Both the position numbers and the translations under genes were made by a program. A stretch of DNA of 63,461 nt, counting the filler, from Caldilineae bacterium (GTDB taxonomy: Bacteria > Chloroflexota > Anaerolineae > DTLA01), in NCBI GenBank assembly GCA_037446815.1. It is 5 parts of 5 records of this genome, joined end to end, with 100 filler letters (N's around TTAATTAATTAA, not from the genome) between each part and the next. Parts side by side here need not be neighbours in the genome. Positions count along the whole stretch, not along the records: positions 12,980 to 25,768 come from JBBIHX010000075.1; 4 more parts are not named here. One strand, given 5' to 3'. The notes under the pieces were generated by a model, which made no database searches, had not been told where the DNA came from, and saw only the letters and a list, made by a program, of their open reading frames with translations. Every line of letters starts with the position of its first letter. Position 1 is the first letter of the stretch. Shown in pieces: positions 1 through 63,461 of the stretch.

Positions 1-3000
1 ACGCCGCTGCCGGGCAGGCCCACGCCCGCGCCCGTGGAGCCCCCCGCAGTCCAGCCTGTGGCGCGCGAACCCGGGCCGGCCGTCGCTTCGGGCGATCTCC
101 TGGCCGTGGCGCAGGCCTTTGACCCCGAAGAGGCCATGGAGTTCGTCAACGCCCTGACCGCGCCGGAGATGGGTGGCAGGCAACCCGCAACCGAAGGCGG
201 ATACGCCGCGGGCGACTATATCGCGGAGAAGTTCCAGGAGTTCGGGCTCCAGCCCGCCGGAACCGACGGCTACTTCCAGCCCTTCACGGCCCCCTTCGCC
301 GAGATCACGGGCGTTCCCACCTTCGTAATCACCACCACGGCGGGCACGGTGTACGACGACTTCGTGTACCGCAAAGACTTCGCCTTTGCCTGGGGCGGGT
401 ATGCCGGGGGCGGCACGGCCAGCGGGCGCGTCGTCTGGGCCAACGACTGCCGCGCCGAGGACTTCCGCGGCGTGGATGTGGCCGGGCAGATCGCCTTCTG
501 CCGCTTCTCCGCCGACGATGAGATTTACCGTCAGGCGCTGGAGCACGGAGCGAGCGGCCTGATTCTGCTGACCGACGACGAGGGTCGCGTGAGCCATCTG
601 CGCACCTATCGTCAGCCGAACTACCTGCCCGACAGTTTGCCCACGCTCCTGGTGCTGCCGCAAGTCGCCGACGCGCTGCTGAGCGGGAGCGGCTACACGC
701 TGGACGACCTGTCGCTCCTGTACCGCCCCGTGCCCTTGAGCGTATCGGCGCAGTTTGAGGTGTTCCTGAACGAGCCGGGCGAGGCCCAGGCGCGCAACGT
801 ACTGGGCGTGCTGCCGGGCCGCGACCCCGCCTTGCGCGACAAGGTGGTCATCATCGGCGCGCACTACGACCATCTGGGCGCCGACGCCAACGGCGACATC
901 TACCGCGGCGCCAACGATAACGCCTCGGGCACGGCGGCCCTGTTGGAAATCGCCCGCTCGTGGCAGGCCGCCGGATTCGTCCCCGACATGACGGTGCTCT
1001 TCGCCGCATGGGACGCCGAGGAGCAGGGCCTGCTGGGCGCCGAGCACTACGTGCGGAACCCACGCTATCCCCTCACGGCCACCGTCGGCATGATTCAGAT
1101 GGACATGGTCGGCCTGGCGTCCGATGGCGTGCTGACGCTGGACGGCATCAACAACGCCATCGGGCAGCAGGTGCAGGCCAGCGCCGCCATCTTCGGCGTG
1201 CAGACGGGCGAGGTGTCGTTCCAGGGCGGCAGCGACCACGCGGCGTTTCTGCGCGCCAACGTCCCCGCCACGCTCCTCATCTGGGACAACGCCGATGTGC
1301 CCTACTACCACACCCCGCAGGACACGCCCGACACCCTCCAGCCCGAGCGCCTGCGGCAGGCGGGAGCCATCGCGTCCCACGCGGCCATTGCCCTGTCCAC
1401 GATCCAGCCGCGGCTGCGCGCCCTGCTGGACGCCCAGGCGCGGGCCATCGCCGCGGGCGACCTCAACGCCTACGCCGCCACGCTGGACCCCGCCGACGCC
1501 GAATTGCAGCGCGCAGGTATGGACTGGCTCGCCACGCGCCCCGCGGACGCCCGCCAGGGCTACACGCTCACCATCGGCAGCCTGCTCGTGTCGGGCGACA
1601 CGGCCCAGGCCGACGTAACCGCGGCCTCGGTGGGCGCAGATGGCCGACGGTCCGTGCTGGCATCGTACCCGGCCCGGATGGTGCGCCGCGGTGCGGACTG
1701 GTATGCCACCTGGCCCGTCGCCCGCACCGTGAGCGCCCCCGCCCTGTCCGTGCAGATGGTGCGGCAAAGCGACGCGGATGAGGAGTGGGCCGAGACGCTG
1801 GCCCAAGCGCGCCTTCGGGCGGCCTTGGCCCTGGGCCTGCGCAACCCGCAGCCGATGACCCTCACCGTGTACCCCGACATGAACACCTTCGCGTGGCTGG
1901 CCGGCGCTGGCACGGGCGCGTATTCGCCCCTGCCCGGCTACCACATCGCCCGCACCGACACCATCACGCCCACTGCCGTCAACCTGGTGCGCAGTGAGAT
2001 GGGCATGCCCCTGCACGAAGGCGCGTGGCTGGGCCTGGGGCTGACATACTGGGTGCAGACCGCCGGCGACGCCGAGGCACAGCGCGCCCTGTCCCACCAG
2101 ATGACCCCCCTGCTGGACGGCACCGTCTCGGCGCGGCAGGTGCTCACCCAGACCGCCGATGCCCTGGATGACCGTAGTGCTGCGCTGGCCTGGAGCCTGA
2201 CGGACTACTTCATGCGCACCTACGGCACGGACGGCTTGCGCCGATTCTGCGCGGGCTGGGCCAGGGCGGGAACGCAAGCGGGCGCCTTCGCCGCCATCGG
2301 CACAACCCCCGACGCCTTTGTCCAGGCGTGGGAGGCGGCGGTGCTGAATCCCATTGCCGAAGCGCGCGCGGGCATAGAGCAGACGCTGCGCGAACGCGAG
2401 CAGGCCGTCCTCGCGGGCGACAAGGCCGCATTCCTCGCCACCGTGAACCCGGCCGACCCGGTGTTCCAGACCGAAGAGGGGCACTGGTTTGACGATTTGG
2501 CAGAGCACCCGGCGGAGTCCTACGCGCTCAAGGCGCAATTGCTGGCCGCGGACGAAGCCGGAGCACTGGCCCGCCTGCAGATGACCGCGAAGATGAAGGA
2601 AGGCGGCAACACCGTGCAGGCGTCCTACACGGCGCGATTTGTCAGGGCCGCGGAGCGTTGGCTGCTGGCCGGGCCCGACTGGACGGTGGAACAGGGCGAC
2701 CACTTCCTCGTCAAGTACGCGCCCCCCACGACGCGGGAGACGGCCCGCGCCGTGCTGGACGCCGCCGAACGCGCCTATGCCCAGGTAACCACCGACCTGG
2801 ACTACGCGCCCGCGTCCGTTACCGAAATCAAGTTGTACGACGACCAGCCCGCCATGCTGGCGTCCATCCTGCTCTCGGTGCCTTCGTGGGCCAAGGGCTG
2901 GTACGAACCCGGCGAGGCCATCAAGGTGTGGACGGGGGCGAAGGGCGTGGATTTCGTGAGCCTCATCGCCCACGAATTCACGCACCGCGTGCTGTTTGAC

Positions 3001-4692
3001 CTCGGCGTGGACCTGGGCTGGCTGCACGAGGGCGTGGCCGTGTTTGAGAGCATGCGGGCCGCGCCCGAGACGGCGGCTCCCGCGCAGGCGCGCTACGTGC
3101 CCGCCGTCCGCGAAGCCCAGCGCACGCAGAAACTGCTGGACTGGGCCAACATGCCCACGTATGACGAAGTGGCCGATCAGGACACGACCCTGTACTACGG
3201 CCAGGCGTGGATGTTCGTGGACGAATTCGTGCGCCAGTTTGGGCTGGATAGTCTCAACCGCCTTCTGCGCGCCCTGGGCGAGGGCCGTGGATTCGCGCAG
3301 GCGTTCTCGGTGGCGGCGCGCATGCCCTTCTCCGAGTGGGAACCCCAGTGGCAACAGGCGGTGCGGCTGGGCGGCGTGCCCGCGGAGCTCATCCGCGCCG
3401 CCCAGGGATTCAGCGCGGACCGGGCGCTGGCCACAGTGCAGACGCTGGCGTCCCCGGACTTCGCCGGGCGCAGAGCCGGCAGCCCAGGCGCCGACGCCGC
3501 GGCCCGCTGGATCGCCCAGCAGATGCAGGCGCTCGGCCTCCAGCCCGGCGCGCCCGACGGCTCCTACTTCCAGGCCGTCCCCATCCCCTACGCCGAACTC
3601 GCCGCCATGCCCGTCGTCCGCTTCACCGATACGGTAACGGGCGGCCAAGTGGCGCTGGCCTATGGACAGGACTTCCGCGAGGTGGTGGGCGGATTCGCGG
3701 GGGGCGGCGACCGAACCGCCGAACTCGTCTGGCTGCCCAAAGAGTTCCCCGAGGACGTTCGCCTGGGCGGGCGCATCGCCCTCAAGTACCAGTCCGCGGA
3801 CCCGACCGCCGAGGCCGAGGCCGCATGGGCCCATGGCGCGGGCGGCCTCATCCTCGTGGTCAAGGACACGTCCCTGGACATGCGCGAGCGAACCGTGCCC
3901 TCGCGGGCGATGGAGTCAGACGCCATCCCCGTGGTGCAGATTCGGGAGGAAACCTGGCGCGAGATTATCAAGATGGCGGGGCTGACCCCCTACGAGGCAA
4001 ACAACGCTCCCCGCGCGTTGCTGCTCTCGCTGAAGGCCCACCTCGCCGTGCCGTACAGCACGCCGCAGACGGCGCAAGCGTTGACCGTCGTCGGCGTTCT
4101 GCCGGGCGAACGGGCCGACGCGCGCCCGCTGGTCATCGGCGCGCACTACGATGGCGTGGGGGCGCTCCCCGACGGCACGCTGTACGCCGGCGCGAACAAG
4201 AACGCCTCGGGCGTGGCCGTGATGCTGGAAGTGGCGCGGGTGCTGGCCGAAAGCGGATTCCGCCCGTCGCGACCCATCTACTTCATCGCCTGGGGCGCAG
4301 AGGAAGCGGGCCTCGCCAGTTCCCGCTCCTACGCCGAGCAAGCGATTGTGCCGCTGAGCCGGATGCTGGGGCTGCTGGAGTTGGACACGGTCGGCGCGGC
4401 GCGCAGTTATTACCTGAACTTGGAAGGCGACAAGGACGGCCTGGAGGCGACGCTCCTCTTCAACCTGCGCCTGGCCGCAGACCTGCTGGATCGGCGCGTC
4501 TCGCCCGAGGCATACAAGGGCAGCAACACCCACGCCATCTTCCGCGAGCGCGGCGTGCCGTCGGTGCTCCTGTTCTGGCCCAACGCGGAGCACATCCACA
4601 CGCCGCTGGACACGCCCGACACGCTGGACCCGTACAAGTTGGCCACGACGGGCGAGGTTACGACCCTGGCGGCCATGATGATGGCCAGGTAG
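1..4692 (+). CDS. Large multidomain metallopeptidase: M28+PA, two MA/gluzincin-like segments, second M28+PA; 5' end truncated by the window
   Basis: M28 motifs GAHYDHLG, GANDNASG, DAEEQG, QMDMVG, YYHT; central AHEFTH...WLHEG; second GAHYDG...AEEAG...HIHT. Frame is open from base 1. Confidence 0.85.
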   Translation, partial: TPLPGRPTPAPVEPPAVQPVAREPGPAVASGDLLAVAQAFDPEEAMEFVNALTAPEMGGRQPATEGGYAAGDYIAEKFQEFGLQPAGTDGYFQPFTAPFAEITGVPTFVITTTAGTVYDDFVYRKDFAFAWGGYAGGGTASGRVVWANDCRAEDFRGVDVAGQIAFCRFSADDEIYRQALEHGASGLILLTDDEGRVSHLRTYRQPNYLPDSLPTLLVLPQVADALLSGSGYTLDDLSLLYRPVPLSVSAQFEVFLNEPGEAQARNVLGVLPGRDPALRDKVVIIGAHYDHLGADANGDIYRGANDNASGTAALLEIARSWQAAGFVPDMTVLFAAWDAEEQGLLGAEHYVRNPRYPLTATVGMIQMDMVGLASDGVLTLDGINNAIGQQVQASAAIFGVQTGEVSFQGGSDHAAFLRANVPATLLIWDNADVPYYHTPQDTPDTLQPERLRQAGAIASHAAIALSTIQPRLRALLDAQARAIAAGDLNAYAATLDPADAELQRAGMDWLATRPADARQGYTLTIGSLLVSGDTAQADVTAASVGADGRRSVLASYPARMVRRGADWYATWPVARTVSAPALSVQMVRQSDADEEWAETLAQARLRAALALGLRNPQPMTLTVYPDMNTFAWLAGAGTGAYSPLPGYHIARTDTITPTAVNLVRSEMGMPLHEGAWLGLGLTYWVQTAGDAEAQRALSHQMTPLLDGTVSARQVLTQTADALDDRSAALAWSLTDYFMRTYGTDGLRRFCAGWARAGTQAGAFAAIGTTPDAFVQAWEAAVLNPIAEARAGIEQTLREREQAVLAGDKAAFLATVNPADPVFQTEEGHWFDDLAEHPAESYALKAQLLAADEAGALARLQMTAKMKEGGNTVQASYTARFVRAAERWLLAGPDWTVEQGDHFLVKYAPPTTRETARAVLDAAERAYAQVTTDLDYAPASVTEIKLYDDQPAMLASILLSVPSWAKGWYEPGEAIKVWTGAKGVDFVSLIAHEFTHRVLFDLGVDLGWLHEGVAVFESMRAAPETAAPAQARYVPAVREAQRTQKLLDWANMPTYDEVADQDTTLYYGQAWMFVDEFVRQFGLDSLNRLLRALGEGRGFAQAFSVAARMPFSEWEPQWQQAVRLGGVPAELIRAAQGFSADRALATVQTLASPDFAGRRAGSPGADAAARWIAQQMQALGLQPGAPDGSYFQAVPIPYAELAAMPVVRFTDTVTGGQVALAYGQDFREVVGGFAGGGDRTAELVWLPKEFPEDVRLGGRIALKYQSADPTAEAEAAWAHGAGGLILVVKDTSLDMRERTVPSRAMESDAIPVVQIREETWREIIKMAGLTPYEANNAPRALLLSLKAHLAVPYSTPQTAQALTVVGVLPGERADARPLVIGAHYDGVGALPDGTLYAGANKNASGVAVMLEVARVLAESGFRPSRPIYFIAWGAEEAGLASSRSYAEQAIVPLSRMLGLLELDTVGAARSYYLNLEGDKDGLEATLLFNLRLAADLLDRRVSPEAYKGSNTHAIFRERGVPSVLLFWPNAEHIHTPLDTPDTLDPYKLATTGEVTTLAAMMMAR

Positions 4693-4755
4693 CCCCGACG
4701 CGCGCCACGGCCATCTGCGGGAAGTCAGGGGCTAATAAGACTATTTCGGTCGCAT

Positions 4756-4784
4756 TTGACAAGCGCAGCACCTCCCTGTATGAT
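4756..4784 (+). promoter_or_regulatory. Sigma70-type promoter of heliorhodopsin
   Basis: TTGACA-17 nt-TATGAT, with TG just before the -10 box. Confidence 0.65.
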
Positions 4785-4838
4785 CCGTGCATGAGTTCGC
4801 CCAGCGCGGGCTCACAAATACTTGCGGAGGGAGAGCCC

Positions 4839-5618
4839 ATGAGCGACACGTCGCTAGACCGTACCTACAGGGGCCTGCGCCGTTTCAACCTGGCGATGGG
4901 ATTCCTGCACCTCATCCAGGGCCTGCTGATGATCCTCATCAGCAACGACACCACGTACCCCATCTGGACCAACTACCTGACCTTTGACCGAGCCACCTTT
5001 TCCCTGACGCCCAACCCACAGCCGTTCTACGACCTGCGGTTCGGCCCGGCGGTGGCCATCTTCCTGCTCCTGTCGGCGGTGGCGCATTTCTCGCTCGCCA
5101 CCTTCGGCTACAAGTGGTATGTGAGCCACCTGGAGCGGAAGATGAACCCGGCCCGCTTCTACGAGTACGCCCTGAGTTCGTCGTGGATGATCGTCCTCAT
5201 CGGCATGCTGGTGGGGCTGTGGGACCTGGGTGCGCTCATCCTCATCTTCGCCCTCAACGCCACCATGAACCTGTTCGGCATCATGATGGAGTTGCACAAC
5301 GAAGGCAAGGAGCGCGTCAACTGGACGTCGTTCATCTTCGGCTGCTTCGCGGGCATCGTGCCGTGGATTGTCATCATGCTGTACTTCCTGGGCGCGATCA
5401 ACTCGGGCGATGCCAAGCCACCGGCGTTTGTGTACGCCATCATCCCCACCATCTTCGTGTTCTTCAACATCTTCGCCGTGAACATGTTCCTGCAGTACAA
5501 GAAGGTGGGGCCGTGGAAGAACTACCTGTTCGGTGAGCGCATGTTCATTATCCTCAGCCTGGCGGCAAAGACGGCGCTTGCCTGGATGATTTTCGCCGGC
5601 ACCCTGGCGCCCGTATAG
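4839..5618 (+). CDS. heR: Heliorhodopsin
   Basis: LRRFN..MGFLHLIQG, SAVAHF, NPARFYEYALSS (counterion Glu), LSLAAK (SxxxK retinal Lys); GGAGG upstream of ATG 4839. Confidence 0.93.
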   Translation: MSDTSLDRTYRGLRRFNLAMGFLHLIQGLLMILISNDTTYPIWTNYLTFDRATFSLTPNPQPFYDLRFGPAVAIFLLLSAVAHFSLATFGYKWYVSHLERKMNPARFYEYALSSSWMIVLIGMLVGLWDLGALILIFALNATMNLFGIMMELHNEGKERVNWTSFIFGCFAGIVPWIVIMLYFLGAINSGDAKPPAFVYAIIPTIFVFFNIFAVNMFLQYKKVGPWKNYLFGERMFIILSLAAKTALAWMIFAGTLAPV

Positions 5619-5756
5619 GCCCAGCCCGTCGGCGGCGGCTACACGAGACCTCGCGGGGGCGCGACGAGAGCGGAAGGCTCCGCCGTGTCCCCGCTTTGTC
5701 GTGCGCTCCTTCTGGCACGCCACTTGCGCTCTGGGCTTGGGCGGAAGTCGCCGCGC

Positions 5757-5961
5757 GATTCAGTTCCAAAGTGTTTTGGTAACCGTCATTGTGAGGAGCG
5801 AAGGCCCGAAGCAATCGCTGGGAACTGTCAATCCCTGGGAACTGTCATTCTGAGCGGCGGAGAGCGAAGAATCTCGCTGACCGAGATGCTTCACCTTCGC
5901 CTCAGCATGACAGAGTGGGGAGGCAACGCGCGGGCTGACCAACACAAGACGAACCCGACTC
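5757..5961. mobile_element. MITE/REPIN-like element with 24-bp imperfect TIRs enclosing REP-like palindromes
   Basis: GATTCAGTTCCAAAGTGTTTTGGT ... ACCAACACAAGACGAACCCGACTC; inverted homolog of 36263-36413. Confidence 0.6.
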
Positions 5962-6038
5962 CGCCACGCTGCCGATTTGCAAACCGATGCGCGATGCGAT
6001 AAGATTCGTTCACGTTCCCGCCTGGCCCGAGAGGAAAC

Positions 6039-7154
6039 ATGTCCGAACAGCCGAATGAATCCAAGCGACCGAACGCCGATGGCGACGGCGCCCAAGACCC
6101 GCGCCTGGTGGAGGCCATCGCCTTGGCCACTGCCGAGCGCAGGGATGAGGCCCGCGCGTTGTTTGGGGCCATCCTCGCCGACGACCCCGACAACGTGGAG
6201 GCGCTCCTGTGGATGGGAGCCCTGGCCGACAGGCCCGAGGACAGCCTGCGGTACATTGGCCGCGCCGTCCAGTTGGCCCCGCAGAATCCCCGAGCGCGGG
6301 CGGCACTGCGCTGGGCGCGCAAGCGGGCGCCGAACGCCGGCCGGCCTCGCCCGAATCCGGCGGGCGCGGCCCACCCTGTGGGCGTGCCTGCGCCTGTAGT
6401 GCGCCCGTCGCGGGGCGTCCCCCGTTACGTGGGATGGCTTCTCGCCGCGCTGCTCGCCCTCGTCGGTGCGGCAGCGATATGGACCCAGACCGACTGGCCG
6501 GCCCAGGCGTGGGAAGCCATTTTCGCCACCCACACGCCCACGGCAACGCCGACGTTCACGCCGACGAATACGCCCACCAACACGCCGACGGCCACGCCCA
6601 CCCACACACCCACCAACACGCCCACACCGACGCTGACCGAAACGCCCACGCCGACGCCGACGCACACGCCCACGCCGACGGCCACCCCCACGGCCACGCC
6701 CGTCCCGCCGACGCCCACCCGCCCGCCGCAGCCCACTGCCGCCCCGCCGACCGGCATCGGCAACGGCGAAAAGTGGATTGACGTGGACCTGTCGTCGCAG
6801 CGCCTGGTGGCCTACGAGGGGAATCGCGCCGTCTACTGGGCGGTCATTTCCTCCGGCCTCCCGGCCACGCCCACGGTCAAGGGCCAGTTCAGGATTTATG
6901 TCAAGTATCGCAGCGCGCCCATGTCCGGTCCGGGCTACTACTTGCCCAACGTGCCCTACATCATGTACTTCTACAAGGGCTATGGCCTGCACGGCGCGTA
7001 CTGGCACAACAACTTCGGCCAGCCCATGAGCCACGGCTGCGTCAACCTGAAGATAGACGATGCCAAGTGGCTGTTTGAGTGGACCGACCCCTACGTGCCG
7101 CCGGGGGCCAACAGCGCCTCGGGCACCGGCACCCTGGTCGTCATCCACGACTGA
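6039..7154 (+). CDS. Membrane-anchored L,D-transpeptidase (YkuD family) with N-terminal TPR-like segment and Pro/Thr linker
   Basis: KWIDVDLSSQ, HGAYWHNNFGQPMSHGCVNL catalytic motif; one TM helix; (TP)n linker. Confidence 0.9.
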   Translation: MSEQPNESKRPNADGDGAQDPRLVEAIALATAERRDEARALFGAILADDPDNVEALLWMGALADRPEDSLRYIGRAVQLAPQNPRARAALRWARKRAPNAGRPRPNPAGAAHPVGVPAPVVRPSRGVPRYVGWLLAALLALVGAAAIWTQTDWPAQAWEAIFATHTPTATPTFTPTNTPTNTPTATPTHTPTNTPTPTLTETPTPTPTHTPTPTATPTATPVPPTPTRPPQPTAAPPTGIGNGEKWIDVDLSSQRLVAYEGNRAVYWAVISSGLPATPTVKGQFRIYVKYRSAPMSGPGYYLPNVPYIMYFYKGYGLHGAYWHNNFGQPMSHGCVNLKIDDAKWLFEWTDPYVPPGANSASGTGTLVVIHD

Positions 7155-7177
7155 TGCCGCCGCGCGCCCCGCTAGCG

Positions 7178-7377
7178 CCGCGGGGCTTCGCCCCACGCTT
7201 GTCATTCCGAGGCGCGAAGCGCCGAGGAATCTCACCCGCGGGCACACACTGCACGGTCGCCCCGGCCGGTCGCCCCTACGGCTAACCCTAGCCCGCGGGG
7301 CTTCGCCCCACGCTTGTCATTCCGAGGCGCGAAGCGCCGAGGAATCTCACCCGCGGGCACACACTGCACGGTCGCCC
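7178..7377. repeat. Tandem duplication of an 85-bp REP-containing unit (period 115 bp)
   Basis: 7178-7262 matches 7293-7377; contains GTCATTCCGAGGCGCGAAGCGCCGAGGAATCT. Confidence 0.9.
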
Positions 7378-7420
7378 TGGCCCGTCGCCCGTACGTCCTC
7401 GCAATGACCGACGGAGGGCC

Positions 7421-7455
7421 AACGTGCGACGCACCTGCGAGGTGCGTCGCACGTT
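7421..7455. repeat. REP-like palindrome, family C
   Basis: AACGTGCGACGCACCTGCGAGGTGCGTCGCACGTT; related copies near 25547, 26202, 30821, 50118. Confidence 0.85.
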
Positions 7456-7558
7456 TCCCCAGCGGGACGCGGGTGCGACTTGCGTCTATCGGCAAACATG
7501 GGTAAACTCGGAATCGGGACCACCTTTCCGTTTCACCCATGCGCGATGGCGCTCGCCG

Positions 7559-9904
7559 GTGAGTAGTGTGAACAGCCAAGAGTTCATTGACCACATAAGA
7601 AGCCTCCCGTTCTACCACGGGCAGATCGTGCACCAGGAGCACATCCCTGCGCGGCCTGCTCGGTACGGCCGCTTGAATCGGCCCTTGCCGAAACCCCTGG
7701 AACAGGCGCTGGCCGACCTCGGCGCGTCGCGCCTGTACACGCACCAGGCCGAGGCCATCAACGCGGCGCGGGACGGGCACGACGTGATCCTGGCCACGTC
7801 CACCGCCAGCGGCAAGACGCTGGCCTACAATGTGCCCGTGCTGGAAGCCGTCCTGGCGAACCCAAAGGCGCGCGCCCTGTACCTGTTCCCCACCAAGGCG
7901 CTGGCCCAGGACCAGCTCCGCGCCCTGCGCCAACTCACCGACCGCCTGGGCGGCCTCACCTTCGGCACCTACGACGGCGACACGCCCCGGGAGGCGCGCG
8001 GGCGGCTGCGGCAGCGCGCGTCCGTCGTCCTCACCAATCCCGACATGCTGCACATGGGCATCCTGCCCCATCACAACCTGTGGAGCCGCTTCTTCGCCGA
8101 TTTGCGGTTTGTCGTCATTGACGAGGCGCATGTGTACCGCGGCATCTTCGGCTCCCATGTCGCCTGTGTGTTGCGGCGCCTGCTGCGCGTGTGCGAGTTC
8201 TACGGCTCCCATCCCCAGTTTATCCTATGCTCGGCCACCATCGCCAACCCGGGCGAGCACGCGGGTCGACTCACCTCGCGCGAGGTGGTTGTCGTGGACG
8301 ATGATGGGGCGCCCCGCATGAGCAAGGAATTCCTGCTCTGGAACCCGCCCTTCCTGGACAGGGCGAAGATGACCCGCCGCAGCGCCAACGCCGAGGCCGC
8401 TTTCCTCTTCGCCGAGATGGTGCAGCATGGCATTCGCAACATCACCTTCGCGCGGACGCGCAAAGTGGCCGAACTCATCTTGCGCTATGCCCGCGACGCG
8501 CTAGAAGAGACCCGCCCAGACCTCGTATCCCGCGTGCGGGCCTACCGCGCCGGATACCTGCCCGAGCAGCGCCGCGAGATTGAGCAGGGGCTGTTCCGCG
8601 GCCAGTTGCTAGGCGTAACAGCCACTAACGCCCTGGAGTTGGGCGTGGACGTGGGCGCGCTGGACGCCACCGTTACCGTCGGCTATCCCGGCACCATCGC
8701 CAGCGTGTGGCAGCAGGCGGGGCGCGCCGGTCGCGGCAAGAAGGACTCGCTCTCCATCCTCATCGGCCTAGACAGCCCGCTGGATCAGTACTTCATGCGC
8801 GAGCCCAAGGAACTGTTCGGGCGCAGCCCGGAACACGCCCTGATTGACCCGAGCAATCCGTACTTGCTGCTCCAGCACCTGCCCTGCGCCGCCCATGAGC
8901 GCCCCCTGACCAGCGCCGACGAGCACCGGTTCGGCCCCACGTTCCCCGAGGTCATGGCGCAACTGGAACACTCCGGAACGCTAGAGTACCGCGGGGATCG
9001 GTGGTATGTCTCCGGCATCGCCTATCCCGCCGAGCGCGTCAACATCCGCTCCATATCCGGCTCCACGTTTGTCCTGCTGGACGAAAGCAACAACTACCGG
9101 ATGCTGGAACAGATTGACGGAGCCACGGCGTTGCTCCGCATTCACCCGGGAGCCGTGTACCTGCACCAGGGCGAGACCTACCTGGTTACCCGCCTGGACC
9201 TGGACACGCAGACCGCCTACGTGCGACCCGCCGACGTGGACTACTACACCACCCCGCGGGAGATCAACGATGTCCGCGTGGTGCGCTCGTGGCAGGTGCG
9301 GCGCTTCCCGACCTGCCAGGCGTACTACGGCCAGGTGCGCGTTACCCAGCAGGTCATCGGATACAAGCGCGTGCAGCAATACACGGAAACAGTGCTGGAC
9401 AACGTCCCGCTGGACCTACCCAGCCAGTCGTTCGTAACGTCCGCGCTGTGGTTCAACGTTCCCACCGAGATCATGATGCGCGTCCTGGGGGCGGGGCTGG
9501 ATTTTGCGGGCGGCCTCCACGCGCTGGAGCATGCCAGCATCGGCCTGCTACCGCTGTTCGCCATGTGCGACCGACTGGACATCGGCGGGCTGTCCACGCC
9601 CTGCCACGACGACACCGGCGAGGCCCAGGTCTTCATCTACGACGGCCACCCGGGCGGCGTGGGCATTGCAGAGAAGGGGTTTCACATGCTGGAGCGTCTG
9701 TGGGCCGCCACGCGCAAGACCATCGCCGGCTGCCCCTGCCAGGATGGCTGCCCGTCGTGCGTGCAAAGCCCCAAGTGCGGCAACAACAACGAGCCGCTGG
9801 ACAAAGCCGCCGCCGTGTTCATCCTGGACGCGCTGATGCAGGGGACAGGCGAGCGCGCGTCTTCGGGGGCCACGCCGCCGGGCGCCGGTCGTCAGCGATC
9901 GTGA
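7559..9904 (+). CDS. DEAH-box helicase with DUF1998 Zn domain (MrfA/YprA/Hrq1-like)
   Basis: TASGKT, PTKALAQDQ, DEAH, SAT, QQAGRAGR, C-terminal CPCQDGCPSC; start codon uncertain. Confidence 0.92.
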   Translation: MSSVNSQEFIDHIRSLPFYHGQIVHQEHIPARPARYGRLNRPLPKPLEQALADLGASRLYTHQAEAINAARDGHDVILATSTASGKTLAYNVPVLEAVLANPKARALYLFPTKALAQDQLRALRQLTDRLGGLTFGTYDGDTPREARGRLRQRASVVLTNPDMLHMGILPHHNLWSRFFADLRFVVIDEAHVYRGIFGSHVACVLRRLLRVCEFYGSHPQFILCSATIANPGEHAGRLTSREVVVVDDDGAPRMSKEFLLWNPPFLDRAKMTRRSANAEAAFLFAEMVQHGIRNITFARTRKVAELILRYARDALEETRPDLVSRVRAYRAGYLPEQRREIEQGLFRGQLLGVTATNALELGVDVGALDATVTVGYPGTIASVWQQAGRAGRGKKDSLSILIGLDSPLDQYFMREPKELFGRSPEHALIDPSNPYLLLQHLPCAAHERPLTSADEHRFGPTFPEVMAQLEHSGTLEYRGDRWYVSGIAYPAERVNIRSISGSTFVLLDESNNYRMLEQIDGATALLRIHPGAVYLHQGETYLVTRLDLDTQTAYVRPADVDYYTTPREINDVRVVRSWQVRRFPTCQAYYGQVRVTQQVIGYKRVQQYTETVLDNVPLDLPSQSFVTSALWFNVPTEIMMRVLGAGLDFAGGLHALEHASIGLLPLFAMCDRLDIGGLSTPCHDDTGEAQVFIYDGHPGGVGIAEKGFHMLERLWAATRKTIAGCPCQDGCPSCVQSPKCGNNNEPLDKAAAVFILDALMQGTGERASSGATPPGAGRQRS

Positions 9905-9911
9905 GGTGCGC

Positions 9912-11072
9912 ATGGACAGAAACTCGCTGAAAATCATCGGCTTCGTCCTGATGATCGTCGTCGGCGCCTCGTCGGTGTTCATGCCCGTGCTGGTTGTGGC
10001 GATCCTGGCGCTGATCGCGGCCTACAATGCCTTGCCCATCGGCGAGATGTCGGGCCTTTGGGCGGGGCTGGCCGGCCTCAGCGCGCTCCTCGGCGGCTGG
10101 TTCATCGTCCAGGGCGTCCAGGGCCTTCGCGGACGGCCCTCCGCCCCGTTCTACATCGCCCGCCCGTGGCTGTGGGTTGCGCTCCTTGTCCTGACGCTCG
10201 GCCTCATCGCTGTGGCGAGCGACGCCGCGGCCATCGGGGGAGTGGCCCAGGTGCTAGGGGCGCTCCTGCCGGGAATTGCGCTCCTGGCCTTCGCGAGCCA
10301 GGGACTGGCCTTTGCAGCCGGCCCCGCAACCTGGCGACAAATCGCCGCCCAGGTCAGCGCGACGCTCACCGTTTCGCTGGGGTGGAGCATCTTCTTGGAA
10401 ATCGTCGCGCTGGCGGGACTGGCATTCGCCGTCGGCGTCGTCCTGAGCCTTCTGCCCGATGGCCTGAGCACGCTGGAACAGTTGCAGGAACAATTCGCCG
10501 ACCCCTCCGGCCTCATTGGCACAGACATCTGGAGCAACCCTGGGGTGCTTGCGTTTTTCCTGGTGCTCATGGCGGGTCTGGTACCGCCCATTGAGGAGAT
10601 AGGCAAACTCCTGGCGGTGGGGATGCTTGCGCTGGCGCACCGTCCCAGCCGCGCCCAGGCCCTGATGTGGGGCATCGCGTGCGGCGTAACCTTCAGCGTC
10701 TACGAGGCGGCCTTCGCCAACCCCTACCCGGGCGTCGGCGCGGTCGTCCTGGCCCTGCGCGTGGGGGCGATGCTCATCCACGCGACGACGGCGGCGCTGA
10801 CGGCGTGGGGGCTGTGGGAGTGGCTGGCCCGGCGGAAGCCCGGCTTCCTGGCCCTGGGCCTGGCCCTTGCCATCGCGCTCCACGGCGCATGGAACGTCGT
10901 GGCGATCTTGTGGGTCGCGCTGCAGGCCACCACAGGCTCGCCGTGGCTCATCGGGCTAATCGCCGCGCCCTTCCTGGCCCTCAGCGTCGGGGCAGCCGGT
11001 GTTCTGGCGCGGGTGTTGGAACCTTCGCAGTTGGTACACGTCTTGCACATAGAACGAGGTGAGGACACATGA
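9912..11072 (+). CDS. PrsW-family intramembrane glutamic/metalloprotease
   Basis: Multi-TM; PPIEEIGK, FSVYE, MLIHA, LHGAWN motifs. Confidence 0.8.
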   Translation: MDRNSLKIIGFVLMIVVGASSVFMPVLVVAILALIAAYNALPIGEMSGLWAGLAGLSALLGGWFIVQGVQGLRGRPSAPFYIARPWLWVALLVLTLGLIAVASDAAAIGGVAQVLGALLPGIALLAFASQGLAFAAGPATWRQIAAQVSATLTVSLGWSIFLEIVALAGLAFAVGVVLSLLPDGLSTLEQLQEQFADPSGLIGTDIWSNPGVLAFFLVLMAGLVPPIEEIGKLLAVGMLALAHRPSRAQALMWGIACGVTFSVYEAAFANPYPGVGAVVLALRVGAMLIHATTAALTAWGLWEWLARRKPGFLALGLALAIALHGAWNVVAILWVALQATTGSPWLIGLIAAPFLALSVGAAGVLARVLEPSQLVHVLHIERGEDT

Positions 11073-11944
11073 TTTGGCTTCTCATCGGACTGGTCGTTGT
11101 CATCGTTCTCATCGCCGCAGCCGCGTGGTACGCATCCGAGCAGATTGTGCGGCGCAGGCGACCGGACAAGACGGCAAGCCCGTCGGAGTACGGACTGGAG
11201 TACGAGGACGTTACCTTTACAAGCGAGGATGGCATTCCCTTGCGGGGCTGGCTGATTCCGGCCAGCGATGCGGCGCGCGCCGTCATCTTCCTGCACGGGC
11301 ACGCGGGAAGCATGGATCCGGACCTGAAGTACGCGCCCTGGTTCCACGAGCGCGACATCACGGTGCTCATGTTTGACTTCCGCGGCCACGGGCGCAGCGG
11401 CGGCAAGCACGTAAGCATGGGATACTTTGAGCGGCGCGACCTGCTCGCCGCCGAGAGGTTCCTGCAGGGCCGAGGGTACGACCGCATCGGCGTGCTGGGC
11501 TTCTCCATGGGCGGGGCCGTGGCCATCAGCGGGACGCCGCTCTCCCAGAACATTCGCGCCGTCGCCGCCGACGGGGCCTTCGTCTGGCTGCGGGATGCCA
11601 TCTACGAGGGGATGCGCGAGCGCGGGATTCCGGGCGCGCTGGCGAAACGCCTGGCATTCCTGGCCGTCAAGTTGGCCGGCTGGAGGCTCGGCGCCGACCT
11701 GGAGGAGGCCGACCCCGGACTGTGGGCCGGCAAGATCGCGCCCCGGGCGCTGCTCCTCATCCACGGCGAGCAGGACCCGTACACATCCACCGAGGAGGTG
11801 CGGGCCATGTTCGCCGCCGCTGACGACCCGAAGGAACTATGGATTGTGCCCGACGCCGGGCATCGGAACGTAGATGAGGTGGAGCCGCAGGCTTACAAGG
11901 AGAAGGTCGTGGGGTTCTTTGAGCGCTATCTCGCAGGAGGATAG
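11069..11944 (+). CDS. Membrane-anchored alpha/beta hydrolase
   Basis: N-terminal TM; DFRGHGRS, GFSMG nucleophile, IHGEQD, AGH. Confidence 0.9.
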   Translation: MIWLLIGLVVVIVLIAAAAWYASEQIVRRRRPDKTASPSEYGLEYEDVTFTSEDGIPLRGWLIPASDAARAVIFLHGHAGSMDPDLKYAPWFHERDITVLMFDFRGHGRSGGKHVSMGYFERRDLLAAERFLQGRGYDRIGVLGFSMGGAVAISGTPLSQNIRAVAADGAFVWLRDAIYEGMRERGIPGALAKRLAFLAVKLAGWRLGADLEEADPGLWAGKIAPRALLLIHGEQDPYTSTEEVRAMFAAADDPKELWIVPDAGHRNVDEVEPQAYKEKVVGFFERYLAGG

Positions 11945-11978
11945 GCCATAACGCGCGGTTGCGCGGGGAGGAAGCAAC

Positions 11979-12650
11979 ATGAGAAAGTGGGCTGTGTTGA
12001 TGCTCATCCTGAGTGTCGTCCTGACACCCGGATGCAAGCCCGCTGCCGCAGACCAACTGACCTACGTGGCCCCATACGAGATGGGTGTGGACGTCGGCGA
12101 ATATCTGCCCGGCACCGGCATCCGCTATGTGGGCCTGACCGACACGGGCGCGCACTTGACCATTGACGGGCAGGACGCCTACAAGCAGAAGGGCGACTCG
12201 CTGAACTGGTCCGGCAAGCCCGTGGAGAACGCCAAGATGGACTTCTCGGGGCGCATCGTCTGGTACACCGAGACGACATGCCACATCCTCGGCTCGGCGA
12301 CGCTCACGATCGCCAAGCCCGCGCCGCAGGCCGTGCCCAACATCCCAGACGCTCCCCTGCGCTATCGGGCCATCGTTACCTACACCGTGGACAAGGGGAA
12401 GAAAATCCCAGGCTCGCTGGTCGTGTACAGGGGCAAGGCCGACAAGGGGGCCGAACTGGACGGCGTGGAAGGGTATCCGTACCGCAAGGCCGGCGATTCC
12501 ATCGTCTGGCAGGGCAAACTCAAGGACGGCGTGTACGTGATCGTCAACGTGCGCGTAGTGTTCTACACGAACTCCGTCCTGCAAGTGGCTGGCACAACGG
12601 AGGTGATATTGGTCCCGCCTGGCGCCGCGGGCAGTGGGTTTCAGGAATAG
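11979..12650 (+). CDS. Hypothetical lipoprotein with an internal two-fold repeat
   Basis: SD GGAGG, signal peptide ending LTPGC; KQKGDSLNWSG and RKAGDSIVWQG repeat. Confidence 0.7.
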   Translation: MRKWAVLMLILSVVLTPGCKPAAADQLTYVAPYEMGVDVGEYLPGTGIRYVGLTDTGAHLTIDGQDAYKQKGDSLNWSGKPVENAKMDFSGRIVWYTETTCHILGSATLTIAKPAPQAVPNIPDAPLRYRAIVTYTVDKGKKIPGSLVVYRGKADKGAELDGVEGYPYRKAGDSIVWQGKLKDGVYVIVNVRVVFYTNSVLQVAGTTEVILVPPGAAGSGFQE

Positions 12651-12655
12651 CCACG

Positions 12656-12747
12656 AGCGGTCAGCCAGCAGCCGTCAGCATTCAGGCATCAGCCGCCAGC
12701 GGTATGCTAGCGTTCTCCTGACCGCCGAATGCTGATGGCTGACCGCT
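12656..12747. repeat. Heptamer tandem repeat (AGCNRTC-like x7) followed by inverted copies (x4)
   Basis: agcggtc agccagc agccgtc agcattc aggcatc agccgcc agcggta ... ctgaccg ccgaatg ctgatgg ctgaccg. Confidence 0.75.
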
Positions 12748-12805
12748 AGCACGTCTCAAACCGCGGGGGCGGATGGGATAGGCTCCGCCGGCCCGCGTAT
12801 GAGAG

Positions 12806-12838
12806 AAAGGGCACTCCCACCGGTGCCCTTTTGTTTTT
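12806..12838 (+). terminator. Intrinsic terminator
   Basis: AAAGGGCAC-loop-GTGCCCTTT followed by TGTTTTT. Confidence 0.75.
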
Positions 12839-12879
12839 CGCGTGCCGGGATGCCCCCGCGCGCGTGTGGATATGCGCGT

Positions 12880-12979
12880 NNNNNNNNNNNNNNNNNNNNN
12901 NNNNNNNNNNNNNNNNNNNNNNNTTAATTAATTAANNNNNNNNNNNNNNNNNNNNNNNNNNNNNNNNNNNNNNNNNNNN
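12880..12979. other. Artificial contig linker
   Basis: 100 nt: N-run, TTAATTAATTAA, N-run. Confidence 0.99.
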
Positions 12980-13092
12980 ACGCGCGACCTGTACGCTCGG
13001 CTGACCGCCCAGGGCGAGTGATTTCACCCGCTCGTAACACTCTGCGCAGGCGCGTGCCCCCGCGCAGATGCCTACACCGAGTTACCTCATAG

Positions 13093-13198
13093 GAAACCTT
13101 GACGTATCTCCCCTCCGTGTGAGCCTCATGTGAGTGCCATGTGAGTACCCCTGTGCTATAGTGGAGCCAGAAACACGACAGCACAGGAGGAAGTAGCC
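13093..13198 (+). promoter_or_regulatory. Promoter/leader copy 1 with three 11-bp-phased TGTGAG repeats, extended -10 and SD
   Basis: TGTGAG at 13118, 13129, 13140; TGcTATAGT with hexamer 13157-13162; AGGAGG; near-identical to 14868-14972. Confidence 0.7.
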
Positions 13199-14026
13199 AT
13201 AAAGACCCTGTTCGCCAAACTCGCCGATCCCCGCTGCATTCAGGTGGCGCGGCTGACCGCAACAGTGATACTGATACTGGCATTCACAACGCAGAGTGCG
13301 GCCAATGGAAGGGAACCGCAGTTCATCAATGGCGTCCTATCACCCATTTGCTTCCCCGTAGGGCCAGATGCACTAGACCTGGGAGTGACAGGCTATGATT
13401 GCGGGCGAGAGCCAGACGGAAGTGTGGTCGTTCTCTTTGCGCATCGGGATACGCATCGGAGCGGGAAGATTCGAATCCGCAGGTCCACTGACAGAAAGGA
13501 AGTCCTCCTGGAACTCGTGCGAGAAGGGAAATCTGCGCTTCTGATACACTGGAATCCGGCCGGCATCGACGTTTGGCTGCAAGACGCCAACGGCCGAGGG
13601 GGGCAGTTTGTGTACGATGAGCGAGCCCGTGGATGGAAACCTGTTACCGAGGGCGCGCAATCGGTCCTGTGCGCGAACCAGGAAGATGCCAAGATAGTGG
13701 CGGCCGTGTATGGCGACCTCCAGGCGCGTTCCGTTGGTCAAATTATCCAAGGATTGGTATTATGGAAGCCCCTTGCCTTGGTCGGAGACCGCGCTGGTAA
13801 CGAGGTCTACTGTCCGTGCACAGGGCCTTGGTCTCGCGGTGATGCGGTACATACCACTAGGTCAGGCTGTTGCTACGATGCAACCAATGATGTGAATGTA
13901 AGATGTTGGAATCAGTGGTGCATTGGGTGCTGCCAGCTCGGAGACTGTGATGCTGCATGTCTGGTTGATGACTACTTTTGCGTGTGCGGGCGCTCTGGCA
14001 GAGAGTGCGGCGGGGCTTGCCATTGA
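13199..14026 (+). CDS. Secreted protein with Cys-rich C-terminus; start is a mutated ATA at 13199 or GTG at 13244
   Basis: In-frame (I)KTLFAKLADPR leader shared with the peptides at 14973 and 15135; hydrophobic signal ending QSAA; 14 Cys in the last ~73 aa. Confidence 0.65.
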   Translation: MKTLFAKLADPRCIQVARLTATVILILAFTTQSAANGREPQFINGVLSPICFPVGPDALDLGVTGYDCGREPDGSVVVLFAHRDTHRSGKIRIRRSTDRKEVLLELVREGKSALLIHWNPAGIDVWLQDANGRGGQFVYDERARGWKPVTEGAQSVLCANQEDAKIVAAVYGDLQARSVGQIIQGLVLWKPLALVGDRAGNEVYCPCTGPWSRGDAVHTTRSGCCYDATNDVNVRCWNQWCIGCCQLGDCDAACLVDDYFCVCGRSGRECGGACH

Positions 14027-14316
14027 CTCTGCCCTTCGCAGCGGGCAAGACTGTGTGGATGTATGACAGTCTGAGCAGGTTAGCGCGGTCGGCGAATGAG
14101 GAGAGCCGTGGGATGACCTTCGCAGAGGTGCAGCAGGGCGCTCCCCGTAATCAGGCTACAAACGGATCTCTGTCAGCCGCTGCTTGATGTGCCCGACGTT
14201 GGCGATGCTCGTCGGGTCCCGGCCGTGCAGCAGCACGCCAGTCGGTGCTCTTTACGGCTTCTATCCCGGCGAATGCGCAAGGATATAGAATGCAGAACAT
14301 GGAGGAGTGATGCACG

Positions 14317-14535
14317 ATGCCGCAGATTACTCTTACCGAGTTTGCAGTGCTGTTTGCAGTAGTGGCGCAGACAGCCTTTTGGGTATGGATGCTAGTAGAA
14401 GTACTGACCCGGGAGACGGATTCCCGACAGAGAGTACTGTGGAGCATCGCGATCGTGCTCGGGCAGGGGCTTGGCGCTCTGCTTTACTTCGCTTTTAGGC
14501 GGCCGTTGGCCAGCAAGAAGCGATCTGATCCCTAG
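14317..14535 (+). CDS. Small two-TM protein, PLDc_N (cardiolipin synthase N-terminal)-like
   Basis: FWVWMLVEVL...RVLWSIAIVLGQGLGALLYFAFRR pattern; SD GGAGGAG. Confidence 0.75.
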   Translation: MPQITLTEFAVLFAVVAQTAFWVWMLVEVLTRETDSRQRVLWSIAIVLGQGLGALLYFAFRRPLASKKRSDP

Positions 14536-14867
14536 GGCGCGAGTCTGCGATGGTCTGAGATGAGGCATTCAGCACGGCGAAAGGATCTCGGACGGCGGGT
14601 GTCCACGTTGCATGGGTTGGGGCTTCTCCTGCTTCTAGGCCCGGTTCTTCCGTTTGTTCAGTTGGCGCCCCTTCGTTTCTTGCCTTGTAGCACATCTCCC
14701 AACTCGTTTCTATGGCACGCCAGCGCCTTTGCCGTTGTTCTTGGCAGTGTGGGACTCATCCGGAGATAGACGGCCACTGCCGGCTCTTGCTCCAACGCTG
14801 CTTCCAAGTCTCTGGTCCACGTCTACGGTCCCCGCACGCCCTTCGCAAGGAGTTCGCTTTACATTAA

Positions 14868-14972
14868 GAAACCTTAACGTATCCCCTCTCTGTGTGAGCC
14901 TCATGTGAGTGCCATGTGAGTACCCCTGTGCTACAGTGAAGCCAGAAACACGACAGCACAGGAGGAAGTGCC
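14868..14972 (+). promoter_or_regulatory. Promoter/leader copy 2 with three 11-bp-phased TGTGAG repeats
   Basis: TGTGAG at 14893, 14904, 14915; TGcTACAGT with hexamer 14932-14937; SD AGGAGG. Confidence 0.7.
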
Positions 14973-15098
14973 ATGAAGACCCTGTTCGCCAAACTCGCCG
15001 ATCCCCGCTACGCCAAGGTTGCGTGGGTTGTGCTTGGACTCATCGGGCTCATCATCGCGGGCGGCGCGCCCACCGGCCCCAGCGGCCCCGGCGCCTAG
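14973..15098 (+). CDS. 41-aa peptide, copy 1: MKTLFAKLADPRYAKVAWVVLGLIGLIIAGGAPTGPSGPGA
   Basis: AGGAGG SD 7 nt before ATG, GC3-rich codons, TAG stop; below the ORF-track length cutoff. Confidence 0.85.
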   Translation: MKTLFAKLADPRYAKVAWVVLGLIGLIIAGGAPTGPSGPGA

Positions 15099-15134
15099 TC
15101 CCACCGACACAGAACGCTCACAGGAGGAAGTGCC

Positions 15135-15260
15135 ATGAAGACCCTGTTCGCCAAACTCGCCGATCCCCGCTACGCCAAGGTTGCGTGGGTTGTGCTTGGA
15201 CTCATCGGGCTCATCATCGCGGGCGGCGCGCCCACCGGCCCCAGCGGCCCCGGCGCCTAG
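15135..15260 (+). CDS. 41-aa peptide, identical copy 2
   Basis: 14957-15103 matches 15119-15265 (period 162), including the SD. Confidence 0.85.
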   Translation: MKTLFAKLADPRYAKVAWVVLGLIGLIIAGGAPTGPSGPGA

Positions 15261-15555
15261 TCCCAGAACCCATACCGATTCCCAGCCGCCGCAGCATCTT
15301 GTGCGGCGATCCTCCCGATAGGGGGCAACGGAATCTGCTTGAGGTGGCCTTTCGGAAGGTGCCAGGGAACGCCGTCCGGGCCGCCGAGTTGGACGCGGTT
15401 GGTCGGCCAGATTTCATCTCAAAGCAGCGATCATTGCAGGCCTCGCGGGTTCGCACGATTCTGAGGCTTCCAATACGACACAGCGTCGCAAGCGGTTTGC
15501 CTGCGCCCCCTATCGTTTTGCATACGCGGATGGTACCAAGACGAAGGAGAACGAA

Positions 15556-15786
15556 ATGACTGCGGAACTCTTGAACGTGCTCGTGGGCGCGGCGGTAACG
15601 GATGGCGAATTCTGCCAGACCCTGCTGAGCAACCCGGGTCGGGCCGCGCGGCAGTTCGGCCTTGCGCCCGAGGACGTGGAAGTGGTGTCCAAGATTCGCG
15701 CGCGCTCGCTGGCCGAGTTTGCGGGGCAGTTGCTCCTCTGGATGCCGACCGAGCCCAGGGAATCCCGATACGCCCGAATGCAATAG
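15556..15786 (+). CDS. Small NHLP-clan (Os1348/Franean1_4349-like) protein
   Basis: LNVLVGAAVTDGEFCQTLLSNPGRAARQFGL resembles the A..D..FR..LL.DP nitrile-hydratase-leader pattern; SD AAGGAG. Confidence 0.65.
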   Translation: MTAELLNVLVGAAVTDGEFCQTLLSNPGRAARQFGLAPEDVEVVSKIRARSLAEFAGQLLLWMPTEPRESRYARMQ

Positions 15787-15873
15787 CGCGCCTGCCGGTA
15801 CAAGTCGGCCAGGCACACCGTTCTGTACGTACGCAGCCTGCTGCGGCATGTCCGTGGCAGGCTGTTGTTGTTG

Positions 15874-15942
15874 CACCGCAGAGACAGAGAGCACGCAGAG
15901 AAAAAATCAGAATTCCTCCGCGCCCTCTCCGTCTCTGCGGTG
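15874..15942. repeat. Inverted repeat of CACCGCAGAG type between convergent genes
   Basis: CACCGCAGAGAC...GTCTCTGCGGTG. Confidence 0.7.
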
Positions 15943-15976
15943 CAATGAGCGTTCTCCGCGGTGAACGTGAGCGCGG

Positions 15977-17884
15977 CTAATCCCCGCCGGGCCGAGCCAG
16001 TTCGTACACGTGCACCCTGTCTTGCAGGATAGGATTCACGGCCAGATTGCCGCGGATGATCCCGCTCACCGTTTCGCCCAGCCACTTGGGGGACTCCTCA
16101 ACCACCGCGATTTCGCGCAAGCGGCCGTCGCGCAGGATGCCGGCCTGCACCGTGGCCCAGGTCTGGCCGCGCGCGTCGCCCCAGCCCGCGTCGTAACTGC
16201 GCTCGCCCACGAGAACGTGCGTGACGCCCCACGACTGGAGCAGCGAAATGCACTCCGGCTCGGGGAAGCGCGCCAGCACGTCGCCATAGGCCATGTACGC
16301 GGTTGTGTAGAACGTGCCGTGGCCGTAGGCGATTCGCCGGCCGTGGAGCGCGGAGCGGTACAGCGCATCGCCGTTCCAGGCGGCCACCAGCGGAAACCGC
16401 ATGAGCACCGCATCCTCGGGCAGCGCGGACAGATACTGCTCCAGCGGGCCGGGCGTTGTGGCGGAAAAGCCGAAGGGCATGGGTACCACCGCAAACTCCA
16501 CGAGCACCAGCGCGATGAGCGCGCCTGCCAAGACCCTGCGCGCCGCGCGCCCCCCTCTCAGCGCGGACGCCAACCCCATCCCGCCCAGCACGGCCACGCC
16601 GAACGTGGTGATAAGGCCGAAGCGGTACAGCGTGCGCAACGCGCTGCCGAAGGGCACGAACAGATAGACCAGCAGCGCGGGCAGGGGAATAGGGATCGCG
16701 CCCGGACGGTGGAGCGAGTAGTACGACACGGGATTGATGGCCAGGCGCTCGGTGAGGAAATGCATGGCGCGGGCGAACAGGCGGTCCACGCCGTCAGGCA
16801 CGGGTACGTAGAGGCGTGTCCCGCCCACGTGGAGGGTCGTGCCCAGGGCCATGACGAAGGCGACGAGCGTGATGAGCGCCAGGCCCGACACGACCCGCCC
16901 CGCGCGCCGCCGCCACGCGATCCACGCCAGGGCGAGCGGCACGAACCCCACGAACACGAATCCAGGCGCATACCACGGGTACGCGGGGACATCCGCGCGA
17001 TGCTCCAGGAACCGGCGCCCCCACAGCGGATGGTAGACGTTGGGGTAGACGAAATCCTCCAGGCTGGCGGACCACTTCTCCGTCTCTGCAAGCGACCAGG
17101 TCATGCCGTTCTGGGCGTGTTGCAGCGCGGGGATCGCTGCTGGCAATACCAGGACAACCGTAACCGCCGCCATCAGCGCCAGGTGGCCCCACACCCGGCG
17201 GCCGGCCAGGTTCGCCTTCCACGGCCATAGTCGCCACAGCAGGTAGATGGCCAATGACAGGCCGACGATGTAGGCGTAGTACCACGAGGACAGCGCGTTG
17301 AGGGCCAGGAAGCACCCCGCGAGGGCGGCGTCCCGCGCACGTCGCCCCCGAAGCCACCGTTCCATGAACAGAAACAGGAGCGGCAGCCACTGCGTGGCGA
17401 TGAGTGGGAGCCAGCCCGCGGCCATGGCGCCGATGCGGTACGGCGCATAGGTGAAGGCCACGGCGGCGAAGACGCCAGCGGCGCGGCTCCGCGTCAGGTA
17501 CAGGACGAACGCATAGGTCGCCAGGCTCGTCAGGAAGAACGTGAGCAAGACGAACACGTTGTAGGCCACCGTGGGGCTGAAAACCAGCAGGAGCGGCGCC
17601 AGCAGAGCCTTGTTGGCAATCATGGTCTCGGAAAGCGCCAGATTGTAGCCGAACGGGTAGAACATGTTGGGATTGAACAGGAGCGCCGTCTCGCCGGCCA
17701 TCGCGCGCCCCAGATACCACACGTCGTAGAGCCATCCGAGGTTGTCCCACGGCGGGCCGGGCACCGCGCGGTCTATCACCGCAACGAGGGGATAGGTCAT
17801 CGCCACCGGCAGGGCAGCGAAGAGGGCAATCGGGAGTCCGTGCCGACGAACTGACGCCAGGACGCGATTCAGCCCGCGGCCCAT
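15977..17884 (-). CDS. Polytopic membrane protein, probable GT-C-fold (YfhO-like) glycosyltransferase
   Basis: ~12 TMs; MTYPL, NMFYPFGYNLA, AYN, FTYAPYR, SWYY motifs; follows a DPM1-like GT2. Confidence 0.65.
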   Translation of the reverse strand: MGRGLNRVLASVRRHGLPIALFAALPVAMTYPLVAVIDRAVPGPPWDNLGWLYDVWYLGRAMAGETALLFNPNMFYPFGYNLALSETMIANKALLAPLLLVFSPTVAYNVFVLLTFFLTSLATYAFVLYLTRSRAAGVFAAVAFTYAPYRIGAMAAGWLPLIATQWLPLLFLFMERWLRGRRARDAALAGCFLALNALSSWYYAYIVGLSLAIYLLWRLWPWKANLAGRRVWGHLALMAAVTVVLVLPAAIPALQHAQNGMTWSLAETEKWSASLEDFVYPNVYHPLWGRRFLEHRADVPAYPWYAPGFVFVGFVPLALAWIAWRRRAGRVVSGLALITLVAFVMALGTTLHVGGTRLYVPVPDGVDRLFARAMHFLTERLAINPVSYYSLHRPGAIPIPLPALLVYLFVPFGSALRTLYRFGLITTFGVAVLGGMGLASALRGGRAARRVLAGALIALVLVEFAVVPMPFGFSATTPGPLEQYLSALPEDAVLMRFPLVAAWNGDALYRSALHGRRIAYGHGTFYTTAYMAYGDVLARFPEPECISLLQSWGVTHVLVGERSYDAGWGDARGQTWATVQAGILRDGRLREIAVVEESPKWLGETVSGIIRGNLAVNPILQDRVHVYELARPGGD

Positions 17885-17889
17885 CGGCG

Positions 17890-18636
17890 CTACTCCGTAG
17901 CGGAGTTGGCAGGCAACGGCGCGGCTCGCCATCCCGCGGGCACCGGCCTACGTCCTCGCCGCAGGTGGGCAGCCTTCTTACGGAACAGGAACAGCAGGTT
18001 CCGGAACCCATCGCGCCAGAGGTTCAGTTTGCTCTCGCCCACGCGCGGCCGGTAGTAGATGGGGACCTCGGCGCACCGCAGTTCCCTGCGGGTGAATGCC
18101 TCTATCTTGAGTTCCTCGGACAGGGACATGCCGTCGCTGGCGAGGTCTAGAAGCGGCAGGATGTCGCGGCGGAAGACCCACATGCCCGACTGGGAGTCCT
18201 TGATGTAGAACCAGAACAGCGCGGCCTGGACAACGCCGAGAACCCAGTTGCCGAAGACGCGGAGCGCCGTGCCTGACCCGCGCGTTTTGTAGCCCGTGCG
18301 GTCGCAGGTGATGAAGTCCAGGCCGTCTTCCACCAAGACGTCCACCAGCAGGGGGATGAACCCGCGGGGGTAGGTGCCGTCGCCGTCCATGGTAACGATG
18401 ATGTCGCCGGTGGCGCTGCGGAAGCCCGTCTTGTAGGCCGCGCCGTAGCCCTGCTTGGTCTCCACAACCACCCGCGCGCCCAGGCTCCGCGCCACGTCCG
18501 CCGTGCAATCGGTGGAGTTGTTGTCCACGACGATGACCTCGTCCACGCAGGAGGGCATATCGCTGAGCGTGATGGCGACGCCCTCCTCCTCGTTGTAGCA
18601 TGGCATCACGACCGAAATGCGGTGCCCTTTGTACAT
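17890..18636 (-). CDS. GT2 polyprenol-phosphate glycosyltransferase (DPM1-like)
   Basis: VVMPCYNEE, VVDNNSTD, GYGAAYKTG, MDGDGTY, DSQSG, RVGESKL. Confidence 0.9.
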   Translation of the reverse strand: MYKGHRISVVMPCYNEEEGVAITLSDMPSCVDEVIVVDNNSTDCTADVARSLGARVVVETKQGYGAAYKTGFRSATGDIIVTMDGDGTYPRGFIPLLVDVLVEDGLDFITCDRTGYKTRGSGTALRVFGNWVLGVVQAALFWFYIKDSQSGMWVFRRDILPLLDLASDGMSLSEELKIEAFTRRELRCAEVPIYYRPRVGESKLNLWRDGFRNLLFLFRKKAAHLRRGRRPVPAGWRAAPLPANSATE

Positions 18637-18645
18637 GCGCTGCTC

Positions 18646-19815
18646 CTATTTCTGTGGGCCGGACGCGTCGGCGGCATGGGGCTGGCCGGCTTCCAGCGGC
18701 GAAATCCGGTGGCGGACTTTGGCGGCCTTGAGGGCCAGGTATTCCTTGAACACCTGTGGCAATACCAGAGGGTTGAACAGGATGTTGACCGTCAGGAAGC
18801 ATTCGTAAGTGCAGAAGCACTTGGTGTCGCGAATATCGCGGCGCATCTCATCGGCCCGCTGGCTGAACCAGACCTTGCCGAAGTCGTAGTCGTAGTCGCG
18901 CACGTTGGCGATGACGCGGTCGGGCCGCACCTCGCAGGGGAGCACCTGCCCGCGGCTGAACATGGCCCCGCCCAGCGTGCCCGCGTAGCACGGAATCTGG
19001 TAACGGTTCTCGCGCACCGTCTTGGCGATGATGCGCGGGCGAACGATGCGCTTGGCGTTGAGCACGTCGGAGAACGGCATCTTGTAGTAGCCCGACAGGA
19101 TACGCGCCTTGTTGTCGCGCTCCAGGGCGCGGTGCAGTTCCTCGTAGCGCCTGATGTCAAAGTCCTTCGTCATGGGGTCGGCCGGCTCGCCCCGCGTCAG
19201 GAGCGTGAACACGGTGTTGACGCCCAGTTCCTTGCCCAGGTAGTCGTACAGGGGCAGCAGCCGATCCTGATTCAGCGCCGAGACCGTGATCTGCACGCAG
19301 ACGCTGAAGTTGGGATAGTGCTTCTCCAGCCGTCGCAGTTCCTTGTACGTGCGCACCGCCTTGTCAAACAGGCCAGGCGTGTTGCGGATGCGGTCGTGAT
19401 CCTCGCCGATGCCGTCTATGGACACGTCAATGTGCAGGTCAATGTTGGGGTTCTGCCGCAGCATGGTCTCGGTGGTCTCCACGATGCGGCCGGTTAGGCT
19501 GCCGTTGGTGGGGATGCCCACGTTGGCGGCATGGTTGTTGACCTTGAAGATGTGGACGATCTCGGCCAAATCCCTGCGGATGAACGGCTCGCCGCCCGTC
19601 GGCGTGAAGAACAGCATGTCGCCCATGGACGCCGATATCTTCTCAATCTCGTCTACAGTCAGTTCGTCCTTGACCCATTCCGTGCGCTGGCCGAGGAGAC
19701 AATGGCTGCAATGCGCGTTGCAATTCTCGGTAACGAAGAAGACGAAGTAGAGTGGCATGGCCCCGTGCTTGTAGAACATGCGAGGAGTGTACTTCAGATA
19801 GTTCCAGATGCTCAT
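18646..19815 (-). CDS. Radical SAM protein with SPASM/twitch domain
   Basis: CNAHCSHC, TGGEP, SIDG...HD; C-terminal CYAG...PCE...CFCTYEC. Confidence 0.92.
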   Translation of the reverse strand: MSIWNYLKYTPRMFYKHGAMPLYFVFFVTENCNAHCSHCLLGQRTEWVKDELTVDEIEKISASMGDMLFFTPTGGEPFIRRDLAEIVHIFKVNNHAANVGIPTNGSLTGRIVETTETMLRQNPNIDLHIDVSIDGIGEDHDRIRNTPGLFDKAVRTYKELRRLEKHYPNFSVCVQITVSALNQDRLLPLYDYLGKELGVNTVFTLLTRGEPADPMTKDFDIRRYEELHRALERDNKARILSGYYKMPFSDVLNAKRIVRPRIIAKTVRENRYQIPCYAGTLGGAMFSRGQVLPCEVRPDRVIANVRDYDYDFGKVWFSQRADEMRRDIRDTKCFCTYECFLTVNILFNPLVLPQVFKEYLALKAAKVRHRISPLEAGQPHAADASGPQK

Positions 19816-19878
19816 CGGCTCACCTTTCCCGGAGCGGCTGTCTGCCGCCGGTGTGGACTGTATCCCTTCGCGCGGCCG

Positions 19879-20865
19879 TCAGTAACGCCGCCCGCGGGCG
19901 AAATCTGCGATTCCCTTGAGCGTACCCACGCCCGACACCCAGAGGTTGATCGGCAGGAAGGCCGCGCTCTGTAAGAAGAACCGAACCCCGCGCGTCCGCC
20001 CCAGAAACGCCAGGAACGGCGCGTTCAGCACCCAGATGGCTGCCAGCGATCCCGCCGCCACCGCCCCCGCCGTCGGCCACACAGGGAGCAAGGCCAGCGC
20101 CAGCAACAGCAGGGCCGACACGGGCACGGATGCTTGAAAGAACCAGGGCACCGAGGCGTAGTATTTTCGCCCCGTGCGCTCCAGTTTATTGCGAATGAGC
20201 GTTTTGGTCAAACCCGCCGCGCGGGCGATATCGGTGAGGATGAGGCTGCGCAAGGTGTATCGCTTCAAGTGCACTACTTGCAGGCGCTTGTCCAGGCGCA
20301 CCCGATAACCCGCCGACAACAGGCGCATCCCGAGTTCAATGTCCTCGGTTACCGACGGGCCGGTGTAGTGGGGGTCAAACCCGCCCAGCGCCTGGAAGAC
20401 CGCCTTGCGGGCCGCCGCCGCGCTGGTGTAGAACACCCCCACGAACTCCGGCAGGCGCGCATAGGTGTAGTGCATCCACAGGTTTTTGAACTGCGATGCG
20501 AATTCCGGATAGGGCATGGCCTTGGCCAGCAGACCCACCACGGCGTGCACCGTCGGGTCTTGCAGGTTTTCGGCCACGAGCGCGAGCGTGTCGGGCCGAA
20601 TGATCACGTCGGAATCCATGAAGAAGACCACGTCGCCCGTGGCCGCCGCCGCGCCGGTGTTCTTGGCGACCGCCGCGCCCAGGTTGCGCTCGTGGCAGAT
20701 GACGCGGCACGGGAACTGCGCCAGAATCTGCGGCGTGGCGTCGGTGGAGCAGTCGTCCACAACGATGACCTCGTAGTCGGGGTACTCGGAGCGGAAGACG
20801 GCCTCCAGGCACTGCCTCAGCGTCGCGGCGCCGTTGTAGGTTGGGATGATGACGGATATCTTCAT
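19879..20865 (-). CDS. GT2 glycosyltransferase with C-terminal TMs
   Basis: ISVIIPTYN, VVDDCSTD, FMDSD, GGFD, TEDIEL. Confidence 0.9.
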   Translation of the reverse strand: MKISVIIPTYNGAATLRQCLEAVFRSEYPDYEVIVVDDCSTDATPQILAQFPCRVICHERNLGAAVAKNTGAAAATGDVVFFMDSDVIIRPDTLALVAENLQDPTVHAVVGLLAKAMPYPEFASQFKNLWMHYTYARLPEFVGVFYTSAAAARKAVFQALGGFDPHYTGPSVTEDIELGMRLLSAGYRVRLDKRLQVVHLKRYTLRSLILTDIARAAGLTKTLIRNKLERTGRKYYASVPWFFQASVPVSALLLLALALLPVWPTAGAVAAGSLAAIWVLNAPFLAFLGRTRGVRFFLQSAAFLPINLWVSGVGTLKGIADFARGRRY

Positions 20866-20904
20866 GCACACCCCCCACGGTAGAATGCGCTTACTACAGA
20901 AAAC

Positions 20905-21017
20905 GAGTCGGTTTCACCTCGTGTTGGTAAACCGTAGGCGCACTCTCGTCGTGTGTCATTATGAGGGCACTGCGCGCCCTCGCAATGACGGGTACCAACA
21001 GACCTTGGAACCGACTC
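20905..21017. mobile_element. MITE/REPIN-like element with 24-bp imperfect TIRs
   Basis: GAGTCGGTTTCACCTCGTGTTGGT ... ACCAACAGACCTTGGAACCGACTC around a GTCATT...CAATGAC core. Confidence 0.6.
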
Positions 21018-21066
21018 CATAAAACATCCCAGTTTTTCTCCGCGGTGCATCTTCCACACGGCCAGC

Positions 21067-24000
21067 CTACGGCGAGAAGCGGCTGATGCCCCGGTCGGTG
21101 GCGAACCAGACCGCGCCGCGCTCGTCGGCCACTATGGCCTGCACGCGGGCCGAGGCTAGCCCCGAGTTGTCCGGCGTGTATACTTCCCAGTTGCGCCCGT
21201 CGTAGGCTGCAACGCCGCCCTCAATCGCAATCCACACCTTGCCGTGGGCCTTGTCCACCGCCCACAGAGGGTTGGGATTATTCGCGGTCTGGAGGATGCG
21301 CGCGTAGTCGTAGCCGACGGCTTCGGGCAGGTGGCGGTAGTTGAACCAGGACGTGCCCATGAGGCGACGGATGGACTGCCGTGCGCCGAACCAGCGTACC
21401 CCCTCGCCGCCCAGCGCCAGCCCCCAAATCTCCTGCGCGGTGGGCGGCATGGCGGGGTCGGTGTATGCTTCCCAAGTCTTGCCGTCGTAGCGCGCGATGC
21501 CGCGGTTGGTGGCGCACCACAGGACGCCTTCGCCGTCCACCGCCAGGGATAGCACCCGCCCGCCCGGCAGCCCGTTGGCGCCGGGCGCGTAGGATGTCCA
21601 GGCGTCCTTCCTGCGCACGCTGACGCCGTTCTCGGTGCCAACCCACAGGGCGCCCGCCGAATCCCATGCCAGGGACAGCGCCCGCCCTGCGGCAAGCCCG
21701 GCCTCGCCGCTCTTGAACGCCGTCCAGCGCTGACCGTCGTACAGGGCCACGCCGCCGTCTGCGGCGAACCATATCCCGCCCTGCGGGTCTGCGAGGATGG
21801 CATTGACGCTCACGGGCGCTTGTTCGCGGGCCGAGAAAGTCGTCCAGCGGCCGGCCTGGTATCGGGCGGGGGCGCTGCCGGCAAACCCGGCCCAGAGCGC
21901 GCCATCCGGCGTGAGAGCCAGCGCCCGCGCGCGGCCGGATGGGGGAGCGACGCCGGTTGTGGATCGCCGCGTCCAAATCTGGCCGTCAAAGTCGGCCAGG
22001 CCGGTGTCCAGGATAGCCCAGATTCTCCCGCCTGCGGCCGCCATGGGCCACCGTGTGCTGCGGGTGAACTCCTGTCTCCACAGGGGTGCATACTGCACGG
22101 CCGCATCGCGCACCGACCCGACGAGGGCCCACCGTTCGTCGTGGCGATAGATGCCCTGGGGCGATGCGGCCCAGAGCGCCCCATCGGCCGTCTGGGCCAG
22201 TGCGGTAACGCCGCTCGGAGCGCCGCTGTCTTTCGGATAGGCGATCCAAACGCCATTCTGGAAGCGCGCCAGGCCGGTATCGGTTGCGGCGAGGATGGTG
22301 CTGTCGGTGAGCACCAGGAGCGCGTTCACCATTCCGGGGGGCAGGCCGGAGTTCTGGGCCGTGTAGGTGATGACGGCATCGCCCGCCAGCAGGGTTACGC
22401 CCATCCACGAGGCGATCCACCGCCGCCCCTGGGAATCCAGGGCAATGTCAGTGATGGGCTGGCCGGGGATTCGGTGCATGACCTGAGGGATGGTCTTCGC
22501 CCAGATCGCGTACACCGTGCCGTCCTGAGTTCCCGCCCAGAGGGTGCCGTCGGGGCCAATGCTCATGGCGCGGAAGTCGCCCTGGAGCGCGCCCGAGTTG
22601 CCGATGCTGAGCGTGTCCCAGTCTGGCCCGGCGTATCGGCTCAACCCGCCGCCTGTCGCCGCCCAGATGTCCCCATCGGGGCCCCGCGCCAGGTCATGCG
22701 CGTCGTTGGAGCGGAGGCCGTCCTGCGGCGCGAGGAATTGGCGGAAGGAGTCGCCTTCCGCATCCCACCGCACGATGCCGCCGCCTGTCGCCGCCCATAC
22801 GGAGCGGCCGTCGGATAGGAGTGCGCGCACCTCGTCGCCGCTGGCAAAGGTGGTCCACCCAGCCAGGTTGACGGTCGGCGCCGGCGTGGGCAAGGGGGAC
22901 GTGGCCGGTTCCGGCGAGGGTTCTGCAACCGGGTCGTGGATGGCGTAGACGGTGGCCTGCTGGGCGCTGCACGCGAAGACCCGCTGACGCAGGGGGTCGG
23001 GGGCCAGGCGGTGGGCAGCCCCGCCTACGGCCACCTGCGACACCACCTCGGCCGTTGCGCCATCCACGATGGCCACCGTGCCGTCCAGCAAAGCGGCATA
23101 CACGCGGTTTCGCGACTCGTCCAGGGCCAGCGACGCCAGACCGGCCTGAAGGCGCACGGTATCCGAGATGCGGCTTCGGGTGTCCAGGAGCAGCAAGTGG
23201 CTATCGCCGTGGATGCCGATGATGGCGTCGCCCCGGGCGCTGTCGCCCGCGATGGTCAGGGCAGCGTACTCGTCGGCAATATCGTCTGGGATGGCGATTT
23301 CGGCATAGGGAACGACCTGCGCGGACGTGAGATCCACCAGCACAACCGCGCCGGGCTGCCCGCCGTAGGCAAGGACCGCGACGCCGCGCGCTCCGTCCAT
23401 CCACGCGGCCACTGGCGCGCCCGCGCGGATAGGTAGCGCGACGCGAACGCGCGTCTCCTCCAGGGAATACCCGTCCAGCAAGGAGAGCGTGAGCGTGCCC
23501 GGGCTGGCCGGAGACTGCCAGACGGTGAGCAACGTCCCGGCTGCTTCGTCCACGTCCAGGGCAAGGAGCCTGTCGCCGCGCAATGTTTTCAAGAGGCGAT
23601 GGGTTGTCCCCTCCAGGACCTGCACGGCCGATGGGGTCGCGGAAAGACCCGCATAGACCTGGTTCAGGCTGCTGTTGACGCCGAGGAGGGGCGCGCCGTC
23701 CGACTCCATGACCCGGCTGGCGCTCTTGCTTCCCTGGGCCGCGGCGTACAGGCCGTCGGCGCAGGCGATCCACACTTCGCCGGTGGCGCGATTGACCGCG
23801 AGGCCGGTGGGCAGCGGGCCCGTGCTGATGGCGCGGGTGGCCTGCTCCCGCTCCGGCGCCAAGGCGTACACTGTCGCGCCCACCGCGTCGGCCAGGTAAA
23901 TCATGCCGTCGGCCGGGTGCACCATCGCCGCCGATGGCACAACGGCATGGGGCAGAAGGTCTTGATTCCGCGTCGTCAGGTCTATCACGGCGACGGCGCC

Positions 24001-25308
24001 TGCTGCCGGCAGGGATACGAATAGTCGGTCCTGGTGCGCGTCCAGGATGATTGTGTCCGGTCGCGCGGGCAGAGTCCAGCGCAGGAACTCGGCCCCGTCG
24101 GGGGCGAGCGCCACGAGGAGGTTACGGCCGGGGATGGCAACGTAGGACACTCCGCTGGCGGGATGGATTGCGGCGCTCCCCGGCGGGCCTGGGAGGCCAA
24201 GCGGAATGATGCGCCCCCGATCCACCAGCGCGGCTTGACCGCCCCCGGCCTGGGCCACGAGGAGGCGGCGCGCCGTCGCCTGCGCCTCAAGGAAGTGCGC
24301 CGATGGGAAGAGGTCTGCGGCCGTGAGGCCAGCGGGCCGGCGCGTGTCGGCGATGAGCAGCCGCCCCCCGGCCCAATCGCTGATGTAGAGCGCGCTCGCG
24401 CCGGCATCCAGCGCCATCTCCACCGGCTCGCCGCTCAGGGCGAGTGTGTCCTCAACGCCGGAGTCGGGGCTATAGACGGTCATGGAAGCCGCGTACTGGT
24501 GCAGGATGAACAGGCGATGGGTGCGCTCGTCCACGAGGAAGGCGGTTGGCGTCGCGGGCAACGGCACGGTGTCAACCCTGCCCGTTCGCGCGTCCAGCAC
24601 CGAGAGCGCCTCGGCGATCTCTTGGCCTTGCGGGCCGGTGGCGCCGGAGAAGTAGACCTTTCCGGCCTCGGCGTCGGTCTCCACGATGGGCTGCGCGCCT
24701 CCGGCACCAAACGAGGCGACGAATCCCGTGTTCAAGTTCAGTGCGACGGCTCGGCCAGAAGGCATGGCGGCCACGGCCAAGTTGTATTTGGGCAGAAGCG
24801 TCGTTCTCCAGGGCGGGGACGAGAGGGCGACCTTGCGCACCACGGTTCCGGTCGCGCCGTCCACGACCCACAGTTCGGCCGGCCCGCTGCCGCCGGCCCC
24901 GCCGAGAAGGACGCGCTGGGCATCGGTGTCCAGGCCCAGGATGCGGCTGCCGCGAGGGACGGGCACGCGGGTTACCCGCAGGGTGCGCGTGTCCACGATG
25001 TCCACCTCTTCGGCGCACAGGACGTAGAGCCGATGATGCTTGTCATCCAGGGCCATGTCGGTGGGATGGGGGCCGATGCCCTGTCGCAGGGGGATGAATC
25101 CGGTGAGAATCGGCCCGACGGGTGCCGGGGTGGGGGTCTCCAGAGGGCGCGGGGTGCGTGGTATGGGTGCGGGCGTGCCCGGCGCGGGCGTGCCGCCCAT
25201 AGGCCCGCACGCGCCGAGAACGAGCGCGGCGAGGGCCAGGGCCAGCGCCACGGCCAGCGGCAATGCGCGCCTCTTTGCTCTGCGTCGGGGTCCCGCGAGA
25301 AACGTCAT
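21067..25308 (-). CDS. Large lipoprotein with YVTN/YncE-type and two-component-regulator-type beta-propellers
   Basis: Lipobox LVLGAC; repeats such as D..G.LW.GT..G and NSGL...V.AI..D; start moved to ATG 25308. Confidence 0.8.
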   Translation of the reverse strand: MTFLAGPRRRAKRRALPLAVALALALAALVLGACGPMGGTPAPGTPAPIPRTPRPLETPTPAPVGPILTGFIPLRQGIGPHPTDMALDDKHHRLYVLCAEEVDIVDTRTLRVTRVPVPRGSRILGLDTDAQRVLLGGAGGSGPAELWVVDGATGTVVRKVALSSPPWRTTLLPKYNLAVAAMPSGRAVALNLNTGFVASFGAGGAQPIVETDAEAGKVYFSGATGPQGQEIAEALSVLDARTGRVDTVPLPATPTAFLVDERTHRLFILHQYAASMTVYSPDSGVEDTLALSGEPVEMALDAGASALYISDWAGGRLLIADTRRPAGLTAADLFPSAHFLEAQATARRLLVAQAGGGQAALVDRGRIIPLGLPGPPGSAAIHPASGVSYVAIPGRNLLVALAPDGAEFLRWTLPARPDTIILDAHQDRLFVSLPAAGAVAVIDLTTRNQDLLPHAVVPSAAMVHPADGMIYLADAVGATVYALAPEREQATRAISTGPLPTGLAVNRATGEVWIACADGLYAAAQGSKSASRVMESDGAPLLGVNSSLNQVYAGLSATPSAVQVLEGTTHRLLKTLRGDRLLALDVDEAAGTLLTVWQSPASPGTLTLSLLDGYSLEETRVRVALPIRAGAPVAAWMDGARGVAVLAYGGQPGAVVLVDLTSAQVVPYAEIAIPDDIADEYAALTIAGDSARGDAIIGIHGDSHLLLLDTRSRISDTVRLQAGLASLALDESRNRVYAALLDGTVAIVDGATAEVVSQVAVGGAAHRLAPDPLRQRVFACSAQQATVYAIHDPVAEPSPEPATSPLPTPAPTVNLAGWTTFASGDEVRALLSDGRSVWAATGGGIVRWDAEGDSFRQFLAPQDGLRSNDAHDLARGPDGDIWAATGGGLSRYAGPDWDTLSIGNSGALQGDFRAMSIGPDGTLWAGTQDGTVYAIWAKTIPQVMHRIPGQPITDIALDSQGRRWIASWMGVTLLAGDAVITYTAQNSGLPPGMVNALLVLTDSTILAATDTGLARFQNGVWIAYPKDSGAPSGVTALAQTADGALWAASPQGIYRHDERWALVGSVRDAAVQYAPLWRQEFTRSTRWPMAAAGGRIWAILDTGLADFDGQIWTRRSTTGVAPPSGRARALALTPDGALWAGFAGSAPARYQAGRWTTFSAREQAPVSVNAILADPQGGIWFAADGGVALYDGQRWTAFKSGEAGLAAGRALSLAWDSAGALWVGTENGVSVRRKDAWTSYAPGANGLPGGRVLSLAVDGEGVLWCATNRGIARYDGKTWEAYTDPAMPPTAQEIWGLALGGEGVRWFGARQSIRRLMGTSWFNYRHLPEAVGYDYARILQTANNPNPLWAVDKAHGKVWIAIEGGVAAYDGRNWEVYTPDNSGLASARVQAIVADERGAVWFATDRGISRFSP

Positions 25309-25435
25309 GCAGCGCCTCCGCCGCCATTGTAGCATAGGTTGGCGGGATGGGGTAAAGCGGGTGTGGGGGCGTAGTCCGCGTGCGCCGCACGCTGCCCCAG
25401 ATATCATTGCGGGCTGGGCGATCCAGCGGGACGGT

Positions 25436-25768
25436 ATCCACGGATACCACGGATTGCGCGGATGGGGTGGGAGATTCTTCGCCGCTTCGCGGCTCGGGAT
25501 GACGGTTTTGTAACCGCGAATGAACGCGAATCTACGCGAATGGGGCACGTGCGACGCACCTGCGAGGTGCGTCGCACGTTGTCCCTCACCCCAGCCCTCT
25601 CCTGTGGAACCCGGTCGCCTCGCCGGACTCAGTTCCATCTTGTGTTGGTGAAACGCATGGACACTCTCCTCGTGTGTCGTTGCGAGCGAAGCGAAGCAAC
25701 CTCACGCCCCGGGGATTGCTTCGGGCGCTGTGCGCCCTCGCAATGACAAACACCAACCGACTTTGGAA
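25436..25768. repeat. Mosaic REP-like cluster including a TIR-bounded element (25626 to contig end)
   Basis: Modules ATCCACGGATACCACGGAT, AGATTCTTCGCC..GATGAC, family C palindrome, CCCTCACCCCAGCCCTCTCC, TIR GACTCAGTTCCATCTTGTGTTGGT. Confidence 0.8.
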
Positions 25769-25868
25769 NNNNNNNNNNNNNNNNNNNNNNNNNNNNNNNN
25801 NNNNNNNNNNNNTTAATTAATTAANNNNNNNNNNNNNNNNNNNNNNNNNNNNNNNNNNNNNNNNNNNN
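25769..25868. other. Artificial contig linker
   Basis: N-run, TTAATTAATTAA, N-run. Confidence 0.99.
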
Positions 25869-26031
25869 GATTGCGGGGGTTGTGTTTCAGGAAGCGATCC
25901 CATAGGATGTAGGCCATCGGCGCAGCGCCCATGGGCGCGCCAGGATGCCCAGAATTGGCTTTCTGGACGGCGTCTGCCGAGAGGAAGCGAATTGTGTTGA
26001 CGCATTGTGTGTCCAACGCAGTTTGGCTCAT
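25869..26031 (-). CDS. tkt: Transketolase, N-terminal fragment cut by contig end
   Basis: [33 protein letters not shown]. Confidence 0.93.
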
Positions 26032-26134
26032 GACGTGTTCCTCCTTGCCGTTGGCGGGCTTTTCGGCGAAATGGCCGCCGACATTATACGGCAGGCGGCG
26101 CGAGAATGCCAGCGGGAGGTTGCCGGGAGGTATC

Positions 26135-26462
26135 CGCGAATAACACGAATCCACACGAATAGGTTGGGATGTATCCTGGGATGACGCGGGTTGCGCGGAC
26201 AAACGTGCGACGCACCTCGTATTGTCATGCTGAGCCGAGGGCGAAGCATCTCCAGGTTTGCATCCGCGGATAACACGGATGAGGCAAAGTAGAGCAAATT
26301 GCCGATGTGCTCCACGAGATTCTTCGCGGCTTCGCCGCTCAGAATGACAGTCCCATAACCGCGAGCGCGCGCGAACAGGAACGTGCGACGCGCCTCCGAG
26401 GAAGGTCGGCCGTGAGGGCAGGCCCCCTCGCCCGCGGCGCGGGAGAGGGCTTGGGTGAGGGG
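26135..26462. repeat. Mosaic REP-like cluster
   Basis: Same module families as 25436-25610 and 30641-31033. Confidence 0.75.
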
Positions 26463-26570
26463 GCTTCGGGGCTTCGCCCGCCAGGTCAGTTTGGCAAGAT
26501 GGGGCTTGCGGCGTTACAATAGCGGCGCATCGTGTGGCGGATAGAAATACTTTACGAGGAGGTGAAGTAT

Positions 26571-26675
26571 TTGCTGATAGTTGTTGTCCCCTTGGTGTTC
26601 TGTCTGTGTTGCGCCATTCTCCCCAGTCTGTTTCTGCTCGGCTTATATTCCAACCTTCAGGAGGCGTTCGGATGA
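26571..26675 (+). CDS. Putative 34-aa hydrophobic uORF coupled to hutH
   Basis: AGGAGGTGA SD then [37 protein letters not shown]; stop overlaps the hutH ATG (ATGA). Confidence 0.4.
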
Positions 26676-28195
26676 CCATTGTATTGGACGGCACGAACCT
26701 GACCGTAGACGCGCTGGTACGGATTGCCCGGCACGGCGAGCGCGTGGAATTGCACCCCGATTCGCTGGAGAAGATCAAGGCTTGCCGCGCCATGCTGGAA
26801 GAGAAGATTCAGGCGCGCGAGATCATGTACGGGGTCAACACCGGCATCGGAGAGTTTTCGGAAATCGTGCTCACCGATGAGCAGGTGAGGGACTTCCAGC
26901 GGTATCTCATCTACAATCACGCGGCGGGCATTGGCGATCCTATGCCGATTGAGCACGTGCGCGCGGCCATGGCGAGCCGCATCAACGTGCACGCGCACGG
27001 GAACTCCGGCTGCCGCCCGGAGATCACCCTTACCATGGTGGAGATGCTCAACAGGGGCGTTACGCCCTATGTGTGTCAGAAGGGGTCGGTGGGGGCGTGC
27101 GGCGATTTGGCGCCCATGTCCCAGATTGCGCTGCTCCTGCTGGGCGAGGGGCAGGCGTACTACAAGGGCGAACTCCTGCCCGGGCACGTGGCGATGGAGC
27201 GGGCGGGCATCCCGATTCCCGGCTTGCAGGCGCGCGACGGCCTTGCCGCCATCAACGGCTCCAACGTGCTTACGGCCATGAGCGCCTTGTTCCTGTATGA
27301 CGCGAACAACTGGCTGAAGCAGGCCGAGATCGCTGCGGCCATGTCGCTGGAGGCGCTGCTGGCGAACATGAAGCCGTATCACCCCAAGATTCACGAGGCG
27401 CGGGGCTTCCCGGGCGCCATCCGCAGCGCGAGGGCGATCCGCATGGTCCTGGCAGGCAGCGACCTGGCGGAGGGGCGGCTGAAGGTGAAGGTGCAGGACG
27501 CCTACTCCATGCGCTCCACACCCCAGGTCATCGGCGCGGCGCACGATGCGCTGGCATGGGCGCGCTCGCAGGTGGAGATTGAACTCAACGGCGTGGCGGA
27601 CAATCCCATCTTCTTCCCGGAGGAGCGGCTGCAACTGTCGGGCGCCAACTTCCAGGGGTCACCGGTGTCGCTGCCCATGGACATGGCGGGGGCGGCCATC
27701 ACCATGGTGTCGGTGCTGTCGGAGCGCAGGCTGAACCGCCTGAACAACCCGGCGCTGAGCGTGGGCCTGCCGCCCTTCCTGACAAAAGGCGCGGGGATGT
27801 TCTCGGGTCTGATGTTGAGCCAGTACACGGCGGACATGCAGATTGTGGAGCAGCGTATCCTGTCCATGCCGGCCTCTATTCAGTCCATACCGGCAGCCGC
27901 AGACCAGGAGGATTTCGTCTCCATGGGCATGAACACGGCGCTAAAGAACATGCAGATTCTGGACAATGCCTATGGGGTGCTGGGGATTGAGTTCATGGCT
28001 GCGGCGCAGGCGCTGGACTTCCGCAACCACACGTTCGGCCGCGGCGTGGCGAAGGCGAAAGAGGTCATTCGCCGGCATGTGGCCTTTCTGGATGTGGATC
28101 GGCCGCTGTATCCCGATCACAACACGATGAAGGAACTCGTCAAGTCGTGCGAGATTCTGCGCGAGGTGGAGGCCGTAGTCGGCAGCCTCGGCTAG
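26672..28195 (+). CDS. hutH: Histidine ammonia-lyase (MIO family) with an Ala-Cys-Gly triad
   Basis: [42 protein letters not shown]. Confidence 0.85.
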
Positions 28196-28217
28196 CACTA
28201 CAACCGCATTTTCTACC

Positions 28218-28286
28218 GTCATGCTGAGCCAAAGGCGAAGCATCTCGGTTGGCGAGATTCTTCGCCGCTTCGCGGCTCAGAATGAC
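28218..28286. repeat. REP-like pair (families A and B)
   Basis: GTCATGCTGAGCCAAAGGCGAAGCATCT ... AGATTCTTCGCCGCTTCGCGGCTCAGAATGAC. Confidence 0.8.
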
Positions 28287-28404
28287 CGATGCGGTTGCAA
28301 TACCAGGCAGGCTGTGCGCGCTTGTTGCGGTTCGGCGAAAAAAACAAGGACGGGGGACCCATCGCGGGCCTCCCGTCCTTGCGTACCCGCGCCATTGCGG
28401 GGTG

Positions 28405-30462
28405 TTAGGCTGCGCGCTCTATGATGGCGCGCGCGATCTCCGGCGACACCTGCGCGTAGTGATGGAACTCCATCGTGAACACGCCGCGTCCCTGCGTCTT
28501 GGAGCGCAGAATGGTGGCATAGCCGAACAGGTTCGCCAGCGGTACATGCGCCACGACGACGTTGGCGCCGTCGCGCGGCTCCATGCCGATGAGGCTCCCG
28601 CGGCGCATATTTAGGTCTCCGATGACCTCGCCGGTGTACTCTTCGGGGGTTACCACTTCCAGTTGCATGATGGGCTCCAACAGCACAGGCCCCGCCTTGC
28701 GCGCTCCCTCGCGGATGGCGAAGGACGCGGCGGTGCGGAAGGCCATGTCGGACGAGTCCACCTCATGGTAGTTGCCGTCCACGAGGGTAACTTTGATGTC
28801 CACCATCGGGTTCTGGGCCAGCACGCCGCGCTCCATTCCGTCGCGGATGCCCGCTTCAATGGCGGGGACGAACTTGCGCGGGATGGACGTGCCGCGCAGA
28901 CGGTCCTCAAACTGATAGCCGGTCCCAGGGGGCAGCGGCTCCATCTCAAAGATGACGTGGGCGAATTGCCCGTGCCCACCGGTCTGGCGAACCAGGCGGT
29001 ACTCGGTCGTTACCGGCTTGGTGATGGTCTCGCAGTAGGCGACGCGAGGTTCACTCACGTTGGCGCGGACGTTGAACTCGCGCCGCAGCCGATCCACGAA
29101 TACGTCCAGATGCAGTTCGCCCATGCCGGACAAGATGGTCTCGCCAGTGCGCTCGTCCTGGCGGAGGTGGATGGTAGGGTCTTCGTCGGCAAGTCGGGCC
29201 AGCGCCACGCCCAGTTTTGCCTCATCCGCTCGCGACGCGGGGGCGATGGCGATGGAGATGACGGGCGTCGGGAAGGCGATTTTTTCCAGCACGACGGGGC
29301 GGGCGGGATCGCAAAGGGTGTCGCCCGTGGACGCGGCCTTGAAGCCGAGGATGGCGCCGATGTCCCCCGTAGAGATGACGTCCACCTCTTCGCGGCGGTC
29401 GGCGTGCATGCGCACCAGCCGGCCCACGCGCTCCTTCTGCCCCGCGACGGGGTTGTAGTACGTCTCGCCCTTGCGGATGCTGCCCGAGTAGACGCGGATG
29501 AAGACGAGCCGCCCCATGTAGGGGTCCGTCGTGATTTTGAATGCCAGGGCCGCGGTGGGCTCGTCGGCGCGCGGGTAGCAGACCACCGGCTCGTCCGTCT
29601 CGGGCGACGTGCCTTCAATGGCTGCCATGTCGGAGGGCGCAGGCAGGTAGGCGAGGATGGCGTCCAGCAGGGGCTGGATTCCCTTGTTCTTCGCCGCGCT
29701 GCCGCACAGGAACGGGATGGCCTTTCCGGTCAGAGTTGCCGTGCGGAGGGCCGCCGTGAGTGTGGCCGCGTCCAGGTCCTGGCCTTCCAGGTAGCGCTCG
29801 GCGATGGCATCGTCCACATCGGCGAGTTGCTCAATCATCCGCTCGCGCCAGGCCAGGGCCTCGGCCTCAAGGGCGGGTGGAAGGGGGCCATCCAGCGGCT
29901 GCCCGTCCGCGTCAAAGCGGATGGCCTTCATGGACAGGAGATCCACAACGCCTTCAAACGATGCCTCGGCGCCGATGGGCATCTGCACCGCGATAGGGTT
30001 GCAGGACAGGCGACGGCGTACCATATCCAGCACGCGCGCGAAATTCGCCCCCGTTCGGTCCATCTTGTTGACAAACCCGATGCGCGGCACGCCGAATCGG
30101 TCGGCCTGACGCCACACGGTCTCGGATTGGGGCTCTACGCCCGCCACACCGTCAAATACAACTACGCCGCCATCCAGAACGCGAAGGGAGCGCTGGACTT
30201 CGGCAGTGAAGTCAATGTGGCCTGGGGTGTCAATGATGTTGATTTGATGTCCGCGCCAGTTACAGGTAACGGCGGCGGATTGGATGGTGATGCCACGCTC
30301 CCGTTCCTGGGGCAGGAAGTCGGTAACCGTTGTGCCCTCGTCCACGCTGCCAAGACGGTAGGTCTGGCCCGTGTGGTACAGGATGCGCTCGGTGGTCGTC
30401 GTTTTTCCTGCGTCTATGTGGGCGATAATGCCGATGTTTCGGATTTGATTCAGTTCAGCCAT
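28405..30462 (-). CDS. fusA: Elongation factor G paralog outside the str operon
   Basis: AHIDAGKTT, ERERGITI, DTPGHIDF, NKMD, GMGELHL, YHEVDSS; no rpsG or tuf neighbours. Confidence 0.92.
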   Translation of the reverse strand: MAELNQIRNIGIIAHIDAGKTTTTERILYHTGQTYRLGSVDEGTTVTDFLPQERERGITIQSAAVTCNWRGHQINIIDTPGHIDFTAEVQRSLRVLDGGVVVFDGVAGVEPQSETVWRQADRFGVPRIGFVNKMDRTGANFARVLDMVRRRLSCNPIAVQMPIGAEASFEGVVDLLSMKAIRFDADGQPLDGPLPPALEAEALAWRERMIEQLADVDDAIAERYLEGQDLDAATLTAALRTATLTGKAIPFLCGSAAKNKGIQPLLDAILAYLPAPSDMAAIEGTSPETDEPVVCYPRADEPTAALAFKITTDPYMGRLVFIRVYSGSIRKGETYYNPVAGQKERVGRLVRMHADRREEVDVISTGDIGAILGFKAASTGDTLCDPARPVVLEKIAFPTPVISIAIAPASRADEAKLGVALARLADEDPTIHLRQDERTGETILSGMGELHLDVFVDRLRREFNVRANVSEPRVAYCETITKPVTTEYRLVRQTGGHGQFAHVIFEMEPLPPGTGYQFEDRLRGTSIPRKFVPAIEAGIRDGMERGVLAQNPMVDIKVTLVDGNYHEVDSSDMAFRTAASFAIREGARKAGPVLLEPIMQLEVVTPEEYTGEVIGDLNMRRGSLIGMEPRDGANVVVAHVPLANLFGYATILRSKTQGRGVFTMEFHHYAQVSPEIARAIIERAA

Positions 30463-30489
30463 GCGTGATTTTCACCTCGGTTTCGGGCG

Positions 30490-30541
30490 CAAAACAAAGG
30501 CAGTAGCGCAACGCGATACAGATTTGCTACTGCCTTTCCAT
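30490..30541 (-). terminator. Leader terminator/attenuator upstream of the fusA paralog, with uORF MERQ*
   Basis: Minus strand AAAGGCAGTAGC-loop-GCTACTGCCTTT followed by GTTTT; uORF 30541-30527 overlaps the 5' arm. Confidence 0.6.
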
Positions 30542-30573
30542 TGCAACAGCGCGCTATTTGGTTTTGCAACGCC

Positions 30574-30602
30574 ATTGTATGAGGTTTTGCCCAAAATGTC
30601 AA
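30574..30602 (-). promoter_or_regulatory. Sigma70 promoter of the fusA paralog
   Basis: TTGACA-17-TACAAT on the minus strand. Confidence 0.75.
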
Positions 30603-30640
30603 ATCTTTGGCGGGGGCAACTCGGTTCCACGTGGGACCGT

Positions 30641-31033
30641 AACCGCGAATAACACGAATACACGCGAATAAGGGTTCGGCAGTATCCACGGATGGCGCGG
30701 ATTGCACGGATGGGGCGAAGTAGAGCAACTTGCCAAGTTGCTCTACGAGATTCTTCGCGGCTTCGCGCCCCAGAATGGCAGACCCACAACCGCGAATAGC
30801 GCGAATCCACGCGAATGGGGGAACGTGCGACGCACCTCCGAGATGCGTCGGGCGTTATCGCCCCATTCTGTTGTCATGCTGAGCCGAAGGCGAAGCATCC
30901 CGGGGATGGGATTCTTCGCGGCTTTGCCGCTCAGAATGACAGATTGCCGACGGCGAGGGGGCGACGCCCTCACCCCAGCCCTCTCCCGGCGGGCGAGGTG
31001 GCGTGGTCGCGCGGGGCTAAAGCCGCCGCGCTA
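30641..31033. repeat. Mosaic REP-like cluster
   Basis: At least seven module types shared with other intergenic regions. Confidence 0.8.
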
Positions 31034-31234
31034 AGGGTGGGTTCTTGGAGGACGCAGCCCGGTCCTGTCAACCTGAGCGGCGCGAAGGGGCTCGGGTTGC
31101 GAGGTTCTTCGCAGCTTCGCCGCTGGAATACGGTTGCTACGGGTGAAGCGGAGCGGTTGATGTCGGAGGGGTCTCGCGACGCATGTACGGGCGACCAGCC
31201 GGTTGCCTGTACACTACTAGGCCGCCCCCTGCCC

Positions 31235-31263
31235 TTGACGTAACGCGCCGTTGGCGGTATAGT
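31235..31263 (+). promoter_or_regulatory. Sigma70 promoter of the patatin operon
   Basis: TTGACG-17-TATAGT. Confidence 0.6.
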
Positions 31264-31308
31264 CAGGGCGACCGCGAACACATGATGGTGCTGTTGGAGC
31301 GAACGGAG

Positions 31309-32142
31309 ATGCGAACTTGCCGGGTGGGCTTGACATTGTCAGGCGGGGGCGTGCGCGGCTTCGCCCACATCGGCGTGCTGAAGGCGCTGGAGGCGCGAGG
31401 CTGGCGTCCTGACGTGCTCACGGGCACCAGCATGGGGGGCATCGTCGCCGCGGCCTACGCCTCGGGCATGAGTGTGGTGGAAATGGAGCGGGAGGCCGTG
31501 GCACTCACGAGCCTGAGCCGCCTGGCTCGTCTTCTGGACCGGCGGCCGACGCCCACGGGCCTGATTGCGGGCGATCGTTTGCTCCAGTACTTTCGGACGA
31601 AACTGCGGGGCGCTCGCTTTGAGGAGTTGCGAGTGCCGCTGGGGCTGATGGCCGTGGACTGCGAGACGGGGGAGCAAGTGGTGCTGCGCGCGGGGGATGT
31701 GGCGCTGGCCGTTCGCGCGACGATGGCGTTCCCGGGGGTTTTCGCGCCGGTGGAGATTGATGGGCGCACGCTTGTAGATGGAGGCGCGTCCGACAATCTG
31801 CCGGTGGCGCTGGCCAAGGAGATGGGAGCCGAGCACGTGGTGGCGGTGGACGTGTGCCCGCGTGGTGCGCCGTGCATGGGAGGCGAAAACACGGAGGATG
31901 GCACATCGCTGGTGCCGGCGCCGCGGCTCATGGCGCTGATGCAGCGGGGGTTTGACCTCATCATGGCGACGCTGACCGATTTGCGCCTTCAGCAGTGCCC
32001 GGCCGACGTGGTGATTCGGCCTGCGGTGCCCGCGAGCGTCGGTACCTTCACCGGCTTCACGCGCATTCCGGAGTGCATCGCTGCGGGGGAGGCAGCGGTG
32101 CGAGAACAGGAAGAGGCGCTGCGTCGCGTGTTTGAGGGGTAG
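31309..32142 (+). CDS. Patatin-like phospholipase (RssA/NTE family)
   Basis: SGGGVRGFAHIG, GTSMG, VDGG; start may be 31282. Confidence 0.92.
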   Translation: MRTCRVGLTLSGGGVRGFAHIGVLKALEARGWRPDVLTGTSMGGIVAAAYASGMSVVEMEREAVALTSLSRLARLLDRRPTPTGLIAGDRLLQYFRTKLRGARFEELRVPLGLMAVDCETGEQVVLRAGDVALAVRATMAFPGVFAPVEIDGRTLVDGGASDNLPVALAKEMGAEHVVAVDVCPRGAPCMGGENTEDGTSLVPAPRLMALMQRGFDLIMATLTDLRLQQCPADVVIRPAVPASVGTFTGFTRIPECIAAGEAAVREQEEALRRVFEG

Positions 32143-32147
32143 GCCGC

Positions 32148-33824
32148 ATGTTTGACCTGCGCCGACGCTACCGCAACCTGGGCCGATACCGAGAAATCGT
32201 CCGCATCCTGGTGCGCCACGGGTTTCTCAACGTTGTGGAGCAATTGGGGATCGCGGGGTATGCGCCGTGGCCCCTGCGCCTGGCGCCAGACTATGCAGCA
32301 CAAGACCGGCGCACCACCGAAGCCAGGGTGCGCCAGGCGATTGAGGAACTGGGGCCCACATTTGTGAAGTTGGGGCAGATTGTGTCCACGCGGCCCGACT
32401 TGGTTCCGCCCGCGCTGGTTGCGGAGTTGGTCAAGTTGCAGGATGCCGTCGCGCCGGCCCCGTGGGACTCCATTCGGGCGTGCGTGGAAGGCGAACTCGG
32501 CGCCCCGATTGAGGATGTGTTTGCCTCCTTTGACGAGCAACCGTTGGCCGCGGCATCGCTGGGCCAGGTTCATGCAGCGGTACTGCGTTCCGGCGAGGAT
32601 GTGGTCGTCAAGGTGCAGCGCCCTGGGATTGAGGACACCATCGCCGCGGATTTGGATATTCTCGCGGACTTGGCCACCCTGGCGCGGGAACGCACCCGCT
32701 GGGGACAGGTGTACGACTTCCCGACCATCGTGGATGATTTTGCCTACACGCTGCGGGCCGAGTTGGACTATGTGCGGGAAGGGCGGAATGCGGAGCGCTT
32801 CCGCGCCTACTTTGCGGACGACCCTGCGGTACATGTGCCCAAGGTTTTCTGGGCGCACACGACCCGCCGCGTCCTTACGCTGGAGCGGCTTCGGGGGATT
32901 CGCATTGACGACCTGGACGCCCTGGGTCGCGCGGGCGTGGATCGGCAGGCGCTGGCAGAAGAAGCGGCGCGGATCGTGATCCGAGAGGTCTTTGACCTGG
33001 GCTGCTTCCATGCAGATCCTCATCCGGGGAACTTCTTCGTACTTGAAGATGGAGCCATCGGCGCGATGGATTTCGGGATGGTGGGGTATATCAATCCTGC
33101 CGACCAGATTCGCCTGGCGCGCCTGTTTGTCGCTGCCGTCCGCCGCGATACGGACGCGGTGGTGGACGAATTGATACGAATGGAAGCGGTCGGGTATGGG
33201 GTGAATCGCGGGGCCCTGCAGCGCGATCTGGATCGGCTTGTGCACAAGTACCAGGACATGCGCCTGGGCGAGGTGCATGCGGCCGAACTGTGGGATGACA
33301 TCCTTCCGGTGGTGTTCCGCCATCGGGTGCGCTTGCCGTCCGAGTACTGGTTGCTCGCGAAGGCGCTGGTGATGATGGAGGGGTTGGGAGCGAAGTTAGC
33401 GCCGGATTTTAGCATCTTGGTTGTGGCGCAGCCCTACGTGCGGGATTTGTCGGCGCGCCTGGTGTCTCCGACCGCCATCTTCGGTCGGGCTACGTCGGGG
33501 TTCCAGGATTGGTTGGAACTGCTCTTGTACCTGCCGGCGCATGTGCCCAGGATGCTGGATCGGCTTGAGCGCGGCGACTTGCGGCTGGGGGTGCGTCTGG
33601 ACGATGTGCGGGAGGCGCTTCAGCGGGTAGACCGCACCATGACGCGCCTGTCGGTGAGCATTGTTGTGGGAGCGCTGGTCATCGCCTCGGCCATCCTCGG
33701 GGCGGTGGCGCTGTGGGGGCAATCGCCGATATGGGCGGCAGTGGGCAGCGCCGTGGGGGTGCTGACGGCTGTGGCCTTCGGGCTGTGGCTCGCCTACGCA
33801 TCGTGGCGCGCGGGACGCCGTTGA
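32148..33824 (+). CDS. AarF/ABC1/UbiB-family atypical kinase
   Basis: ELGPTFVKLGQ, AAASLGQVH, VVVKVQRP, FHADPHPGN, DFGM; C-terminal TMs. Confidence 0.93.
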   Translation: MFDLRRRYRNLGRYREIVRILVRHGFLNVVEQLGIAGYAPWPLRLAPDYAAQDRRTTEARVRQAIEELGPTFVKLGQIVSTRPDLVPPALVAELVKLQDAVAPAPWDSIRACVEGELGAPIEDVFASFDEQPLAAASLGQVHAAVLRSGEDVVVKVQRPGIEDTIAADLDILADLATLARERTRWGQVYDFPTIVDDFAYTLRAELDYVREGRNAERFRAYFADDPAVHVPKVFWAHTTRRVLTLERLRGIRIDDLDALGRAGVDRQALAEEAARIVIREVFDLGCFHADPHPGNFFVLEDGAIGAMDFGMVGYINPADQIRLARLFVAAVRRDTDAVVDELIRMEAVGYGVNRGALQRDLDRLVHKYQDMRLGEVHAAELWDDILPVVFRHRVRLPSEYWLLAKALVMMEGLGAKLAPDFSILVVAQPYVRDLSARLVSPTAIFGRATSGFQDWLELLLYLPAHVPRMLDRLERGDLRLGVRLDDVREALQRVDRTMTRLSVSIVVGALVIASAILGAVALWGQSPIWAAVGSAVGVLTAVAFGLWLAYASWRAGRR

Positions 33825-33868
33825 GCCTGGCGGCGAACGGAGCAGGAGACTCGTAGCATGGAGGAGCC

Positions 33869-34444
33869 ATGAGGACGCACGCGGTCATCGGTCTGATACT
33901 TGTGTCGCTCGTTATGGCAGGCGGTTGCGGTGGTCAGACTCCGCAGGCGACCCCGATGCCTACGGGAACGCCTGCGGCGTCTCCGATGCCGGTGGTTGCG
34001 CGCACGCCGACGCCCAGCCCGACTGCGGTGGCCGGCGTCTCCCCGACGCCCAGCAGCACGCCCGAGGCCACGGCGCTCCCGACAGACCTAGAGGTTACGT
34101 GGGGCGAATGGTGGTACGAGGGGGAGTATCTGGCGAACCCGGAAAAGTACCCCGCCGACCCCGTTTATCACGATCGGAGTTTCAACATCCGCGTTGCCAT
34201 TCGCAATCGGTCTTCAGAGGTTCTCCCCGGGGATGTCCTGCCGGTTTTCTACCTCACGGATGGCGAAGGCGAGCGTCCGGTCATCACCTGGTACTACAGC
34301 GCCGACGATTTGCGCCCCCTGAAGCCCGGGGAGAAGAAGGAAGCGGTGTTTCGCGCCCTGACCTACGCCCCGGAGCAGTGGATTGCTCGGGCCGAGATTC
34401 AGTGGCGCGGCCAGGTATGGGCGAAGGCGTTTCCGAAGCGGTAG
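33869..34444 (+). CDS. Hypothetical lipoprotein with Pro/Thr linker
   Basis: SD GGAGGAG; MAGGC lipobox-like; PT-rich linker. Confidence 0.7.
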   Translation: MRTHAVIGLILVSLVMAGGCGGQTPQATPMPTGTPAASPMPVVARTPTPSPTAVAGVSPTPSSTPEATALPTDLEVTWGEWWYEGEYLANPEKYPADPVYHDRSFNIRVAIRNRSSEVLPGDVLPVFYLTDGEGERPVITWYYSADDLRPLKPGEKKEAVFRALTYAPEQWIARAEIQWRGQVWAKAFPKR

Positions 34445-34476
34445 GATAGGCGGGCATCCTGTTGGGTGGGTTTCGC

Positions 34477-36186
34477 TCACTCCGCCGCGATGACGGGAAG
34501 CCAGAGCCTGCGGGTCGGGCCGGGCGTGGCGGTAGGCGTCGGCGTGGGAGATGGCGTAGCGGTCGGCGACGGTGTGGCCGTTGGCGTGGGCGTTGGTGAA
34601 GGTGTGGCCGAGGCGTCCGTTCCCCGGAGGATGAGTCCGTAGGGCGCGTATTCCAGGGGCACGGTGGCGGGATCGCTCACATTGGCGACCAGCACGTACA
34701 GTTCGTCGTAGCGCGGGGGATACGCGGCGGACTCCGGCGGGATGGGGTCCAGGCGCATGGGTATAGGAGTGGTCTCGGTCGCGAATCCCGCACGCCCCAA
34801 CCAGGTGCCGATGAGGCGAGCCTGGGCGGATGGGGAGTACCCGCTGGCGGCTACCTGGCCGGTCTCCGCGATGATCCGCAGGCCGTCGCAGGCGAGCGGC
34901 TGCACGCCATCAGGAGGAACGTAGGCCTTTTCCCCATCGGCAATGGAGACAGTTCCCTCGGTTACTGCATGCCCCGCACGGTCTCGGTACAGGAGCGCGT
35001 CGGCATAGCATACGGGGCTTGAGGCGAGTTCGCACGGGATAAGGAGCACGTTGGCGCAGCAGAAGGACAGGAACGTTTCGCCAAAATCGGCGCCGCGCGC
35101 CTGCAAGGTTGCGCGGATGACGGTTGTGGAGAAATCGCCCTGGAGCGGTACGGCGCGCTCCCACATTTCACGCATTGCTGCTTGCCCGCCGCCGTGCTCT
35201 TCAACGTACTGGAACAGCAGCCACGAAGCGTAGTAGTTCTGCGGGTCCACCAGCGAGCGATCAGGAGCCGCGAAGAGTCTGGGCAGGTAGCCCACATTGT
35301 CGTCTATGTCGTCGTAGACTTGGTCTTCCATCCATGTTGCGGTCCCCTCCATGAGCCAGCGGCGCGCGTCAAATCCGTCGGCAGCCGCATTGTAGCCGAA
35401 CTGGATGGCATGCTGATACTCATGCGCGGCGGTAACCTGAAGCAGCGTCGGGGACAGGCGGCTGTGAAGCATGATGTAACTTGTGCGCGCGAAGGGCTCT
35501 ACGATATGGGGCGAATGCTCATTGTCTCCTTTGATGGCCTCGGGGAATGTGAGTCCGTCCACGGAGAGGTTGGCGAGGTAGACATCGTACAGGGGGGAGC
35601 CCGGGTCGGTGTTGTCGTCGGAGGGAGGGTCCAGCCAGCCGAGCGCATCCACCTGCACCTGGCGCGAGTGTTCCATCGCTTCCGCCGCAGCCTCTACGTA
35701 GTCGGGGATTCCATCGGCGTCGCCGTCGGCGCTGTCCACAGCATCGGCGCCCGCGAGGGTGTAGTGGATAAGGAAGTGCGCAGTGGTCAAGGTGTGTTCG
35801 GGTCCGCTGAGGGATGGGCGCGTGTCGGCTCGCGTGAGGTTGCGCGCGCCTGCGGCGACGGGCCACTCGGCGATGGCTGCGCGGGCCCATAGCGACAGGG
35901 TCTGCCAGCGGGCCTCGGCCTCTGCCAGCACGGGCGTGCCGCACTTGCCGCGATGGCCGAGACTGAACGGCGGGGGCAGCCGCTCGGGAGCGAACAGGGC
36001 CGTAACGCCGAGGGCCAGGGCCTCATCCTCGGAGATCGCGCCCCGCTCCACCGCGTCCTGAATGCGATCCCAGTACGAGGATGCCGGATGCCGAAGGGGA
36101 GGGCGCGGATTGGCGGCGGAGGCCGTTCCCAGGATGCCCAGAACGGCGAGGAGAATTCCCATGCGGATGGCGATGGTTTTGAGCAC
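34477..36186 (-). CDS. Secreted zinc metalloprotease (MXAN_6640-like) with C-terminal LWLPVI tail
   Basis: Signal peptide, KCGT, HFLIHYT, AHEYQHAIQ...WLMEGTATW, PT linker. Confidence 0.8.
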   Translation of the reverse strand: MLKTIAIRMGILLAVLGILGTASAANPRPPLRHPASSYWDRIQDAVERGAISEDEALALGVTALFAPERLPPPFSLGHRGKCGTPVLAEAEARWQTLSLWARAAIAEWPVAAGARNLTRADTRPSLSGPEHTLTTAHFLIHYTLAGADAVDSADGDADGIPDYVEAAAEAMEHSRQVQVDALGWLDPPSDDNTDPGSPLYDVYLANLSVDGLTFPEAIKGDNEHSPHIVEPFARTSYIMLHSRLSPTLLQVTAAHEYQHAIQFGYNAAADGFDARRWLMEGTATWMEDQVYDDIDDNVGYLPRLFAAPDRSLVDPQNYYASWLLFQYVEEHGGGQAAMREMWERAVPLQGDFSTTVIRATLQARGADFGETFLSFCCANVLLIPCELASSPVCYADALLYRDRAGHAVTEGTVSIADGEKAYVPPDGVQPLACDGLRIIAETGQVAASGYSPSAQARLIGTWLGRAGFATETTPIPMRLDPIPPESAAYPPRYDELYVLVANVSDPATVPLEYAPYGLILRGTDASATPSPTPTPTATPSPTATPSPTPTPTATPGPTRRLWLPVIAAE

Positions 36187-36262
36187 GCGAGTCCTCTCGG
36201 GAAGGTTGGCCCATTGTATAGCGGAAGCCGCCTTGCCGTCAACTGGCCTGTGGGGAGAACCC

Positions 36263-36413
36263 GAGTCGGTTTCATCTTGCGTTGGTCTGCCCCGCGCGCC
36301 GCCTCCCTACTCTGTCATGCTGAGCCGAAGGCGAAGCATCTCGGGCAGCGAGATTCTTCGCGGCTTCGCCGCTCAGAATGACGGTAGGTGCCAACAGACT
36401 TTGGAGTCGAGAA
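36263..36413. mobile_element. MITE/REPIN-like element with imperfect TIRs
   Basis: GAGTCGGTTTCATCTTGCGTTGGT ... GCCAACAGACTTTGGAGTCGA enclosing REP families A and B. Confidence 0.6.
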
Positions 36414-36486
36414 TCCGTGCGGTTTGCGCAGCGCTGAGCATCGGAGTACACTGGGACGCTCAACAAACTTCGCCGGATAGACGCAG

Positions 36487-37884
36487 ATGGACGACGGGAC
36501 CGAAGTTCGCCTCGCTACCAAGATCTCAATCATAGAAGGCATGTTCTGGCAAGTGTATGCCACGCTTGCAGCGCCTGGCAGCGTATTCCTGACCAAGTTC
36601 GCCGTGATGCTTGGCGCGACGCCCTTTCAATTCGGCGTCCTCTCGGCCATCGGACAGGTGTCGCAGGTGTTTCAGCCCCTGGGCTCGGCTATCACCCGCA
36701 CGATGACTTCGCGCAAACGCATTGTGGTTTCGCTGATTTCGTGGGGGCGTGCGGTGGCGTTCTTGTACGCGCTGCTGCCCTTCGTGCTGCCGACAGAAAT
36801 GGCCATGTGGGCATTTCTCGCCCTGTTTCTGGTGGCTACGTCCCTACAGGCGGTGGGCGGGAACATCTGGATCGGATGGATTTCTGACCTTATCCCGATG
36901 GAGAAGCGGGGGCGGTTCTTTGCGGTTCGTTCACAGTATCTGATGCTTGTGGGCTTGGTAACGGGCTACGTGTTCAGCGCCATCCTGGATCCATTTGACG
37001 CGCCGCGCACCGGTTTCGCCCAGGCAGTTGCCGGGGCGCTGGGCAGCCCAGAATGGTTGTCGCCCGAGCGCTTGCCTTACGCCTTCGTCGCGGTGATGGC
37101 GCTGGCGGCCACGCTGGGGCTCGTCGGGGCGCGCATCCTGATGCGGCAGCCGGAGCGCCCCAAGCCTGTGGAGACCGAGGGTTTCCGCGATGCGGTCGCG
37201 AATTCCCTCCGCGATCGGAATTTCTGCCGCCTCCTCCTGTACGGTTCGTGGTGGATGTTGGCCGTGGGCGTCGGTGGGCCGTTCTGGGGGCCGTTCATGA
37301 TCAAGAAACTGGGGATGTCGCTGGTCTCTATTCAAGTTTACGGGATGATCCAGACGCTGGCGGCGGTTGTATCCGTGCGACCCTGGGGGGCGTTCATAGA
37401 CCGGTTCGGCAACAAGGCGGCGATGCGCATCGCCATCGTCATGGGCGGCATCAACCCGCTGGTATGGTTATTCGCGACGCCCGAGAATCACGGCTTTCTG
37501 TACGTGGAGGCAGCCACGTCGGGGGTGATGTGGGCAGGCGCGGGCGTCGTGGCCTCAAATTTCGTGCTGTCCATTGCCCCCGCCGCAAGACGGCAGATGT
37601 ACTCCGGCCTCTTCGGGGCTGTCTCGGGCTTCGCCATGATGTTGACGCTGTTGGCTTCGGGCGCGTTCCTCCCGTCGGAGTTGACCTTGTTGGGGCTGCA
37701 TCTGCAACCGGAGCAGGTGCTCTTCGGGCTTGGGGGACTCTTGCGGTGGAGCACCCAAATCCCCCTGTCGTGGGTGCGGGAGCCGGGCACATCGTCGGTG
37801 CGGGCGGCGATGGGGGAAGTGCGCCGGGCCGCAGGCGACTGGCTGTCGCGGCGCCTGACCCGGGCCGCGCGCAGAAGGCCGTAG
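36487..37884 (+). CDS. MFS transporter
   Basis: ~12 TMs; WISDLIP..RGRFF, WGAFIDRFGNK (motif A-like). Confidence 0.85.
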   Translation: MDDGTEVRLATKISIIEGMFWQVYATLAAPGSVFLTKFAVMLGATPFQFGVLSAIGQVSQVFQPLGSAITRTMTSRKRIVVSLISWGRAVAFLYALLPFVLPTEMAMWAFLALFLVATSLQAVGGNIWIGWISDLIPMEKRGRFFAVRSQYLMLVGLVTGYVFSAILDPFDAPRTGFAQAVAGALGSPEWLSPERLPYAFVAVMALAATLGLVGARILMRQPERPKPVETEGFRDAVANSLRDRNFCRLLLYGSWWMLAVGVGGPFWGPFMIKKLGMSLVSIQVYGMIQTLAAVVSVRPWGAFIDRFGNKAAMRIAIVMGGINPLVWLFATPENHGFLYVEAATSGVMWAGAGVVASNFVLSIAPAARRQMYSGLFGAVSGFAMMLTLLASGAFLPSELTLLGLHLQPEQVLFGLGGLLRWSTQIPLSWVREPGTSSVRAAMGEVRRAAGDWLSRRLTRAARRRP

Positions 37885-38019
37885 GCGGTTCCCCGCCATG
37901 CTGGGTTTAGGGCGAGGCATCTCGTCAGCGAGGTTCTTCGCCCGCCGCCGCTGCGCATGTACAGGCGAGCGGCCGCCCGCCTGTACATGCGGCTCTGACC
38001 CCGCACGCGCTGCGCGAAT

Positions 38020-38048
38020 TTGACAGGGCGCGACAATCGTGATATAAT
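38020..38048 (+). promoter_or_regulatory. Consensus sigma70 promoter with no downstream protein gene
   Basis: TTGACA-17-TATAAT with extended TG. Confidence 0.85.
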
Positions 38049-38054
38049 GCACAA

Positions 38055-38220
38055 AGTAAAACAGGCGCACAAGGGCGTGGCCGGTGCTTGCTGCCGTTGC
38101 TACCGTCCGGTGAGCAGCGGTTTTTTCGCGCCAAGCAGGGTGCCCGCGGCTGTTTTCATCTCTCCTCCTACCTCCTTTTGCGCAAGGGGCGGGGCTACTG
38201 GGGCCCCGCCCTGTGCTTTT
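38055..38220 (+). ncRNA. Candidate ~165-nt sRNA: long hairpin, CU-rich anti-SD tract, terminator
   Basis: AAAACAG/CTGTTTT-closed rod; CTCTCCTCCTACCTCCTTTT; GGGCGGGGC/GCCCCGCCC stem followed by TGTGCTTTT. Confidence 0.55.
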
Positions 38221-38401
38221 CCGCGGTGGCCTGGGCTGAAGCCGAAGCGATCTCCAGGGTTTGCATCCACGGATACCACGGATAACGCGGATGAGGGGCG
38301 AGATTCCTCGCGGCTTCGCGGCTCGGAATGACAAGCGCGGTGGGGCCAGCGGCGTCTGAGCCGAGTCGTTGCGCCGCGGCGGTTCCAAAGTTCGTTGGCA
38401 A

Positions 38402-38501
38402 NNNNNNNNNNNNNNNNNNNNNNNNNNNNNNNNNNNNNNNNNNNNTTAATTAATTAANNNNNNNNNNNNNNNNNNNNNNNNNNNNNNNNNNNNNNNNNNN
38501 N
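38402..38501. other. Artificial contig linker
   Basis: N-run, TTAATTAATTAA, N-run. Confidence 0.99.
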
Positions 38502-38633
38502 CCGCGCGGCCCTCACCCTAACCCTCTCCCGGCGGGCGAGGGAACGGCGACTCCCGCGCGGCCACGCCCTAACCCTCCCCCTAGCCCTCTCCCAGCGGGC
38601 GAGGGAACTGGGGATGCGCCCGCCAACCTCACT

Positions 38634-38662
38634 TTGACGTGTGGCCCAAAACGGGCTATACT
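38634..38662 (+). promoter_or_regulatory. Promoter of the tRNA operon
   Basis: TTGACG-17-TATACT. Confidence 0.7.
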
Positions 38663-38685
38663 TATGCGCGTAGCACGCACCGACG

Positions 38686-38762
38686 CGGGGTGTAGCGCAG
38701 TTGGCTAGCGCGCAGCGTTTGGGACGCTGAAGTCGGAGGTTCAAGTCCTCTCACCCCGACCA
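38686..38762 (+). tRNA. tRNA-Pro(TGG)
   Basis: Cloverleaf; anticodon arm CAGCG-TT-TGG-GA-CGCTG; GGTTCAAGTCC; encoded CCA. Confidence 0.96.
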
Positions 38763-38787
38763 CGCGGCTGGACGATAGTCGCCACGA

Positions 38788-38859
38788 GCGGGAGTAGCTC
38801 AGGGGTAGAGCACCTGCCTTCCAAGCAGGCTGTCGCGAGTTCAAATCTCGTCTCCCGCT
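38788..38859 (+). tRNA. tRNA-Gly(TCC)
   Basis: Arm CCTGC-CT-TCC-AA-GCAGG; U73 discriminator; followed by CCT rather than CCA. Confidence 0.96.
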
Positions 38860-38874
38860 CCTCTGCATCTTTTC

Positions 38875-38949
38875 GGGCCCATAGCTCAGCGGCAGAGCGG
38901 CCGGCTCATAACCGGTTGGTCGCTGGTTCGAATCCGGCTGGGCCCACCA
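38875..38949 (+). tRNA. tRNA with CAT anticodon, probably Ile2 (lysidine)
   Basis: Arm GCCGG-CT-CAT-AA-CCGGT; acceptor GGGCCCA with C4/C5; lacks initiator features; CCA. Confidence 0.88.
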
Positions 38950-38982
38950 GCGTAGGCGCAGGCCCCGGCGCGGGAACTGCGC

Positions 38983-40494
38983 CTACATCCGCGCCGCGAC
39001 AATCCTCTCTATCTCCTTGGCCAGCGCCCTGCCCGTCTCCATCAACGCGGCAGCCTCGGCCCGGAGACTTGCGGCCACGTCGGGGTTCTTGATGTCCCTA
39101 GCGTTGACCTCCACGTTGAGCAACGCCCCGCGCAGCGCGGCAAACGCCATATACCCCGCAACGCCGCTGTCGCAGATGCACGACGGATTGCCCTTCTCGG
39201 CGACCTGCCTGGTCAGTTGGAGCACTTCCACGCTGGCCCTGGCGACCTGCAGGGGCACCTCCGCCGCGCCGATGAGCGCCGCCTGAATCGCCTCGCGGCG
39301 GCGCGCCTTCTCCTCGTCCGTCCCCTTGGGCATGGCGAATGCCCGCACGACGGCCTCGTAGGCTTCGCTGTCGCGCTGCACCGCTTCGGCAAGGTTGGCC
39401 CGCAGGGTCTCCGCCCGCGCCAGAATCTCCTGCATCTCCGGCGCGACCGCTGCATAGCCCGCTTTGCTCACCGTCAGCCCTGCGTGCATCTGCACCAGCG
39501 CCGCGCCCAACGCCCCCGCCAGCGCCGCCACGCTCCCCCCGCCTGGGGCGGGTGTCGGGGCCGCCACCGCGTCCAGCAGCGCCGTGGGTACAAGGTCATC
39601 ACCCTCCTCAGCCAGGCGGTTCTCCAGAATCTGCTCGTCGGAGAAGCGGTGCAGGCTCAAGTACCACTTGGCAGCGTCCAGCAGCGCCTCGGCGGGAGTG
39701 AGGCCCACGATCTCGCTCTCCACGACGGCGACGCCGTGGCGGCTGGCCTCCGAGCGGATGGTCTCCACCACGCGGTGCAGCGGCGTCTGCCGATAGTCGG
39801 TCATGTTCATGGTAACCTGCACGACGCTGCCCGCCGGGACGCCCAGGGCCTTGCAGTGGCGGAACCCGCCGCTGGAATGGCGCACCGCCTTGGCGATGGC
39901 CTTGGCGATCTTCAGGTCCGACGTGCCCAAGTTGACATTGAAGGCGATGAGGAAGGGGCGCGCGCCGATGGCCGTTGCGCCAGCGGGCCCCATCTCCGCC
40001 GGGCCGAAATCGGGAGCACGGTCGGGGTTGGTGCGAATCTCCTCGGACAGCCCTTCGTACTCGCCGCGTCGCACGTCGGCCAAGTTCTGGCGGTCGGGGC
40101 GCGTCGCCGCCGCCTCGTACAGGTACACGGGGATTCGGAGTTCGCGCCCCACCCGTTCCCCAAGGCGCCGCGCAAGGGCCACGCACTCCTCCATGGTAAC
40201 GCCGCGCACCGGCACGAAGGGTACCACATCGGTCGCGCCCATGCGCGGATGCGCTCCCTTGTGCTTGCGCATGTCAATCAGCGAAGCCGCCGCGGAGATG
40301 CCCTCAAACGCCGCCCGCTCCACGGCTTCCGGCGACCCAACCAGCGTAACCACCGAGCGGTTGTGGTCGGGGTCCGACTCCACATCCAGGACGCGCACGC
40401 CGGGGACCTGGCGCATGCGGTCCACAATCTGCTGCACAACTTGGGGATCGCGTCCCTCGCTGAAGTTGGGCACGCATTCAACGATCCGTTTCAC
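38983..40494 (-). CDS. ftcd: Bifunctional glutamate formimidoyltransferase-cyclodeaminase
   Basis: IVECVPNFSEGR, DPDHNRSV, HPRMGATDVVPF, PAPGGGS; GTG start with SD GAGG. Confidence 0.94.
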   Translation of the reverse strand: MKRIVECVPNFSEGRDPQVVQQIVDRMRQVPGVRVLDVESDPDHNRSVVTLVGSPEAVERAAFEGISAAASLIDMRKHKGAHPRMGATDVVPFVPVRGVTMEECVALARRLGERVGRELRIPVYLYEAAATRPDRQNLADVRRGEYEGLSEEIRTNPDRAPDFGPAEMGPAGATAIGARPFLIAFNVNLGTSDLKIAKAIAKAVRHSSGGFRHCKALGVPAGSVVQVTMNMTDYRQTPLHRVVETIRSEASRHGVAVVESEIVGLTPAEALLDAAKWYLSLHRFSDEQILENRLAEEGDDLVPTALLDAVAAPTPAPGGGSVAALAGALGAALVQMHAGLTVSKAGYAAVAPEMQEILARAETLRANLAEAVQRDSEAYEAVVRAFAMPKGTDEEKARRREAIQAALIGAAEVPLQVARASVEVLQLTRQVAEKGNPSCICDSGVAGYMAFAALRGALLNVEVNARDIKNPDVAASLRAEAAALMETGRALAKEIERIVAARM

Positions 40495-40629
40495 GGAGCC
40501 TCCTCTGTCCTGCGTCGTCTGAGTTTGTGGCGTCATTCTACATGGCGGGGCAGCCCGCGTCAATTGCCCGACTCCGCCGTTTATGATAGAATCTCGTCCA
40601 TGCGCGCACAAAGGGCTTGACAGAGGGCG

Positions 40630-42225
40630 ATGAACTTGCTGACTCCATGGACACCCATCATCTGGCTGGCGCTCGTTGCCCTGGTCTTGCAGGCGGGGGG
40701 CCGGCGCCTGGCGCCCTGGGCGCGGACTGTGGTGAGGGCTGCGGGCGTGGCGGGGGCGGGCGCCTTCGCCGTTGCGCTCCGCCTCTCGCCCGACAGCGCG
40801 CCCGTCGGGTTCCCATGGCCGGCATCCCTCGGGCATGGCCCGGCGCTCGTTGCAGACCCCGAGATGTTCCCCTTCGCCGCGCTGACGGTCCTTATCCTGG
40901 CCGGGGCAGTGGCGGCAGACGCGGCGGCCTGGGCGCGGTGGCCTCGTGCGTTGGCGCTGGCCGCTGCATCGCTGCTGTCCATCTACGCCGAGAACCTGCT
41001 GGCGCTGGCCGGAGCATGGCTCGCGCTGGAGATGCTCCTTGCCACGCAGGAGGCCGGTGTCGGAGCAGACGCGGACGACACCCGCACCGCCACGGTCAGC
41101 GCCTTCTGGGGCATGGTGGGGTGGGTCGCGATTGCCTGGCTGTGGCGCGAGACGCGAGGAGCCAGCCTCCGCCCTTATGAAACGCCGCAGTGGACGGCCG
41201 CCGCGCGCGCGATTCTGATGGCCGTGGCGCTGATTCGCATGGGCGCGTTTCCGCTGGCATCGCGGCGGCTGGCGCATGGCCTATCGGGCCTCTCGCCCGC
41301 CGACGCCGCCGGACTCGCGCCGACGGTCGCCGGGCTGGCCCTCGCCCAGCGCGCCGCTGCCCTGGGCGCGCCGCCGCATCCGGGCGCCGCGCTCTGGCTC
41401 GGCGCGGTTGGCGCGGTCGCTTGCGGCCTGGCGGCCTGGCTGGATGCCAATCCCAGGCATCGGGCCGCGTGGGCGCTGGGAACGCCCCTGGGCCTGGGCG
41501 TGATGATGTGGGCGGAGGGCGTCGCGCCCGCGCACCTTGTCTTCGGGGCGACCGCTGCGGCCCTGGCGTTGGGGTTCGGCCTATGGACGGTGCGCCAGCC
41601 GTTTGCGGCGGTGCCGGCGCCCCGTTGGAGGCACGCGCTGGCGGCGGGCGTGGCCCTGGCGCCCATTGCCGTCGCATGCATGGGCCCGCTTTCGCCCGCG
41701 ACGGCCTCCACCCTCGGCCTGTGGCAGGCCCTGCTGAACCACTCCCGCCTGGTTGCGTTGGCGCTGGCCCTGGCGGGGCAGATGCTCGCCATGGCGGCGC
41801 TCCTGTACCCCGGCGTTGCGCCCGCCTCCGCGCGCGACCGAACCCGGGCGGCAATCTTTGCGATCTGGGGGATAACCGCGCTGGCGCTGGCGCTTTGGCC
41901 GCGAGGGTTGTCGCTGCTGGCGGGCGACACGTCCGCCGTGGGCGTTACGCCCCTTTCCCCAGGAGCGTGGGCCGCGCTCCTGTTGCCGCTCCTGGGCGCG
42001 ATGGCGCTGCCCCAACTGCAGGAGATTGAGGACACTTGGCGCGGGTACGCACCCAGGGCGCTGCGCATTCTCAACCTGGCGTGGTTGCGGAGGGCTTTGC
42101 TGGGCGTGGTCGGCGCCGCGGGCGTTGCGGTGCGTGGCGTGGAGGCCCTGCTCCATGGCGAGGCCTACGTCCTGTGGGCGGCAGTCTTGCTCCTCGGCTT
42201 GATGCTCACGCTGGGATTCCTATAG
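40630..42225 (+). CDS. Polytopic membrane protein, divergent NuoL/MrpA-D-like
   Basis: ~14 TMs; AENLLAL...WLALE and LIRMGAFPL resemble antiporter-subunit motifs. Confidence 0.5.
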   Translation: MNLLTPWTPIIWLALVALVLQAGGRRLAPWARTVVRAAGVAGAGAFAVALRLSPDSAPVGFPWPASLGHGPALVADPEMFPFAALTVLILAGAVAADAAAWARWPRALALAAASLLSIYAENLLALAGAWLALEMLLATQEAGVGADADDTRTATVSAFWGMVGWVAIAWLWRETRGASLRPYETPQWTAAARAILMAVALIRMGAFPLASRRLAHGLSGLSPADAAGLAPTVAGLALAQRAAALGAPPHPGAALWLGAVGAVACGLAAWLDANPRHRAAWALGTPLGLGVMMWAEGVAPAHLVFGATAAALALGFGLWTVRQPFAAVPAPRWRHALAAGVALAPIAVACMGPLSPATASTLGLWQALLNHSRLVALALALAGQMLAMAALLYPGVAPASARDRTRAAIFAIWGITALALALWPRGLSLLAGDTSAVGVTPLSPGAWAALLLPLLGAMALPQLQEIEDTWRGYAPRALRILNLAWLRRALLGVVGAAGVAVRGVEALLHGEAYVLWAAVLLLGLMLTLGFL

Positions 42226-42234
42226 GGGGCGATT

Positions 42235-42816
42235 GTGGAGACATTCCAACCCAACCCGCTGCTGGGTTTCGGCATCATGGCCGGGGGCATTGTCCTGGCG
42301 GCGCTGACGGCGGACACGCGGCTGGCGCTGGTGGCTCTCCTCGCGCAATACGTCGGCTGCGCCTTCATGATGGCGGTTTCGGATTCGGCGGTTGCCTGGC
42401 TCGTGCTGGCGGTGGGCGGGATGGTCGCCGCCATGCTGTACCTGGGCATCCGCGCGCGCGGGGGCAATCCTGCAGAACGTGCGGTTGCGCTTCGCCTGCC
42501 CTTCCGCGCCGCGGCGCTCCTGCTGACCCTCGCGGCCAGCGGGGTCCTGGCCGTCCGGTGGCCGCTGCCCTACGCCGGCGGGTTGCCGTCGCTGGCGTGC
42601 TACGCGCTCATGGCGGGGTTTGTAGCGCAGGCGGGGCTGTTCCAACAGCCTGCGAGGGTGGGCATGGCGGCGCTCACGCTGCTCATCGGGGCGGCTCTGT
42701 ACGCCCAGAGCGCGGGAGGTACTCTCTTCCTCATCGGACTTATCCTGTCCGCCCATCTCATCACGGCGTTGGTTGCCGGCCACTTGCACCCCGCCCCCGA
42801 GGAGGGCTTGCCATGA
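42235..42816 (+). CDS. Small polytopic membrane protein (HyfE/NuoK-like?)
   Basis: ~6-7 TMs; LVALLAQY; lies between two antiporter-like genes. Confidence 0.5.
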   Translation: METFQPNPLLGFGIMAGGIVLAALTADTRLALVALLAQYVGCAFMMAVSDSAVAWLVLAVGGMVAAMLYLGIRARGGNPAERAVALRLPFRAAALLLTLAASGVLAVRWPLPYAGGLPSLACYALMAGFVAQAGLFQQPARVGMAALTLLIGAALYAQSAGGTLFLIGLILSAHLITALVAGHLHPAPEEGLP

Positions 42817-44144
42817 CGCCCTCCACGGCTTACCTTCTGCTGGCTCCCATCGCGCTGTTCGTTCCGCTGTACGCCCTGCGCGCAACACGCCGCTGGGCAG
42901 CGATTGCCGCGGCGGTCGGCCTCGCCGTGGAGACCATCGCCTGCTTGCGCCTGCCCGCTGACTCGGGCTTTACCATCCTGGAGCACACGCTGCTGCTGGA
43001 CGCTGCGGCGCGCATGGCGCTGGCGTGGGCCGCCGGGGCGTCGGCGGTGCTGGCGCTGGCCGCCGCGTTCCTGCCCGCCCAGGCGCCGATGGCCGCATTC
43101 CTGCTGCCGGTGGTATCGGCATCGGGCGCGGCGTTGGCGCTGGGGCCTGGCCTGCCCTCGCTCGCGGCGATGGGCGTCGTCATATCGCTGGCGGCGTGGC
43201 TGTTCCAGGCCCGCGGCGCATCCCGCGTCTTCGTCGTCGGGGCCATGGGGCTGTGCGCATTCGCGGCCGCCGACGTCCTGCTCACGCGGGCGCTGACGGC
43301 GGAGGTGGAGCAAGCGCTCCCGTGGGCGGCGATAGGCGTGCTTGTGGTCATCGGGACGGCCGCGTATCTCGGCATCTTCCCGTTCTCGGCCTACCTGCGC
43401 GGGGTTGCCGACGCGGGCCGGCCCCTTGCCGCGGGCTGGGTTCTTGGCGTCTTCCAGCCCCTGGCGCTGTTCACCCTGACCCGCGCGGCGATTGCGTATC
43501 CCGAACTCCTGACCGCCGCGCCGGCGCTATCGCTGGCAACAACAATGGCCGTAGCGGGCGCGCTCCTGGGGGCCGCGTTCGCCGCCGCATCGGACGGGCC
43601 GTCGCGGGTGCTGGCCTATTCGGCGCTCCCGTGCGCGGCCATTCTATACCTGGGCATCTTCCCGGCCGAGGCGCGCGCGTCGGGGCCATACTGGCTTGGC
43701 GTCGCGGCCTACTCCCTCGCCGTCGTGCTGGCCTCCGTTGCCATCGCCGCCGTGGAGCGCGACGGGTCTCCGCTGGACTTGGCCGAGTGGGCAGGGGCCG
43801 GACGGCGCGACGCCTCGGCGTTGGCGCTCCTGTTGGTCGCGGCGCTCGGCCTGTGCGCCTTGCCCGTGGGCGTGGGCTTCTGGATTCACGCCCGCCCGAC
43901 GCTCCCCTCCGCGCCCGTGTGGGTACAACGCGGGCTGGCTGCCGCGCCGCTCATCGCCAGCGTCGGCTGGTGGCGGGTGCTATGGGCCGCGGGCCGGGGG
44001 ACGAAAGAACCGCGTTCGGGCGTCAGCCGCCTGGGCGCCGCGTGCCTGTGGGCGCTCGTCGGGGCGGGGGTGGCCCTCTTCGTCTGGCCTGCGCCCTTGC
44101 TCCGCATCGCGACCGCCCTTGCCGCGGCACTTGGCAGCCTCTGA
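42813..44144 (+). CDS. Polytopic membrane protein, divergent NuoN/MrpD-like
   Basis: ATGA overlap with the previous gene; LGIFPFSAYL, SRVLAYS, LGLCALPVGVGF. Confidence 0.55.
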   Translation: MTPSTAYLLLAPIALFVPLYALRATRRWAAIAAAVGLAVETIACLRLPADSGFTILEHTLLLDAAARMALAWAAGASAVLALAAAFLPAQAPMAAFLLPVVSASGAALALGPGLPSLAAMGVVISLAAWLFQARGASRVFVVGAMGLCAFAAADVLLTRALTAEVEQALPWAAIGVLVVIGTAAYLGIFPFSAYLRGVADAGRPLAAGWVLGVFQPLALFTLTRAAIAYPELLTAAPALSLATTMAVAGALLGAAFAAASDGPSRVLAYSALPCAAILYLGIFPAEARASGPYWLGVAAYSLAVVLASVAIAAVERDGSPLDLAEWAGAGRRDASALALLLVAALGLCALPVGVGFWIHARPTLPSAPVWVQRGLAAAPLIASVGWWRVLWAAGRGTKEPRSGVSRLGAACLWALVGAGVALFVWPAPLLRIATALAAALGSL

Positions 44145-44260
44145 TAGAGAATCGGCCCAACTTGATAGTTTTTGACAGACTTTCTGTGCTATAGTGGCGT
44201 TGTGCGGGAAGGCGGCAACGTTTGTTGCGCCTTCTTTGCGCGTCTATGGAGGAGGGCTTT

Positions 44261-45568
44261 TTGACGGAGCGCAAGCGCACCTCGGAGATCAGCGGCTTCT
44301 ACACGCTGGGCCTGGCGCAGAGGAAACGCCTGGTGCAGGAATGGGCGAACCTCACCGATGATGAGGCCGCCGCGCTGGAAGCCAGCCTGCCACTGGAGCA
44401 GGCCGACAAGATGATTGAGAACGTGGTTGGGCGCTGCGCCCTGCCGCTGGGGATTGCCACGCACTTTCGGGTGAACGGCGTGGACTACCTCGTGCCGATG
44501 AGCACTGAAGAGCCGTCGGTTGTGGCGGGCGCCAGTTTCGCCGCCAAACTCTTCCGCCAGGGCGGCGGCTTCAAGGCCCAGGCCCTGGGGCGCGAGATGA
44601 TCGGCCAGATTCAGGTGCTGGGCATCGGCGACATGGACGGGGCCGAACGCGCCCTGCGCGAAGCCGAGCCGCGCATCCTGCGGCATGCCGATTTCCTGCA
44701 GTCGGGGTTGGCGGCGCGGGGCGGCGGGGCCAGGGGGCTGGAGATTCGTCGCTTTGCGGAGTCCCCCGTGGGGCCGATGCTCGTGGTGCACGTGCTCTTT
44801 GACACCGTGGACGCCATGGGCGCCAACGCCATCAACACGATTGCCGAGGGCCTCGCGCCCATGATTGAGGAAATCACGGGCGGGCGCGTGAATCTGCGCA
44901 TCCTGTCCAACCTGACCGACCGCCGCATGGCGCGGGCCGAGGGGCGGATTCCGGCCCAGGCGCTGGCGCGCTACGGCAGGAGCGGCGAGGAGGTCATGGA
45001 GCGCATTCTGGAAGCCGCGGCCCTGGCCGAGGTAGACCCGTACCGCGCCGCCACGCACAACAAGGGCATCATGAACGGCATAGACGCGGTGGCCCTGGCG
45101 ACGGGCAACGACTGGCGGGCGCTGGAAGCCGGCGCTCACGCCTACGCCGCGCGCAACGGCCGCTACACGTCGCTGAGCCGTTGGTGGCGCACGGAGACGG
45201 GAGACCTGGCCGGCGCGCTGGAGATGCCTCTCGCCGTCGGCATTGTGGGCGGCGCGACGCGCTCCCATCCCACGGCGCGGCTGGCGCTCAGGATACTGGG
45301 CGTGCAGACGGCGTCGCAACTGGCCGAGGTGATGGCCGCGGTGGGGCTGGCCCAGAACTTCGCGGCCCTGCGGGCGCTGGCGACGGAGGGCATTCAGCGG
45401 GGGCACATGGCCCTGCACGCGCGGCAAATCGCCATCGCCGCGGGCGCGCACCCCGACGAGGTGGACATCATCGCCGACCGCATGGTCGCCGAGAACAACA
45501 TCCGTCCCCAGCGGGCGGAGGAAATCTTGAGAGCAATGCGGACAACTTCGGAGAACGCAGATACATGA
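44261..45568 (+). CDS. mvaA: Class II HMG-CoA reductase
   Basis: [44 protein letters not shown]. Confidence 0.94.
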
Positions 45569-46611
45569 AACCGATACGGGACGTAGGAATCATCGGATAC
45601 GGGGCGTACATCCCGCGCTATCGGCTTCCGGCCAGCGAGATTGTTCGCGTCTGGAAGGGGGGCGACGGCGACACGCCCATCCTGGAGAAAGCCGTGCCCG
45701 GGCCGGACGAGGACGCGGCCACCATCGCCATTGAGGCCGCCCGTAACGCCTTGAGCCGCGCAGGGATACCGCCGCAGAAAATCGGCGCGGTGTGGGTGGG
45801 CAGCGAATCCCATCCCTACGCCGTCAAGCCCACGTCCACCATCGTGGCCGAGGCCATCGGCGCCACGCCCGAAACGCAGGCGGGCGACTGGGAGTTCGCG
45901 TGCAAGGCGGGCACCGAGGCCATGCAGGCCGCCTTCGGATTCGTGGCGTCGGGCATGGCGGCGTATGCGCTCATCGTCGGCGCGGACACGGCGCAGGGCC
46001 GCCCGGGCGACGAGTTGGAGTACACCGCCAGCGCAGGCGGCGCGGCCTACATCATCGGCCTGCGCGAAGAAAGCCTCGCCTACCTGGAAGGCTCGTACTC
46101 GTATGTAACCGACACGCCCGACTTCTTCCGCCGCCCGGGGCAGGAGTACCCGACCCACGGCAGCCGCTTCACCGGCGACCCGGCCTACTTCCGCCATGTT
46201 CTATCTGCGGCGCGCGGCCTCATGGAACAGTTGGGCGCCAAGCCGTCGGACTACCGCATGGCCGTGTTCCACCAGCCCAACGTCAAGTTCCCGGAGCGGG
46301 CCGCAAAGACCCTGGGGTTCACCGACGAGCAGATTCGCACGGGCCTGCTGGCCAACGTCATCGGCAACACCTACGCCGGCTCGTCGCTGTTGGGCCTCAC
46401 GGCCATGCTGGACGTGGCGGAGCCGGGCGATCGCCTGCTGTTGGTCTCGTTCGGGTCGGGCGCGGGCAGCGACGCCATGTCGTTCGTCGTTACCGACAAG
46501 ATCGCCGAGCGCCGAGATCGCGCGCCATGCACGCAGGACTACATTCGGCGGCGCAAAGTGATTGACTACGGCCTGTACGTGCGCTACCGAGGAAAACTCA
46601 AGATGCACTAG
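45565..46611 (+). CDS. Archaeal-type HMG-CoA synthase
   Basis: [29 protein letters not shown] (catalytic Cys), [20 protein letters not shown]. Confidence 0.93.
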
Positions 46612-46621
46612 CGAGGTTCGG

Positions 46622-47779
46622 GTGAGAGACGTTAGCATTTTCGGCATTGGACAAACGGAAGTAGGGGAGCATTGGGACAAGTCGTTGCGCCACCTGGCGG
46701 GGGAGGCCGTCCTGGCCGCCATGCGCGACGCAGGGATTGACCGCGCCGACGCGCTGTACGTGGGCAACATGCTGTCGGGCGAACTCAACGGCCAGGAGCA
46801 CCTGGGCGCGCTCATCGCCGACTTCGTCGGGCTTCGGGGCGTGGAGGCCGTGAAGGTGGAGGCGGCCTGCGGCTCCGGCGCGGCAGCGGTGCGCATGGGC
46901 TATCTCGCCGTCGCCAGCGGCTTGCTGGACGTGGTCATCGTCGTGGGCGTGGAGAAGATGACCGACCAGAAGAACGATGTTACCACCGCCGGCCTTGCCA
47001 TGGCCGCCGACGCCGAATATGAGGTCATCAACGGCATCTCGTTCGTGTCGCTCAACGCCCTGCTCATGCAGCGGTACATGCACGAGTACGGTGTGCGGCA
47101 CGAGGATTTCGCCGGCTTTCCCATCAACGCGCACAAGAACGCGGCCACCAACCCATACGCCATGTTCCGCAAGCCCATCTCCCTGGAGACGTTCAAGCGG
47201 GCGCGGATGGTCGCCGCCCCCATCAATCTGATGGACTCATCGCCGGTGGCCGATGGCGCGGCGGCAGTCGTGCTGGCCCCGTCCGACATGGCGCGGCGAT
47301 TCCGGTCGGCACCCGTGCGCATCATCGGCTCGGCCAACGCCACCGACGCCCTGGCCGTCCACGACCGCCAAGACCCGCTGTTCCTGAGCGCGGCGGCCCT
47401 GTCGGCCCAGAAAGCCTATCACCAGGCGCGCATCACCCCTGCGGATGTTGACTTCTTTGAGTTGCACGATGCCTTCAGCATCACGGCGGCGCTGTCGCTG
47501 GAGGCGGCGGGGTTCGCCGAGCGCGGGCGCGGCGTGTACCTGGCCAAAGACGGCGAGATCACGCTGGAGGGGCGCATCCCCATCTGCACCCTGGGCGGGC
47601 TGAAGGCGCGGGGGCATCCGGTGGGAGCCACCGGCGTGTACCAAATCGTGGAGGCCACCCTGCAACTGCGCCACTTGGCAGGCCCCAACCAGGTCAAGAA
47701 CGCGCGAATCGGCATGACGCAAAACATCGGCGGCAGCGGCGCCACCGTAATCACTCACATCCTGGCTGCCGAAGGGTAG
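46622..47779 (+). CDS. Archaeal-type acetoacetyl-CoA thiolase
   Basis: VEAACGSG, GVEKM, ELHDAF, ARGHPVGATG, QNIGG. Confidence 0.92.
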   Translation: MRDVSIFGIGQTEVGEHWDKSLRHLAGEAVLAAMRDAGIDRADALYVGNMLSGELNGQEHLGALIADFVGLRGVEAVKVEAACGSGAAAVRMGYLAVASGLLDVVIVVGVEKMTDQKNDVTTAGLAMAADAEYEVINGISFVSLNALLMQRYMHEYGVRHEDFAGFPINAHKNAATNPYAMFRKPISLETFKRARMVAAPINLMDSSPVADGAAAVVLAPSDMARRFRSAPVRIIGSANATDALAVHDRQDPLFLSAAALSAQKAYHQARITPADVDFFELHDAFSITAALSLEAAGFAERGRGVYLAKDGEITLEGRIPICTLGGLKARGHPVGATGVYQIVEATLQLRHLAGPNQVKNARIGMTQNIGGSGATVITHILAAEG

Positions 47780-47803
47780 CCCATTTTCCGGAGGTACGAA
47801 TCC

Positions 47804-48214
47804 ATGGCCATTCCTCAAAACTGGAGATTGCAGCATCAGCGATACCGCCTGACCGGCGAAGTGTGCCACACGTGCGGCGCGAAACTCTTCCCCCCGCGCG
47901 ATGTGTGCCCCGAATGCGCCAAGCCCGCTTACGAGCCGTTCCAGTTCGCGGGCAAGGGCGAGGTGTACTCCTTCACCGTTCTGTCGGACGCTCCCGCCGG
48001 GTACGAAGCCTACGAGCCGTATCCGGTGGCGCTGGTCAAACTGCAAGAGGGGCCGCTGGTAACGGCCCAGTTGACCGACGTTGACCCGCAGGATGTGCAC
48101 ATCGGCATGCCTGTGGAGATGGTAACCCGCAAACTGACCGAGGAGGGCGAAGACGGCCTCATCGTCTACGGGTACAAGTTCCGGCCGGTGCTGAAAGCCG
48201 CGGCCAACGGCTAG
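47804..48214 (+). CDS. DUF35 Zn-ribbon/OB-fold scaffold protein
   Basis: CHTCG..FPPRDVCPEC, GEVYSFT, YGYKFRP. Confidence 0.92.
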   Translation: MAIPQNWRLQHQRYRLTGEVCHTCGAKLFPPRDVCPECAKPAYEPFQFAGKGEVYSFTVLSDAPAGYEAYEPYPVALVKLQEGPLVTAQLTDVDPQDVHIGMPVEMVTRKLTEEGEDGLIVYGYKFRPVLKAAANG

Positions 48215-48304
48215 TTCCCGCCTTTTGCCTCGTGCTTCGCCGCCGGCTATAATTCGCACCGGCGGCGAAGCAACACCTGCCGCAAACCCACATTCCGCGT
48301 CAGG

Positions 48305-49834
48305 ATGGATACCATGCGGTTCTCTCGGCTTTGCAGCGCATTGCCCGACCGCGCACAGACTCAGGGCGACGACCCTGATGTGCTGGCCATAGACACCGAT
48401 TCGCGCAAGGTTCAGCGCGGGAGCCTGTTTGTCGCCATCCCCGGCGTGGAGGTGGACGGCCACCGGTTCATACCCCAGGCAGTGGAGCGAGGCGCGGTGG
48501 CCATCGTGTTCTCCGATGCCCGATGGGCCGAGGCGCTGCGACAGTGGCCGCAGGTGGCGGCCGTGCGCGTGCGCGATAGCCGCGAGGCGCTGGCCTACCT
48601 GTCGGCGGCGTGGCACGGGTTCCCCGCCCGCTCGCTCCGCGTCATCGGCGTTACCGGCACCGACGGCAAGACCACCACCGTGAACCTCATCGCGGCCATC
48701 CTGTCGGCAGCAGGCATCCCCACCAGCCTCATCAGCACCGTCAACGCGCGCATCGGCGACCGCGAGTACGACACCGGCCTGCACACCACCACGCCCGACG
48801 CCCCTGACGTGCAGCGGTATCTCGCCGAGATGGTGGCGGCGGGGAGCCGATACGCCGTCCTGGAGGCCACATCGCACGGGTTGGCGCAACACCGCGTTAC
48901 CGCATGCGAGTTTGATGTGGCCGTCGTAACCAACATCACCCACGAGCACCTGGATTATCACGGCAGTTACGAGGCGTACCGCGACGCGAAGGCGCGCCTC
49001 TTCTGGGCGCTGTCGCGGTCCCACCGGAAACCCGACATGCCCAAGGTCGCCATTCTGAACGCCGACGATTCGTCCTACGAGTTCCTGCGCCAAATCCCCG
49101 CCGACCTCCGCATGGCCTACAGCATCGGCGCCGACGCGGCAGATGTTCGCGCATCGGACGTGCTGCACTCGCCCCAGGGGCTACAGTTGCGGGCGGCAAC
49201 GCCTGCCGGGGATGTGGAAATCCGCTCGCCCCTGGTGGGCATGTACAACGTTCAGAACATCCTGGCCGCCGTCGCGACGGGGGTGTCGCTGGGCATCGGC
49301 CTGGACGCCATACGGCATGGCGTGGAGTCCCTGCGCGGGGTCAAGGGGCGCATGGAGATCATAGATGAGGGCCAGGATTTTGCTGCCATCGTGGATTTTG
49401 CCCACACGCCCAACGCGCTCCAGCGGGTGCTGGAGACGGCCAAGTCGCTGTACGCAGGCCGGGTCATCGTGGTGTTCGGCAGCGCGGGCCTGCGCGACCG
49501 ACAGAAGCGCGCGCTCATGGGGCACGTGGCCGGGCGGCTGGCCGACCGCATTGTGATCACAGCCGAGGACCCGCGCACCGAGGACCTGAACGCCATCATG
49601 GAGGAGATCGCGAAGGCGTGCCACGCCGAGGGCCGCGTGGAAGGGCGCGATTTCTGGCGCATCGGCGACCGCGCCCAGGCCATCCAGTTCGCCGTGGATA
49701 TGGCCGAGGCGGGCGACGTGGTCATCGCCGCCGGGAAGGGGCACGAGCAATCCATGTGCTTCGGCACAGTGGAGTACCCGTGGAGCGAGCACGAGGCCAT
49801 GCGCGCCGCGCTCCGCAAGCGCCTGGGCAAGTAG
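48305..49834 (+). CDS. murE: MurE Mur ligase
   Basis: DSRKV, GTDGKTT, TTP, EATSHG, TNITHEHLDYH, DFAHTP, AEDPR, AGKGHE. Confidence 0.93.
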   Translation: MDTMRFSRLCSALPDRAQTQGDDPDVLAIDTDSRKVQRGSLFVAIPGVEVDGHRFIPQAVERGAVAIVFSDARWAEALRQWPQVAAVRVRDSREALAYLSAAWHGFPARSLRVIGVTGTDGKTTTVNLIAAILSAAGIPTSLISTVNARIGDREYDTGLHTTTPDAPDVQRYLAEMVAAGSRYAVLEATSHGLAQHRVTACEFDVAVVTNITHEHLDYHGSYEAYRDAKARLFWALSRSHRKPDMPKVAILNADDSSYEFLRQIPADLRMAYSIGADAADVRASDVLHSPQGLQLRAATPAGDVEIRSPLVGMYNVQNILAAVATGVSLGIGLDAIRHGVESLRGVKGRMEIIDEGQDFAAIVDFAHTPNALQRVLETAKSLYAGRVIVVFGSAGLRDRQKRALMGHVAGRLADRIVITAEDPRTEDLNAIMEEIAKACHAEGRVEGRDFWRIGDRAQAIQFAVDMAEAGDVVIAAGKGHEQSMCFGTVEYPWSEHEAMRAALRKRLGK

Positions 49835-49859
49835 GCTCGGCCCGGGGGCCGCTCAGCGT

Positions 49860-50184
49860 GGGGCTAAAGCCGCCGCGCTGAGGGTGGCGCATCCCCAGTT
49901 CCCTCGCCCACCGGGAGAGGGCTAGGGTGAGGGCCACGTGGGGCTAAAGCCGCCGCGCTACTTGGCCAAAGCCCCTTCGTTCAGCCCGAGTCTACAGCCT
50001 TGGGCGTTCGGCGGGCACACCTCATCCCCGCCCCAATCCGCGCCATCCGCGTTATCCGTGGATGCAAGCCTGGAGATGCTTCGCCTTCGGCTCAGCGTGA
50101 CAACGGGATGGAGGGACAACGTGCGACGCACTTCGGAAGTGCGTCGCACGTTATCTATTCGCGTGGATTCGTGTTATTCGTGGA
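49860..50184. repeat. Mosaic REP-like cluster
   Basis: GGGCTAAAGCCGCCGCGCT twice, plus families A, C, D, E and F, mostly in reverse orientation. Confidence 0.8.
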
Positions 50185-50200
50185 TACGGCCGCGCGGCGT

Positions 50201-50249
50201 TTGACAAATCGCGCAGGCTGGTGTAGCATGGGCTTACCCACTGGGGGTA
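50201..50249 (+). promoter_or_regulatory. Promoter with CsoR-type operator
   Basis: TTGACA-17-TAGCAT followed by TACCCACTGGGGGTA (50235-50249). Confidence 0.75.
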
Positions 50250-50254
50250 TCCCT

Positions 50255-50536
50255 ATGCAAGACAGCGACAGCCTGGAACTCGTGGAACCGACGGGGTCTA
50301 CGCTCATCCGCCTGCGGCGCATTGAGGGGCAGATACGCGGCCTGCAGCGCATGGTGGAGGAGGGGCGCGATTGCGCCGCCACCCTCACCCAGTTGATGGC
50401 CGTCCGCGCCGCGCTGGACGCCGTGGGCCGCGCCATCGTCCGCGAGTACATGGATAGCTGCCTGGAATCGCCCGACACCGAAGAGGCGCGGGAGAAGATC
50501 GTCCGCATCGTGGAGTTGTTCCTCAAACTGGCCTAG
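50255..50536 (+). CDS. CsoR/RcnR-family repressor
   Basis: RLRRIEGQIRGLQRMVEEGRDC..L.QL.AVR.AL...C. Confidence 0.92.
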   Translation: MQDSDSLELVEPTGSTLIRLRRIEGQIRGLQRMVEEGRDCAATLTQLMAVRAALDAVGRAIVREYMDSCLESPDTEEAREKIVRIVELFLKLA

Positions 50537-50562
50537 CGCCACATTCTTTGGAGGTATGACAA

Positions 50563-50889
50563 ATGGGAGAAGTCATCCACTTGACCGACGCGAACTTTGA
50601 CAAGGAAGTTGTGCAGGCTTCACTGCCGACCCTGACGGACTTCTGGGCGGCGTGGTGCGGCCCCTGCAAGATGATCGCCCCGATCATTGAGCAACTGGCC
50701 CAGGAGTACGACGGCAAGATGAAGGTTACGAAACTGGACGTGGACCAGAACCCCACGCTGGCCACGCGGTTCGGGGTGATGAGCATCCCCACGCTGATTC
50801 TCTTCAAGAACGGCGAGCCGGTGGAGCGCATCGTCGGCTACATGCCCAAGGAGAAACTGCTGGAGCGGCTCAAACCGCACCTGGGATAG
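50563..50889 (+). CDS. trxA: Thioredoxin
   Basis: [17 protein letters not shown]. Confidence 0.96.
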
Positions 50890-50907
50890 AATCCCTCACG
50901 GCTCCGC

Positions 50908-50943
50908 AGCACCCACGTCGGCCGGCGTGGGTGCTTTACTTTT
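50908..50943 (+). terminator. Intrinsic terminator
   Basis: AGCACCCACG-loop-CGTGGGTGCT followed by TTACTTTT. Confidence 0.75.
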
Positions 50944-50945
50944 CG

Positions 50946-51045
50946 NNNNNNNNNNNNNNNNNNNNNNNNNNNNNNNNNNNNNNNNNNNNTTAATTAATTA
51001 ANNNNNNNNNNNNNNNNNNNNNNNNNNNNNNNNNNNNNNNNNNNN
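50946..51045. other. Artificial contig linker
   Basis: N-run, TTAATTAATTAA, N-run. Confidence 0.99.
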
Positions 51046-53446
51046 TGCCCTGCCTCCCATCCAGAATCTCCATGGCCTTCTCGTCCGTCAAGGGCGGATT
51101 TGCAGCTTCTTCTCTGACGAGAGCATTGCCCAGGCGGACGAGACGCCGCGGAGCGTCCTCATGCTTCAGCGCCGCCTCCAAAAGTGAGCGCCCAACTCTG
51201 TCCGTTACCCGGGGAAACAGGCTGTTGATCCCCTCTGCAGCCCCTGCCGCGGTCAGCCTGTGTTCTAGCATTTCTCCCAATTGCTTTTCATCCCATGTCA
51301 GTTGCTCCACCTGTATGCCCTCTGGCGACTCGCCCTTGTCCACGCTCCCGACGGGCGCGAACACCTTCACGTACACGTTGACCTTGGCAAGCGCGCCCAT
51401 CAAGGCGACAAGTGCCCGTACCACCAGCCCAGCCTCTTCCTCTGCATCAGGGACAATCTCCCAACAAACATACTGCTGCTCAAACCGACCAAGGTGGGCG
51501 TCGCGAACAAGGCTGAGCAACTCGCCTTCCTCCGTGAACCGTGGTATCCGAAGGCCGCGCGCCAAGGCCCGCATCTCTTCGCCGACTTCCCTGGCTACGC
51601 CAGTTCGCACACCAAGTCCCTGGAGATACACGTCCACATCCCCGATGGACTCCCTGTGCATACGGAAGAGTCGCGCCAGGGCCTGGCGTTGCAGAAAGGA
51701 TGCGTCCACGCAGAAGAGGCGGGGATCCTGTGCGATAACGGCCAGATGGGTTCGCACTATGGCCAGCGTCAGCGCCCTCCACACGGCTTGGCTGAGATCC
51801 GTCGCCGGTAATGGCGCCGACCACACCACCGGCACAGCAAGCCTTTCGGGTTGGCCTCCCGGCGGCGCAATCACCCCATCGTACCGGGGAGTTGGGTACA
51901 TGCCGCAGGAATTCATCAGATACAGGCGCGCCCCTGTCAGGCCGCTGCCCCGCGCGCCCAAGACGACGAGCGGTTGCGGCTTCTCTATCGCCTCCCAATG
52001 GAGGGGCGGCACCGCTTTCTCCAAGAAATTTGGGTCTTCTTCAGCCTTCTCCGACCCAAACGGGTTGAATTTCAAGCCCCTACCTTTGAGCCAGTTGACA
52101 ACCGCAGGAGGATCGTAGGCCGAGGTCGGCTTACGCAGGGCTTCGCACATTCTACACACCGCATCAAAGAGCCTCAGAAGGCTCTCGTCCTTCCACTGTT
52201 CCTTGCCTCTGAGCTCCTGAAGGCGAGCAAAGTCGGTGCACTCGCCGGTGGTGCGGATATGCTCCAGTTGGGCCCACCGGACGCGCTCCAGCGTCTGTTG
52301 CAACTCGGCCCTGGCGCTGGGGTCCGCGCCATACTGCTGTTGGGCTTTCTCCAGCAGGGATTCGGCCTCGCGCACCAGCCGATCTCGCTCGCCTCGGTCG
52401 CGTGTACGTTCAAACTGCTCCACCAGCCTCCTGGGCTCCTGAAAGGCCTTCGCTTTCCTCTCCTCTTCTTCGCGCTGCCGTTGTTTCTCTCTTTCCTCTT
52501 CGTCGCGCTGCCACCACCAGATGCCGAGGTTCACAATCGCGCCCGCGAGGAAGATCAGGGGTGTGGTTGGGCCGAGAACTACATTACGGAAGCGACGCGC
52601 CCACGCGCTCCGAGCATCCTCCAAGGTGAACTCCAGTTCCCTGTGGCCCGAATCCCTCAGCAGGTCCTCCCCTTTTTCGTTAAGCGCCTTAAGGGAGACG
52701 GTAATGGCGATGGGGAAGTCACGGCTGAACACCAGCGCCTGGCGGACGTACAGCGAGGCAGGCTCGTTTTGCGGGCTGCCCCAACGCACCTGGACGCTTG
52801 GCGCGACAGGAATCCCGTCCTTGTTAGTAAACTCTATGACGTCCGCGATACCAGGGTCAAACTCTACCGTAAGCGTGAGCGCTCGCGACGGCGCTGCCGG
52901 TGCTTCCGGCTGCGGACTGCCCAAGGGCGATGGCGTAGCTTCCTTACTCGGCGCGGGCGGCCAGACATACACGGAGATGGGCCAGCCGGGGCTATCCGAA
53001 GGCTCCCTGGGAATCGTACGCGGGTACGAGATTCGGATTTGTGCTCCTGACGCGACGGGCGAATCAGGGATCGCAAAGTCCTCGGTGAGGCGCCGTTCCA
53101 CATCGTCCACATTGGCTTGGTGAGCGACGCTCGCTGCATAGAACACGGCCGAGGTAACCAGCATGCATCCCAAGAACCAACCGGGCGGCAGGAACCGGCC
53201 CAGTTGCAAAACGGCGAACGCAAGCAGGGCCGCGATCACCACCGCGACAAGATCTGGGGGCCATGCCAGAGGCTCGCCGAGCAGGGCAACGGCGACCGCA
53301 GTCAACACTGATAACCCCAGCAGGATAGCCGAGTCTAGGTGGCTGCGGCAGTACATTCTCAGCCTGCTCAGGGTGCCCCGAATGGGATCGCGCTCAGGAG
53401 ACCCCGGCAGCCCCGGCCCAGGTGCGCTTTCTCGTCCGTCGGACAT
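51046..53446 (-). CDS. Membrane protein with extracellular domain, coiled coil and degenerate P-loop NTPase domain; 3' end truncated
   Basis: 3+1 TMs; FNPFGSEKAEED; VVLGARGSGLT (Walker A lacking Lys). Confidence 0.6.
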
Positions 53447-53554
53447 GGTCCAACCTCCATCCGCTGGCGAAAACTTGCCAGCGATCAAACTATAGCAGAC
53501 GCTTTGCGAATGGGCAAGCGCTACAAATACTGCTATCGTGCCGCAATCCCAAAT

Positions 53555-53593
53555 TTGACAAGTCCGGCATTTCGTGATAGAACATATGTGCTA
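53555..53593 (+). promoter_or_regulatory. Promoter overlapped by a probable LexA box
   Basis: TTGACA-17-TAGAAC; TAGAACATATGTGCTA matches GAAC-N4-GTTC with one mismatch. Confidence 0.6.
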
Positions 53594-53652
53594 TCCAGCC
53601 CGAGTGTACGGTCTAGAGTGCCGGATGACGAAGTAAAGAAGGGGGATTGATT

Positions 53653-53904
53653 GTGAGCCCGACAGGAATACGCCATGAAGCGTTCTTCCGCGATGACATC
53701 AGGAATGTTCTCCGCTCCATTGAGAGCGCAAATGCGTGTTTGGCTGAGCATGTGCCAACCTCCGAGGTGGCCATCTACAGGGCCGGCTTCACCGCTGCTC
53801 TCCAGGCGGTGGCCTTGGCGTTTGACGTGCGCCTGGATCTGCCCACTCCGAAGCGCGCCGCAGCGCTTCTGAGCGTCGTTCAACTCGCGTCGCAAGAGGA
53901 TTGA
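53653..53904 (+). CDS. Small hypothetical protein
   Basis: Purine-rich SD, helical 83-aa ORF (FFRDDIRNVL...YRAGFTAALQAVALAF) behind a clear promoter. Confidence 0.65.
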   Translation: MSPTGIRHEAFFRDDIRNVLRSIESANACLAEHVPTSEVAIYRAGFTAALQAVALAFDVRLDLPTPKRAAALLSVVQLASQED

Positions 53905-53916
53905 ATTCGCCGGATG

Positions 53917-54978
53917 TCAGCGGATTAGACCGGCAGACTTCTTGAGCGTGATTAGCACTTCGTTGATATCCGGCTCCAGTACAAGGCCCTCCGGAATGCT
54001 CTTGCTCATGCGCTCAATTGCCCTGCACCAGGCTTCTCTGTACACAGCATCATTGGACAATCCCCGGCCTGCAGCAGCGGCCAGAGCGTCCGCCATCGTC
54101 GTTACCCACTGGGCCAGCGACCGGGCCCTCGCGTTTTGCGTCTTCTGTTCCTGCCCTGCGACCCATGATTCGGTCGTTGCATCGGTAACTTCGTCAGTGA
54201 GACGCAGGCTCTCCACCCGCAGTTGGTCAAGCAGGATGCCCCAGGGCTCAACGCGAGCGCGGGCAAGCGACAAGATCGCCTCCCCCAACTCGTCCTGATT
54301 CGGTAGTTTCATGAGATGTGCCAGTTTTCTTGCCCGAACCACATCTCGCACGCTCCTTTCAATGGCGCTTCGCACTGCCTGCTGCCAGTCTGGCATCCGT
54401 TGGTCTATGTTCTGCAGAATGCCCTTCTCGCCGCCGGTGATCTTCTTCAGCCCCAACTTGGCCGGCCGTGAGATGGCAATGGAATATGTGGTGGACAGAT
54501 TCACGGTCGTGAGCAGACCGTCAGCCGTTAGCACACCGCGGAATGTCAGGGACTCCTGCCGCGGGCGCAGATCATAGATGCGCTTGACGAACTCAAACGC
54601 CCCTGTCTTGAATATCTCGGGGCCCCGGATCCCTGTCTGCTGCGCGCCTCGTTCCAACACCACAGCATTGTACGGCGCGACGATCACCAGTCGCGGCCCC
54701 AGCACGGGCCCTGCAGCGCCTTTGGGCAGGGTCGTGGTGCCGTCTTCAATCTTCTGGAATCCACGGGTAGTCCCCATCATGGCGCTCCAATGGAATCGGA
54801 TTGCCGTGCGGGCGCTTCCGTAGAATTCCTGATATGCGAGGGCAGACAAGACGAACGCTATGACGGCCATGGCAAGCGCACAGGCGCCCGCCCATGGGCC
54901 GAAGTCGTAGACCATCAGCGCGAGAAGCGCCACGAACAGCAAGACTGTCGCCACCGGTCTCAGTCGGAAACGCAACAT
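53917..54978 (-). CDS. SPFH/band-7 domain membrane protein
   Basis: Two N-terminal TMs; YDLRPRQ, VLTADG, VRDVV, PWGILLDQLRVE; SD GGAGG. Confidence 0.7.
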   Translation of the reverse strand: MLRFRLRPVATVLLFVALLALMVYDFGPWAGACALAMAVIAFVLSALAYQEFYGSARTAIRFHWSAMMGTTRGFQKIEDGTTTLPKGAAGPVLGPRLVIVAPYNAVVLERGAQQTGIRGPEIFKTGAFEFVKRIYDLRPRQESLTFRGVLTADGLLTTVNLSTTYSIAISRPAKLGLKKITGGEKGILQNIDQRMPDWQQAVRSAIERSVRDVVRARKLAHLMKLPNQDELGEAILSLARARVEPWGILLDQLRVESLRLTDEVTDATTESWVAGQEQKTQNARARSLAQWVTTMADALAAAAGRGLSNDAVYREAWCRAIERMSKSIPEGLVLEPDINEVLITLKKSAGLIR

Positions 54979-55413
54979 AGCAACCCCTCCTGTATCGGTG
55001 CCCACACCGGAGGCTTGCGCCCTGCGCCGACGATGAGTGCAACGTTCCCCGCTAGCCTTCGGCTCCAGACGAGATTGACACGGTTCAGACCGATCGCCAC
55101 GCCAAACGTGCCGCGTGTGAGTTATATCTCAGACCAGTCGTGCTCCGCGCCCGCGGCCCGCGAGCGTGTTTCGCAGCAACGGCCGCTGCGGGCCATCGGC
55201 CGATGCCCGGCCCCCACCTCTGTCGGCATGATCGTGTGCCATCTTGCCAACGGAAGAAGGCGCCTCCCCAACCGCCTGTTCAAGGTTCCCCGTGTTGGAC
55301 AAGTAACAGCAACTGCCGCGTGCTAATGACCAATGATACCACGACTTCTTCAACCGTCAAGCCGCGAAGCCAGGTTCTGGCTGGCAGCGTATCCTTTTCG
55401 GTGGAAATAACCC

Positions 55414-55455
55414 TTGACACCGCGCGAATTCCGTGCTATAATTAACACGCGTTAG
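55414..55455 (+). promoter_or_regulatory. Consensus promoter with LacI-type operator
   Basis: TTGACA-17-TATAAT followed by near-palindrome TAACACGCGTTA (55443-55454). Confidence 0.8.
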
Positions 55456-55491
55456 TAACACGGTTTAGCGTATGGAGGCAAGGAGGGCACC

Positions 55492-56532
55492 GTGGCTCGC
55501 CGACAGGTTACGAGCAAAGACGTCGCCGAACGTGCTGGCGTTTCGCGCACAACGGTTTCCTTCGTCCTCAACAACGTGCCAGGCGTCAAGATCACGGAGG
55601 AAACCCGACGTCGCGTGTGGGAAGCCGCCCGCGAACTGGACTACTACCCCACCTCCGCCGCCCGTTCGCTCGCCACCGGCAGGGCCGGCAGAATCGGCAT
55701 CATCCTCGCCGAGGGCCAAGACCCGCTCGCTGCCGACGCCTTCTGGCCCGGCCTTCTCCAAGGGGTAACAGCCGCCGCTCGCGGCAATGGCTATCGCATC
55801 ATCGTGCAGACGGCGGAAGATGTACCGAGCCACGACGTCTTCCTGAGTCTAGTCCGCGAGCAAGAGGTGGACGGTCTCATCCTGTCCGGCCCCCGCTCCG
55901 ACGATCCCATCCTGCCGGAATTGGCCCGCGAGGGATTCCCCCTCGTCATCCATGGCCACCTGCCCGAATTGCCCTTCCCGTGCGTGGACGTGGACAACCG
56001 TTCCGGCGCGCGCAGGGCCGTCCAGCATCTCATCAGCCTGGGGCACCGACGGATTGGCTTCATCTCCAATGCCCCCCTCGCCCACATGAGCGCCCGGGAA
56101 CGATTGGCTGGCTACCGGCAGGCGCTGGAAGAGAACGGCATTCCCTTTGACCCTGCTCTCGTTGCCGAGGCGAACTTCCTGCCCGAGACAGGCGAGCGCG
56201 CCATGAACCGCCTGCTCGCTATCGCGCCGCGCCCCACGGCCGTCTTCGCCGCGGGGGACGTGGTGGCCCTGGGCGCGGTACGCGCCATCCACGCCGCGCA
56301 ACTCGCCATTCCCGACGACATCGCCCTCGTGGGATTTGATGACCTGTTCTTCGCCGCCTATGTGAATCCGCCCATGACCACCATCCATGTCCCGGCCTAC
56401 GGCCTCGGGTGGACGGCGGCGATCGCGCTCATCGCCCTGATTGATGGCGATGCAGAGGTACCGTCGGTCATGCTGGATACCGAGTTGATCGTCCGCGAAT
56501 CCTGCGGCGCCAAACGGCAACGCGCGCTTTGA
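55492..56532 (+). CDS. LacI-family transcriptional regulator
   Basis: TSKDVAERAGVSRTTVSFVLN, VDVDN, LGHRRIG, VGFDD, IVRESCG. Confidence 0.96.
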   Translation: MARRQVTSKDVAERAGVSRTTVSFVLNNVPGVKITEETRRRVWEAARELDYYPTSAARSLATGRAGRIGIILAEGQDPLAADAFWPGLLQGVTAAARGNGYRIIVQTAEDVPSHDVFLSLVREQEVDGLILSGPRSDDPILPELAREGFPLVIHGHLPELPFPCVDVDNRSGARRAVQHLISLGHRRIGFISNAPLAHMSARERLAGYRQALEENGIPFDPALVAEANFLPETGERAMNRLLAIAPRPTAVFAAGDVVALGAVRAIHAAQLAIPDDIALVGFDDLFFAAYVNPPMTTIHVPAYGLGWTAAIALIALIDGDAEVPSVMLDTELIVRESCGAKRQRAL

Positions 56533-56742
56533 GAACCTTGCGCGATGCCGCGCGGCCACACGAACAACTCGTGCCGCAATGCAGACGCTTCACAGCCCAT
56601 ACGAAGAAAGGAGGTGATGCCGGCCAAGCCTACACACCGAACGCCGCTAGACATGCGAGCGGCCGCATGGCAGGCGAGACAAAGGCGCCTGCCCCGTCTG
56701 CAGTTGGATCCTGGAGCGTATCCACCATAAGGAGGACAAGAA

Positions 56743-59292
56743 ATGAGACGCACAACCTTTACCCTGTTGGCCCTGGTGCTCATCGTCAGCATGGCCCTGG
56801 CGGGCTGCGGCGCCAAGCCCACACCCACGGCCCCGCCGCCCTACCAGGCCAAACCGACGCCGACTCCTGAGCCGACGACCCCGCCGGAGCCGACAACTCC
56901 ACCGGCACCGGCCATTGACTGCATGGGCGCCAAGGCGGGGGACACCCTGACCCTGCTCTACCAGTGGTCCGGCGCCGAGGAAGAGAAACTCAACGCCATC
57001 CTCAAGCCCTTCGTGGATGCCTGCGGCGTCAAGATCGTCGCCCAGTCCACCCGCGATGCCGCCGTCCTGGACACCAAGGTCAAGTCCACCCCGCCGGACG
57101 TCGTCTTCTGGCCCACCACCGCGCCCCTCACCCTCTACACCGATAAACTCGTGGACCTCTCCACCCTCGGCGCGGACCCGGCCAACTACGCCGACTTCTG
57201 GAAAACCATGGGCACCGCAGGCGGCAAGTGGCTCGCCGTACCCGTCAAGGCCGACATCAAGACCATCATCTGGTACAGCCCGGCCAACTTCAAACTCTTC
57301 GGCTACGAGGTACCCAAGACCTGGGCCGACCTGGAAGCCCTCGTAGAGAAAATGGTCGCCGACAAGAACGTCCCCTGGTCCATGGGCATGGAATCCGGAC
57401 CCGCCACCGGCTGGACTGGCTCCGACTTCATCCAGGACATCCTCCTCGTCCAGCAAGGCCCTCAGTATGTCCTGGACATCATCTCCGGCAAGGTCCCCTA
57501 CAACGACCCAGGCGTCAAACAGGCCTTTGAAACCTACGGCAAGTGGGCCAAAGACCCCAAGTACACCGTAGGCGGCGCCACAGGCACCGTCTCCACCTCC
57601 TTCCTGGACGCCATCTACAAGGTCTTCTCCGACCCGCCGGAGGCCATGATGGTCAAACAGTCCGGCTTCGCTGGCGGCGAAATCGCCAAGCAGTACCCCA
57701 ACCTCAAGTACGGCACCGACTATGACTTCTTCCCGGTCCCAGGCGCCAAGGGCATGCAGGGCGGCGCTGACTTCATGATGGCCTTCAGCACCTCCCCTGC
57801 CACCAAGGCCCTCGTCGCCTACCTCACCGGCAAGGAAGGAGCCGCTCAGTGGGCCAAGGTCGGCTTTGACCTCTCGCCCAACAAACTCGCCCTCGGCAAC
57901 TACTCCGACCCCGCCCTCATCAAGAAGGCCGAGGCCCTCGCCGCTGCCGCAGGCTTCACCCCCGACATCGGCGACACCATCCCGGCACCCTTCGGCGAGG
58001 CCGAGTGGAAAGCCATCGTGGACTACGTCAACGGCGCCGACCTGGATACCGCACTGGCTGCCGCCGCCAAGGCCCAAGCCGACGCGCTCGGCCTGGGCAA
58101 GGTCGCCATTGACTGCATGGGCGCGAAGGCGGGGGACACCCTGACCCTGCTCTACCAGTGGTCCGGCGCCGAGGAAGAGAAACTCAACGCCATCCTCAAG
58201 CCCTTCGTGGATGCCTGCGGCGTCAAGATCGTCGCCCAGTCCACCCGCGATGCCGCCGTCCTGGACACCAAGGTCAAGTCCACCCCGCCGGACGTCGTCT
58301 TCTGGCCCACCACCGCGCCCCTCACCCTCTACACCGATAAACTCGTGGACCTCTCCACCCTCGGCGCGGACCCGGCCAACTACGCCGACTTCTGGAAAAC
58401 CATGGGCACCGCAGGCGGCAAGTGGCTCGCCGTACCCGTCAAGGCCGACATCAAGACCATCATCTGGTACAGCCCGGCCAACTTCAAACTCTTCGGCTAC
58501 GAGGTACCCAAGACCTGGGCCGACCTGGAAGCCCTCGTAGAGAAAATGGTCGCCGACAAGAACGTCCCCTGGTCCATGGGCATGGAATCCGGACCCGCCA
58601 CCGGCTGGACTGGCTCCGACTTCATCCAGGACATCCTCCTCGTCCAGCAAGGCCCTCAGTATGTCCTGGACATCATCTCCGGCAAGGTCCCCTACAACGA
58701 CCCAGGCGTCAAACAGGCCTTTGAAACCTACGGCAAGTGGGCCAAAGACCCCAAGTACACCGTAGGCGGCGCCACAGGCACCGTCTCCACCTCCTTCCTG
58801 GACGCCATCTACAAGGTCTTCTCCGACCCGCCGGAGGCCATGATGGTCAAACAGTCCGGCTTCGCTGGCGGCGAAATCGCCAAGCAGTACCCCAACCTCA
58901 AGTACGGCACCGACTATGACTTCTTCCCGGTCCCAGGCGCCAAGGGCATGCAGGGCGGCGCTGACTTCATGATGGCCTTCAGCACCTCCCCTGCCACCAA
59001 GGCCCTCGTCGCCTACCTCACCGGCAAGGAAGGAGCCGCTCAGTGGGCCAAGGTCGGCTTTGACCTCTCGCCCAACAAACTCGCCCTCGGCAACTACTCC
59101 GACCCCGCCCTCATCAAGAAGGCCGAGGCCCTCGCCGCTGCCGCAGGCTTCACCCCCGACATCGGCGACACCATCCCGGCACCCTTCGGCGAGGCCGAGT
59201 GGAAAGCCATCGTGGACTACGTCAACGGCGCCGACCTGGATACCGCACTGGCTGCCGCCGCCAAGGCCCAAGCCGACGCGCTGAAGAAGTAG
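56743..59292 (+). CDS. Sugar (alpha-glucoside, AglE-like) ABC substrate-binding lipoprotein with two identical tandem domains
   Basis: Lipobox LAGC; KADIKTIIWY, GPATGW; domain repeated. Confidence 0.9.
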   Translation: MRRTTFTLLALVLIVSMALAGCGAKPTPTAPPPYQAKPTPTPEPTTPPEPTTPPAPAIDCMGAKAGDTLTLLYQWSGAEEEKLNAILKPFVDACGVKIVAQSTRDAAVLDTKVKSTPPDVVFWPTTAPLTLYTDKLVDLSTLGADPANYADFWKTMGTAGGKWLAVPVKADIKTIIWYSPANFKLFGYEVPKTWADLEALVEKMVADKNVPWSMGMESGPATGWTGSDFIQDILLVQQGPQYVLDIISGKVPYNDPGVKQAFETYGKWAKDPKYTVGGATGTVSTSFLDAIYKVFSDPPEAMMVKQSGFAGGEIAKQYPNLKYGTDYDFFPVPGAKGMQGGADFMMAFSTSPATKALVAYLTGKEGAAQWAKVGFDLSPNKLALGNYSDPALIKKAEALAAAAGFTPDIGDTIPAPFGEAEWKAIVDYVNGADLDTALAAAAKAQADALGLGKVAIDCMGAKAGDTLTLLYQWSGAEEEKLNAILKPFVDACGVKIVAQSTRDAAVLDTKVKSTPPDVVFWPTTAPLTLYTDKLVDLSTLGADPANYADFWKTMGTAGGKWLAVPVKADIKTIIWYSPANFKLFGYEVPKTWADLEALVEKMVADKNVPWSMGMESGPATGWTGSDFIQDILLVQQGPQYVLDIISGKVPYNDPGVKQAFETYGKWAKDPKYTVGGATGTVSTSFLDAIYKVFSDPPEAMMVKQSGFAGGEIAKQYPNLKYGTDYDFFPVPGAKGMQGGADFMMAFSTSPATKALVAYLTGKEGAAQWAKVGFDLSPNKLALGNYSDPALIKKAEALAAAAGFTPDIGDTIPAPFGEAEWKAIVDYVNGADLDTALAAAAKAQADALKK
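56911..59282. repeat. Intragenic tandem duplication of ~1178 bp (period 1194)
   Basis: 56911-58088 vs 58105-59282; only difference seen is C56931/G58125 (synonymous); 16-nt unique linker. Confidence 0.95.
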
Positions 59293-59309
59293 CCTCTATC
59301 CGCACCGAA

Positions 59310-59339
59310 CTCGGGGCGCTCTTCCGGGAGCGCCCCGAG
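59310..59339 (+). promoter_or_regulatory. Intercistronic stem-loop after the binding-protein gene
   Basis: CTCGGGGCGCTC-TTCCGG-GAGCGCCCCGAG with no U-tract. Confidence 0.6.
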
Positions 59340-59389
59340 ACTCCGGCTATGTGATCTCTCCGACGCGGACCCTGGGAGAGGAGCAGAAG

Positions 59390-60307
59390 ATGACGCCCAA
59401 GGTCATGAAACAAGGCAAGTGGGTACCCTGGCTCTACCTGTCCGGCGCCCTGCTCATCATGGCGCTGTTCATCGTGTACCCGACCATCAACACCATCATC
59501 CTCAGCCTCCGCGACAAAACGGGGGCAAATCCCGCCTCCGCCGATTGCCTGCCCGGGCAACCCTGCTGGGGCTTGCTTGAGAACTACCGATACGCGCTGA
59601 CCGACCCAGACATGCTCCAGGCGCTGCGCAACAACGCGCTGTGGATTCTCCTGACGGTTCCGGGAACCGTGGCGGCCGGTCTTCTGTTCGCCGTCCTCAC
59701 CGACCGCGTCCGCTACGAGCGTTTCGCCAAGACCATCGTCTTCCTACCCATGGCCATATCCTTCGTCGGCGCGAGCGTCATCTGGAAATTCGTGTACCAC
59801 CTCCAGTCGGGGGGCGGCCCCCAAATCGGCGTGCTCAACGCCATTCTCGTAAGCCTGGGCGCGAACCCCATCGCCTGGCTTACCAACAAGAGTTGGATTG
59901 TCAACAACATCTCCCTCTGGGTGGTGTGGATTTGGCTCTGGGCGGGGTTCTGCATGACCATTCTTTCCGCAGCGCTAAAAGCGGTGCCCGGCGAGATCAT
60001 TGAGGCGGGGCGGGTGGATGGCGCAACGGAATGGCAAGTCTTCTGGCGCATCATGTTCCCCATCATCCTGCCCACCATCACCGTCGTCGCCACGACCATG
60101 ACCATCAATGTCCTCAAGGTATTTGACATCGTATTCGTCATGACCAACGGCTTGAACGGCACCGAGGTCATCGCCAACCGCATGTTCAAGTTCATCGTTA
60201 CCAATCAGGGCCGATCCACCGCCATCGCCGTGCTGCTGATCGCGCTTACGATACCGATTATGATCATCAACGTGCGGCGGTTCCGCGAACAGGAGAAGAT
60301 GCGATGA
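59390..60307 (+). CDS. Carbohydrate ABC permease (MalF/AglF-like)
   Basis: FLPMAISFVGA, EIIEAGRVDGA (EAA motif), LKVFD. Confidence 0.93.
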   Translation: MTPKVMKQGKWVPWLYLSGALLIMALFIVYPTINTIILSLRDKTGANPASADCLPGQPCWGLLENYRYALTDPDMLQALRNNALWILLTVPGTVAAGLLFAVLTDRVRYERFAKTIVFLPMAISFVGASVIWKFVYHLQSGGGPQIGVLNAILVSLGANPIAWLTNKSWIVNNISLWVVWIWLWAGFCMTILSAALKAVPGEIIEAGRVDGATEWQVFWRIMFPIILPTITVVATTMTINVLKVFDIVFVMTNGLNGTEVIANRMFKFIVTNQGRSTAIAVLLIALTIPIMIINVRRFREQEKMR

Positions 60308-61533
60308 GCGCCCAACGGCTCAAGAACCTGCTGGCCCGAATCCCCCTGCACGTCGCCATCATTGCCTTGTTGGTTGTGTGGCTGATTCCCACCGTGGGCA
60401 CATTCATCACGTCATTCCGTTCGCGCCAAGCCGTCCAGGAATCGGGGTGGTGGACGGTGTTTCTTGCACCGCCGACTCCCGGCCAGGCCGAATACCGCGC
60501 CGCCTGCGCGTCTTGCCACGGGAACGACGGCAAGGGCGTGGCGACCGCCGACCTGAGCGATCCTGCGTTCGTAGAACCGTATCTGAAGACCAATCGCCTG
60601 CTGCCCACGCTGCGCCAGTCCGTCGGCGGACAGGCCCACGTAACCAACCCGGAGTGGCAAGCCCTCATCCAGGACACCACGCGCACCCGCGAGGCGCTGG
60701 ATAGGCTCTCTGCCATCAGCGCCTACCTCGGGGCTCTGTCGGGCACGGGAAAGTCCGCCCAGTACAAACTCACGGCGAACAACTGGATTGACGCGCTGGT
60801 GGGATACAAGGGCACGGCCACCTACGCAGAGGACTGCGCGACCGGCGTCAGCGTCAGCGGGAAGTTCAAGTGCAACGCCAGCGACTTGCTCAACCCAGAG
60901 GGGATGGCGCGCGCGTTCCTGAACAGCATCGCGGTTACGATCCCCTCCACCATCCTGCCCATCCTATTCGCCGCCTGCGCCGCCTATGCCTTCTCGTGGA
61001 TGGACTTCCGCGGCCGCTCGTGGATGTTCGCCCTTCTCGTCGGCCTGCAAATTGTTCCGTTGCAGATGACCCTGGTGCCCATCGCCAGGCTCTACAGCAA
61101 ACTCGGATTGCAGAGCACTTTCCTCGGCATCTGGCTGTTCCATACGGGATTCGGCCTGCCGTACGCCATCTACCTGCTGCGGAACTTCCTGGGCGGCCTG
61201 CCGCGCGACCTGTTTGAGTCGGCCTATCTGGACGGCGCGAACCATTGGACGGCCTTCCGGCGGCTGGCCCTGCCGCTCACCGTGCCGGCCATCGCGTCGC
61301 TCGCCATCTTCCAGTTCCTGTGGGTGTGGAATGACCTGCTCGTCGCCATCATTTTGCTGCCGAGCAATCCTGTGCTAACCTATCAAATCACCAACCTGAT
61401 TGATCCCAGGGGCGGCAACTGGCACCTTCTGACCGCTGCGGCCTTCCTGTCCATGATCGTGCCCATGATTGTATTCCTGGCATTCCAGCGTTACTTCGTC
61501 CGCGGACTGCTTGCCGGCGCGGTCAAAGGATAA
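60304..61533 (+). CDS. Carbohydrate ABC permease (MalG/AglG-like) with an inserted cytochrome c-like domain
   Basis: TSFR...SGWW, insertion with ACASCHG, AAYAFSW, LFESAYLDGA, WVWNDLL, FQRYFVRGLLAGAVKG. Confidence 0.9.
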   Translation: MSAQRLKNLLARIPLHVAIIALLVVWLIPTVGTFITSFRSRQAVQESGWWTVFLAPPTPGQAEYRAACASCHGNDGKGVATADLSDPAFVEPYLKTNRLLPTLRQSVGGQAHVTNPEWQALIQDTTRTREALDRLSAISAYLGALSGTGKSAQYKLTANNWIDALVGYKGTATYAEDCATGVSVSGKFKCNASDLLNPEGMARAFLNSIAVTIPSTILPILFAACAAYAFSWMDFRGRSWMFALLVGLQIVPLQMTLVPIARLYSKLGLQSTFLGIWLFHTGFGLPYAIYLLRNFLGGLPRDLFESAYLDGANHWTAFRRLALPLTVPAIASLAIFQFLWVWNDLLVAIILLPSNPVLTYQITNLIDPRGGNWHLLTAAAFLSMIVPMIVFLAFQRYFVRGLLAGAVKG

Positions 61534-61560
61534 CCACCCGCAGTGCAACCGGGATAACAA

Positions 61561-61709
61561 TACTCGGTTCCCAAGTCTGTTGCCACCCGTCATTGCGAGG
61601 GCACGCAGTGCCCGAAGCAACCGCCGGGGCGCGGGGTTGCTTCGCTTCGCTCGCAATGACACGGGAGGAGAGTGCGCCTGCGGTTCGCTAACACAGTTGG
61701 AACCGACTC
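61561..61709. mobile_element. MITE/REPIN-like element with imperfect TIRs
   Basis: TACTCGGTTCCCAAGTCTGTTG ... TAACACAGTTGGAACCGACTC around GTCATTGCGAG...CTCGCAATGAC. Confidence 0.6.
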
Positions 61710-61747
61710 AACAACGATATCAACCTAAATCACATTAGAGAATACCT

Positions 61748-63385
<1,638 letters not shown>

Positions 63386-63461
63386 GAACCGCCCGCGCCA
63401 GGACTCCGCCCGCGCGCACACGCCCCCGCGCCCCCTCCGCCACACTCACCGCGCTAGGCGC

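Follow-up and report, generated by a model that had tools for sequence, protein, structure and literature searches.

Why should a cysteine-rich secreted protein in a Chloroflexota genome begin with the promoter, leader and first 12 codons of a small peptide gene that lies further along the same contig, and why does it have ATA in the place of that gene's ATG? The locus lies in a stretch of 63,461 nucleotides (the window) from a Caldilineae bacterium (GCA_037446815.1; G000, the genome under study), made up of five contigs with N/TTAATTAATTAA spacers between them. The assembly comprises 265 contigs and 3.19 Mb and is 93.6% complete. A window coordinate is the position on contig C75 (JBBIHX010000075.1) plus 12979, and every feature described here is on the plus strand. 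The reading that we prefer, with a probability of roughly 0.8, is that a second copy of a ~145-nt module was fused to an acquired cassette and then homogenised with the first, that the cassette is dispensable, and that the ATA is specific to G000. The expression module would be native to tandem genes for 41-aa peptides beside a STAND-TPR-SARP regulator gene. In an ancestor of G000 and its congener G004 it would have been joined in frame, immediately ahead of the native start, to a cassette of three horizontally acquired genes, for a Cys-rich secreted protein, a small membrane protein with a PLDc_N domain and a further small membrane protein. Through this fusion the cassette would be read from the type of regulator-dependent promoter that serves the peptides.

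The first-pass annotation had described 13093-13235 as a near-copy of 14868-15009, and the duplication was recovered both by a repeat finder and by BLAST (94%), with heptads, -10 element, Shine-Dalgarno sequence (SD) and shared codons all present. Copy A (13090-13235) consists of a candidate operator, a promoter, a 5'UTR, an SD and codons 1-12, which run in frame into the Cys-rich ORF; it is 94% identical to copy B (14865-15009), in which codons 1-12 belong to peptide gene 1 (14973-15098, 41 aa). In the repeat finder, 13090-13194 matches 14865-14969 at 93% and 13196-13252 matches 14970-15026 at 86%, and the single indel between the copies is an extra A at 13195. A BLAST search of the G000 assembly with 13085-13240 returned the query itself and copy B (94% over query positions 6-151, E 3e-58), the only further match being the SD-leader of peptide gene 2 (96%). 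This second peptide gene (15135-15260) lies within a 147-nt tandem repeat whose units are 100% identical. In copy A, three GTGAG heptad cores (13119-13123, 13130-13134 and 13141-13145) recur with a period of exactly 11 bp, so that 13119-13145 is a candidate SARP operator. They are followed by an extended -10 element of the form TG-c-TATAGT (13154-13162, TATAGT at 13157-13162) and by the SD AGGAGG at 13185-13190, 8 nt before the ATA at 13199-13201. The cores of copy B start at 14894, 14905 and 14916 (heptads 14894-14920), its -10 element is TACAGT (14932-14937), and its SD (14960-14965) stands 7 nt before the ATG at 14973. The module also holds a 5'UTR of ~30 nt and codons for KTLFAKLADPR. The best -35 candidate in copy A is GTGCCA, with three of six consensus matches. 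Folding of the mRNA gave no stable structure for either leader, both being less folded than their shuffles (z +1.68 and +0.79), and Rfam gave no match at E≤1 on 12981-15700.

The architecture of the promoter points to a particular class of regulator. Published SARP binding sites are direct repeats of heptamers, in the classical case with 11-bp units and in some cases three of them; they overlap the -35 element and leave 8 bp between the proximal repeat and the -10 (PMC10972967, PMC11301090). The operators of DnrI, ActII-ORF4, VlmI, FdmR1 and PimR resemble copies A and B in having three heptameric direct repeats with 4-nt spacers in 11-bp units (PMC10972967). They differ in that the core here is GTGAG and that 9 nt rather than the published 8 separate the proximal heptad, GTGAGTA, from TATAGT; the present case also lies outside the actinomycetes and outside a classical antibiotic gene cluster. 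Exact triple heptads number two in G000, two in G004, one each in its relatives G003 and G001 and none in G002, and all of them are at these promoters; in the G000 assembly no other occurrence was found beyond the two promoter copies, and controls gave 0. Matches with one mismatch were as numerous as those of a reversed-pattern control. The GTGAG cores are invariant in all eight promoter copies (four genomes and two metagenome contigs), and the spacers vary.

A fitting regulator is encoded next door. Contig C75 starts within its gene, of which the last 14 codons and the stop remain at 12980-13021; residues 1-718 end contig C253 and are 86% identical to the G003 orthologue, so the assembly gap falls within the regulator gene. 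The gene stands directly upstream in G003 and G004 as well. The G003 protein (1066 aa) comprises an AAA/NACHT-like ATPase, TPR repeats, a BTAD domain (E 4.7e-22) and a weak Trans_reg_C match (E 0.0084, under the cut-off), and when the 247 C-terminal residues of the regulator are compared with AfsR, the SARP domain of the latter aligns to residues 4-242 of the 247 (E 2.6e-5). We infer that the regulator binds the heptads. Like AfsR of Streptomyces coelicolor, it combines a SARP module (OmpR-type DNA-binding domain and BTAD) with an ATPase and TPR repeats, in reversed order: here the ATPase and TPR are N-terminal and the SARP module C-terminal. AfsR activates the small-protein gene afsS, which is its neighbouring gene. 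The present system differs from that pair in its host, an uncultured member of the Chloroflexota, in its target, a tandem pair of 41-aa hydrophobic peptides, and in its candidate operator, which would consist of three GTGAG heptads. In two other families of the class, represented by G011 and G051, distant homologues of the peptide are encoded directly downstream of TPR-BTAD genes, with GGTGAGT three times at a 12-bp period in the G051 locus and TAGTAAAT twice at 11 bp in the G011 locus. The likeness of these loci argues that the link between regulator, repeats and peptide is conserved. After the regulator gene, G001 and G002 have an apparent 16S rRNA gene (recognised by eye) and not peptide genes, so that adjacency of regulator and peptide is not universal. 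The locus also points to an uncharacterised module, conserved in at least three families of the class, in which a STAND-TPR-SARP regulator is combined with a small "AGGAP" peptide and a peptide of the NHLP clan, and it would offer a system suited to the study of SARP-type control outside actinomycetes.

The duplicated segment begins 110 bases into contig C75, and misassembly near the contig end had been named at the outset as a way in which the observation might dissolve. It is highly improbable that the duplication is an artefact of this kind, or that two genomes captured the promoter independently. Among 61 related genomes searched, including four other congeners, the Cys-rich gene is present in two, G000 and G004 (thus in one of the four), and the two proteins are 68% identical across all 275 residues. 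On a 19.9-kb contig of G004, the 3' end of the regulator gene is followed by a promoter copy, the Cys-rich gene beginning ATG-KTLFAKLADPRYA, the PLDc_N gene, a membrane-protein gene, a second promoter copy and two peptide genes. The same layout recurs on a separate metagenome contig; on this contig, as in G004, 1911 nt separate the two leaders, the three intervening genes are the same and the junction is identical. Misassembly is ruled out by this repetition, and independent capture would require an identical junction to have arisen twice. The proximity of copy A to the contig start is all that speaks for an artefact. Since the G004 gene starts with ATG and the shared codons behind a duplicated promoter, the fusion is real.

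The recipient of the second copy is the Cys-rich ORF at 13199-14026 (275 codons from the ATA, 260 from the GTG at 13244). Its layout is a signal peptide (judged by eye), a beta-rich domain and a C-terminal domain of ~70 aa, and the whole protein has 18 cysteines in G000 and 16 in G004. A structure model (pLDDT 87, pTM 0.76, 62 sequences in the alignment) has helices at residues 2-9 and 11-30, the beta-rich domain at 50-175 and a compact C-terminal domain at 205-275. Compared as a whole, the model found nothing in the PDB with Foldseek at E≤0.001 (top rows TM ~0.10), and the best Z among 48,161 chains compared with VIA-align was 6.7, with none ≥8. Pfam and NCBIfam returned no match for the protein, nor did Pfam for four homologues. 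The family extends to 162 representative clusters (50% identity) at E≤1e-3. The locus also draws attention to this family of Cys-rich secreted proteins, which has neither a Pfam nor an NCBIfam model and no detectable solved fold.

Behind it lie the PLDc_N gene (14317-14535, 72 aa; PF13396 at 35.8 bits against a cut-off of 23.3), whose product is 76% identical to its G004 counterpart, and a third ORF for a small membrane protein (14560-14769, 69 aa), in which only the last ~40 residues match a 129-aa membrane protein of G004. A homologue of the Cys-rich protein in a Peptococcaceae MAG has a LytTR response regulator before it and a PLDc_N protein after it (26.5 bits against 23.3), and one in a Bacillota MAG stands beside an ABC exporter and a LuxR-type regulator, so that a PLDc_N partner is found at two of three independent loci. 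One may reasonably guess, but no more than guess, that the Cys-rich protein is secreted as a disulfide-rich effector and has a partner in the membrane.

The composition of these three genes sets them apart from their surroundings. Codon usage in the Cys-rich ORF had been thought to be less GC-biased than in neighbouring housekeeping genes, and the figures agree: GC3 is 0.59 for the Cys-rich ORF, 0.63 for the PLDc_N gene and 0.59 for the small membrane protein gene, against 0.82-0.88 in the 10 other window ORFs measured, which include the peptide genes (0.857). In G004 the cassette has 0.62-0.68 and the other genes measured 0.75-0.89. Within the Cys-rich ORF itself, the first 14 codons have a GC3 of 0.71, and the remainder 0.60 and 0.54. 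The borders of the cassette are the two copies of the promoter-leader module, and none of the three cassette ORFs, when scanned, contained an integrase or transposase domain. From its deviant GC3 and its patchy presence among close relatives, the cassette looks horizontally acquired. The proposal of a foreign cassette in the peptide locus is borne out both by this GC3 and by the duplicate of the peptide promoter, with its 5'UTR, SD and codons 1-12, that stands ahead of it.

How much of the peptide gene was captured can be judged from homologues outside the genus. Among 150 listed of the 162 family representatives, residues 1-15 are aligned only by the G004 orthologue, and when the N-termini of 18 family members were compared, the shared leader was again present only there. 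The outside homologues whose sequences were inspected have either an ordinary signal peptide or a longer N-terminal domain with CxxC followed by a membrane or TAT-like segment. By eye, the N-terminus in G000 shows 12-18 residues of n-region, then a hydrophobic core and ...QSAA, and the homologues appear similar. The closest outside homologue among the matches listed, P0013 (47% identical, a fragment), begins with M-R, a hydrophobic core and ...FTTQSAA; its alignment with the G000 protein starts at about position 17 of the latter, and the ...FTTQSAA core is common to both. This alignment implies that the native start adjoined GTG 13244 and that the fusion prefixed 14-16 codons. The captured part, as far as these alignments indicate, is the n-region only, the N-terminal 12-14 residues, the hydrophobic core and ...FTTQSAA cleavage region being apparently native to the cassette. 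The suggestion that the cassette had captured both the regulation and the export N-region of the peptide thus stands for the promoter copy and the in-frame fusion, and is narrowed, for the N-region, to the n-region. The opposing suggestion, of a native start at GTG 13244, is likewise half right: P0013 does start next door, but the G004 gene has ATG and the shared codons behind a duplicated promoter. The locus may be seen as a clean natural case of a foreign gene wired into a host regulon, in which operator, promoter, UTR, SD and leader would have been copied together and fused at the start codon of the incoming gene.

The two copies within each genome are more alike than their history leads one to expect. 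In a four-way alignment of copies A and B from G000 and G004, columns 120-280 (from the heptads to about codon 16) comprise 19 species-specific sites, no paralogue-specific site, 106 identical, 31 other and four gapped. Columns 280-309, past about codon 16, comprise no species-specific site, 11 paralogue-specific, 10 identical, eight other and none gapped. The species-specific sites include synonymous ones (GCC GAT vs GCT GAC) and positions in the spacers. In flanking genes, dS is 0.17-0.19 between G003 and G004 and 0.52-0.60 from G000 to either, with G001 similarly distant, and in the cassette genes it is 0.66-1.0 between G000 and G004, equal to or above the flanks. The cassette therefore dates back to the split, and the promoter copies nonetheless look young. 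This pattern is most simply read as gene conversion within each genome: since the fusion the copies would have been homogenised separately in the two lineages, with tracts that end at codons 12-16. Co-selection of both promoters with the regulator could contribute, although the synonymous and spacer sites have the same pattern. In both genomes copy A has more private changes than copy B, which suggests that copy B is the conserved donor.

Comparable gene families are known. The 'upstream homology box' lipoprotein genes of Borrelia and the vlp genes of Mycoplasma likewise combine unrelated or diverged bodies with near-identical upstream regions and first signal-peptide codons, and recombination keeps their shared upstream regions alike. 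The present locus differs from them in several respects: there are only two copies, both at one locus, the shared part extends no further than the n-region, the partner that looks horizontally acquired has kept its own signal-peptide core, and the module is a candidate regulator-specific operator-promoter. The added interest here is that the copied module would have been kept in step with its original by recombination in each genome; current views are not overturned by these findings.

Loss of the cassette appears to be as much a part of its history as gain. G000 and G004 have it and G003, a close sister of G004, does not, so that a single gain needs at least one loss. In G003 the 1066-aa regulator gene ends ~260 nt before one promoter that stands directly on two peptide genes, and the locus consists of the intergenic region behind the regulator, that promoter and the peptide genes, with no cassette remnant. 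In G001 and two metagenome contigs the promoter stands ahead of two or three peptide genes, with other surroundings upstream. Relatives with the promoter directly on the peptide gene had been foreseen as the empty site, and such relatives exist (G003, G001 and the two metagenome contigs); the part that does not carry over is the meaning of G003, whose 'empty site' is probably a later deletion rather than the state before insertion, judged from distances for a few genes and not from a rooted tree. Direct repeats on either side predict recurrent loss of the cassette, and recombination between them would produce exactly the G003 arrangement. With its absence from G003 and its third gene shortened in G000, the cassette would appear to be dispensable and prone to loss.

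There remains the ATA. As had been noted from the start, it occupies the start position and the frame is open into the ORF that ends at 14026; it is in frame with GTG 13244 (13244-13246), 15 codons downstream, which is the first canonical in-frame start and lies one codon from the start of P0013. Between the upstream stop (13142-13144) and 13199 there is no in-frame ATG, GTG or TTG. Copy B and the G004 orthologue both have ATG as the corresponding codon, and the state in this sister lineage makes ATA the derived state of G000. On the preferred reading, the change from ATG to ATA would be specific to G000 and would lead either to weak AUA initiation or to a shift to GTG 13244 that restores a near-native signal peptide. 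More broadly, the ATA could be a weak AUA start, a sign of a shift to the GTG, early decay or a base-call error.

It is improbable that both peculiarities of the start, the ATA and the extra A at 13195, arose as errors in the consensus of a short-read MAG, made between competing copies of 94% identity and concealing a true ATG. They do lie 4 nt apart, within a repeat and near a contig end. Contigs assembled from public runs (Logan) matched in three of four runs, with none from this organism spanning 13199, and the pieces on 13093-13233 either have copy-B states (at 13159 and 13164) or enter the peptide gene; such copy-B-type contigs match copy A at 90%. Set against this, copy A has seven further private differences across 105 nt, which argues that the assembler had separated the copies, and there is no positive sign of an error.

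We know of no measurement of AUA initiation in Chloroflexota. Annotations list ATA among the rare start codons, and in E. coli initiation from AUA amounts to 1-2% of that from AUG, or to 0.02-3% with a second reporter (bioRxiv 10.1101/063800). The present ATA differs from other near-cognate AUA starts in being derived from an ATG that is conserved in both paralogue and orthologue. If AUA is as weak here as these figures imply, the ATA might go unused, with translation from GTG 13244, the 15 upstream codons now 5'UTR and a precursor close to the native one. This is possible, if on balance unlikely. The GTG is the first canonical start in frame and yields a short basic n-region, a hydrophobic core and ...QSAA, as in P0013 but one codon off. 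It has no SD ahead of it, whereas AGGAGG lies 8 nt before the ATA, and the GTG of G004 is one codon further on, hence this start is not conserved.

The loss of the start codon may instead mark a cassette in decay, in which the ATA silences the first gene on the way to a loss of the G003 type. Here too we would speak of an unlikely reading, one with some pieces in its favour: the third cassette gene is reduced to the last ~40 residues of its G004 counterpart, G003 lacks the entire cassette, and in a metagenome relative 457 other letters take the place of what lies between 13028 and 14618. Yet the frame of 275 codons is intact and the PLDc_N gene is intact. All eight invariant and 11 nearly invariant columns of the family are kept in G000, and dN/dS between G000 and G004 is 0.02 in the C-terminal 75 residues and 0.42 in the remainder. 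Relative to six outgroups, 20 residues are derived in G000 and 22 in G004, with 31 undecided, which indicates no acceleration of rate in G000. Any silencing would have to be very recent.

One further comparison concerns the output of the locus as a whole. In RRNPP-type peptide quorum sensing, the gene of a TPR regulator stands beside that of a short pro-peptide, which bears an export signal and has a C-terminal tail that is conserved; the regulator here differs in being a STAND ATPase with SARP output and not an HTH-TPR protein. A corresponding model would take the regulator, heptad promoter and tandem pro-peptides as a quorum-sensing-like autoinduction circuit of Anaerolineae, in which the invariant tail of the exported 41-aa products (...APTGPSGPG) would be sensed by the TPR-ATPase part, with SARP as the output domain, a bacteriocin-like Cys-rich protein with PLDc_N as candidate immunity would have been recruited through the copied operator, promoter and first codons, and gene conversion would keep the outputs in step. 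We regard this model as speculative and improbable as it stands. A search for longer proteins with the N-terminus of the peptide found none at E≤1, a result that is uninformative, the known G004 fusion also not being recovered. The peptide tail ...AGGAPTGPSGPG is identical among peptides that are 75-80% identical overall, and TPR repeats together with adjacency to a peptide gene occur in three families of the class.

The genes for the 41-aa peptides lie in tandem, with two or three copies per locus. Among homologues that share 75–80% overall identity (genes at 14973–15260 in the window; P0002–P0005), the motif ADPRYAK is invariant and the tail ...AGGAPTGPSGPG is identical, the hydrophobic core being the variable part. 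Past this core, ...AGGAP is retained in more distant homologues (loci L012 and L013). Just 3' of the peptide genes, a 76-aa ORF on the plus strand (15556–15786) scores 44.4 bits against the NCBIfam model NF038399 ('Os1348 family NHLP clan protein'), above the cut-off of 40, and its match to the Pfam family Frankia_peptide falls below cut-off. The same ORF, at 88–92% identity, is found 3' of the peptide genes in the congeners G001, G003 and G004 and on two metagenome contigs. The regulator (a STAND-TPR-SARP protein), the AGGAP peptide and the NHLP-clan peptide may form one module. A weak Frankia_peptide match is also located past the distant peptide homologue in G051, a member of another family of the class.

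Phased direct repeats are present at the distant regulator–peptide loci too, each locus having repeats of its own. In G051 (L013, 1740–1800, minus strand) the unit GGTGAGT occurs three times with a 12 bp period, and in G011, from a further family (L012, 1405–1440), TAGTAAAT occurs twice with an 11 bp period ahead of TGgTAAAAT. At two loci in congeners, L034 (contig C154 of G002) and L035 (contig C153 of G001), the orthologous regulator gene has no peptide genes following it. Instead comes a stretch of some 700 nt in which several TTGACA...TATAAT pairs resemble promoters, and past it lies what we take, by eye, to be a 16S rRNA gene. G002 carries the regulator, and the peptide gene was not found in that genome.

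The Cys-rich secreted protein (13199–14026; P0006–P0155) belongs to a family of 162 clusters at 50% identity, for which profile searches returned neither a Pfam nor an NCBIfam model. Its structure is predicted with confidence, and the predicted fold has no convincing relative among solved structures. In some members of the family, a CxxC-containing N-terminal domain of roughly 110 aa precedes a membrane or TAT-like segment. A variant of the locus is seen in a relative, on a 4153-nt contig from the public metagenome run X3 that matches 12990–14857: here 457 other letters link 13028 to 14618, the Cys-rich and PLDc_N genes are missing, the tail of the third cassette gene is retained, and a copy-B-type promoter (that of the peptide genes) lies beyond the junction.

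Spacers of N/TTAATTAATTAA join the five contigs of the window at 12880–12979, 25813, 38446 and 50990, and features close to these positions lie near contig ends. An inverted repeat at 15871–15945 (33-nt arms, 85% complementary, 9-nt loop), found by repeat search, is flanked by the NHLP-clan ORF and a convergent gene for a PTPS-related membrane protein, and may be a bidirectional terminator.

Follow-up and report, generated by a model that had tools for sequence, protein, structure and literature searches.

The two tandem genes for a 41-residue peptide in a Caldilineae genome (Chloroflexota; assembly GCA_037446815.1) are real genes with coding-type conservation, and their sequences place them in an undescribed, unnamed family that is spread across Chloroflexota. 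The cassette to which the family belongs points to an undescribed signalling module. Its peptide would be a single-pass membrane protein that acts with the membrane protein DUF5317, be it as a subunit or as a substrate. As a whole, this reading is tentative and falls a little short of a toss-up. The window, i.e., the whole stretch of DNA analysed, comprises 63,461 nucleotides including filler; the spacer N/TTAATTAATTAA at 12880-12979 separates joined contigs. The peptide genes lie on contig C75, where the position equals the window position minus 12979.

The tandem peptide genes

The initial annotation had described an exact repeat of 147 bp with a period of 162, each copy having its own AGGAGG and its own 41-aa ORF. 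The repeat search found precisely this: two copies of 147 nt, 100% identical, at a spacing of 162, with 7 nt between AGGAGG and ATG in each (Table 1). The junction, proposed as a critical check, is spanned by a 75-nt contig from an independent metagenome run (X1 record 3, 15074-15147). The tandem pair is present in four of the five genomes of the genus (G000, G001, G003 and G004); it was not found in G002, a genome 95% complete in 300 contigs. In view of these pairs and the bridging contig, the repeat is no assembly artefact.

In the eight gene copies of the four genomes, the variable sites at codon positions 1/2/3 number 4/1/11, which is the coding-type bias that the initial annotation had asked for. 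Between genomes, pN is 0.011-0.045 and pS 0.12-0.24; copies inside one genome are identical or nearly identical. This preference for third positions of the 41-aa frame, the bridged junction and the 216 family clusters with conserved motif and length (see below) leave next to no room for ORFs that occur by chance, result from misassembly or are left over from the decay of the nearby Cys-rich gene's 5' part. Of course, long ORFs often arise by chance in high-GC DNA, one of 216 aa in another frame (14909-15559) overlaps both copies, and the Cys-rich gene bears the same 5' module. Yet G003 has the pair without the Cys-rich gene, and the peptide gene is therefore the source of the module, not its remnant.

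The locus in the window

Table 1. Features around the peptide genes (window positions)
Feature	Position	Strand	Remarks
Last 13 codons and stop of STAND-TPR-BTAD regulator gene	12980..13021	+	translation matches C-terminus of G004 orthologue
Promoter copy A	13119..13162	+	three phased GTGAG words 13119-13145, then TG-n-TATAGT (-10, end 13162)
Cys-rich secreted-type protein gene	13199..14026	+	carries captured peptide promoter, SD and first 13 codons
72-aa PLDc_N small membrane protein	14317..14535	+	Pfam PF13396, 35.8 bits
Promoter copy B	14894..14937	+	three GTGAG words (14894-14920, 11-nt period), then TG-n-TACAGT 14929-14937
Repeat copy 1	14957..15103	+	SD AGGAGG 14960-14965; 41-aa peptide gene 14973-15098
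Unique 15-nt spacer between repeat copies	15104..15118	+	bridged by run X1 contig
Repeat copy 2	15119..15265	+	SD AGGAGG 15122-15127; 41-aa peptide gene 15135-15260
Two GC-rich hairpins directly 3' of repeat copy 2	15287..15325	+	z = -1.98; 11 pairs, none covarying
76-aa Os1348-family NHLP-clan protein gene	15556..15786	+	NF038399, 44.4 bits
Terminator-like hairpin (15833-15865) with T-rich tail, and 33-nt-arm inverted repeat (15871-15945)	15833..15945	+

The N-terminal part of the regulator, about 700 residues, is found on another contig (G000:C253:402-2489, running off the contig end); the product is 44% identical to residues 7-700 of the regulator at a distant locus, L062. A third copy of promoter, SD and first 13 codons (about 13085-13236, 94% identical), overlooked in the initial annotation, is fused in frame to a 260-aa Cys-rich ORF. 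Here its ATG is changed to ATA, the next in-frame start being the GTG at 13244; the G004 orthologue starts with ATG and shares its first 14 residues with the peptide. Family scans assigned the Cys-rich protein to no Pfam or NCBIfam family. Within the genus, it and the PLDc_N gene occur in G000 and G004 only. Probably the promoter and the first 13 codons were copied onto the gene of this secreted protein, and gene conversion may keep the duplicated peptide genes alike, dosage being the presumed benefit.

The stems of the two hairpins behind the second repeat copy are invariant in four genomes, while their loops vary; a T-run is absent. The terminator-like hairpin and the inverted repeat close the operon, and convergent glycosylation genes lie beyond. 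Rfam gave microRNA-like matches to the inverted repeat (15869-15949), all sub-threshold, which we took as chance.

A peptide family of Chloroflexota

Small-ORF relatives of the peptide occur in 118 of 401 genomes of the class (profile search, E<=0.01), and the profile matches 17 of 301 phylum genomes at E<=1e-4, ten of them outside the class. Clustering of public protein data leaves 67 representatives at 50% identity; at 90% there are 216 clusters, all of them called "hypothetical" and none assigned to a Pfam or NCBIfam family. The peptide itself matches no family of Pfam, NCBIfam or PADLOC (E<=0.1 / 0.01 for NCBIfam/Pfam). Its nearest clusters in the ESM Atlas (score 0.91-0.92) are likewise unnamed hypothetical proteins. 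A literature search on small tandem membrane proteins in Anaerolineae found nothing, and the titles and abstract openings listed for peptide-pheromone quorum sensing in Chloroflexi do not deal with this family.

The layout of the family is simple: a basic N-end, a conserved hydrophobic helix of 16 residues, a lipobox-like [LVI][AG][GSA]-G-A-P and a short Gly-rich tail. In 173 anchored members, R/K prevails at -17, Y/W at -14, L/V/I at -4, A/G at -3 and G/S/A at -2; position -1 is G in 172, followed by A-P, and +6 is G in 142. The A-P is forced by the anchor in this set; both residues are invariant in a separate alignment of 49 rows. Helix and G-A-P are thus retained in homologues throughout the phylum, as had been anticipated. 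The expectation of a freely variable tail failed. The tail follows a semi-conserved pattern, x-[AG]-[FYG]-G-G, and close relatives differ less in it than anywhere else in the peptide: five of five sequences with 75-100% overall identity have the same AGGAPTGPSGPG. Cys occurs in the tail of only 15 of the 173 members.

The multiplication of precursor-type genes that the initial annotation had invoked recurs elsewhere: copy numbers range from one to five, G117 having five. Among 8000 candidates, the search for fused forms yielded a single N-terminally extended ORF call of 102 aa, which weakly suggests that the peptide stands alone.

The conserved cassette

In its usual form, the cassette begins with the gene of the STAND-TPR-BTAD regulator, followed by one to five copies of the peptide gene and by those of the DUF5317 membrane protein, the Os1348/NHLP-like protein and a response regulator/kinase. 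Complete genomes that carry it include G077, G117 and G357. A homologue of the regulator lies upstream of the peptide in all 20 distant loci (19 co-directional, one divergent). DUF5317 follows directly downstream in 19 of the 20; 18 have an Os1348-like gene downstream and then receiver and kinase genes, in line with the earlier assignment of the NHLP-like gene to the same system. Family scans verified the Os1348-like neighbours in the two loci tested (52.8 and 53.2 bits). The kinase of L062 has only 266 residues. A CPBP or exosortase-type protease had been predicted as a conserved neighbour; neither is conserved in these loci, nor is a RiPP maturase, and the regulator, DUF5317 and two-component proteins are there instead. 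A search via the neighbouring 76-aa gene retrieved two loci, one in an Anaerolineae MAG and a weak match in an Acidobacteriaceae MAG; further homologues of the 76-aa gene itself were obtained by tblastn.

In the 401 genomes, one of which (G345) is unpublished, peptide and DUF5317 occur together in 95, the peptide alone in 23, DUF5317 alone in 32 and neither in 251; these figures overstate independence, because the genomes counted are related. Both genes lie within 2.5 kb in 80 of the 95. The 23 peptide-only cases are mostly weak matches in long ORFs. Twenty of the 32 loci with DUF5317 only were inspected: seven had regulator and peptide after all, ten combined a K-W peptide of 29-33 residues, HD-GYP and DUF5317, one had HD-GYP only and two had neither.

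The genus of our genome deviates. Its peptide genes have no DUF5317 next to them and persist, so that adjacency is not obligatory and the partner could differ. DUF5317 sits elsewhere (here on C33), behind an HD-GYP gene and the gene of a 26-residue peptide that is identical in all five genomes of the genus. This sister family (26-33 aa) ends 4-6 residues past the helix with K-W-H/N and, by its sequence, looks more like a plain membrane helix.

The promoter and its putative activator

Promoter copy B has 11 nt from the last GTGAG word to TACAGT and no good -35; transcription is predicted to start about 35 nt ahead of the ATG. A pattern search of this genome retrieved the three-word site at two places only, both of them on C75. 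Of 21 loci, 17 have 6-mers that recur every 10-12 nt ahead of the peptide gene, the mean of 200 shuffles being 2.2 and the maximum 8; words of the type GTGAG/GTAAG/GTGAC were seen in 14 of the 21, each with a -10-like hexamer about 10 nt further on. The phased-repeat promoter, already ascribed to the peptide system in the initial annotation, is conserved in distant loci (14-17 of 21).

According to an excerpt of PMC10972967, a SARP site consists of heptamers that are repeated directly in units of 11 bp and overlap the -35. The peptide promoter displays the arrangement of a SARP-dependent one: 2-3 direct heptad repeats in units of 10-11 bp near the -35. Its phased GTGAG repeats look like the site of a SARP-type activator, and binding is predicted.

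The likely activator is encoded directly upstream. This regulator comprises a MalT-like ATPase in its N-part (266-274 bits to PRK04841), TPR and a BTAD domain (82-105 bits). Just before BTAD, Trans_reg_C was seen in one of two regulators tested, with 18.4 bits (E 0.0022; cut-off 26.2). This STAND ATPase-TPR-(weak wHTH)-BTAD protein would activate transcription from three GTGAG heptads that, at a period of 11 nt, take the place of a -35, and the two peptide ORFs would be co-transcribed. A known anti-phage defence system of the STAND/Avs type was also considered and rejected: among the PADLOC models, the generic TPR model alone matched the regulator (36.5 bits), and none matched the peptide, DUF5317 or the Os1348-like protein.

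DUF5317 and its relation to the peptide

The DUF5317 model had no Foldseek match in the PDB at E<=0.001 (best E 3.5), a wide VIA search returned generic helical matches only (best Z 6.3), and the profile found nothing among PDB sequences (best E 1.4). A GxGD protease of the presenilin or prepilin-peptidase type was dropped for want of Foldseek, VIA or family-scan matches. AgrB does not figure among the families that a HMMER scan of 17 DUF5317 members lists at E<=10; the filters of such scans drop most weak matches, so that this proves no difference. DUF5317 has two invariant Asp, D146 and D164 in the protein of this genome. Searches for literature on DUF5317, PF17248 or IPR035168 found none.

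Complex prediction for peptide and DUF5317 gave a score of 0.45 (three runs: 0.36, 0.49 and 0.45), the best control reaching 0.00; agreement between the runs amounts to 77% of contacts or more, and the partner pLDDT is at least 59. Of 157 solved complexes, 116 reach the mark applied, as do 2 of 215 mismatched pairs; at scores <=0.60, it is reached by only 18 of the 157 and by both passing mismatches. The result is a weak pass and lends weak support to a contact; predictors easily pack two membrane helices together.

We infer a topology with the basic N-end of the 41-residue peptide toward the cytoplasm and the Gly/Pro tail toward the outside; a hint comes from the Cys-rich protein of G004, whose signal peptide has the peptide's N-end as its n-region. 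The invariant juxtamembrane G-A-P would then meet a conserved extracytoplasmic loop of DUF5317. As small subunit or substrate, the peptide may make up, with DUF5317, the membrane portion of a signalling cassette. In the cytoplasm, this cassette would comprise the STAND regulator, the Os1348-like protein and the response regulator/kinase in the present type, and an HD-GYP c-di-GMP phosphodiesterase in the sister type with the 26-33-aa peptide. This genus has kept DUF5317 in the HD-GYP operon only.

A released signal?

The same sequence could be read as an exported, pheromone-like precursor: N-end inside, cut at the lipobox-like site, with a tail of 10-11 residues, (G)APTGPSGPGA, that is released, sensed and fed back positively on its own synthesis. 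The cutter might be signal peptidase I, acting after A-G-G, or DUF5317 as a peptidase; sensing would ultimately fall to the TPR domain of the STAND regulator, which then activates the peptide promoter. We consider this unlikely, but it is the most serious of the alternatives. In its favour, the peptide has a basic n-region, an h-region of 13-16 residues, small residues at -3/-1 and A-P past the site, and its n-region serves a secreted-type protein in G004. Cleavage after the invariant Gly would be compatible with the Sec pattern (-3 A/G, -1 G, +1 A, +2 P), with a c-region of three residues only; release of a 10-11-mer is possible, and the -3/-1 residues would also allow the 9-10-mer proposed in the initial annotation. 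A gene for a TPR-containing regulator lies directly upstream, two to five gene copies are typical of precursors, and the tail is the part least changed among close relatives. N-end and helix are, however, conserved far beyond ordinary signal peptides, and the K-W-H/N ends of the sister peptides are typical interfacial anchors, as suits a resident membrane helix. Nor does the sensory side fit well: a STAND ATPase with a SARP-like end takes the place of an RRNPP-type receptor, the kinase of L062 is too small for a membrane sensor, and the conserved neighbours in the 20 distant loci include no oligopeptide importer or exporter.

Weak hints of a likeness of DUF5317 to signal peptidase II would suit a released peptide. 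PF01252 (Peptidase_A8) matched one of 17 members at E 1.2. Hhalign aligned DUF5317 with LspA at a probability of 10.7-13.8% (P 0.002-0.003) over 25-32 columns around one Asp, leaving the first catalytic Asp unaligned; VIA placed the lipoprotein signal peptidase 6ryp_A at rank 50 (Z 4.9, rmsd 6.4, 102 residues aligned). It is a long shot that DUF5317 acts as an intramembrane aspartyl peptidase, LspA-like but very distant, with the peptides as dedicated substrates and the released product as signal. The cut would then fall in a Cys-less pseudo-lipobox, between [LVI]-[AG]-[GSA] and G-A-P, on the outer side of the membrane. The product would be a Gly/Pro-rich peptide of 11 residues here and an x-K-W-H/N peptide of 5-6 residues in the sister cassette, read out by the STAND-TPR-SARP activator or the HD-GYP c-di-GMP phosphodiesterase. 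If true, this would mean cell-cell or envelope signalling throughout Chloroflexota and a new class of peptide-signal maturation.

The RiPP question

The 76-aa protein belongs to NF038399 (44.4 bits, cut-off 40). Such an Os1348/NHLP-clan gene downstream of tandem, identical, precursor-like genes brings to mind RiPP precursors with a heavily modified tail, in a pathway that includes the NHLP-like gene and the radical-SAM/SPASM-like gene nearby; the latter, at 18646-19815, encodes a radical SAM protein that weakly matches SPASM. That gene, however, is part of the convergent glycosyltransferase cluster, linked to the peptide within the genus only, and no conserved neighbour in the 20 distant loci, which also share no cyclodehydratase, lanthionine synthetase, peptidase-ABC transporter or other maturase. 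The peptide has no leader match to NHLP (TIGR03793 or related) or Nif11, and the scarcity of Cys in the tails (15 of 173) does not help. The Os1348 cluster of Pseudomonas sp. Os17 contains a GNAT, an HEXXH protein and a SagB-type protein in the excerpt of PMC7726476; all three are absent from the peptide locus, and the context is, as far as this excerpt goes, wholly different. Only the neighbouring 76-aa protein belongs to the Os1348 family, while the 41-aa peptide is unrelated to it. A classical RiPP is unlikely, and for a modified tail made by these particular genes we see very little prospect.

Implications

The cassette ties an unnamed small-peptide family to DUF5317, a large STAND regulator and a conserved activator-type promoter. 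The association is phylum-wide and is found in filamentous, mostly uncultured bacteria. Annotation usually overlooks membrane peptides of this size; in the window two genes, really three, deserve calling, as do many elsewhere. For DUF5317, a short peptide gene alongside in two different signalling contexts is the first concrete functional lead, and the cassette offers a testable pair of regulator and promoter. Should the tail be released after all, the system would be a candidate for the first dedicated peptide signalling of Anaerolineae.

Comparison with known systems

Small regulatory membrane proteins are familiar from sensor and enzyme complexes, MgrB with PhoQ and KdpF being examples. The peptide likewise has fewer than 50 residues, a predicted single helix and a place in the operon of its presumed membrane partner. 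There is no sequence relation, and the peptide family adds the G-A-P motif and the Gly-rich tail, is often tandem-multiplied and has its own dedicated activator-type promoter.

Gram-positive bacteria use the receptor-pheromone pairs Rap-Phr, NprR-NprX, PlcR-PapR and Rgg-SHP. They share with our locus an ORF of about 40 codons with a signal-like N-part and a short tail, directly downstream of a TPR regulator gene; autoregulation is plausible here, too. The regulator, however, does not have the RRNPP fold, the peptide shows strong conservation in its N-end and helix, the membrane protein DUF5317 is its conserved partner, and no importer is linked.

Before the invariant Gly, the peptide fits the lipobox [LVI][ASTG][GAS] of prolipoprotein signal peptides, but 172 of 173 members have Gly at the obligatory Cys position, which makes lipid modification impossible. 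DUF5317 and LspA itself have a local F-[NS]-x-[AG]-D motif in common, which in DUF5317 sits where the last helix ends on the outer side; this likeness falls below any significance threshold.

The closest parallel to the regulatory part is the AfsR-type SARP/STAND regulator. There, as the excerpt of PMC10972967 has it, heptads repeated directly in units of 11 nt stand in for the -35 and the -10 comes next, just as at the peptide genes. A nucleotide-binding oligomerisation module, TPR and BTAD are likewise combined in the regulator of the peptide locus. The domain order is reversed, with ATPase and TPR first and the SARP-like part last, and the wHTH is weakly detectable. The predicted target also differs from that of SARP systems: a small-peptide operon in Chloroflexota instead of an antibiotic cluster.

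Two tandem genes for one peptide

A repeat search of the window returned an exact direct repeat of 147 nt with a spacing of 162. Each copy begins 16 nt 5' of an ATG, with AGGAGG placed 7 nt ahead of this start, and both encode one and the same peptide of 41 aa. The initial annotation had already described the repeat, its SDs and the peptide. The unique spacer between the copies, checked for spanning sequence, proved to be bridged by a 75-nt contig of an independent metagenome run. Repeat-unit contigs of such a run (X1; window 14952-15171) have a word depth of 39-42 versus 7-12 for the flanks; this could reflect additional copies beyond the two, or a mixture of strains in the sample, between which contig depth cannot choose.

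An artefact can in practice be ruled out as the source of the peptide frames. G001, G003 and G004, all of this genus, have the tandem pair as well, with peptides 90-98% identical to those of the window; it was not found in G002, a genome 95% complete. The conservation is of the coding type, as had been predicted: in the eight copies of four genomes, codon positions 1, 2 and 3 hold 4, 1 and 11 of the variable sites, and between genomes pS is 0.12-0.24 and pN 0.011-0.045. In the alignment, the synonymous changes of a genome are common to both its copies, so the pair evolves in concert. A 216-aa ORF in another frame (14909-15559) is without comparable coding support.

The window is a concatenation of contigs, at least two of which are joined by an N/TTAATTAATTAA spacer. 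One such spacer (12880-12979) lies between the end of contig C74 (12879) and the start of C75 (12980), and features on its two sides need not be neighbours in the genome.

Coordinates of the features discussed (window positions, unless a contig is named)
Feature	Position	Strand	Remarks
Third copy of peptide upstream region	~13085-13236		94% identical; promoter, SD, first 13 codons
Cys-rich protein, 260-275 aa	13199-14026		signal-like N-end; C-terminal third very Cys-rich; carries third module copy
GTGAG words	14894-14920		three, 11-nt period
TG-n-TACAGT	14929-14937		eleven nt beyond GTGAG words
Direct repeat	14957-15103, 15119-15265		147 nt each
41-aa peptide ORF, copy 1	14973-15098		same protein as copy 2
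Unique spacer	15104-15118		between repeat copies
41-aa peptide ORF, copy 2	15135-15260		same protein as copy 1
Two GC-rich hairpins	15287-15325		directly after copy 2; stems invariant, loops variable in 4 genomes
Os1348-like gene	15556-15786
Terminator-like hairpin	15833-15865		adjoins inverted repeat
Long inverted repeat	15871-15945		33-nt arms, 85% complementary; 3' of Os1348-like gene
Convergent glycosylation-type cluster	15977-20871	minus	651-aa PTPS_related membrane protein, GT2, radical SAM (weak SPASM match), GT2
Second cassette (L067)	G000:C33, 1982-4491		26-aa M-K-W...K-W-H peptide; membrane HD-GYP 2586-3920; DUF5317 3922-4491
Largest array seen (L063)	G117:C2:1431939-1432718		five tandem peptide genes, ~174-nt spacing, then DUF5317

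The peptide family

Homologues across Chloroflexota had been expected, and they exist. A first profile, for which the copies of the genus were combined with four weak matches from the class, found small ORFs in 118 of 401 class genomes (E ≤ 0.01). In a library of 1.84 billion proteins it matched 67 representatives; one of these is clearly spurious, being a Gly-rich protein of 2299 aa. A broader profile yielded 216 clusters in a collection of 5.8 billion proteins and matched 17 of 301 genomes in a phylum-wide sample (E ≤ 1e-4), of which 10 are not members of the class. All names given among the clusters read "hypothetical protein", and a Pfam domain is present in none; according to two of the source names, members come from MAGs of Anaerolineae and Chloroflexi. 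Pfam, NCBIfam and PADLOC gave no match to the 41-aa peptide. A longer fused form was not found, which is weak evidence that the family stands alone.

The family was described from 173 members anchored on an A-P pair; the anchor forces these two residues, which are invariant in a 49-row alignment. Counted from the A, residue -17 is R/K and -14 is Y/W; next comes a hydrophobic stretch of 13 residues in which L and A abound, then L/V/I at -4, A/G at -3, G/S/A at -2 and G at -1 (172 of 173). Behind A-P comes x-[AG]-[FYG]-G-G, and the tail past the pair has a median of 8 residues, 41% of them Gly. Of the predicted helix and GAP motif with a variable tail, helix and motif thus stood. The tail is not freely variable: among the closest relatives of the window's peptide (75-80% identical overall) every change lies within residues 3-28, and AGGAPTGPSGPG is unchanged. 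Tandem duplication is indeed a recurring trait: of the 118 genomes with a family match, 12 or more show it.

The conserved neighbourhood

Twenty distant loci were compared by all-against-all ORF comparison and by family scans of representatives. The recurring order is STAND regulator, peptide gene(s), DUF5317, Os1348-family protein, and then receiver and histidine-kinase genes; it is also seen in loci of other classes of the phylum. The regulator, a MalT-like STAND ATPase of 1060-1150 aa with TPR repeats, is found in all 20 loci (co-directional in 19) and the DUF5317 membrane protein (~190 aa) in 19. The Os1348-family protein of the NHLP clan, homologous to that of the window, occurs in 18, and the NHLP-like gene was rightly counted as part of the system. 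An Acidobacteriaceae MAG (L075) has a weak relative of it (47% over 33 residues).

The initial annotation had also considered the peptides as RiPP precursors. A classical RiPP pathway is most improbable: the peptide has no leader homology, a maturase is absent from the conserved neighbours in the 20 loci, and the nearby radical SAM gene is part of the convergent glycosylation cluster, which in G001 and G003, too, lies next to the peptide genes and is linked to them only within the genus.

The 401 genomes are related to each other and take in the unpublished G345; 95 of them have a peptide match together with DUF5317, at most 2.5 kb apart in 80. The peptide match stands without DUF5317 in 23, mostly as weak matches in long ORFs, and DUF5317 without a peptide match in 32. 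When 20 of these 32 loci were examined, seven had the regulator and a peptide missed by the first profile. Ten had a second type of peptide (29-33 aa, M-K-W start, K-W-H/N end), a membrane HD-GYP protein and DUF5317, in that order; one had HD-GYP only and two neither. A gene for a short hydrophobic peptide thus nearly always accompanies that of DUF5317, in two different signalling contexts.

Within the genus, G003 has two peptide genes between the regulator and the Os1348-like gene. The assembly of this genome has broken the regulator gene in two: the first ~700 residues are on contig C253, and the last 13 codons stand at the start of C75. DUF5317 is single-copy here, on contig C33 behind the HD-GYP gene; 526 nt upstream of the latter, across a 100-nt N stretch, lies the gene for a 26-aa second-type peptide, identical in all five genomes of the genus. 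The genome therefore has both peptide types and one DUF5317 only. MicroRNA-model matches on the long inverted repeat are chance only.

In this genome and G004 the promoter module has been duplicated, and two further genes, one Cys-rich and one PLDc_N, are inserted behind the duplicate. This third copy of the peptide upstream region, absent from the initial annotation, runs in frame into a Cys-rich ORF of 260 aa; the start is ATA here versus ATG in the G004 orthologue. The Cys-rich protein has no family match. Such use of the n-region on a secreted-type protein, the multiplied genes and the unchanged tail speak for a tail released as a signal. The N-end and helix, however, are strongly conserved, and sister peptides end in anchor-like residues few residues past the helix. 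We consider release, the main rival, rather unlikely.

Promoter and regulator

The phased-repeat promoter has turned out to belong to the system. Periodic 6-mers at 10-12 nt occur in 17 of 21 upstream regions (200 shuffles: mean 2.2, maximum 8), and words of the GTGAG/GTAAG/GTGAC type in 14 of 21 loci, each followed by a -10-like hexamer. In this genome a pattern search located the three-word GTGAG site at both promoter copies and nowhere else. The promoter stands at copy 1 only, so both peptide genes should be co-transcribed. The hairpins behind copy 2 are possibly an mRNA-stabilising or attenuating element; our conjecture is that they could lift the level of peptide message above that of the gene downstream.

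The regulator has a BTAD domain at its C-terminal end, preceded in one of two regulators tested by a sub-threshold OmpR-type wHTH (18.4 bits, cut-off 26.2). SARP activators, according to PMC10972967, bind at sites made of direct heptamer repeats, two or three in number and set in 11-bp units, which overlap the -35. The window promoter resembles such sites in its three words and their period. Sequence and promoter scan revealed no good -35 upstream of copy 1. We infer that the STAND protein may activate the GTGAG promoter.

DUF5317 and the role of the peptide

The predicted model of DUF5317 is confident (pLDDT 84, pTM 0.78) and has five membrane helices. Invariant are N100-G-G-x-M-P, D146 and S161-x-G-D164. 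By the positive-inside rule these residues and the long conserved loop would face outside, where the G-A-P of the peptide would sit. Fold and sequence searches found no relative. Three weak signs of kinship with signal peptidase II emerged. PF01252 matched one of 17 members (E 1.2). Hhalign against 29 Anaerolineae LspA sequences gave a probability of 10.7-13.8% (P 0.002-0.003, 25-32 columns) and a score of 28.1 versus at most 15.1 in 20 column-shuffled controls, a lenient control; F-S-x-G-D is aligned with F-N-x-A-D, and the first catalytic Asp of LspA has no aligned counterpart. The lipoprotein signal peptidase 6ryp (6ryp_A) reached a VIA Z of 4.9 over 102 residues, rank 50 among generic matches. 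The apparent likeness to signal peptidase II, with lipobox-like residues before the invariant Gly of the peptide, is a lead, not a result. Besides their ordinary signal peptidase II (Peptidase_A8), all five genomes of the genus have another, divergent paralogue of it (G000:C216:3288-3698, 41 bits).

Prediction of a DUF5317-peptide complex scored 0.45 (best control 0.00), with contact agreement of at least 77% between runs and a partner pLDDT of at least 59. Of 157 solved complexes 116 reached the mark, as did 2 of 215 mismatches; those that reached it with a score of ≤ 0.60 included just 18 of the solved complexes and both of the mismatches. The prediction thus lends weak support to a contact.

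The most likely reading, which we hold tentatively, is a resident single-pass membrane partner or substrate of DUF5317 behind a STAND/SARP-like-regulated promoter. Peptide and DUF5317 would together make up the membrane portion of a signalling cassette, and the regulator would drive its promoter. Neither the peptide family nor DUF5317 turned up in the literature searched or in family libraries. Systems in which a dedicated regulator goes with a small peptide, membrane-bound or exported, are known; new are this family, its promoter and the link with DUF5317.
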